Source of the DNA: a virus
Lineage: Duplodnaviria; Caudoviricetes
Direction: 5' to 3' (one strand)
Length of the DNA stretch: 28,465 nucleotides
Virus record (IMG/VR): IMGVR_UViG_3300044695_004146
Coordinates: 1 to 28,465 of that record
Made by a program: the position numbers and the translations under genes. Below are positions 1 to 28,465 of the stretch, in pieces (within the stretch, counting starts at the first letter, position 1; the number at the start of each line of letters is the position of its first letter). Under the pieces are notes generated by a model. That model was not told the DNA's origin. It was given only the letters and a program-made list of their open reading frames with translations, and searched no databases.

Positions 1-314
1 CAACTGGTGGACGATTACAACTCAACGTAGAAGAAATAATTGCAAGTGATTATAAGTTGAAAGTACTTGATGTGTTGATGAGCAACTTGCCATTAAAAGA
101 TAAAGTTAATGAAGTACGACAAATAGTAACGGATAGTAATGTTAAAGATTACACAGAATTATTTCGATTACTTTTTGACAAAGTTACAGATTATGCTCCA
201 ACAAAAATCCCACAAGCTATTTTGGCAGTTGCAGAGGGACAGTATCGTGATAGTTTTGTAGTGGATAAAGAAATAAATTTCGTCGCAACATTATATAACA
301 TTTTAAATAGTTAA
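1..314 (+). CDS. Clamp loader small subunit (T4 gp44/RFC-small-like), C-terminal part; 5' truncated by window
   Basis: Frame is open from position 3 to the TAA at 312-314, so the track start at 57 is internal. C-terminus AEGQYRDSFVVDKEINFVATL resembles the gp44/RFC C-terminal motif. A gp62-like gene lies nearby. Confidence 0.8.
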   Translation, partial: TGGRLQLNVEEIIASDYKLKVLDVLMSNLPLKDKVNEVRQIVTDSNVKDYTELFRLLFDKVTDYAPTKIPQAILAVAEGQYRDSFVVDKEINFVATLYNILNS

Positions 315-323
315 GAGGTAGAT

Positions 324-629
324 ATGTCAAAGAATCGATTTGGTGGACCACCGCAGCAACCGCAGTTTAATTTTGACATCGCACAGGCCGAGGATGTTAC
401 TTGTGAACGGTGTGAAAATTACACTTTTGAACAAGTCATGCTGATGAAGAAGGTATCGGCATTGGTTTCGCCAACTGGGAAAGAGGCGGTTGTTCCCATT
501 CCCACATTTGCATGTAATGCATGTGGGCATATTAATAAGGGATTCCTTCCAGTAATACCAAAGAGATCTGATACCGAGAATTCAACTGAAACACCTACAC
601 GGAAATCAACTCTGATACTGGAACAATAA
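324..629 (+). CDS. Zn-ribbon hypothetical protein
   Basis: GAGGT SD upstream; two CxxC pairs (CERC, CNAC). Confidence 0.75.
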   Translation: MSKNRFGGPPQQPQFNFDIAQAEDVTCERCENYTFEQVMLMKKVSALVSPTGKEAVVPIPTFACNACGHINKGFLPVIPKRSDTENSTETPTRKSTLILEQ

Positions 630-631
630 TA

Positions 632-1228
632 ATGCCAAGGAAAAAACTAGAAGAGACAATGGACAATCCGAACAGTCAGTTTATTTTTCCATCCACACCA
701 TCGATTAGTGACTCAGGTATCTATTATTTGTGTGACGAATTTAATAGTAACACCGCTAGGAATGTAGTTACTTGGATACTCGATAGTAATTTACAAAAAA
801 ATAAAACTCCAGATCACCTAACACTGATGATTACTAGTTATGGAGGGGATTTGTCCGCTGCATTTGCGATTATCGATGTAATGCGAGGTAGTTCTATTCC
901 TGTGCATACGGTTGGGTTGGGTGTGATTGCATCTGCGGGATTGTTGACATTTATTTCAGGTGTCAAGGGATATCGTACCCTTACACCAAATACTTCCATT
1001 CTTTCTCACCAATGGTCGTGGGGACAGGCTGGCAAAGAGCATGAGTTGATAGCAACCATGCGAGAATTTGAATTGACCACAACACGAATGATTAATCATT
1101 ATAAGAAGTGTACTGGTCTTACTGAAAAATTTATTCGTGAACGACTGCTCCCTCCGCAAGATGTATGGCTGTCACCACTAGAAGCTAAGAAATATAAGCT
1201 ATGTGATCATATAAAAAATATTAAGTAA
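632..1228 (+). CDS. clpP: ClpP-like serine protease subunit
   Basis: ITSYGG, GVIASAG (catalytic Ser), SHQ (His) and DVWLSPLEA (Asp) match ClpP motifs. Confidence 0.88.
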   Translation: MPRKKLEETMDNPNSQFIFPSTPSISDSGIYYLCDEFNSNTARNVVTWILDSNLQKNKTPDHLTLMITSYGGDLSAAFAIIDVMRGSSIPVHTVGLGVIASAGLLTFISGVKGYRTLTPNTSILSHQWSWGQAGKEHELIATMREFELTTTRMINHYKKCTGLTEKFIRERLLPPQDVWLSPLEAKKYKLCDHIKNIK

Positions 1229-1229
1229 T

Positions 1230-2066
1230 ATGGAAGAAAACTTCGTTGATATATCTCGTGTTACTGTTCGTGAAATTAGTAAAGTAGTAGCACGAGATTT
1301 TATCGAAAAATATCATTATACAAAGAAATTTAGTTCTACACGATACGCACTCGGTATTTTCTACAAAGAAGATACCGAGCATGTGTTTTTCGCAGGTGAT
1401 AATGAACAATTGATAGGATGTATGACATACGGTCATCCTGTGAGCAATCGTACAGTAAATTCTATTGTAGATGATTTGGAACTTGACGAAGTATTGGAAT
1501 TAACTAGATTGGTATGTTTGGATGGGTATGGTAAGAATCTGGAAAGCTTTATAATAGCTCAATCATTTGATTGGTTAAAGAAAAATGATTCGCAAGTAAA
1601 AATACTAGTTAGCTACGCCGACCCAGAGCAAGCACATACGGGTGGTATCTATCGGGCAACCAATTGGATATATCAGGGATGTGGTGCATCAAAACTCATG
1701 CCTGATTATAGTTTGAAATTAGAAGAAGATAGTATGTGGATACATTCTCGTTCTGTGTCGGCTAGGTTTGGTAATAAGAATATCCATAATTTGGCAAAGA
1801 TTATTGGTCATACATTTTGGAGAAAAGAAGAAACTGCAAAGCATCGTTATATTTATTTTCTCTGCAATAAAAAAGAAAAGAAACGCATTTTAAATAATTT
1901 GAGAATGCCAATAATGTCTTATGGGGATATCAAAGAAACAATACAACTTATTCAAAAAATTCATGTACACGATGGACTTATTGAAAAGGTAGAAGTATTA
2001 CAAGGTGTAGATAATGGGTGGAAACCACAAAAAATAGAACTACAGGAAAAAATATATGAAAAATGA
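1230..2066 (+). CDS. Mom-like GNAT-fold DNA (adenine) modification protein
   Basis: FIEKYHY, LELTRL and LVSYADPEQAHTGGIYRATNWIYQG are characteristic of Mu Mom-family proteins. Confidence 0.8.
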   Translation: MEENFVDISRVTVREISKVVARDFIEKYHYTKKFSSTRYALGIFYKEDTEHVFFAGDNEQLIGCMTYGHPVSNRTVNSIVDDLELDEVLELTRLVCLDGYGKNLESFIIAQSFDWLKKNDSQVKILVSYADPEQAHTGGIYRATNWIYQGCGASKLMPDYSLKLEEDSMWIHSRSVSARFGNKNIHNLAKIIGHTFWRKEETAKHRYIYFLCNKKEKKRILNNLRMPIMSYGDIKETIQLIQKIHVHDGLIEKVEVLQGVDNGWKPQKIELQEKIYEK

Positions 2067-2505
2067 ACAAACTAAAACAAAAAGTTTATTTGATCATGTA
2101 GATGCAATCTATGCCAATAAAAAAATTGACTATTTTGATACATTGACGGAGGCAGATAAGAAATCCTATAACAATTATATGGTAAATAGATTTCTGAGTA
2201 TGAACATACACCAGTTACCGTTTGTCAATGAATTACAGAAATACACATTGGACACCAAAACTCATTATTTATTTTTTAGTCAATTACTTCCTCGTGGAAA
2301 ACAATTTAACAAATATGTGAAAAAAACAAAAGAAGTGAAATACGAAGATTGGTTGATTAACATAGTGGTTCGACATTTCCAGGTATCAACTTCGGAAGCC
2401 TGCGAGTATCTAGAAATTTATTACAAGCATCATAAATCTTCCTTAAAAGAATTATGTCAAATGTATGGCGTTGATAGTAAACAATTAAAGAAAGCAAAGC
2501 TATGA
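2056..2505 (+). CDS. Clamp loader subunit (T4 gp62-like)
   Basis: YNNYMVNRFLS...VNELQKY...HYLFF...RGKQFNKYVKK pattern typical of gp62 homologs; gp44-like gene upstream. Confidence 0.75.
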   Translation: MKNEQTKTKSLFDHVDAIYANKKIDYFDTLTEADKKSYNNYMVNRFLSMNIHQLPFVNELQKYTLDTKTHYLFFSQLLPRGKQFNKYVKKTKEVKYEDWLINIVVRHFQVSTSEACEYLEIYYKHHKSSLKELCQMYGVDSKQLKKAKL

Positions 2506-2627
2506 ATAATCCAGTATCAAGTTCAGTGGGTTACACTATGAAAGAGATTTTACAGAATCCGCTGTATATACCTTATTTTCCACTTGTGTGGGTAGACGCT
2601 AAAGATTGGGGAATTAAAAATGAGTGA
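2502..2627 (+). CDS. Small hypothetical protein (41 aa; not in ORF track)
   Basis: ATGA overlap with the previous stop; reads MNNPVSSSVGYTMKEILQNPLYIPYFPLVWVDAKDWGIKNE; exactly fills the gap to the next gene. Confidence 0.6.
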   Translation: MNNPVSSSVGYTMKEILQNPLYIPYFPLVWVDAKDWGIKNE

Positions 2628-2874
2628 AAATGGCAAAGGATCAAAAGTGCGCCCATTAAGTGTTGATCAAAAAACATTTTCTAATAATTGGGAACGGGCA
2701 TTTAATAATTCTGTATGCGAATATAGTGGATTACCTAACACAGCAAGTTATGGGGAAATGGATAAGGAATATGCAGAAATACGCGCCTCGGGAGTATTCT
2801 GGGAATTATTTCCTGATTTGACAGGTCATTGGGAAACCGATAAACTTCGATGGAACACGGTACATAAATCGTGA
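2620..2874 (+). CDS. Phage hypothetical protein (GKGSxxRP N-terminal motif)
   Basis: Overlap-coupled ORF; GKGSKVRP...FSNNWERAF resembles a motif seen in small phage proteins. Confidence 0.7.
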   Translation: MSENGKGSKVRPLSVDQKTFSNNWERAFNNSVCEYSGLPNTASYGEMDKEYAEIRASGVFWELFPDLTGHWETDKLRWNTVHKS

Positions 2875-3077
2875 GTATTTATCAAGCAAAGAAAGTGGGA
2901 AACACCGCATCTGGAAATAAATATATTATATTACAAGATGGCCCCAAATCATTTCATATTTCTGTTTCCAATGAAAGTAATACAATATATGATTATTTTT
3001 TTGACCCACCAAATCTAGAGTTTTTGGATAATAATATATTATTATTAGAAACTGAACTTCTGTCAAAAACCCCTTGA
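2871..3077 (+). CDS. Hypothetical protein
   Basis: GTGA overlap with the previous stop; ends inside the terminator-like hairpin. Confidence 0.6.
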   Translation: MSIYQAKKVGNTASGNKYIILQDGPKSFHISVSNESNTIYDYFFDPPNLEFLDNNILLLETELLSKTP

Positions 3078-3097
3078 TTTTTAAGGGGTTTTGTGTT
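3066..3097 (+). terminator. Intrinsic terminator-like hairpin
   Basis: AAAACCCCTT (3066-3075) and AAGGGGTTTT (3083-3092) form a perfect 10-bp inverted repeat with a T-rich tail. Confidence 0.6.
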
Positions 3098-3102
3098 AGA
3101 TT
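3074..3102 (+). promoter_or_regulatory. Sigma70-like promoter
   Basis: TTGATT (3074-3079), 17-bp spacer, TAGATT (3097-3102); upstream of SD GAGG and ATG 3132. Confidence 0.5.
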
Positions 3103-3131
3103 ACAGTATATCTTTCGGAAGAGGAACTACT

Positions 3132-3464
3132 ATGGGGCATGTTAATTATAAAGGATATACACGAGAAGATGCACTTACAAGTGTTGGTTCCGGATGGGCA
3201 CAGTTAATCAATCGTGTGTTCGATAAACTGGCATCTATTAAGGGTACAGTAAAAATTGTACAGGTCAAAGAAAAGTTTGGAGGACTTAGTATCTACACCG
3301 ATTATGGTAATGTCGAACTTGACAAAGTAATTCGTGATGTGGGAATAGAAAGTGTACAGACCTGTGAACAGTGTGGAACCGCTGGTAAGATTCGTGGTGG
3401 TAGTTGGTATAAAACCCTGTGTGATGCACATACAAATAATAGTTCCACAATTAATCCCGTTTAA
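3132..3464 (+). CDS. Conserved phage hypothetical protein, putative Zn-binding
   Basis: SD GAGG at 3121 supports ATG 3132 over 3093; QVKEKFGGL, CEQCG and TLCDAH motifs. Confidence 0.75.
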   Translation: MGHVNYKGYTREDALTSVGSGWAQLINRVFDKLASIKGTVKIVQVKEKFGGLSIYTDYGNVELDKVIRDVGIESVQTCEQCGTAGKIRGGSWYKTLCDAHTNNSSTINPV

Positions 3465-3465
3465 T

Positions 3466-3702
3466 ATGCCACGAAAGAAAAAGGAAAAACTTACCAGTTT
3501 TGAGTTGAAATTCACGGGTAAGATGAGTATATTAATTGAGCAAGAAAATCACGGGCCAATAGAGTTCCGTTTCAACGACATGGATACCGTCATGGCGGTC
3601 GTTCGTGTTATCTTGGATAAGACGGATAATAAAACATCGGTGGATGCATATGATACTCGCACACAAAAAACCTTTACTAAAATTCTGGATAGTATCGAAT
3701 GA
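3466..3702 (+). CDS. Hypothetical protein
   Basis: ATG 1 nt after the previous stop (MPRKKKEK...); ATGA overlap with the next gene. Confidence 0.7.
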   Translation: MPRKKKEKLTSFELKFTGKMSILIEQENHGPIEFRFNDMDTVMAVVRVILDKTDNKTSVDAYDTRTQKTFTKILDSIE

Positions 3703-4607
3703 ATAAGATTAGCTATTCGCAGTATTCGTTGTGGGCAAATTGCCCAATGGCGTGGAAATTAAAGTATGTTGATGGTCATAGATTTGATGATTCGTCAATT
3801 AATACAGTATTCGGTACCGCTATGCACGAAGTCATCCAAGAGTGGCTTGAACAATACTATTACGCGGGAAAGGATACACAAGCAAAGAGTATTGACTTGG
3901 GTGAACCGTTGAAGCAGAAATTCATTACTTTGTTTCAAGAAAATACTACGGTCGATGCAAACGGGAATAAAGTATTCTTGTGTGACAAGAAAACCTTAAT
4001 GGAATTTTACAATCAAGGATGTGAGATTCTATCCTATGTTCAGCAACATCGTAATAAGATTTTTCCTTCCAAGGATACCGTACTTGCGGGTATTGAATAT
4101 CCGATTGAAACAGAAGTTCGTCCTGGTGTGACTTTTATTGGTTATGTCGATATTATCACCAAGAATGAAAAGACGGGTAAGGTTACGATCATCGACTTGA
4201 AAACTGCTCGGGCAGGATGGACACAGGCACAGAAGAGTGACCATATTAAACTAAATCAGATTTTGTTGTATAAGAAGTTTATCTCTGAAAAGTTTAACAC
4301 TCCGTTGGAAATGATTGGAACAGAGTTTATTATCTTGAAGCGAACAATTAGTGAGAATTCTCCGTATCTAATTCCTCGGGTAAGTACCTTCGAACCATCC
4401 AACGGAAAACCGTCAGTTAATCGAGCATGGGGACACATTGAAAAGTTCTTGGATGAATGTTTTGATGGGGAAGGAAATTATCGCACGGATTTGATTACCG
4501 CGACACCCAGCAAAGATAGTTGTAAGTATTGTGTGTATAAGGATAAGGAAGTATATTGTTCCGAATCATTTTACAAAATCAAAAAGGTGAAGGTTGTCAA
4601 TGGCTGA
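3699..4607 (+). CDS. PD-(D/E)XK nuclease, Cas4/RecB/AddB-like
   Basis: SYSQY...CP, FGTAMHEVI, E...GYVDII...IIDLKT, QxxxY and C-terminal CKYC...C (1+3 Cys, Fe-S-type arrangement). Confidence 0.85.
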   Translation: MNKISYSQYSLWANCPMAWKLKYVDGHRFDDSSINTVFGTAMHEVIQEWLEQYYYAGKDTQAKSIDLGEPLKQKFITLFQENTTVDANGNKVFLCDKKTLMEFYNQGCEILSYVQQHRNKIFPSKDTVLAGIEYPIETEVRPGVTFIGYVDIITKNEKTGKVTIIDLKTARAGWTQAQKSDHIKLNQILLYKKFISEKFNTPLEMIGTEFIILKRTISENSPYLIPRVSTFEPSNGKPSVNRAWGHIEKFLDECFDGEGNYRTDLITATPSKDSCKYCVYKDKEVYCSESFYKIKKVKVVNG

Positions 4608-5223
4608 AAATCCAATGGTGAATTATTCTAAAATCATCGCCGAAACAAATAGTAAAATGTTTAATGTTCGGGATGAATATAAGAATAATAGTGTTGAAGA
4701 AAACATTGCCATTTGCAATAAGGAGCACTTGAAGTTCTCCGTGGGATGTATTAATATTACAGGAGAACTCAACATTGGAATGATGTTGCGGTCGGCGTCT
4801 TTGTTGGGAGCAGAAAACTTTTATATCTTTGGACGCAAGAAATTTGACGCTCGTTCCACGGTTGGGGCTGAGAATTATATTAATATCAAGCAAATTGTAT
4901 TTGATGACCCGATTCACGCTGATGAAGAAATGCTACTGTATCTACAGAAATTATATGTTCATCATCACGAAATAGTTATTTGTGAACATGGTGGTGATCA
5001 ATTGGGAACATTTACTTGGAATGATATTGGTATCTATCCACACAAAAATCATACCCCATTGTTTTTGTTCGGGAGTGAAAGTCATGGAGTTCCAGAGATT
5101 ATTTCCAATGAACGTGCGTTTGCAAAAGTCAGTATCGGTCAACGTGGGGTGCTTCGGAGTTTCAATGTCAGTGCGGCAATGGCAATCGTGTGCTGGGATT
5201 ACATCAAGGAGATGGGACTGTGA
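4600..5223 (+). CDS. SpoU/TrmH-family RNA 2'-O-methyltransferase (SPOUT)
   Basis: NIGMMLRSASLLG, LFGSESHGV and SFNVSAAMAI are the three SpoU motifs. Confidence 0.88.
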   Translation: MAENPMVNYSKIIAETNSKMFNVRDEYKNNSVEENIAICNKEHLKFSVGCINITGELNIGMMLRSASLLGAENFYIFGRKKFDARSTVGAENYINIKQIVFDDPIHADEEMLLYLQKLYVHHHEIVICEHGGDQLGTFTWNDIGIYPHKNHTPLFLFGSESHGVPEIISNERAFAKVSIGQRGVLRSFNVSAAMAIVCWDYIKEMGL

Positions 5224-5646
5224 ATAAACGAGAACTATACGAGGCTAATATGAACCTACAATTAGAAGACCTTAAAAAGTCGGCAACGATTGCATGGGAC
5301 GAATTGGATAAGTCTCATGCTGCCCGTGCAAAGTTGCATGATGAATTAGTTATTGCAGAAGGGCAACGAGATCAGGCGCGGGCCGAGCGTGATGCACTGA
5401 AGGCCGAAGTGGACACGCTTCGCGCTCAACACGCGTCGCCGCGCCTGAGGACTACACGTATGTGCACGTACGTGTAGTCCTCAACACGCGTCGCCGCGAG
5501 TGTTGCCTGTTGTGTGTGCGGAGTGCAAAGGCATCGGGTACCTCACGGTGCATTCACTCAGTGCGAACGGGGGCACTGTGACAACTCGCAGGTGTTCATG
5601 CAATGTTTCTCCTTTCCTGATAAATGCCACCGCCGAATTCTGGTAA
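5220..5646 (+). pseudogene. Coiled-coil + CxxCxGxG Zn-finger protein interrupted by a 55-bp insertion (apparent ORF stops at 5477)
   Basis: GTG start overlaps the SpoU stop, with SD AAGGAG. Deleting 5444-5498 gives ...AQHASPRVLPVVCAECKGIGYLTVHSLSANGGTVTTRRCSCNVSPFLINATAEFW* ending at TAA 5644-5646, directly before the next SD. Confidence 0.7.
5425..5498. repeat. 19-bp direct repeat flanking a 38-bp near-perfect palindrome
   Basis: CTCAACACGCGTCGCCGCG at 5425-5443 and 5480-5498; TGAGGACTACACGTA-tGTGCACg-TACGTGTAGTCCTCA at 5446-5483. Confidence 0.95.
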
Positions 5647-5659
5647 AAGGAGAATACAC

Positions 5660-5716
5660 ATGAAAGTTAGAGAACTGATTACAAAACTCCAAGGGTTAGA
5701 CCAAAAAAATCTTTGA
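5660..5716 (+). pseudogene. 18-codon ORF, probably a truncated phage gene remnant
   Basis: Strong SD AAGGAG precedes MKVRELITKLQGLDQKNL*, a common N-terminus type of small phage proteins; stops just after an A7 run. Confidence 0.45.
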
Positions 5717-5768
5717 AATTATTAGGAAATACCGATAATATCTATTATATAGTATTTAAAAGACCCCC

Positions 5769-5798
5769 TTGACAAATCCCCTGTGATTGTATTATACA
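5769..5798 (+). promoter_or_regulatory. Sigma70-like promoter
   Basis: Perfect TTGACA (5769-5774) preceded by AT-rich DNA; -10-like TATTATAC at 5790-5797 (spacing not ideal); intergenic. Confidence 0.55.
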
Positions 5799-5851
5799 AC
5801 AACTGAAGATGTTGTATTTCTTCCCATCCTAAATGTAGTAACGGAGTAAAT

Positions 5852-6172
5852 ATGGAAAATCTTGATGATGATGGTTACCCGACTGATGCAGTATTAGATA
5901 AAATTACGAATTGGTCGCACACGGATAAGTTTGTTCATTTAATGGAATTTGTAAAGGATATTTGGTGGCAAGCGGATTGGGGATGGAGGGAGTATAATAC
6001 CAAAGATTATAACAACCGTGATGAAATTACATACGACATTTCTACAGGTGGGTGGTCTGGTAACGAAAGTATTATTAATGCCCTTCAAGATAACAGATTG
6101 TTTTGGATGTGTTGTTGGGAGCAAAGTAACCGGGGTGGGCATTATATTTTTAAAGTATTAACGGAGAATTAA
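5852..6172 (+). CDS. Phage hypothetical protein (Trp-rich, STGGWSGNE motif)
   Basis: SD GGAG upstream; first gene after the promoter. Confidence 0.75.
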   Translation: MENLDDDGYPTDAVLDKITNWSHTDKFVHLMEFVKDIWWQADWGWREYNTKDYNNRDEITYDISTGGWSGNESIINALQDNRLFWMCCWEQSNRGGHYIFKVLTEN

Positions 6173-6194
6173 ATGTTTCTTAAGGAGAACAAGT

Positions 6195-6428
6195 ATGCAG
6201 AAGCGTGATAGGTTTTTACTAGAACAGATGATGATGAAATGTTGGCATGTTACTGATGATATGGACACGATTTCTGAGTATGTGGCAAACCAGTATTCCG
6301 ACATTCCTACTAAACATGTGGATGCATTGTTGAACATGTTGGTTGGTATGCGAACATTATATGACCAGCGATTTAGTAATACAATGGATTTGTTTGCGGA
6401 ACTCATTAGAAAAGGAGATGTTAAATAA
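6195..6428 (+). CDS. Phage hypothetical protein (DRFxLEQxxxxCW type)
   Basis: SD AAGGAG at 6182-6187; motif resembles small proteins of T4-like phages. Confidence 0.72.
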   Translation: MQKRDRFLLEQMMMKCWHVTDDMDTISEYVANQYSDIPTKHVDALLNMLVGMRTLYDQRFSNTMDLFAELIRKGDVK

Positions 6429-6429
6429 T

Positions 6430-6654
6430 ATGTATGGAATTGACAAATATAAAGAATTGACCTTGACGGCAAGTGCATATAACAGAAAGGTGAATGTTGA
6501 ACTTCCCAAGGACAGTGATGCTAATACCGTGTTTGAGGCATTTAAAACCTTGATGGTTGGTCTGACCTTTAGTGAACACATGTTTAACGATGCGGTAGCA
6601 ACATATTTTTATGAACATGAATTAGACAGGGGTGTTGGGCGGGGTTGTATTTAA
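6430..6654 (+). CDS. Hypothetical protein
   Basis: ATG 1 nt after the previous stop; TAATG coupling to the next gene. Confidence 0.68.
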   Translation: MYGIDKYKELTLTASAYNRKVNVELPKDSDANTVFEAFKTLMVGLTFSEHMFNDAVATYFYEHELDRGVGRGCI

Positions 6655-6983
6655 TGTCAGAATTTTATGGAACCGGTGAAGATTCGGTAGAGGCCATATC
6701 TACTGTACCTTACAGATATCGTGAAGATATCGCACTTCGTGATATTGCAGAATATATTAATGCCACTTATCAACAACACTATTCCCAAAACAATATTCAA
6801 ACCACCGAGTTTGTGATTGACGCTGGACATGGTGTTGGGTTTACAGTCGGCAACATTATGAAGTATGCACAACGCTACGGAAAAAAGAATGGTTATGATC
6901 GTAAAGATATTATGAAGATAATACATTATGCAATTATGCTATTGTATGTTCATGACACACAAATGGTAAATACAGATGAATAA
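6654..6983 (+). CDS. DUF3310-like protein (T7 gp1.7 nucleotide kinase-related)
   Basis: TYQQHY...GFTVGNIMKYAQRYGKK...DIMKIIHY pattern. Confidence 0.75.
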   Translation: MSEFYGTGEDSVEAISTVPYRYREDIALRDIAEYINATYQQHYSQNNIQTTEFVIDAGHGVGFTVGNIMKYAQRYGKKNGYDRKDIMKIIHYAIMLLYVHDTQMVNTDE

Positions 6984-7335
6984 TGTAAAGTTTGTAAAAA
7001 AACCATGGGGGTCTGAAACGATTTGGGCTCATACTGATAGTTATGTTGGTAAGATACTGCATGTATATAGCGGAGAATCGCTTAGCGTGCAGTATCACAA
7101 TTTAAAAGATGAAACCATGTATGTACTTACAGGAAAGGGTATTATCAAGTTTTACATCATGCAAAACGATGAACTGATATTGGATGGTGTACATTTCGTG
7201 AATCCTGGAGATTCCGTGCATATCCCACCAAAACAAATTCATTCAGTTGAAGCATTTGAAGATATGGATATTGTAGAAGTTTCCACCAATCATTTGGATG
7301 ATTTGGTACGACTAAAAGACAGATACGGACGGTAA
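6976..7335 (+). CDS. Cupin, mannose-6-phosphate isomerase (type II C-terminal)-like
   Basis: KPWG, SLSVQYH..KDETMYV, IPPKQIH and EVST motifs. Confidence 0.8.
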   Translation: MNNVKFVKKPWGSETIWAHTDSYVGKILHVYSGESLSVQYHNLKDETMYVLTGKGIIKFYIMQNDELILDGVHFVNPGDSVHIPPKQIHSVEAFEDMDIVEVSTNHLDDLVRLKDRYGR

Positions 7336-7337
7336 TT

Positions 7338-8015
7338 ATGATTTTAATCTTAAGTGATATTCATGGAGATTACAAAACTCTTCAACGAGCCATTGATAAC
7401 GCTAACGAGGTTGGTGCAGCTGCACTGATTCAAATTGGCGACTTTGGATTGTTCCGTGGATTTGGCATGAACAACGAAGAGCAATTTAAAAATGTAGTGC
7501 ATACATCAAACTGTCCAGTGTATTTTATTGACGGTAATCACGATGACTGCACACGGTGGACAACATATACGGAAGTATCACAGGTATATCCAGAACTTCC
7601 ATTGTATTATGTTCCCCGTGGGACGGTTATGGACATTGATAATCGTACAGTTGCCTTCATGGGTGGTGCGGCAAGTATTGATAAGAATATACGATTGCAG
7701 GAAGGGTGGCACTGGGATGAAAACGAAAATATTAGTCCCTTTGAAGTATTACGCATGATGGATAATGCAAAGGACAAACATATTGATATGTTCATTACCC
7801 ATTGTCCTCCACACAGTGTCATTGAAGAACATTTTGACCCCAGAGCAAAACTGCAATTCGGTGTAGGATTGGATTGGCATGACCATAACCAAGATATCAT
7901 TGAAAACATTTGGCATGCACTTGGAACTCCTATGGTATATTCTGGACACATGCATAGAAAGGTGGAAGGAATGACATATAGAATTTTGGATATAAACGAA
8001 CTTTTGGCAGTTTAA
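7338..8015 (+). CDS. Calcineurin-like metallophosphoesterase
   Basis: SDIHG, GDFG, GNHD, THCPP and GHMH motifs. Confidence 0.88.
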   Translation: MILILSDIHGDYKTLQRAIDNANEVGAAALIQIGDFGLFRGFGMNNEEQFKNVVHTSNCPVYFIDGNHDDCTRWTTYTEVSQVYPELPLYYVPRGTVMDIDNRTVAFMGGAASIDKNIRLQEGWHWDENENISPFEVLRMMDNAKDKHIDMFITHCPPHSVIEEHFDPRAKLQFGVGLDWHDHNQDIIENIWHALGTPMVYSGHMHRKVEGMTYRILDINELLAV

Positions 8016-8044
8016 TTTATAAAATTCGTTGTTTTTCATAAACA

Positions 8045-8082
8045 TCTCCATATTTATACTATAGATGGTCTATAGAGGGAGA
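8045..8082 (+). promoter_or_regulatory. Putative late promoter (TATTTATA) within an SD-sequestering hairpin
   Basis: TATTTATA 8051-8058; CTATAGA-tgg-TCTATAG stem 8059-8075; TCTCC (8045-8049) complementary to SD GGAGA (8078-8082). Confidence 0.4.
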
Positions 8083-8089
8083 GACTATT

Positions 8090-8476
8090 ATGAAGGACAA
8101 CAAATTTTATGTATATGGACACTTCACCGACGAAAACTCAGAAATTCCTTTCTATATTGGCAAAGGATCCGGTGATAGATATAAAAATCATTCCAACAGA
8201 AATAATGAATGGAAATCCTTTGTAAAAACAAATGGGGTTATTCCAAAAATATTATATACTGATTTAACAGAGCAAGGTGCATTCAACAAAGAAAGGGAAT
8301 TGATCGAACTGTATGGTAGACAGGATACTAATACAGGAACATTGTTAAATAAAAGTTCTGGTGGTGAAGGTGGTACTTATAATAACTATGTACCTGACTG
8401 GTTGGTGAATCATATAAAAATTACTATGTTCAAAGTAGCATTACTAGATTATAATTTTTTGAGAAACAAAATATGA
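8090..8476 (+). CDS. GIY-YIG-family nuclease (homing-endonuclease-like catalytic domain only)
   Basis: FYVYGH...PFYIGKG..DR...E..LI..YGR....G.LLNKSSGGEG; no recognisable NUMOD DNA-binding tail. Confidence 0.8.
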   Translation: MKDNKFYVYGHFTDENSEIPFYIGKGSGDRYKNHSNRNNEWKSFVKTNGVIPKILYTDLTEQGAFNKERELIELYGRQDTNTGTLLNKSSGGEGGTYNNYVPDWLVNHIKITMFKVALLDYNFLRNKI

Positions 8477-8709
8477 AACACACAAAAAATTCATATACAA
8501 CAATACAAATAACAAAAGATTTCAACGAGCATATAAAAAAGTATTGTAAACAATATGAAATTAGCGCGTCAAAAATAACAGAACTTATGTGGAGTAATTA
8601 TATATCTTCCAGTAATTATTTACAAGAAATTATGGTAATGTCGGAAGACGCGAGAATGCATTTAATATCTTCTAGTATGTCTGGTAGTATATCTTTTATG
8701 GGTGTATAA
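8473..8709 (+). CDS. Small protein, possible ribbon-helix-helix DNA-binding
   Basis: ATGA overlap; TTIQI strand followed by two predicted helices (HIKKYCK, SASKITE). Confidence 0.55.
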   Translation: MKHTKNSYTTIQITKDFNEHIKKYCKQYEISASKITELMWSNYISSSNYLQEIMVMSEDARMHLISSSMSGSISFMGV

Positions 8710-8710
8710 T

Positions 8711-9427
8711 ATGGGAACCAGCATCATACCAACAAATTCAACCTATGCGCATTATTACCATAATGTAACGCCAAATCCACACACGCACGAAATTACACCA
8801 AATCCACATAGACATACTATGAAGTTTATAGAATCAGGATCTATTGATGGTCGTCCACGCGTGTTTAATGATGGATGTAAATTGGAGTGTAATATACTAA
8901 TTAAATTAATATACGATTCATTAAATACAGAATTAGCTGGTAGTAAGACTCGTGTCACAGCTGCAGCAAAAAAGGGTAATTGGATTACTGCAAATAAAAT
9001 AGGTAAACCAATTTGTGATTATCTGGAAAATTACTATATTTATCGAGTAATTTGTTATTTACGATCCAGAGTATGGTATACGGAATACGAAGCATTAGCA
9101 AACATACCAACGGTATTGGATATACAATCAACAGGTGCAATGTTAACTAATGCTGGTGGACTACAAGGAACAGAACAACAGGATACACCACCACAGCAAC
9201 CAATTTCACACGCGGATGTTCCTTTACAAATACAGCACTCAGATGTTCCAGTGCGTGTCGATACACCACACGCTGATGTACCACACAATGATACACCGCC
9301 ACCCCCACAAATAAGTTATATATATTGTAGACCACCTGGTGCTTCCTGTGGTTATTACCAAGTTACCGATACGGTAACAGATTGTAGTCAATTAGGCGCT
9401 ACACCAGGATCATTTGAACAATGTTAA
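8711..9427 (+). CDS. His/Pro-repeat protein with Cys-rich C-terminus, possibly virion-associated
   Basis: ATG 1 nt after the previous stop; TPNPHxH x2, HxD(V/T)P x4 and four C-terminal Cys. Confidence 0.7.
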   Translation: MGTSIIPTNSTYAHYYHNVTPNPHTHEITPNPHRHTMKFIESGSIDGRPRVFNDGCKLECNILIKLIYDSLNTELAGSKTRVTAAAKKGNWITANKIGKPICDYLENYYIYRVICYLRSRVWYTEYEALANIPTVLDIQSTGAMLTNAGGLQGTEQQDTPPQQPISHADVPLQIQHSDVPVRVDTPHADVPHNDTPPPPQISYIYCRPPGASCGYYQVTDTVTDCSQLGATPGSFEQC

Positions 9428-9447
9428 ACATTCACGGAAAATAAGTT

Positions 9448-10848
9448 ATGAAAAATGGTTATCTACCAAAAGATCAAAGAAAAAAAATATTATTTCTCGC
9501 AGATGATATGCGAGTAACCTCTGGTGTCGGTACAATGGCACGAGAAATTATCGAAGGAACGGCGCATCGATACAACTGGGTTCAAGTGGGTGCCGCGGTA
9601 TCGCATCCCGAAGTGGGAAAACTTATCGATATGTCGGAAGCTATTAATAATGAAACAGGATTAACGGATGCTTCTGTTAAAATTGTTCCATATAATGGAT
9701 ACGGAGATAGTCGATTAATCCGACAATTACTGGAACTTGAAAAACCAGACGCAATCCTCCATTTCACCGATCCTCGATATTGGATTTGGTTGTATCAAAT
9801 GGAACATGAAATTCGTCAAAATATTCCTATGTTCTTTTATGCAATTTGGGATGATCTTCCGTATCCATATTATAATGAAAATTTCTATCGGTCGGATGAT
9901 TGGATAGGATGTATCAGTAAACAGACATACAACATTGTAAAACATGTATCCCGTAAGGAACCTCGTGCTCCGTGGTCATTGAGTTATGTACCACATGGTA
10001 TTAACACCAGTAAATATCATCCACTACCAGATGATAATGAAGAATTAGTAGAACTTCGAAAGAAGTTATTTAATGGTGATGAGGTAGATTATGTAGTGTT
10101 TTATAACAGTCGTAACATTCGTCGTAAAATGACTTCGGATATTCTGTTAGCATTCGATGTACTCATGAAAAAATTACCAGAAGAACAACGCAAGAAATGT
10201 CGTATGGTGATGCATACACAAAAGATTGATGAGCATGGAACGGATTTACCTGTAGTTATTCGTGATGTAGTTCCTGATATCGAACCGTATGTTGTTTTCT
10301 CCGATGAACGCATTGATTCGAAGAATATTAATTTGTTGTATAATATCGCAGATGTAACCATCAACCTATCCAGTAACGAAGGATTTGGATTGGGCACATG
10401 TGAAAGTATGATGGCTGGCACCCCGATCATTGTAAATGTTACAGGTGGATTACAAGATCAGTGCGGATTCAAAAATGACGAAGGAGAATATCTCGACGCC
10501 GAACACGATTTTACTTACGAATGGGGTTCTAATCACGATGGTCGTTTCCGTGATCACGGTGAATGGGTATTCCCTGTATTCCCCGCATCACGATCACTAC
10601 AAGGATCACCACTAACACCATATATTTTTGATGATCGGTGCTCGTGGGAAGAAGCTGGGCAAAAGTTACTGGAAGTATATAATCTAGGAAGAACTGAACG
10701 CAAACGGCGTGGTGAATTAGGCCGTCAATACGGATTAGGACCAGGACAATTTACTGCAGATCGTATGTGTGAATTGTTCATTGAACATATGGAAAATGCG
10801 TGGGAGAACTGGACCCCGCGTGAACGATTTACTTTGGTGAAGGGATAA
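9448..10848 (+). CDS. Glycosyltransferase, GT-B fold (GT4-like)
   Basis: SGVGTMA, VPHGIN, RNIRRK and NEGFGLGTCESM (ExxxxxxxE) motifs. Confidence 0.9.
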   Translation: MKNGYLPKDQRKKILFLADDMRVTSGVGTMAREIIEGTAHRYNWVQVGAAVSHPEVGKLIDMSEAINNETGLTDASVKIVPYNGYGDSRLIRQLLELEKPDAILHFTDPRYWIWLYQMEHEIRQNIPMFFYAIWDDLPYPYYNENFYRSDDWIGCISKQTYNIVKHVSRKEPRAPWSLSYVPHGINTSKYHPLPDDNEELVELRKKLFNGDEVDYVVFYNSRNIRRKMTSDILLAFDVLMKKLPEEQRKKCRMVMHTQKIDEHGTDLPVVIRDVVPDIEPYVVFSDERIDSKNINLLYNIADVTINLSSNEGFGLGTCESMMAGTPIIVNVTGGLQDQCGFKNDEGEYLDAEHDFTYEWGSNHDGRFRDHGEWVFPVFPASRSLQGSPLTPYIFDDRCSWEEAGQKLLEVYNLGRTERKRRGELGRQYGLGPGQFTADRMCELFIEHMENAWENWTPRERFTLVKG

Positions 10849-10852
10849 GGTT

Positions 10853-12163
10853 ATGAATATTGAACGCAAACCATTATGTATAGTACGTGCTCCGTGTGCA
10901 ACGCGTAGCGGATATGGCGACATGAGTCGTGATATTATTCGTCATCTTATTGAATATGATAAGTTTGATGTGAAAGTACACAGTGTAAATTGGGGTGACA
11001 CGCCAATGAATGCGCTGGATAAAAATAATCCAAAAGATAAGATGATTTTGGATCGTATCATTCATGGAGGACAATTGTCACAACCAGAATTATATGTCAC
11101 CATCACCATTCCAGCAGAGTTCGAACCTATTGGTAAGTATAACATTGGTATCACGGCGGGAATCGAAACTAGTGTTGCGTCAGTTGAATGGGTACAAGCA
11201 TGTAATAAAATGGATTTGGTGTTGACCATCTCAGAACATTCTAAGAATGTATTTAACTTTTCAAAGTATACACAACAAGACCAAAATGGAAATAAATTGG
11301 CCGAGATAAGTGTTACTAAACCTATGGAAGTTTTACATAATTGTATTGACACGAATATATTTAAGAAATTGGAATATGAGTTTAATCTAGAACAATCTAT
11401 AAAAGACACACTTAATACCATTCCAGAAGATTTTTGTTATTTGTTTGTTGGTCATTGGCTTCGTGGAGAATTTGGCGAAGATAGAAAGAATGTTGCACTA
11501 CTGGTTAAGATTTTCTTGGAGACATTCCGACAAGTACCAGGAAATACCAAACCTGCTTTGATTTTAAAAACTAGTTCTGCTGGATTTTCTATTTTGGATC
11601 GTGAAGAAATATTGAAAAAAATTGATCAGCTACGAGAAACTATTAAATTAGACGCTGGACAAGTTATGCCTAATATTTATTTACTACACGGTGAGTTGAC
11701 TGACAAGGAAATGAATTCTTTGTATAATCATCCAAAAGTAAAGGCACATGTTTCTTTCACAAAGGGAGAAGGATTTGGTCGCCCATTACTTGAAGCTTCG
11801 ATTAGTGGTAAACCTGTTATCGCTTCTGGATGGTCGGGACAATTAGATTTCTTGGATAAAGAAAACTCTGTACTGGTTGGTGGTGAACTCAAACCGATTC
11901 ACGAAAGTTCTGTTTGGGACACGGTATTGATTCGTGAATCTACATGGTTTGCACCAGATATGAATCAGTGTGCAAATGCAATGTACGCGGTGTATAAAAA
12001 TTATGGAAACTTTAAAAAGAAAGCTTCTGTGTTGGCGAAGGACAATCGAAAGAAGTTTTCGTATGAAGTAATTCGTCAACGAACATTTGATTTGTTAAAC
12101 AAGTATGTACCTGAATTTCCGAAAGAAACAAAATTAATTTTACCAACACTTAAGAAATTATAA
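10853..12163 (+). CDS. Glycosyltransferase, GT-B fold (GT4-like)
   Basis: TRSGYG, DRKNV and GEGFGRPLLEA...KPVIASGWSG motifs. Confidence 0.88.
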   Translation: MNIERKPLCIVRAPCATRSGYGDMSRDIIRHLIEYDKFDVKVHSVNWGDTPMNALDKNNPKDKMILDRIIHGGQLSQPELYVTITIPAEFEPIGKYNIGITAGIETSVASVEWVQACNKMDLVLTISEHSKNVFNFSKYTQQDQNGNKLAEISVTKPMEVLHNCIDTNIFKKLEYEFNLEQSIKDTLNTIPEDFCYLFVGHWLRGEFGEDRKNVALLVKIFLETFRQVPGNTKPALILKTSSAGFSILDREEILKKIDQLRETIKLDAGQVMPNIYLLHGELTDKEMNSLYNHPKVKAHVSFTKGEGFGRPLLEASISGKPVIASGWSGQLDFLDKENSVLVGGELKPIHESSVWDTVLIRESTWFAPDMNQCANAMYAVYKNYGNFKKKASVLAKDNRKKFSYEVIRQRTFDLLNKYVPEFPKETKLILPTLKKL

Positions 12164-12166
12164 TTC

Positions 12167-12565
12167 ATGGCGTTTTTTGATGATATTCGATCACAATTTG
12201 GTGTTCGTAGATTTACATCACAGAAAGGATTAACACCAGGCAAAGTAGTACAGTTCACATACGATGATGAACAAAAATATGCACTGGTGTTAAATCCTAC
12301 GTGGGAGGGTAAGATGCACGCCCTGTCACTACGCTCTGTGAATGCGGGGTCTATGCAAGAAATTTTATCTTTGGTGGGAAGTAAACAAGCTCCCGATCAA
12401 ATATATTCGTTATTCAAAACATCTAAATTTGTAGCGGATAGACCCTATAGAACATATTTATTAAGTAAGATACAGGCTTTACGAGAAATTTATATAAAAT
12501 CACCACTGATGGGAGAAGCAGATGCAAAACCCACTGACAGGGGAACTACAGAAGGAAAAGCCTAG
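12167..12565 (+). CDS. Hypothetical protein (weak resemblance to T4 gp2 DNA end-protector-like proteins)
   Basis: Tiled ORF; PGKVVQFTY...ALVL...HALSL...YRTY pattern; the family call is weak. Confidence 0.55.
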   Translation: MAFFDDIRSQFGVRRFTSQKGLTPGKVVQFTYDDEQKYALVLNPTWEGKMHALSLRSVNAGSMQEILSLVGSKQAPDQIYSLFKTSKFVADRPYRTYLLSKIQALREIYIKSPLMGEADAKPTDRGTTEGKA

Positions 12566-12668
12566 ATACACAAAACGATATATACAAGAAAAAGATTACT
12601 GGGCAGTTTGGAATTTTATCTTTACAGGTAAACTAGTAGATACTGTTTGGTTGCAGGAACCACAATAA
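12522..12668 (+). CDS. Small hypothetical protein (48 aa; not in ORF track)
   Basis: SD GGGAG at 12511; reads MQNPLTGELQKEKPRYTKRYIQEKDYWAVWNFIFTGKLVDTVWLQEPQ*; fills the gap before 12690. Confidence 0.5.
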   Translation: MQNPLTGELQKEKPRYTKRYIQEKDYWAVWNFIFTGKLVDTVWLQEPQ

Positions 12669-12689
12669 TTTAAGTTAAGGAAGGGTTAT

Positions 12690-13706
12690 ATGACAGAAGA
12701 AGGTAATGTTAGTAAAAAACCACTGAGTGCAGCTAATAAAGTTGCAGTAGTTCTCGGTGGTTGTGGTTTTATAGGACATCATCTAGCTCGTCGATTACAA
12801 ACCGAGGGATATTGGGTACGCGTGGCAGACATCAAAAAACAAGAATATTGTGATGTGTCTACATTTGCAGATGATGTAATGTACGGGGACTTGTCCGACT
12901 ACCAAACATGTGTACAGGCATTGAGCCTCGGTCGTACCGATGTGGAAGTATACCAACTGGCCGCCGATATGGGTGGCGCCGCGTACATCTTCACTGGTGA
13001 GCATGATGCTAATGTGATGACCAACTCCGCGTTGATTAATTTACATACATTAAAAGCAATGGTGGCACTGGGATTGAAGCGAGTATTTTATTCTTCGTCT
13101 GCATGTATCTATCCAGAGCATAACCAGTTGAATCCCGACAATCCAAATTGCGAAGAAAGTTCTGCATATCCGGCAAATCCAGATTCGGAATATGGGTGGG
13201 AAAAGTTATTTAGCGAACGATTATATTTGTCCTATATGCGTAATTATGGTATTGAACCTCGTATTGCACGATTCCATAATGTATATGGTATAGAAGGTAC
13301 GTGGGACGGTGGTCGTGAGAAAGCGCCGGCGGCAATCTGTCGTAAAATCGCCATGATGCAAGATGGTGGTGAAATAGAAATATTTGGTGACGGAAAACAA
13401 ACACGATCATTTTTATATGTCGATGAGTGTGTTGATGGAATTTTACGGTTAATGCATTCCGAATTTTCCGGACCTGTTAATGTAGGATCCGAAGAAATGG
13501 TATCTATCAATCAGTTGGCCGACTTGGTAATGCATATTGCAAATAAAAAACTTAGTATCAAACACATACCTGGTCCACTAGGTGTACGCGGAAGATCATC
13601 CGATAATCGTTTAATTCGTGAAAAACTTCAATGGGAACCAATTTCACCACTTGAGGTCGGAATGACGAAAACCTATAACTGGATTCTTTCGCAGGTACCG
13701 AAATGA
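12690..13706 (+). CDS. GDP-mannose 3,5-epimerase-like extended SDR
   Basis: GGCGFIG, LAADMGG, SSACIY, YGWEK, GGREKAPAAICRK and GVRGR are GME signatures. Confidence 0.88.
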   Translation: MTEEGNVSKKPLSAANKVAVVLGGCGFIGHHLARRLQTEGYWVRVADIKKQEYCDVSTFADDVMYGDLSDYQTCVQALSLGRTDVEVYQLAADMGGAAYIFTGEHDANVMTNSALINLHTLKAMVALGLKRVFYSSSACIYPEHNQLNPDNPNCEESSAYPANPDSEYGWEKLFSERLYLSYMRNYGIEPRIARFHNVYGIEGTWDGGREKAPAAICRKIAMMQDGGEIEIFGDGKQTRSFLYVDECVDGILRLMHSEFSGPVNVGSEEMVSINQLADLVMHIANKKLSIKHIPGPLGVRGRSSDNRLIREKLQWEPISPLEVGMTKTYNWILSQVPK

Positions 13707-14539
13707 TTACTCATGTTTCACTAGGAAATGCTGGTCGGTTTGGTAATCAAATGTTTCAGTTGGCAGCATTAATTGGTATCGCTGAAAAGAACGGGTATGA
13801 CATTAAAATTCCTGTTGAAAATACAGGCAATCCATTTACCTTTTATGATTTGTCTACGCAACAAGCAGAACCAACAGGAATGGAATTACGAAATCCGTTT
13901 GACATTCCCGATGAATATTTTGCACCGTTTGCCGACATATCGTCTGTGGTCGATAAACGATATCAAGAACCATTCTTTCATTTCAATAATCAAACATTTG
14001 ATATCCCAGACAACTCCGATATTTCCGGATATTTTCAAAGTGAAAAGTATTTCAAACACGCCGAAGAAAAGGTACGCGCACTCTTTACTTTTCGTCCCGA
14101 AATACAAGAATTAGCGAAGCAAGAATTAGCAAAGGTAAAGAACGATGCTCCACGAGTATCTATCCATGTACGCCGCGGCGATTATGTAGCAAATTCTGTG
14201 AACCATACGGTAACTGGAATGGAGTATTACACAGAAGTTATTAATAAATTTTTTAGTAAGGAACCCTATAGATTCGTAGTATTCTCCGATGATCCTGAAT
14301 GGTGTAAAGAAATGTTTGAAGGTGGATATATCGTAGATATTAATAATTCGTATGTGGAAATGTGTATGATGAGTATGTGCGACCACCATATCATTGCTAA
14401 CAGTTCATTTAGTTGGTGGGGAGCGTGGTTAAACTCCAATCCCAAAAAGATTGTTACCGCACCATCGAAGTGGTTTGGACCAAATCTCCGTCACAACAGT
14501 GTGATGGATTTATTACCTCATGAATGGTTTTGGGTATGA
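13703..14539 (+). CDS. GT11 alpha-1,2-fucosyltransferase-like
   Basis: GRFGNQMFQ, GYFQSEKYF, HVRRGDY, FSDD and IIANSSFSWWGAWL motifs. Confidence 0.92.
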   Translation: MITHVSLGNAGRFGNQMFQLAALIGIAEKNGYDIKIPVENTGNPFTFYDLSTQQAEPTGMELRNPFDIPDEYFAPFADISSVVDKRYQEPFFHFNNQTFDIPDNSDISGYFQSEKYFKHAEEKVRALFTFRPEIQELAKQELAKVKNDAPRVSIHVRRGDYVANSVNHTVTGMEYYTEVINKFFSKEPYRFVVFSDDPEWCKEMFEGGYIVDINNSYVEMCMMSMCDHHIIANSSFSWWGAWLNSNPKKIVTAPSKWFGPNLRHNSVMDLLPHEWFWV

Positions 14540-15135
14540 GATTAAAAGAATTTTATTATCAAATGGAAGATGTTGACGGAATTGGTTTATCTGACAAGGG
14601 TGACCGACATCCATCACACAAGCACTTTTACATAGATGCATATGACAATTTATTTTCCGCGTGGAAAGATGAACCTATTCAATTAATGGAATTGGGTATT
14701 GCTTCGGGTGCAAGTTTGTTACTGTGGTCGCAGTATTTTACTAAGGGGATTGTTACTGGATTGGACATTGTAGAACCTGTACGAAAGGAGTATTTGCAGA
14801 GTTTACCTAATACAAATATGATATTTGGTGATGCATATGATAACGATAATGCAAAATATTTAGTAGAAAATTTACCAAAGCAAGATGTATTCATCGAAGA
14901 TGGTGCACATGATATTGATAACCAAATTTCTGCGTTGATGAAGTATCATTCACTAGTAAAACCAGGTGGGTATTATATCTGTGAAGATTTATTTATTGCC
15001 AACCTTGCCAAATACTTGATCGACGGAGTATATCAAATTACAGACAGAAATTTCACCACTACTATATTAGATTATCACAATCGTCCAAATGGATTGGCAG
15101 ATGATGTAATGGTTATTATTCAATTCTTAAACTAA
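14536..15135 (+). CDS. Class I SAM-dependent methyltransferase (sugar O-methyltransferase-like)
   Basis: ATGA overlap; DKG...HFY..AY, ELGIASGASL, GLDI, IEDGAH and KPGGYYICED motifs. Confidence 0.82.
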   Translation: MRLKEFYYQMEDVDGIGLSDKGDRHPSHKHFYIDAYDNLFSAWKDEPIQLMELGIASGASLLLWSQYFTKGIVTGLDIVEPVRKEYLQSLPNTNMIFGDAYDNDNAKYLVENLPKQDVFIEDGAHDIDNQISALMKYHSLVKPGGYYICEDLFIANLAKYLIDGVYQITDRNFTTTILDYHNRPNGLADDVMVIIQFLN

Positions 15136-15136
15136 C

Positions 15137-15907
15137 ATGAAAATAGCACTGTGTTTATCTGGCCAACCCCGAGGATTACCGTTATCACTTAAAATGTTAA
15201 AGGCAAATCTCATAGGCATTGAAAACATGGATGTGTTTCTCCATGCGTGGTTTGATCCCGATACTATCGGTCAGCCATATGATAGTGCTCAAGCGCATCA
15301 ACAAGGTCGTGTGGGATTAGTACATCCACAAACCGAAGAATTGTTGCTGAGTTTAAATCCCAAAGAACATTTGTTCGAACCGCAAAAAGATTTTCTATTT
15401 GCTAGACAATTTATATCGCCACCAGAAGCAAATCAAGAACGGATGGCTAGTATCTTCTATTCGATTTATACTGCAAATATGCTTAAAAAGAAATATGAAT
15501 TGGAGCATGGGTTTGAGTATGATTTAGTTATTCGGGCACGATATGATTTGTTGTTTGAGAGTCCAATCAATCCACTGGATTACTGGGAACAATCACGAAC
15601 GCATATAGTAACTGCGGAAAAGTTTCAAGGACTTCGAAACGATCCCAACTTTCATCAGGGTGGATACACCTTAACAGATATTTTCGCATTTTCTACATCA
15701 AAGAACATGGATGTATTTTGCGACACCTATCCACACATGTCATTTATCCATACGCAAATTAATCCTCCATACGGAGAAAATTATTTGGGATTCCGAGTTA
15801 GAGTTATGGGTGGTATCGACGCATATTGTGCTCCGTTTAATTATGAAATTATGCATCGGGTGGTAAATATTAACAATATAGATGAATTGGAAAAACTTTA
15901 CTCATGA
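15137..15907 (+). CDS. Putative glycosyltransferase-like protein (MKIAxCLSG family), paralog 1
   Basis: KIALCLSGQPR, DVFLHAW, YDLVIRARYDL and D.FA motifs; glycan-cluster context. Confidence 0.6.
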   Translation: MKIALCLSGQPRGLPLSLKMLKANLIGIENMDVFLHAWFDPDTIGQPYDSAQAHQQGRVGLVHPQTEELLLSLNPKEHLFEPQKDFLFARQFISPPEANQERMASIFYSIYTANMLKKKYELEHGFEYDLVIRARYDLLFESPINPLDYWEQSRTHIVTAEKFQGLRNDPNFHQGGYTLTDIFAFSTSKNMDVFCDTYPHMSFIHTQINPPYGENYLGFRVRVMGGIDAYCAPFNYEIMHRVVNINNIDELEKLYS

Positions 15908-16659
15908 AAATAGCTGTATGTTTGTCTGGTCATTATAGAACCCACGATACTACTTTTATCAACTGGTGTGAAAAATTATATTCCAAATATGATTGCGATG
16001 TATTTTTTCATACATGGGATGTTAATGGAACCAGAATAGGATTTCAAAATGATGAGGTGGCGGTAGAAGATTTAACTCCATTGGAATATACGGTTGATCA
16101 ATTAAAAGAGAAGTTTAAATTTACTGATGTAATTGTTGAAAATTATAAAGATTTACATGAAACATTTTTACATGTAAGTGCAGTCGCCAGAGAACGAAGA
16201 AAACATATACCAGAGTTGGAAAATAGACGAGCTGTTCATTTGTATTCCATGTGGTATAAAGCATTACAATGTTTTGAATTAATGGAAAATTACGCAAATC
16301 AAAATAATGTTAAGTATGATATAGTAATAAAATCACGACCCGATTTGATTGTTTTTGATCCGACTATTCAAACCACATATCAATTTGAGCATCTGCCTCC
16401 GATTACTTTAAATGAATTAGAACTCGACAAAGTAACAATTCCACTGTTTAACAAATCAGATGAACTACACGATTATTTTGCAGTGGGTACTGTAGACTTG
16501 ATGCGTAAATATCACCAGTTGTATAATCATATGTCATATTTGTTAGACAATATTAGTTTGGCAGATTTTTTAAATCCACATACATTATTGTACAACTACA
16601 CGGAATTATTTGATATACCCGTAAAACCAGTACGAAACTTTATAACTATACAACGATAA
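15904..16659 (+). CDS. Putative glycosyltransferase-like protein (MKIAxCLSG family), paralog 2
   Basis: KIAVCLSGHYR, DVFFHTW, YDIVIKSRPDL and DYFA motifs are shared with the upstream gene. Confidence 0.6.
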   Translation: MKIAVCLSGHYRTHDTTFINWCEKLYSKYDCDVFFHTWDVNGTRIGFQNDEVAVEDLTPLEYTVDQLKEKFKFTDVIVENYKDLHETFLHVSAVARERRKHIPELENRRAVHLYSMWYKALQCFELMENYANQNNVKYDIVIKSRPDLIVFDPTIQTTYQFEHLPPITLNELELDKVTIPLFNKSDELHDYFAVGTVDLMRKYHQLYNHMSYLLDNISLADFLNPHTLLYNYTELFDIPVKPVRNFITIQR

Positions 16660-16660
16660 T

Positions 16661-17530
16661 ATGAGAACAGATTTTACACCAGATAATGTTGAACTATGGA
16701 TATCTAATTGGAAACGAAAGGATTTGATGGATGGATTCGCACGGCAATGGTTAAATACTTTTGATTTTGAACGAGTCAATATCATTACCAATAATTCATC
16801 GGTGACCATAGAAGATTTTGCTGATGATATCAAACCTAGGATAAAGATTTGGAATAATGTAATGCGACACGATTATGCTATCGGCCCCATGGTCGAGAAT
16901 TATAATCAAGCATATGTTCACACCTTTCTCGCAGGTAAAAAATATTGTATTACGGCGCACGATAATATGAATATTCTTCCAGGATGGGTTGACATTATCA
17001 AGCAAACTGATTATGATTTATATATGGCACCGCAAGGTGATCAAGTTACATTAATAACCTTAGAAGGGTTGCGACGATTTGGTTGGTGGGACGAACGATA
17101 CGCAACCAACGGTAATCATGAACTAGATTATTCGTCACGAGCATTACGAAAGGACTTAGGACACAATAAAGCGTCTATTGTAGATTATCATGGGTGGCAT
17201 AATTGGCCTGAACAAGTTCAAGTAGAGGGACAGATTATTAGTCCAATTTGTAAAACGGGGCATCTTGAATATGGTGATGGGTTTCCATATCTCAGATGGA
17301 ATGATGTAGGATTGGACAAGTATTGGGTACGCGTATCGAAACATCAAGTACCACAGTGTGGACCAAAAACAGAAAAATTTGAGAAGTTAACGTGGAATGA
17401 CAGGAAGTGGAGAGGTCAAGCACCAAACATCTTTGAAAATTTCGCACAAGGGCCAGCAGAGGAAGAAATTGATTGGTACCCGTGGTTAGACATAAATTCT
17501 TTAAATTTCGACATTTGCAAAATTACATAG
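16661..17530 (+). CDS. Putative GT-A fold glycosyltransferase
   Basis: YNQA...ITAHDN (DxD position) and FGWWDERY...ELDY (GT2-like C-terminal motif). Confidence 0.55.
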   Translation: MRTDFTPDNVELWISNWKRKDLMDGFARQWLNTFDFERVNIITNNSSVTIEDFADDIKPRIKIWNNVMRHDYAIGPMVENYNQAYVHTFLAGKKYCITAHDNMNILPGWVDIIKQTDYDLYMAPQGDQVTLITLEGLRRFGWWDERYATNGNHELDYSSRALRKDLGHNKASIVDYHGWHNWPEQVQVEGQIISPICKTGHLEYGDGFPYLRWNDVGLDKYWVRVSKHQVPQCGPKTEKFEKLTWNDRKWRGQAPNIFENFAQGPAEEEIDWYPWLDINSLNFDICKIT

Positions 17531-17541
17531 GGGAAATATTA

Positions 17542-18177
17542 ATGTTAACAGAAAAGATACAAGCAGCACTTGAAGACATCCGTAATGGTAAACCAATCAT
17601 TGTCGTAGACAGTTATGATCGTGAAAACGAAGGTGACTTGATGATTGCTGCCGAAAAGGCAACACCTGAAACCTTGGCCTTCATTGCGAAAGAAGCACGG
17701 GGTATCATGTGCATTCCCACACCAAAGTTTATGTTGGATCGTTTGGGCATTCCCATGAGTCCGTCCAATAATAACGATAAGTTTTCTACACCATTCGCAG
17801 TAAGTATTGACGCTCGTGATGGTGTCACTACTGGCGTTAGTGTAGAAGATCGTATGGTTACAATTGGATTGGTATTGGACGAAAATACCAAGCCAGAGCA
17901 GTTAGCTTACCCAGGACATTTATTCCCACTTCGTCCACGATCAGGTCTCCTAAAAGATCGTCAAGGTCATACCGAAGCATCAGTACAGTTAGCAATGATG
18001 GCGGGTACGAAACCAGTGGCTATTATTTGTGAAATCATGAATGATGATGGTAGTATGTCCCGCATTCCAGATTTGGATCCATATGCAAAGAAATGGAATT
18101 TAAATATGATTTCTATCGATGAAGTTATTGAATATTGTAATGAAATTGGATGGGAACCTTCAATTCAAGTTGGGTAA
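17542..18177 (+). CDS. ribB: 3,4-dihydroxy-2-butanone-4-phosphate synthase
   Basis: DRENEGDL, GIMC, FAVSID, TTGVS..DR, PGHLFPL, RQGHTEAS and ICEIMNDDGSM all intact. Confidence 0.93.
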   Translation: MLTEKIQAALEDIRNGKPIIVVDSYDRENEGDLMIAAEKATPETLAFIAKEARGIMCIPTPKFMLDRLGIPMSPSNNNDKFSTPFAVSIDARDGVTTGVSVEDRMVTIGLVLDENTKPEQLAYPGHLFPLRPRSGLLKDRQGHTEASVQLAMMAGTKPVAIICEIMNDDGSMSRIPDLDPYAKKWNLNMISIDEVIEYCNEIGWEPSIQVG

Positions 18178-18180
18178 TAT

Positions 18181-18522
18181 ATGGCACACAGAGTATACAA
18201 GGGTACATCAATCGGTGGTAGTCCGATTGTAACAATGGTAGACAATCATGTATATAAAGGAATGGCTATCGAAGGAGCTCCGTTATACACGGTGAATGAT
18301 AATCGTTTGTTTAGAGGGAGATCTTATTCAGGTTCTCCATTAGCTACATTACACGAGAATCGTATATTTTTGGGAATGTCCAAGCAAGGTGATCCATTAG
18401 CAACTATTGTGGATAATAAAAGTTATAAAGGAATGGCAGTATTTGGGTCGCCAATAGCAACATCACCTGATAACAATAAGTTGGCGGTCTTTGCAGCAAC
18501 ATATCATATACTGAAAGGATAA
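18181..18522 (+). CDS. Five-fold 19-aa repeat protein, beta-flower-like
   Basis: Five repeats of ~(N)RVYKGxxxxGxPLxT followed by a hydrophobic C-terminal helix. Confidence 0.65.
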   Translation: MAHRVYKGTSIGGSPIVTMVDNHVYKGMAIEGAPLYTVNDNRLFRGRSYSGSPLATLHENRIFLGMSKQGDPLATIVDNKSYKGMAVFGSPIATSPDNNKLAVFAATYHILKG

Positions 18523-18523
18523 T

Positions 18524-19522
18524 ATGTCCGAATTAGTTACACGGGCCTACAATCGATTTGATGTGGATGCGACACGGGGGATACTTAGAAAGATAAGTTC
18601 TACCGAACGACTGCGTGATGAAATTTTGTATTATAAAACCCTGCAGACAACCTTCCCCGACAAATCAATTTATTTTCCACGACTACTCGACAGCATTCAT
18701 CATGTGAAAGATGATTACTGGATGGATCTGGAACTGTATGATTATCCCAATCTGGGTAGTTACTTACTGGCGGACAATATTATGCCGTCGTGGGATGATT
18801 TATTTTCTAAATTGTCGAACATATTAACGGAATGGTCAGAAGCACATCCGTATACAAAATGGACAGAGGATGAAATTCGTTCGGCTGCATATGACATGTA
18901 TATAACAAAGACCGAACGAGAATACACTAATTTTTATAATGGTTGGCGAGATAAGTTTGAATCTTTATTTATTGATCAAATAAGAAATCATATATTATAC
19001 ATCAATAACAAAGAATACAAACCATTTGAAATGATATGGCCGCAGATAAAATCATATATCGAAAAAAATATGTTACAATTTACACCATCAATGATTCATG
19101 GTGATTGTTGTTTCAGTAATATTTTATATGGACAAGAGAAAAACATTATTCGATTCATTGATCCTCGTGGATCGTTTGGTAAAGTAGGAATATTTGGTGA
19201 CATTAGATATGATGTTGCAAAATTACAACACTCGGTTGATGGATTATACGAAGCGTTTATAACTGATAAATTTACTGTCGATGCTCGTGGAAATGCATAT
19301 GAACTGAATATTCGTACCGGATCTATTGCACATACAGAAATCAATATTGCGTATGAAAAATTTCATAAAACATTTTTCCCACAATTTAAACTGAAAGATA
19401 TCAAGATTATTCAGGGATGTATCTTTATTGGTATGTGTGCACGACACTATGATAGTATGGAAAGACAACGAGCAATGTACTTGACTGGCATTCGTTTATT
19501 GAATGAGGCATCACAATTATGA
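18524..19522 (+). CDS. APH/choline kinase-fold sugar kinase (capsule-biosynthesis type)
   Basis: RAYN, EILYY, HGDCCFSNIL, FIDPRGSFG and GDIRYDVAKL motifs. Confidence 0.82.
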   Translation: MSELVTRAYNRFDVDATRGILRKISSTERLRDEILYYKTLQTTFPDKSIYFPRLLDSIHHVKDDYWMDLELYDYPNLGSYLLADNIMPSWDDLFSKLSNILTEWSEAHPYTKWTEDEIRSAAYDMYITKTEREYTNFYNGWRDKFESLFIDQIRNHILYINNKEYKPFEMIWPQIKSYIEKNMLQFTPSMIHGDCCFSNILYGQEKNIIRFIDPRGSFGKVGIFGDIRYDVAKLQHSVDGLYEAFITDKFTVDARGNAYELNIRTGSIAHTEINIAYEKFHKTFFPQFKLKDIKIIQGCIFIGMCARHYDSMERQRAMYLTGIRLLNEASQL

Positions 19523-20298
19523 ATGTACTTGTTTTGATGGCCGGTAAAGGTCAACGATTTGTAAAGGAAGGGTACGCAACTCCCAAACCACTCATAGAAG
19601 TAAATGGAAAAACTATACTACAATGGACTACCGAGTCCTGTCCATATATTAAACATGATGGCCGGAGTCAATATAATGATGTAAAATTACATTTCGCTGT
19701 GTTACAAGAACATTTAGAAACTGGATTGGATAGATTTTTATATTCCATATACGGTCGCAATATTGAAATTATTCCGTTTAGAAAAATTACTCGTGGTAAT
19801 TTAGAAACTGCTCACATCGCATGTAAACGAATGTTAAACACCGGGGATGATTTGTTGGTGTTGGATTCTGACAATAAATACAATGATAATAATATGTCAC
19901 AGTTTATTGATCGTTTACCAAAACAAACACATACAATGGCAGTAATGTGTTTTGACAACCTTGACAAATCATTACCGAACAAATGGTCGAATGTAAGTAT
20001 TGAAAAAGGAGTTGCAACGGGTATACGAGAAAAAGATGATGCGTGGATAGAACATCCATCACTCATAGGTACTTTCTATTTTGCGAATACAGATTTCTTT
20101 ATCAATTATTCATCGTATATTATTAATCACGAAAAACCTGTGATCTTCGGTGGTAACCGAGAATATTATATGAGTATGGTTCCTTCACACTTATTAAAAG
20201 TGCAACGGGTATATTCACATAAAATAACAGATGTAATACCGTTAGGTACACCGGAAGATGTCAAACAATTTGAGGGAATATATGATTATAGCGTTTGA
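19519..20298 (+). CDS. Sugar nucleotidyltransferase-fold protein (BcbE-like GT-A)
   Basis: LMAGKGQRF...PKPLIEV, TRG..ETA, LDSD, REK, EYY and LGTPED motifs. Confidence 0.82.
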   Translation: MNVLVLMAGKGQRFVKEGYATPKPLIEVNGKTILQWTTESCPYIKHDGRSQYNDVKLHFAVLQEHLETGLDRFLYSIYGRNIEIIPFRKITRGNLETAHIACKRMLNTGDDLLVLDSDNKYNDNNMSQFIDRLPKQTHTMAVMCFDNLDKSLPNKWSNVSIEKGVATGIREKDDAWIEHPSLIGTFYFANTDFFINYSSYIINHEKPVIFGGNREYYMSMVPSHLLKVQRVYSHKITDVIPLGTPEDVKQFEGIYDYSV

Positions 20299-20662
20299 CC
20301 TGGACAACACTATCTGCGAAAATAAACTTGGTGATATGACGTACGCCGATGTGAAACCGTTTCCAGAAGCATTAGACACATTAAAATGGTTAAAGGCAGA
20401 AGGACATACTATTATTTTACACACCGCACGACACATGAAAACTTGTGGTGGGAATCAAGGAAAGGTATTGGCAAAACAAGGAAAAGTTTTATTCGATTGG
20501 TTAGATACATGGGAGATACCATACGATGAAATTTGGTGGAGCAAGCCACACGCCGATCTAATAGTAGATGATGCAGTACATAGACACACAGAGTGGTCTT
20601 CCACAGTGGAAGCCATTAAGAACCGAATACAAAAAGGTCCGCGGGGACCGGAGAATCCATAA
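20282..20662 (+). CDS. HAD phosphatase, capsule-biosynthesis (EcbF/BcbF-like)
   Basis: SD GAGGG; FDLDNT, HTAR, WL....IPYDEI...KP and VDD motifs. Confidence 0.82.
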   Translation: MIIAFDLDNTICENKLGDMTYADVKPFPEALDTLKWLKAEGHTIILHTARHMKTCGGNQGKVLAKQGKVLFDWLDTWEIPYDEIWWSKPHADLIVDDAVHRHTEWSSTVEAIKNRIQKGPRGPENP

Positions 20663-20664
20663 TT

Positions 20665-21498
20665 ATGTCAGAACCTACTTTCTTTTTCGACACAGCAGAC
20701 ACAAACTATATTCGTAAGACATGGGATAAACTTGGTAAACACATCGACGGTGAATCGGTAATTGGTATTACGACAAATCCAAGTGCGTTGGCAAAAGTAA
20801 ACTGTGATACTTTAAATAAGTTTGAAAAACTTGTTACTGAACTCTGTGAACTTGTTCACGACATTCGTGGACAAAGTGCATTTGGGTTGGTATATGTGCA
20901 AGTTCCTAATTCATTGATGGACCCCGATGAAATTATTGAATGGGCCAAGTACATTAAACAATTCAATGGTAATGGAGCAGCAATCGCATTAAAAATTCCA
21001 CATTTTAATTACGCGGTACAACTAACAGAAGACCCAGAATTCCATGAGTTATATGTGAATGTCACTGGTGTTGCTGATGCTGGAACGATTGTGAAATCTA
21101 TGAGTTTTAATAATATATTTTTTGGTAGTATTATTCCAGGTCGTATGGAAGAAGTGGGTATCGATGCTAACTCTCATTTAGAATTTTTAGCAAACACACA
21201 ATTCCACAAACATCAAAATATTATTGCGGGAAGTATGCGTACGATTGAAGGACTTCGCAATTCCATTTATTATCACACCGTTCCTACGATTGGTAGTCGT
21301 GTGTGGGATATCATTGACACTGAAAATGGATGGGAACAGTTTGCTTCATACTGGGAATATACATATTCTGCACCTGAGTATCCTGTTGCGACCTATCCAC
21401 CATTCACGACCGGAACAAATATTGACTTAAGTAAACAGTTCTTTGATCAAATGGATATATTAGGTGAAAGTATATACAAAGAGTTTATTGGTAAATGA
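20665..21498 (+). CDS. Transaldolase / fructose-6-phosphate aldolase family protein, divergent
   Basis: FFDTAD, GITTNPS, LKIP (Schiff-base Lys), VNVT, PGR and AGSMR motifs. Confidence 0.8.
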   Translation: MSEPTFFFDTADTNYIRKTWDKLGKHIDGESVIGITTNPSALAKVNCDTLNKFEKLVTELCELVHDIRGQSAFGLVYVQVPNSLMDPDEIIEWAKYIKQFNGNGAAIALKIPHFNYAVQLTEDPEFHELYVNVTGVADAGTIVKSMSFNNIFFGSIIPGRMEEVGIDANSHLEFLANTQFHKHQNIIAGSMRTIEGLRNSIYYHTVPTIGSRVWDIIDTENGWEQFASYWEYTYSAPEYPVATYPPFTTGTNIDLSKQFFDQMDILGESIYKEFIGK

Positions 21499-22226
21499 AT
21501 ATAATTATTCCTATGGCTGGTGAAGGAACTCGTGTAAAAAGCACGGTTCCCAAACCACTGGTAGAAGTATTACCAGGTAAAACCATGATTGAAATGGCAT
21601 TGGAATCGTTAAATATTGATGGACATTATTGTTTTATTGTAAGACGATATCAAAATAATGATTGGAATGTGGCTCTTCGTGATTCGATTCGTAAAACCGT
21701 AGGGCAAGCAGTTGTTGTAGAAATTGATTATCTTACCGATGGTCCTGCTATATCCGCGTTACATGCACCTGAATTATTTTTTGGCAATACAGATTTGTTA
21801 GTTACAAATTGTGACCAAATTATGCATTGGGATGCTGATAAATTTATAGAATTTACCAAAACAACAGACGCAGTTGGTGCTGTGGTGACTTATAATACCA
21901 ACACACCAAAGAACAGTTACGCATTGGTTACCAATACAGAACACACATATCCGATATTTACCCAAGTAAGAGAAAAGGAAGTGATTAGTAACTATTCCTT
22001 AAACGGTATTCACTGGTGGAAGTATGGTAACGATTTCGCATCTTCTGTGCATACGATGATGGAAAAGAAAAATACTGTTAATGGTGAATATTATGTAGGT
22101 CCGACATATAACTACTTGGAAGGCATTAAACGAGTATATGATATACCTCCGTCAGAACACTATGCCGTAGGAACCTTGGAAGATATTGAACAATATAGAG
22201 TATTGTATGGAAATAAAACGAATTGA
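21495..22226 (+). CDS. Sugar nucleotidyltransferase-fold protein (BcbE-like GT-A), second copy
   Basis: IPMAGEGTR...PKPLVEV, TDGPA, NCDQ, REKEVIS, NGEYYVGP and GTLED motifs. Confidence 0.85.
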   Translation: MNIIIPMAGEGTRVKSTVPKPLVEVLPGKTMIEMALESLNIDGHYCFIVRRYQNNDWNVALRDSIRKTVGQAVVVEIDYLTDGPAISALHAPELFFGNTDLLVTNCDQIMHWDADKFIEFTKTTDAVGAVVTYNTNTPKNSYALVTNTEHTYPIFTQVREKEVISNYSLNGIHWWKYGNDFASSVHTMMEKKNTVNGEYYVGPTYNYLEGIKRVYDIPPSEHYAVGTLEDIEQYRVLYGNKTN

Positions 22227-22545
22227 GGATATGACCCGTGGATGGTTTATTGGAAACTTTAATCCATCCGTGTTAATGACCAGTGACTTTGAAGTAGGAT
22301 ATCTTTGTCACAAAAAAGGGGAAACTTGGGGTACGCATTATCACAAGAGAGCTGTAGAAATTAATTATTTAATTCGTGGAAAGATGCGAATTCACGGACA
22401 ACTATTGACAACAGGAGATATATTCACTATATTTCCGTATGAGATAGCAGATCCAGAATTCTTAGAAGATTGTGAATTAATTGTTGTTAAATTACCGTCT
22501 GTCATAGGCGACAAATATAATTTAGTAGAAGAGGTAAAAAAATAA
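22207..22545 (+). CDS. Cupin (RmlC-like sugar epimerase/isomerase)
   Basis: GWFIGNF and HYHKRAVEINY metal-binding cupin motif. Confidence 0.75.
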   Translation: MEIKRIEDMTRGWFIGNFNPSVLMTSDFEVGYLCHKKGETWGTHYHKRAVEINYLIRGKMRIHGQLLTTGDIFTIFPYEIADPEFLEDCELIVVKLPSVIGDKYNLVEEVKK

Positions 22546-22546
22546 A

Positions 22547-23776
22547 ATGAGTGTGAATATTTTTACAAGAGATATTGATTTATCTAAATATTTTGTAGTT
22601 AAGTATTTTCTTTCGGGGAAAACTTCACTACGAGATGCCGCGTGGAATTTGGCAATTGGGCAAAGCATCGGCAATCCGAACAATCGTAGTGTGTGGGAAA
22701 CGGACCAGATGTTTCGTGATCACAGTTGTTTTGTTCTCGCTGATGAAAATGAATTGAAGTCAAAGTTTTCCGGTGAAGTTGATATCGCATTTCCCTTAGA
22801 AAATCTCAACTTAGAAGAAGATGGTATCTCTCAAATTCTCTGTCATATCGCTGGTGGTCAGGTTGATATTCTGGAAATTGAACAATGCCATGTGTTAGAT
22901 GTAACACTACCAGAACATATTGAACAACAGTTTACATTGAAACCAGCATATGGTATTGATGGATTCCGTAAATTTAATGGTGTCGAAGGTAAACCATTCT
23001 TCGGTGGTATTATCAAACCCAAGGTTGGAATGAGTCCCGAGGTATTGTTAGAAGCCGTGAAGGAAATGGTGTATGGCGGTGTAAACTTTATTAAAGAAGA
23101 TGAACTCCTTGGTGACCCCGCACATTGTCCATTATCCAAACGAGTTCCACTAATTTCAAATTGGTTGGCACAAAATGCCCCGAATGTAATGTACACATTC
23201 TGTATTAATGGTGACAGTCCGTACGCATTACAACGAGCACAGTTCGTTTCAGATGAAGGTGGATTGGGCGTCCATATTAATGTGTGGAGTGGATTGGGTA
23301 TATATCGTGCAATCCGTAAACAGAATCCCAATCTGTGGATTCACTTCCAGAAGTCTGGGGACAAATTCTTTACTGACCGGCGTGCACCAAATCATATTTA
23401 TTGGCCTGTCATCTGTAAGATTGCTGGTTGGTCTGGTGCAGATTCTATCCACGCAGGTATGATTGGTGGATACATGAATCAAGACGATACCGAACTTCAA
23501 GATGCATTGAAAGTGTTGTGGAATTATAATGTCATCCCTGCACTTAGTTGTGGAATGCATCCTGGATTGGTTCAACATATTAATGGACTACTTGATAGTC
23601 ATGATTGGATGGCAAATGTTGGTGGTGCAATGCATGGGCATCCCATGGGTACTCTCGCCGGTGGGTTGGCGATGCGTCAAGCAATCGATGGTACTCATGG
23701 AATGGAATACGAAACAGCCATTACGAAATGGGGACATGCAGAAGTTAATTCCGATTTACAATACAGAATTTTTTAA
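22547..23776 (+). CDS. RuBisCO-like protein (form IV RLP)
   Basis: GGIIKPKVG, GVNFIKEDE, DSIHAG, LSCGMHPG and VGGAMHGHP align to RbcL; Glu60, His294 and Lys334 equivalents are replaced. Confidence 0.9.
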   Translation: MSVNIFTRDIDLSKYFVVKYFLSGKTSLRDAAWNLAIGQSIGNPNNRSVWETDQMFRDHSCFVLADENELKSKFSGEVDIAFPLENLNLEEDGISQILCHIAGGQVDILEIEQCHVLDVTLPEHIEQQFTLKPAYGIDGFRKFNGVEGKPFFGGIIKPKVGMSPEVLLEAVKEMVYGGVNFIKEDELLGDPAHCPLSKRVPLISNWLAQNAPNVMYTFCINGDSPYALQRAQFVSDEGGLGVHINVWSGLGIYRAIRKQNPNLWIHFQKSGDKFFTDRRAPNHIYWPVICKIAGWSGADSIHAGMIGGYMNQDDTELQDALKVLWNYNVIPALSCGMHPGLVQHINGLLDSHDWMANVGGAMHGHPMGTLAGGLAMRQAIDGTHGMEYETAITKWGHAEVNSDLQYRIF

Positions 23777-23785
23777 GAGAATTAT

Positions 23786-24451
23786 ATGACATTAATTAAT
23801 AGAACCACCGATATCATTTCGAAGATTACTAAGTTACCTACCGACATATATGGACTAACGCATCGTCCATCGCTGGAGCCACATATTTCCGATGATACGG
23901 ATTGGCTCGGTACTCCTGATCCAGAACCACCATTACATTTTACACCGTTGGATCATGATGCATTGACATATGCGTATAATAAACTTACCTCACCACCAAA
24001 GTTAATTGTGGAAATTGGAGTCAATCGTTCTGAGAGTTATGAAGTATCATCTACTTCTACACTCTTGAAATTAAAACCACAAGAGTGTATGTATATTGGT
24101 ATTGATTTGGATGACAAGTCGGCAATCAATAGTATTGAACACAACATATTTACAATTCAAGATGATTCTGCTAATTATGAAAAATTGTATCAATTGATGG
24201 AATGGTACGGACACGAACAAATTGATTTCATGTTTGTGGATGGGTGGCATTCCGTTAATCAAGTATTAAAGGAGTGGAAGTATTGGGAAAAGATGATTAC
24301 CAATGGGGTCATGGCATTCCACGATACCAATTATCATCCAGGTCCGGTGGCGTTACTTGACGCCATTGACACGAGTATATTTTCCGTTGAATATTTTGGG
24401 CTCGGAGAAGCTGATTGGGGAGTAGGTGTGGTGCAACGATTCGAGGTGTGA
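23786..24451 (+). CDS. Class I SAM-dependent methyltransferase (Methyltransf_24-like)
   Basis: VEIGV, GID, DS, FVDGWHS and GVMAFHDT motifs. Confidence 0.78.
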   Translation: MTLINRTTDIISKITKLPTDIYGLTHRPSLEPHISDDTDWLGTPDPEPPLHFTPLDHDALTYAYNKLTSPPKLIVEIGVNRSESYEVSSTSTLLKLKPQECMYIGIDLDDKSAINSIEHNIFTIQDDSANYEKLYQLMEWYGHEQIDFMFVDGWHSVNQVLKEWKYWEKMITNGVMAFHDTNYHPGPVALLDAIDTSIFSVEYFGLGEADWGVGVVQRFEV

Positions 24452-24452
24452 T

Positions 24453-25364
24453 ATGATTAAAGGTTTAATTTCTATCTTTGTATTACCCCACGAGATTGAT
24501 AATTTACATTTAACATTATATAATCTCCGTCGTAATGCAGAATTTAATCAAGATGTGCAATATAAATTTGACATCACACTGTGTTTAAGTGATGAGATGA
24601 TTGATTGGGCACAATCAAAACTTCCTCGTGAATATTTTGCTGACAAGTTTCATGCTACCGTCACAACATTATGTAAGTGGGCAGACGCAAATAGCACATT
24701 TAGAATAGAATACGAAGATAAAATATTGGGGTGTGTGTCGCAACGCCGACATACATTACAATATGTTGATGAATGTGATTTTACTTTGTGGTTGGATAAT
24801 GACTTATTCTTCGGTGATAAGTTTCTTGGATATTTGGGAAGTGCAATCAACGCTATTCAAAAAAATGGAATTGAATATTATGTAGTAACCCCACAAATTA
24901 CCAGACAATGGGATTCTACATGGGATGTACTCGTTAATGAAGATTTATTGAATAAACCATTTAATGATAATTTGGTGGCAAATGTATTTGATTTGGGGTT
25001 ACGAGACAATGGTGTTGGTGTTGTTCCCATCCCCAACTTTAAGGCAGCCGGTGGATGGGGTACGGTACTTAGTAGTAAGTTATTAAAGATGGTTGGCATA
25101 CCCGACTCGTTTGGACATTACGGTTTAGAAGATACATATGTATTAACATGTGCGCAAATGCTTCGTGAACACGGAGTACCGATACAACAATATGTACTCA
25201 ACGGATTACTGGCATGCGAAAATCACAGTGGGCAAACTAATGAATATTTACGAAAGAATATTTATTTAAAAGATAGAAAAGATGAGTTTAGACAAATAGC
25301 AACACAGAATTACGGACAAGAACTTCAACGGTTTTATAATGAAAATATTCTACAGAATAAGTGA
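24453..25364 (+). CDS. Putative GT-A fold glycosyltransferase
   Basis: SD GAGGTG; WLDNDL (DxD) and GHYGLEDT motifs. Confidence 0.68.
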   Translation: MIKGLISIFVLPHEIDNLHLTLYNLRRNAEFNQDVQYKFDITLCLSDEMIDWAQSKLPREYFADKFHATVTTLCKWADANSTFRIEYEDKILGCVSQRRHTLQYVDECDFTLWLDNDLFFGDKFLGYLGSAINAIQKNGIEYYVVTPQITRQWDSTWDVLVNEDLLNKPFNDNLVANVFDLGLRDNGVGVVPIPNFKAAGGWGTVLSSKLLKMVGIPDSFGHYGLEDTYVLTCAQMLREHGVPIQQYVLNGLLACENHSGQTNEYLRKNIYLKDRKDEFRQIATQNYGQELQRFYNENILQNK

Positions 25365-26085
25365 ATCCAGTAATTCACAACATGCACAACAACGAACATG
25401 GCAAGTTAAGTTATCTAACGCCACGAAACAACGGTGTTTGTTAAATGTACTGAATTGTTTCCCCACGGCAGAAATTACCATATTTGTGGATTCGATTAGC
25501 GATGAAACATGGAAGTGGTTAAATGAATTATCGGATGCAACAGAACGAGTTAATCTCGTCAAGATACAAGCAGGGTCCGATGCTAAGTCAATGCGAGTAT
25601 TATTAGACGAAGTGCAAAAGATTACAAATGATAAAGAAATTGTTTTGTTTCAAGAAGACGATTACCTATATCTTCCTGGTTCTGAACACAAAATTATCGA
25701 GGCATTAAATTATGCGCACTATGCAACTGGGTACTTACACCCTGATAAGTTCTGGGATCCTTCTCACGGTGGCAATCCGTATACTCCTATGGACAATGTA
25801 TCGGAACCTACGCAAGTTATTAAAACGACTGACCATTTTTGGATGATGACCAACTCCACTACCAATACCTTTGCAACAACTGTAGGTACTATCAAAGAAG
25901 ATATGGATGTGTGGATGTGGGGAACCGACGATGGTATTAATACAAAAGATTTTGCAATCTTTCTTAAACTTCGTGAAAAGAATAGGGCATTAGTGCAACC
26001 ATTACCGTCCTTAGCTACACACTGTTTAAAGGGATTTGAAGCACCTCTAGTTGGATTGAATGTCGAGTCATGGGAAGATATCTAA
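25339..26085 (+). CDS. Putative GT-A fold glycosyltransferase
   Basis: LFQEDDYLY, HPDK, STTNTFA and PSLATH motifs; cluster context. Confidence 0.65.
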   Translation: MKIFYRISESSNSQHAQQRTWQVKLSNATKQRCLLNVLNCFPTAEITIFVDSISDETWKWLNELSDATERVNLVKIQAGSDAKSMRVLLDEVQKITNDKEIVLFQEDDYLYLPGSEHKIIEALNYAHYATGYLHPDKFWDPSHGGNPYTPMDNVSEPTQVIKTTDHFWMMTNSTTNTFATTVGTIKEDMDVWMWGTDDGINTKDFAIFLKLREKNRALVQPLPSLATHCLKGFEAPLVGLNVESWEDI

Positions 26086-26088
26086 CCC

Positions 26089-26117
26089 TTGACAATTAAC
26101 AATAGAATTGTTATATT
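26089..26117 (+). promoter_or_regulatory. Sigma70-like promoter with extended -10
   Basis: TTGACA (26089-26094), 17-bp spacer, TATATT (26112-26117) preceded by TGn. Confidence 0.7.
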
Positions 26118-26146
26118 TATCAATGAACCTTAACGAATAGTTTATA

Positions 26147-27190
26147 ATGAAACAAACTGTATTAATTACTGGCGTGGCGGGATTGTTGGGATCACGATTG
26201 GCTGATTGGATTATCAAAAATCACCCTGATGTAGAAGTTATCGGTGTTGATGATTTTAGTGGTGGGTATCAAGAAAATATAAACCCATCGGTTAAATTTT
26301 ATAATATTGATTTAGGAACACAGAATTGTGGATATGTGTTTGACACACACCAGATTGATATCGTATATCACTTCGCTGCTTATGCAGCGGAAGCACTGTC
26401 TCCATTTATTCGACAATACAATTATACCAACAATTTACTGGCAACGGCAGGGGTTATCAATCAGTGTATTAAACACGATGTGAAACGATTGGTATTTACT
26501 TCGTCGATGGGTGTGTATGGATTTGGTGCTGGTGAACCACCGTTTCATGAAGATATGGCACGAGCACCTATTGACTCATACGGTATCGCCAAAGCAGCAT
26601 GTGAACAAGATATCGAAGTCGCTGGCGTGCAACACGGATTGGATTGGTGTATTATTCGACCACACAATGTATTTGGCGCTAATCAGAACATTTGGGACAG
26701 TTATCGTAATGTGTTAGGTATTTGGATGTATAAACATTTAACCGACCAACCATTAACTATCTTCGGGGATGGTAATCAGATCCGTGCATTTAGTTGTATT
26801 GATGATTCACTTGAACCACTCTGGCGGGCAGGAACAGATCCTAAAGCATCAAAGCAAATTGTTAATCTTGGTGGTATTCACGAATACACTATCAACGAAG
26901 CTGCACATACTTTGATTGATGTAATGGGTAGTGGGGAAGTCAAATATCTTCCACCACGGCACGAAGTTAAGTATGCATACCCAACATGGCAGAAATCTGT
27001 AGATGTTCTTGGTTTTGAACATAAGACGGATTTACATGAAGGATTAAAGAAAATGTGGGAGTGGGCAAAGGTACAACCAGAACGCCCACGACAGGTATGG
27101 AGTAAATATGAAGTAGAAAAAGGTATTTATCCTTTCTGGAAAACTGATGTGTTGGTGCAAGAAGCAAAGACCGTTAAACTTAAAAATTAA
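26147..27190 (+). CDS. NAD-dependent nucleotide-sugar epimerase/dehydratase (extended SDR)
   Basis: TGVAGLLG, HFAA, TSSMGVYG, YGIAK (YxxxK), RPHNVFG and GDGNQIRAF motifs. Confidence 0.9.
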   Translation: MKQTVLITGVAGLLGSRLADWIIKNHPDVEVIGVDDFSGGYQENINPSVKFYNIDLGTQNCGYVFDTHQIDIVYHFAAYAAEALSPFIRQYNYTNNLLATAGVINQCIKHDVKRLVFTSSMGVYGFGAGEPPFHEDMARAPIDSYGIAKAACEQDIEVAGVQHGLDWCIIRPHNVFGANQNIWDSYRNVLGIWMYKHLTDQPLTIFGDGNQIRAFSCIDDSLEPLWRAGTDPKASKQIVNLGGIHEYTINEAAHTLIDVMGSGEVKYLPPRHEVKYAYPTWQKSVDVLGFEHKTDLHEGLKKMWEWAKVQPERPRQVWSKYEVEKGIYPFWKTDVLVQEAKTVKLKN

Positions 27191-27191
27191 T

Positions 27192-28004
27192 ATGATTTCA
27201 GTTATTATCCCATCATATCGTAATGCAAAATATTTGGATTTATGTTTGAAATCATTGATTGATGGTCAAGTCAACAAAAATCAAATCATTGTTATACTAG
27301 ATGGATACGCAGAAGAAAGTTTACCTACGCTAGAAAAATATAAAGATATAGAAGTATTAGATTTAGAATCTAATCGGGGTATGCAGACCGCTATTAATAT
27401 GGGTGTGTGGAATGCAACGAGTGAAAAGATTCTTATCATTAATGATGATAATGTATTTCCTCCTGAATGGGATGTTCGTATAGAAGAACAGTATCATCCA
27501 AACACAATCATTACTATCAATCAAATAGAACCTACGGGGCCTGGTATGTTCCAGTTCCCTGTAGGAGATTGCGGACACACGGTGGAAACCTTTGACATGG
27601 ATAAGTTTATCCGTTTGGAGAAAGAAACATCTCACAATCGTATGACAAAAGATGGAAACATTTTTCCATTTTTGATTAACAAGAAATGGTTTATGGCTGT
27701 GGGTGGGTTTGATACTTTCTATAATTCTCCGAATTTGTGTGATTGGGATTTCTTTCTAAAATTGGAACTTATTCCCACGATAGGACACGCCAGAATTCAT
27801 AATGTACATTTATATCATTTTGGTTCTGTAGCAACCAAAAAGAATGCTGAAAGTTTAAAATTTAAAGAAAAAGAACAGTTTGCTGTACAACAATATTTAT
27901 ATAAATGGAAGTTCACCCCTCATAATGGGAACAACAATACAAAAATTCCAGATGGACACTTTTACAAACAAGGAGAATTGGGAAATGCCAACGTGGCAAG
28001 GTGA
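27192..28004 (+). CDS. GT2 family glycosyltransferase
   Basis: ISVIIPSY, ILDG, NRGM..AIN.G, INDDN and VGGFD...DWDF motifs. Confidence 0.88.
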   Translation: MISVIIPSYRNAKYLDLCLKSLIDGQVNKNQIIVILDGYAEESLPTLEKYKDIEVLDLESNRGMQTAINMGVWNATSEKILIINDDNVFPPEWDVRIEEQYHPNTIITINQIEPTGPGMFQFPVGDCGHTVETFDMDKFIRLEKETSHNRMTKDGNIFPFLINKKWFMAVGGFDTFYNSPNLCDWDFFLKLELIPTIGHARIHNVHLYHFGSVATKKNAESLKFKEKEQFAVQQYLYKWKFTPHNGNNNTKIPDGHFYKQGELGNANVAR

Positions 28005-28200
28005 TATTGTGGTCGATGACGATGATGAATATGATAAATTCTATGACGACGAACTAGATTATTACGAGGAGGAATTTGGACTTGAGGATGGTTATGAAGG
28101 ATTTGAAAAGATCCGTCATCCCCGACGTTCCGAAGAAGAATCCAAACATGGAAAGAAACGAAGTAGCGTCAAACACCAAAAGCGTCCAGATAAGGAATAA
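27985..28200 (+). CDS. Small bipolar protein (acidic N-half, basic C-half)
   Basis: SD AAGGAG at 27970; MPTWQGDIVVDDDDEYDKFYDDELDYYEEEF...KHGKKRSSVKHQKRPDKE. Confidence 0.65.
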   Translation: MPTWQGDIVVDDDDEYDKFYDDELDYYEEEFGLEDGYEGFEKIRHPRRSEEESKHGKKRSSVKHQKRPDKE

Positions 28201-28277
28201 CTTATTGTCGGTAACTATTTATCTAGTAGACCGTATTGTACGGCTAGTAGGAAAGAATGGTACACACCGAGATTCAT

Positions 28278-28465
28278 ATGGCAATACAGCTAGACGAACA
28301 GACAGCAGTAACATTACCATTGAAAACAGCAATCATGCTAGCCTTTGCATTGGTTTCTGCAACATTATTTGTATTTCATATTGAAAGTAGAATTGATGAT
28401 ATAGAAGCAACTGTTTCTAGAAAATCTGTTGCCTGGGACGCCGCCGGCAAATTTACTGCGGAATT
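28278..28465 (+). CDS. Single-TM membrane protein, 3' truncated by window
   Basis: Open frame MAIQLDEQTAVTLPLKTAIMLAFALVSATLFVFHIESRIDDIEATV... runs off the end (alternative ATG at 28257). Confidence 0.6.
   Translation, partial: MAIQLDEQTAVTLPLKTAIMLAFALVSATLFVFHIESRIDDIEATVSRKSVAWDAAGKFTAE

Follow-up and report, generated by a model that had tools for sequence, protein, structure and literature searches.

Two adjacent cassettes for probable nucleotide-sugar synthesis, one carrying a RuBisCO-like protein, in the glycosylation island of a T4-like phage

Introduction

What is a RuBisCO-like protein (RLP) doing in a phage, in a tight block with RibB, a kinase, nucleotidyltransferases and an aldolase, and do all nine genes of that block serve the same sugar? 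Characterised RLPs are salvage or catabolic enzymes, and the present one is instead linked to activation. The known examples, namely the MtnW enolase, the R. rubrum isomerase, the apiose decarboxylase OiaX and a hamamelose oxygenase (PMC10176493), share with it the RuBisCO fold and a metal site at which enediolates form. The initial annotation of the window, by which is meant the whole 28,465-nt stretch analysed (viral record IMGVR_UViG_3300044695_004146), read the nine genes as one pathway making and activating an unusual ketose or branched sugar. The source phage is uncultured and comes from a lake. The analysis described here favours another arrangement: the block is probably two separately inherited cassettes lying side by side in the glycosylation island of a T4-like phage, each likely making its own nucleotide-activated furanose for a surface glycan.

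Organisation of the locus

The nine open reading frames between 17542 and 23776 are all intact and co-oriented (Table 1), and abut or overlap as first described, with successive gaps of +3, +1, -4, -17, +2, -4, -20 and +1 nt. Their flanks carry glycosyltransferase genes (two GT4, one GT11 and one GT2) together with pairs of genes for NDP-sugar epimerases, methyltransferases and DUF7796 proteins, and T4-like clamp-loader genes lie further to the left of the sugar-gene island. The proposal of nucleotide-sugar biosynthesis within a glycosylation island holds up.

Table 1. Features of the nine-gene block and its immediate surroundings
Feature	Position	Strand	Basis of assignment
Two DUF7796-type genes, outside nine-gene block	15137..16659	+	DUF7796-like domain
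RibB (DHBP synthase), cassette A	17542..18177	+	TIGR00506
6-fold beta-flower repeat protein	18181..18522	+	PF21786
APH/choline-kinase-fold sugar-phosphate kinase (AfhE kinase-domain type), cassette A	18524..19522	+	RB69 gp52 match
Nucleotidyltransferase NT1, cassette A	19519..20298	+	PHROG 3980
Small HAD phosphatase (AfhF/BcbF type), cassette A	20282..20662	+	RB69 gp51 match
Transaldolase-fold class I aldolase, cassette A	20665..21498	+	Fold and active-site residues
Nucleotidyltransferase NT2, cassette B	21495..22226	+	RLP linkage, tree group
Small cupin, cassette B	22207..22545	+	PHROG 24762
Phage 'form IV-like' RLP, cassette B	22547..23776	+	RuBisCO fold, motifs
SAM methyltransferase	23786..24451	+	PF13578

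Linkage was surveyed around the RLP (the best 80 of 120 viral relatives, 75 of the 80 being non-siblings of the window) and around the aldolase (39 viral loci, 33 of them non-siblings), with flanks of up to 10 kb and counts taken over loci without dereplication. Among the best 80 of 120 RLP relatives, a nucleotidyltransferase was present at 77 loci, a cupin at 76 and a phosphodiesterase at 64; RibB and the kinase were present at all 39 aldolase loci, a nucleotidyltransferase and the HAD at 38 each, and an RLP at 7. The beta-flower gene is a passenger insertion, occurring at 1 of the same 80 RLP loci and 2 of the 39 aldolase loci in copies identical to that of the window, and being absent from siblings L002-L004. 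The SAM methyltransferase, with homologues at 26 of the best 80 of 120 RLP loci, is missing together with cassette B at the same site in L145 and L150; it travels with cassette B in the window's lineage and is a candidate for O-methylation.

Cassette A

RibB scores 220 bits against TIGR00506 (cut-off 177), and 14 E. coli RibB positions, which we take to be catalytic, show no variation across the 41 distinct copies, as in a canonical RibB. It accompanies the aldolase at every one of the 39 aldolase-anchored loci, and in several contigs, as well as in Synechococcus phage S-SKS1, it forms a fusion with a nucleotidyltransferase; lumazine synthase and GTP cyclohydrolase II were not found in five records, one of them complete. 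Both the fusions and the missing riboflavin genes count for use of DHBP by cassette A. The kinase carries HGDxxxxN and DP motifs, matches RB69 gp52 by BLAST (33% over 155 aa, E 1e-12) and is likely an anomeric kinase, and the HAD matches RB69 gp51 (32% over 109 aa, E 7e-12). The two NTP-transferase folds have weak Pfam and NCBIfam matches and hit PHROG 3980 at E 6e-32 and 2e-39. In a quick tree they fall into different groups, NT1 with other cassette-A enzymes (18 rows, SH-aLRT 98) and NT2 with RLP-linked nucleotidyltransferases, and BLAST gave no significant match of either to RB69 gp53.

Homologous kinase and HAD genes beside a nucleotidyltransferase correspond to activation of the AfhE/AfhF type, the UDP-arabinofuranose route of HY126, RB69 and DLP3 (PMC13326640), in which an anomeric kinase, a HAD phosphatase and a nucleotidyltransferase act on a furanose omega-phosphate. 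This logic is already characterised and so is not new. Cassette A differs from it in keeping kinase and nucleotidyltransferase as separate genes, the latter with no detectable BLAST similarity, in occurring in phages (G555 and S-SKS1) without hydroxycytosine synthase, and in having RibB and the aldolase where the AfhE/AfhF feeder is arabinose-5-phosphate isomerase. The initial annotation's lead to the E. coli K4 kfo homologues proved right in kind as to locus make-up: the fructofuranose loci K4 kfo, O92 and Pasteurella bcb/ecb (PMC8858990 and PMC7685785) are surface-glycan loci that combine HAD, kinase and nucleotidyltransferase with a gene of DUF7796-like or WavE type. Unlike cassette A, those loci have no feeder enzymes, and the window HAD, although EcbF/BcbF-like, scores 68.7 bits against TIGR01689, below the cut-off of 162. 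In bacterial loci for surface polysaccharides, E. coli O92 among them, the trio likewise accompanies WavE or DUF7796-like genes; the O92 antigen is a fructan, judging from a cited paper's title. Given the homology of kinase and HAD with the RB69 equivalents of AfhE/AfhF, and the recurrence of the trio in the O92 cluster, RibB and the aldolase are, by analogy, likely a new feeder.

The aldolase model (pLDDT 94.8) has transaldolases as its top Foldseek matches, and its fold, Schiff-base lysine (K110), transaldolase-type N/T/S donor pocket with N132 and S155, and phosphate arginines are those of a TalC-type transaldolase. The transaldolase acid/base Glu (E60) with Phe132 is not matched, the positions being Q79 in 97 of 98 rows and I/L157 in 98 of 98. 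Of the FSA water triad Q59-T109-Y131 (PMC13259622), Q79 and T134 are present and the Tyr is replaced by I157. S155 sits at the position of FSA A129S, a change favouring DHA, and R192 at that of FSA K168R.

In the mechanism proposed for cassette A, RibB would convert ribulose 5-phosphate to DHBP, a methyl-ketone analogue of glyceraldehyde 3-phosphate, and the aldolase, with F6P or S7P as donor, would attach a dihydroxyacetone unit to DHBP, yielding 4-C-methyl-hexulose 6-phosphate. The kinase would then place a phosphate on the anomeric OH, the 6-phosphate would be taken off by the HAD, and NT1 would form the NDP-sugar, as AfhE/AfhF do with arabinose 5-phosphate. A C-methyl-branched ketose phosphate is our best guess for the feeder product; two points count against the ketone addition, in that the enzyme has neither of the known acid/base residues (transaldolase Glu, FSA Tyr) and that we know of no natural transaldolase with a ketone acceptor.

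Cassette A might alternatively make ordinary NDP-activated fructose or sedoheptulose, or a simple, CDP-alditol-like NDP-DHBP donor; the aldolase would then supply nothing beyond a common precursor, and the sugar would be unbranched. That reading draws on the trio's occurrence without a feeder in bacteria, in the O92 fructan cluster among other loci, and on the NT-RibB fusion, which could pass DHBP directly to nucleotidylation. It is nevertheless unlikely: the constant pairing of RibB with the aldolase is unneeded for a common precursor, the aldolase active site is fixed, non-canonical and different from that of cyanophage TalC, and an anomeric kinase plus phosphatase would imply a ring sugar, which DHBP presumably cannot form.

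Cassette B

The RLP model has a RuBisCO fold (pLDDT 92, Foldseek TM about 0.8). It keeps KPK, KEDE, H302, S334 and GG, an active-site set invariant in 72 sequences, and the carbamylated-lysine/Mg motif KxDE reads K183-E-D-E in 72 of 72. The residues that we take to serve carboxylation, E60, N123, H294 and loop-6 K334 in spinach numbering, correspond to G38, G104, Q268 and Y309 in the alignment with P. horikoshii RuBisCO, each in 72 of 72. Three identities were rejected: carboxylating RuBisCO of forms I-III (carboxylation residues replaced; TIGR03326, 151 against 497 bits), MtnW/DK-MTP-1P enolase (TIGR03332, 77 against 514 bits, in a window without methionine-salvage genes) and the apiose-pathway enzyme OiaX (NF042437, 116 against 700 bits). 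It stands apart from the RLPs of PMC10176493, scoring under the cut-off of each family for which there is a model and having a different active-site set. Because the Mg/carbamate and phosphate sites are kept and the carboxylation residues are missing, the RLP is likely, on sequence grounds, an enediolate isomerase feeding an NDP-sugar.

Phage 'IV-like' RLPs with Beckwithbacteria relatives were described earlier (Jaffe et al., bioRxiv 10.1101/386292), and, judged by its divergence, its large-phage contigs and its Beckwithbacteria relatives (one MAG homologue is 49% identical), features which the two sets have in common, the window RLP belongs to that clade. Function is left unclear there, and the main text makes no mention of sugar, nucleotidyl, glycosyl, cupin or polysaccharide, whereas the present family is tied and fused to nucleotidyltransferase and cupin. 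Two proteins, P0241 and P0242, are RLP-NT-cupin triple fusions, and these, with the nucleotidyltransferase linkage surveyed above, support the biosynthetic RLP role first suggested; cellular RLP copies sit among glycosyltransferases. Phage 'IV-like' RLPs and the kinase/HAD/NT logic are already in print; no characterisation of a biosynthetic role for an RLP was found in the literature.

The cupin has an H-x-H-x4-E motif, invariant over 79 rows, and is a candidate isomerase or epimerase. In the proposed route, the RLP would take a ketose 1,omega-bisphosphate, either FBP or RuBP, to its Mg-bound 2,3-enediolate. Having no carboxylation ability, it would then re-protonate or rearrange this intermediate; further isomerisation or epimerisation would fall to the cupin, and activation of the product to NT2. 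A GDPD-like phosphodiesterase may reposition the phosphate in other phages, and the window's lineage, with none nearby, may borrow the kinase and phosphatase of cassette A. The chemistries proposed for both cassettes rest on residue patterns. Loci of the order phosphodiesterase-HAD-NT-cupin-NT-WavE in Ruegeria, Roseinatronobacter, Pseudomonas and Scandinavium plasmids carry the same nucleotidyltransferase families and cupins of 41-45% identity, and adjoin polysaccharide export genes; an RLP was not found in the stretches examined.

Destination of the sugars

A DUF7796-like domain occurs in the neighbourhood of cassette A at 36 of 39 loci and of cassette B at 44 of the best 80 of 120, and a gene of this kind is also found inside the E. 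coli O92 cluster. The DUF7796 proteins are candidate transferases that would transfer both activated sugars, a proposal against which the weak profile match to WavE counts (probability 5.8, E 0.007).

Placement on phage DNA, like the arabinose of RB69, DLP3 and HY126, rather than on virion or cell-surface glycans, is a poor prospect, even though the T4-like genome context is compatible with it and DNA arabinosylation is what the kinase/HAD/NT trio has been characterised to serve in phages (PMC13326640). A ThyA-family gene (PF00303) was not found in complete G555 or in S-SKS1, in a search that recovered both td and the hydroxylase from the control, RB69; bacterial homologues adjoin O-antigen ABC exporters, flippases and WavE, and the island itself holds GT11, GT2 and GT4 families.

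One pathway or two

That RibB, aldolase, RLP and cupin act serially on a single sugar, as originally claimed, is very improbable. The nine genes are contiguous on one strand, the cassettes are adjacent in the window's lineage, and L125 and L129 also carry both, arranged differently and with a single nucleotidyltransferase in the sequence examined; RibB-fused nucleotidyltransferases nest among RLP-linked ones in the quick tree; and the usual phosphodiesterase is missing from the window and from a 67%-complete sibling. These points count against full independence. Complete genomes nonetheless hold each cassette alone: G555 (218 kb, with terminal repeats and gp23) and S-SKS1 have cassette A and no RLP was found in them, and in G557-G560 (91-100% complete) the RLP is present and aldolase and RibB were not found. 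In sibling contigs L145 and L150 the aldolase is directly followed by hyp289, cassette B being cleanly absent, and the block itself contains two distinct nucleotidyltransferases. The expected recurrence of RLP neighbours holds for nucleotidyltransferase and cupin but fails for RibB, kinase and aldolase, each found at five of the best 80 of 120 RLP loci, exclusively in siblings, and therefore at 0 of 75 non-sibling ones; reciprocally, an RLP lies near 2 of 33 non-sibling aldolase loci.

A reading of RibB, transaldolase and RLP as unconnected auxiliary metabolic genes, variously boosting riboflavin, shunting pentose phosphates, salvaging methionine or fixing CO2, can be set aside almost entirely, for although RibB is canonical and cyanophages carry a true TalC, the other riboflavin genes were not found in the five records, the aldolase is without the transaldolase Glu, the RLP lies far below the form III, MtnW and OiaX cut-offs without carboxylation residues, and RibB and RLP are both nucleotidyltransferase-fused elsewhere.

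Implications

More speculatively, and with low probability, the two cassettes may both build branched sugars by chemistry new to their folds, cassette A giving NDP-4-C-methyl-hexulose by aldolase addition of dihydroxyacetone to the ketone DHBP and cassette B a hamamelose-type 2-C-branched sugar from FBP through a skeleton rearrangement by the RLP. These sugars would be displayed on the virions of giant viruses and of large phages from fresh and sea water, and on the surfaces of Patescibacteria; the RLP step would be the first sugar-building role in the RuBisCO superfamily. The RLP link to nucleotide-sugar synthesis, if true, adds a biosynthetic role to that superfamily and gives a direct assay, and cassette A, if correctly read, employs RibB beyond riboflavin synthesis. 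The same activation genes could account for activation of bacterial fructofuranose and xylulofuranose, xylulose activation in bacteria being a stated gap in PMC7685785. Cassette A is present in a cultured phage, S-SKS1, and its glycan is therefore analysable. The phage IV-like RLP family is large, with 2,629 or more protein clusters matching at E <= 1e-20, a figure that may include some other RuBisCO-fold proteins; its members are usually annotated 'RuBisCO large chain' and may therefore be miscounted as viral carbon fixation.

Organization of the nine-gene block

The nine open reading frames of the block are intact, lie in one orientation and are separated by intergenic gaps of -20 to +3 nt. 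The gene labels of the initial annotation were borne out by family searches, which assigned the products to RibB (scoring above the curated cut-off), a beta-flower repeat protein, an APH-type kinase, two nucleotidyltransferase (NT) folds of the NTP-transferase type, a BcbF-like HAD protein, a transaldolase fold, a cupin, and a RuBisCO fold, the last being a RuBisCO-like protein (RLP). The 6-fold repeat beta-flower gene, situated between RibB and the kinase, was found only in near-identical copies and in one other locus, L144. In the window, GT4, GT11, and GT2 genes flank the block, as do epimerases, methyltransferases, and a pair of DUF7796 genes; T4-like clamp-loader genes lie still further to the left. 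An equation of DUF7796 with WavE was rejected, the match being only weak.

Sequence words of the window are present at a level of at least 0.85 in 14 lake-water DNA runs, six of which are possibly source runs. In three lake metatranscriptome runs, contigs reach 30, 24, and 25 of the 30 window bins, although strand is not readable from these contigs and they may be of DNA origin. One complete relative whose island genes are similar, G555, is a phage of 218 kb that carries a gp23 capsid gene.

Coordinates of the block and of further genes in the window and in surveyed loci
Record	Position	Feature
Window	17542-23776	Nine-gene block
Window	16661-17530	No confident family; kept with the island in siblings; candidate glycosyltransferase
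Window	24453-25364	No confident family; kept with the island in siblings; candidate glycosyltransferase
Window	25339-26085	No confident family; kept with the island in siblings; candidate glycosyltransferase
Window	1230-2066	Mom-like DNA modification protein (PHROG 1384, E 2e-49), with a ClpP-like protease on one side and a clamp-loader subunit on the other
Window	4594-5223	Phage-borne SpoU-family RNA methyltransferase
Window	8702-9427	ORF of 241 aa; short repeats rich in Pro and His; C-terminal part contains Cys; no Pfam family
L174 (also L175)	5685-6617	310-aa form IV-like RLP homolog, KPK lost and KEDE altered; within a glycosylation cluster, adjoining gmd and methyltransferases; possible pseudo-enzyme
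L082	9995-11185	Cellular RLP copy; NT and cupin not in view; followed by glycosyltransferase-like genes

Two cassettes in one block

The block consists of two cassettes, one (A) comprising RibB, the kinase, nucleotidyltransferase NT1, the HAD phosphatase, and the transaldolase-fold aldolase, and the other (B) comprising nucleotidyltransferase NT2, the cupin, and the RLP. The initial annotation had read the nine genes as a single pathway, a reading rejected on the evidence of reciprocal surveys and complete genomes in which the cassettes occur apart. Loci in both surveys were counted without dereplication and some are partial. Among the best 80 of 120 viral relatives of the RLP, with neighbors counted within 10 kb, linkage to NT (77/80) and cupin (76/80) recurred, together with a short GDPD-like phosphodiesterase (64/80) and DUF7796-like genes (44/80), whereas the linkage to RibB, kinase, and aldolase (5/80 each) was confined to close siblings of the window and was seen in none of the other 75. 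Around the aldolase, the 39 loci contained RibB (39), kinase (39), NT (38), HAD (38), and DUF7796-like genes (36), with the RLP in seven, or in 2/33 once six siblings were removed. At the level of whole genomes, cassette A occurs without an RLP in G555 and in S-SKS1, a cultured phage of Synechococcus, and genomes G557-G560 (91-100% complete) have an RLP but lack both aldolase and RibB. In the window siblings L145 and L150, the aldolase is followed directly by hyp289. In a quick tree built from 121 of the 149 NT domains (85% dereplication), NT1 falls among cassette-A enzymes and NT2 among those linked to the RLP.

The two cassettes may nevertheless share activation enzymes, because loci L125 and L129 hold both in another order with one NT in view, RibB-fused NTs nest among RLP-linked NTs in the quick tree, and the window lineage appears to lack the phosphodiesterase, which was found neither in the window nor in 5 incomplete sibling records (the positive control was found in 3 other RLP records). 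In L145, RibB and the cassette-A kinase are separated by a second set consisting of an NT-kinase fusion and HAD, which constitutes a third activation cassette.

Neither the RibB/aldolase feeder nor the RLP-NT-cupin cassette was found described or characterized in the literature available to the searches. The activation logic of kinase, HAD, and NT is already known, and the predicted chemistry of both cassettes is possibly new.

Cassette A: proposed activation and supply

The cassette-A kinase and HAD match RB69 gp52 (E 1e-12) and gp51 (E 7e-12), respectively; the NTs gave no significant match to RB69 gp53. The RB69 analogues AfhE/AfhF of HY126 are described as acting by C1 phosphorylation of arabinose 5-phosphate and removal of the 5-phosphate, with UDP-arabinofuranose being made (PMC13326640). 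In bacterial loci the kinase/HAD/NT trio has export genes as neighbors, together with WavE or genes of the DUF7796-like type, and one such locus is an E. coli O92 O-antigen cluster, the polymer of which, going by a paper title that PMC7685785 cites, is a fructan; the insertion of fructose into the K4 capsule is credited to KfoE in a review (PMC8858990). From the RB69/HY126 likeness and these bacterial loci, we infer that the trio would serve generally to convert a furanose omega-phosphate into an NDP-furanose, with its neighbors acting as feeders. The cultured cyanophages Bellamy (L086) and S-SM2 (L089) encode a double-NT protein together with a class II aldolase, HAD, and phosphodiesterase, which makes a further feeder variant of this system. 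In Campylobacter jejuni IA3902, CJSA_1353-1362 resemble the kinase/HAD/NT and cupin/NT/HAD/phosphodiesterase sets in gene size and label (PMC7901785 Table 4); the same study did not find a second capsule (PMC7901785).

All 14 E. coli positions considered in RibB are kept in 41/41 copies. Since RibB is thus conserved and in S-SKS1 is fused to an NT, and since the riboflavin genes for lumazine synthase and GTP cyclohydrolase II were not found in 5 records (one complete; controls positive), its product from ribulose 5-phosphate, DHBP, is likely used on the spot. DHBP corresponds to glyceraldehyde 3-phosphate with a methyl group replacing the aldehyde hydrogen. The aldolase, mapped by TalC alignment, MAFFT alignment, and fold search (a sequence search against the PDB returned nothing significant), keeps D9, T36, N38, K110, N132, T134, S155, R160, and R192, with Gln at the transaldolase Glu position (97/98) and Ile/Leu at the Phe/Tyr position (98/98). 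In FSA, dihydroxyacetone is favored by a Ser at the position of S155, and phosphate binding by an Arg at that of R192 (PMC13259622). On the simplest reading, which has somewhat less than even odds, the aldolase would transfer dihydroxyacetone to DHBP to give 4-C-methyl-hexulose 6-phosphate, which would suit the downstream trio.

Cassette B: the RLP and its partners

In the RLP, K157, K159, K183-E-D-E, H302, S334, G336, G359, and G360 are retained throughout 72 distinct sequences, and the positions equivalent to RuBisCO E60, N123, H294, R295, and K334 (spinach numbering) are always G, G, Q, K, and Y, respectively. Y309 is a candidate proton donor. The protein falls below the family cut-offs for form III, MtnW, and OiaX. 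Because enediolate formation is a step common to RLPs (PMC10176493), the RLP is likely an isomerase or rearranging enzyme acting on a ketose bisphosphate. Cassette B probably serves NDP-sugar synthesis; within it, the chances are about even that the RLP step is an epimerization or isomerization, and skeletal branching is unlikely. The phage IV-like RLP clade has already been published, with its function left open, and sugar-related terms are absent from the preprint's main text (Jaffe et al., bioRxiv 10.1101/386292).

RLP, NT, and cupin are fused in two proteins, and RLP copies of Patescibacteria lie in NT / phosphodiesterase-cupin-RLP blocks amid glycosyltransferases. Bacterial plasmids carry phosphodiesterase-HAD-NT-cupin-NT-WavE sets, with the RLP absent from the stretches examined; Scandinavium cupin/NT DNA had no match in E. 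coli genomes. The phosphodiesterase keeps GDPD-like motifs and, speculatively, might shift a phosphate from C1 to the anomeric carbon via a cyclic phosphate, thereby standing in for a kinase.

The RLP had no match in 50,697 INPHARED records of cultured phages, and a single-protein scan of GTDB gave 4 loci. Among 401 genomes of the phylum of one genome, G003, a high RLP score was confined to G003, two 207-208-bit matches resembling other RuBisCO-fold proteins; among 151 genomes of the order of another, G004, only G004 matched. GVMAG-named contigs from giant-virus bins (L069, L072-L074, L078-L080) also bear RLP cassettes, in several of which a single ORF encodes both NT and cupin.

Likely destination of the predicted sugars

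No ThyA-family gene was found in the complete cassette-A genomes by a search that recovers the RB69 hydroxylase, and the bacterial homologs serve surface polysaccharides. A virion or host-surface glycan is the more likely destination, rather than DNA.
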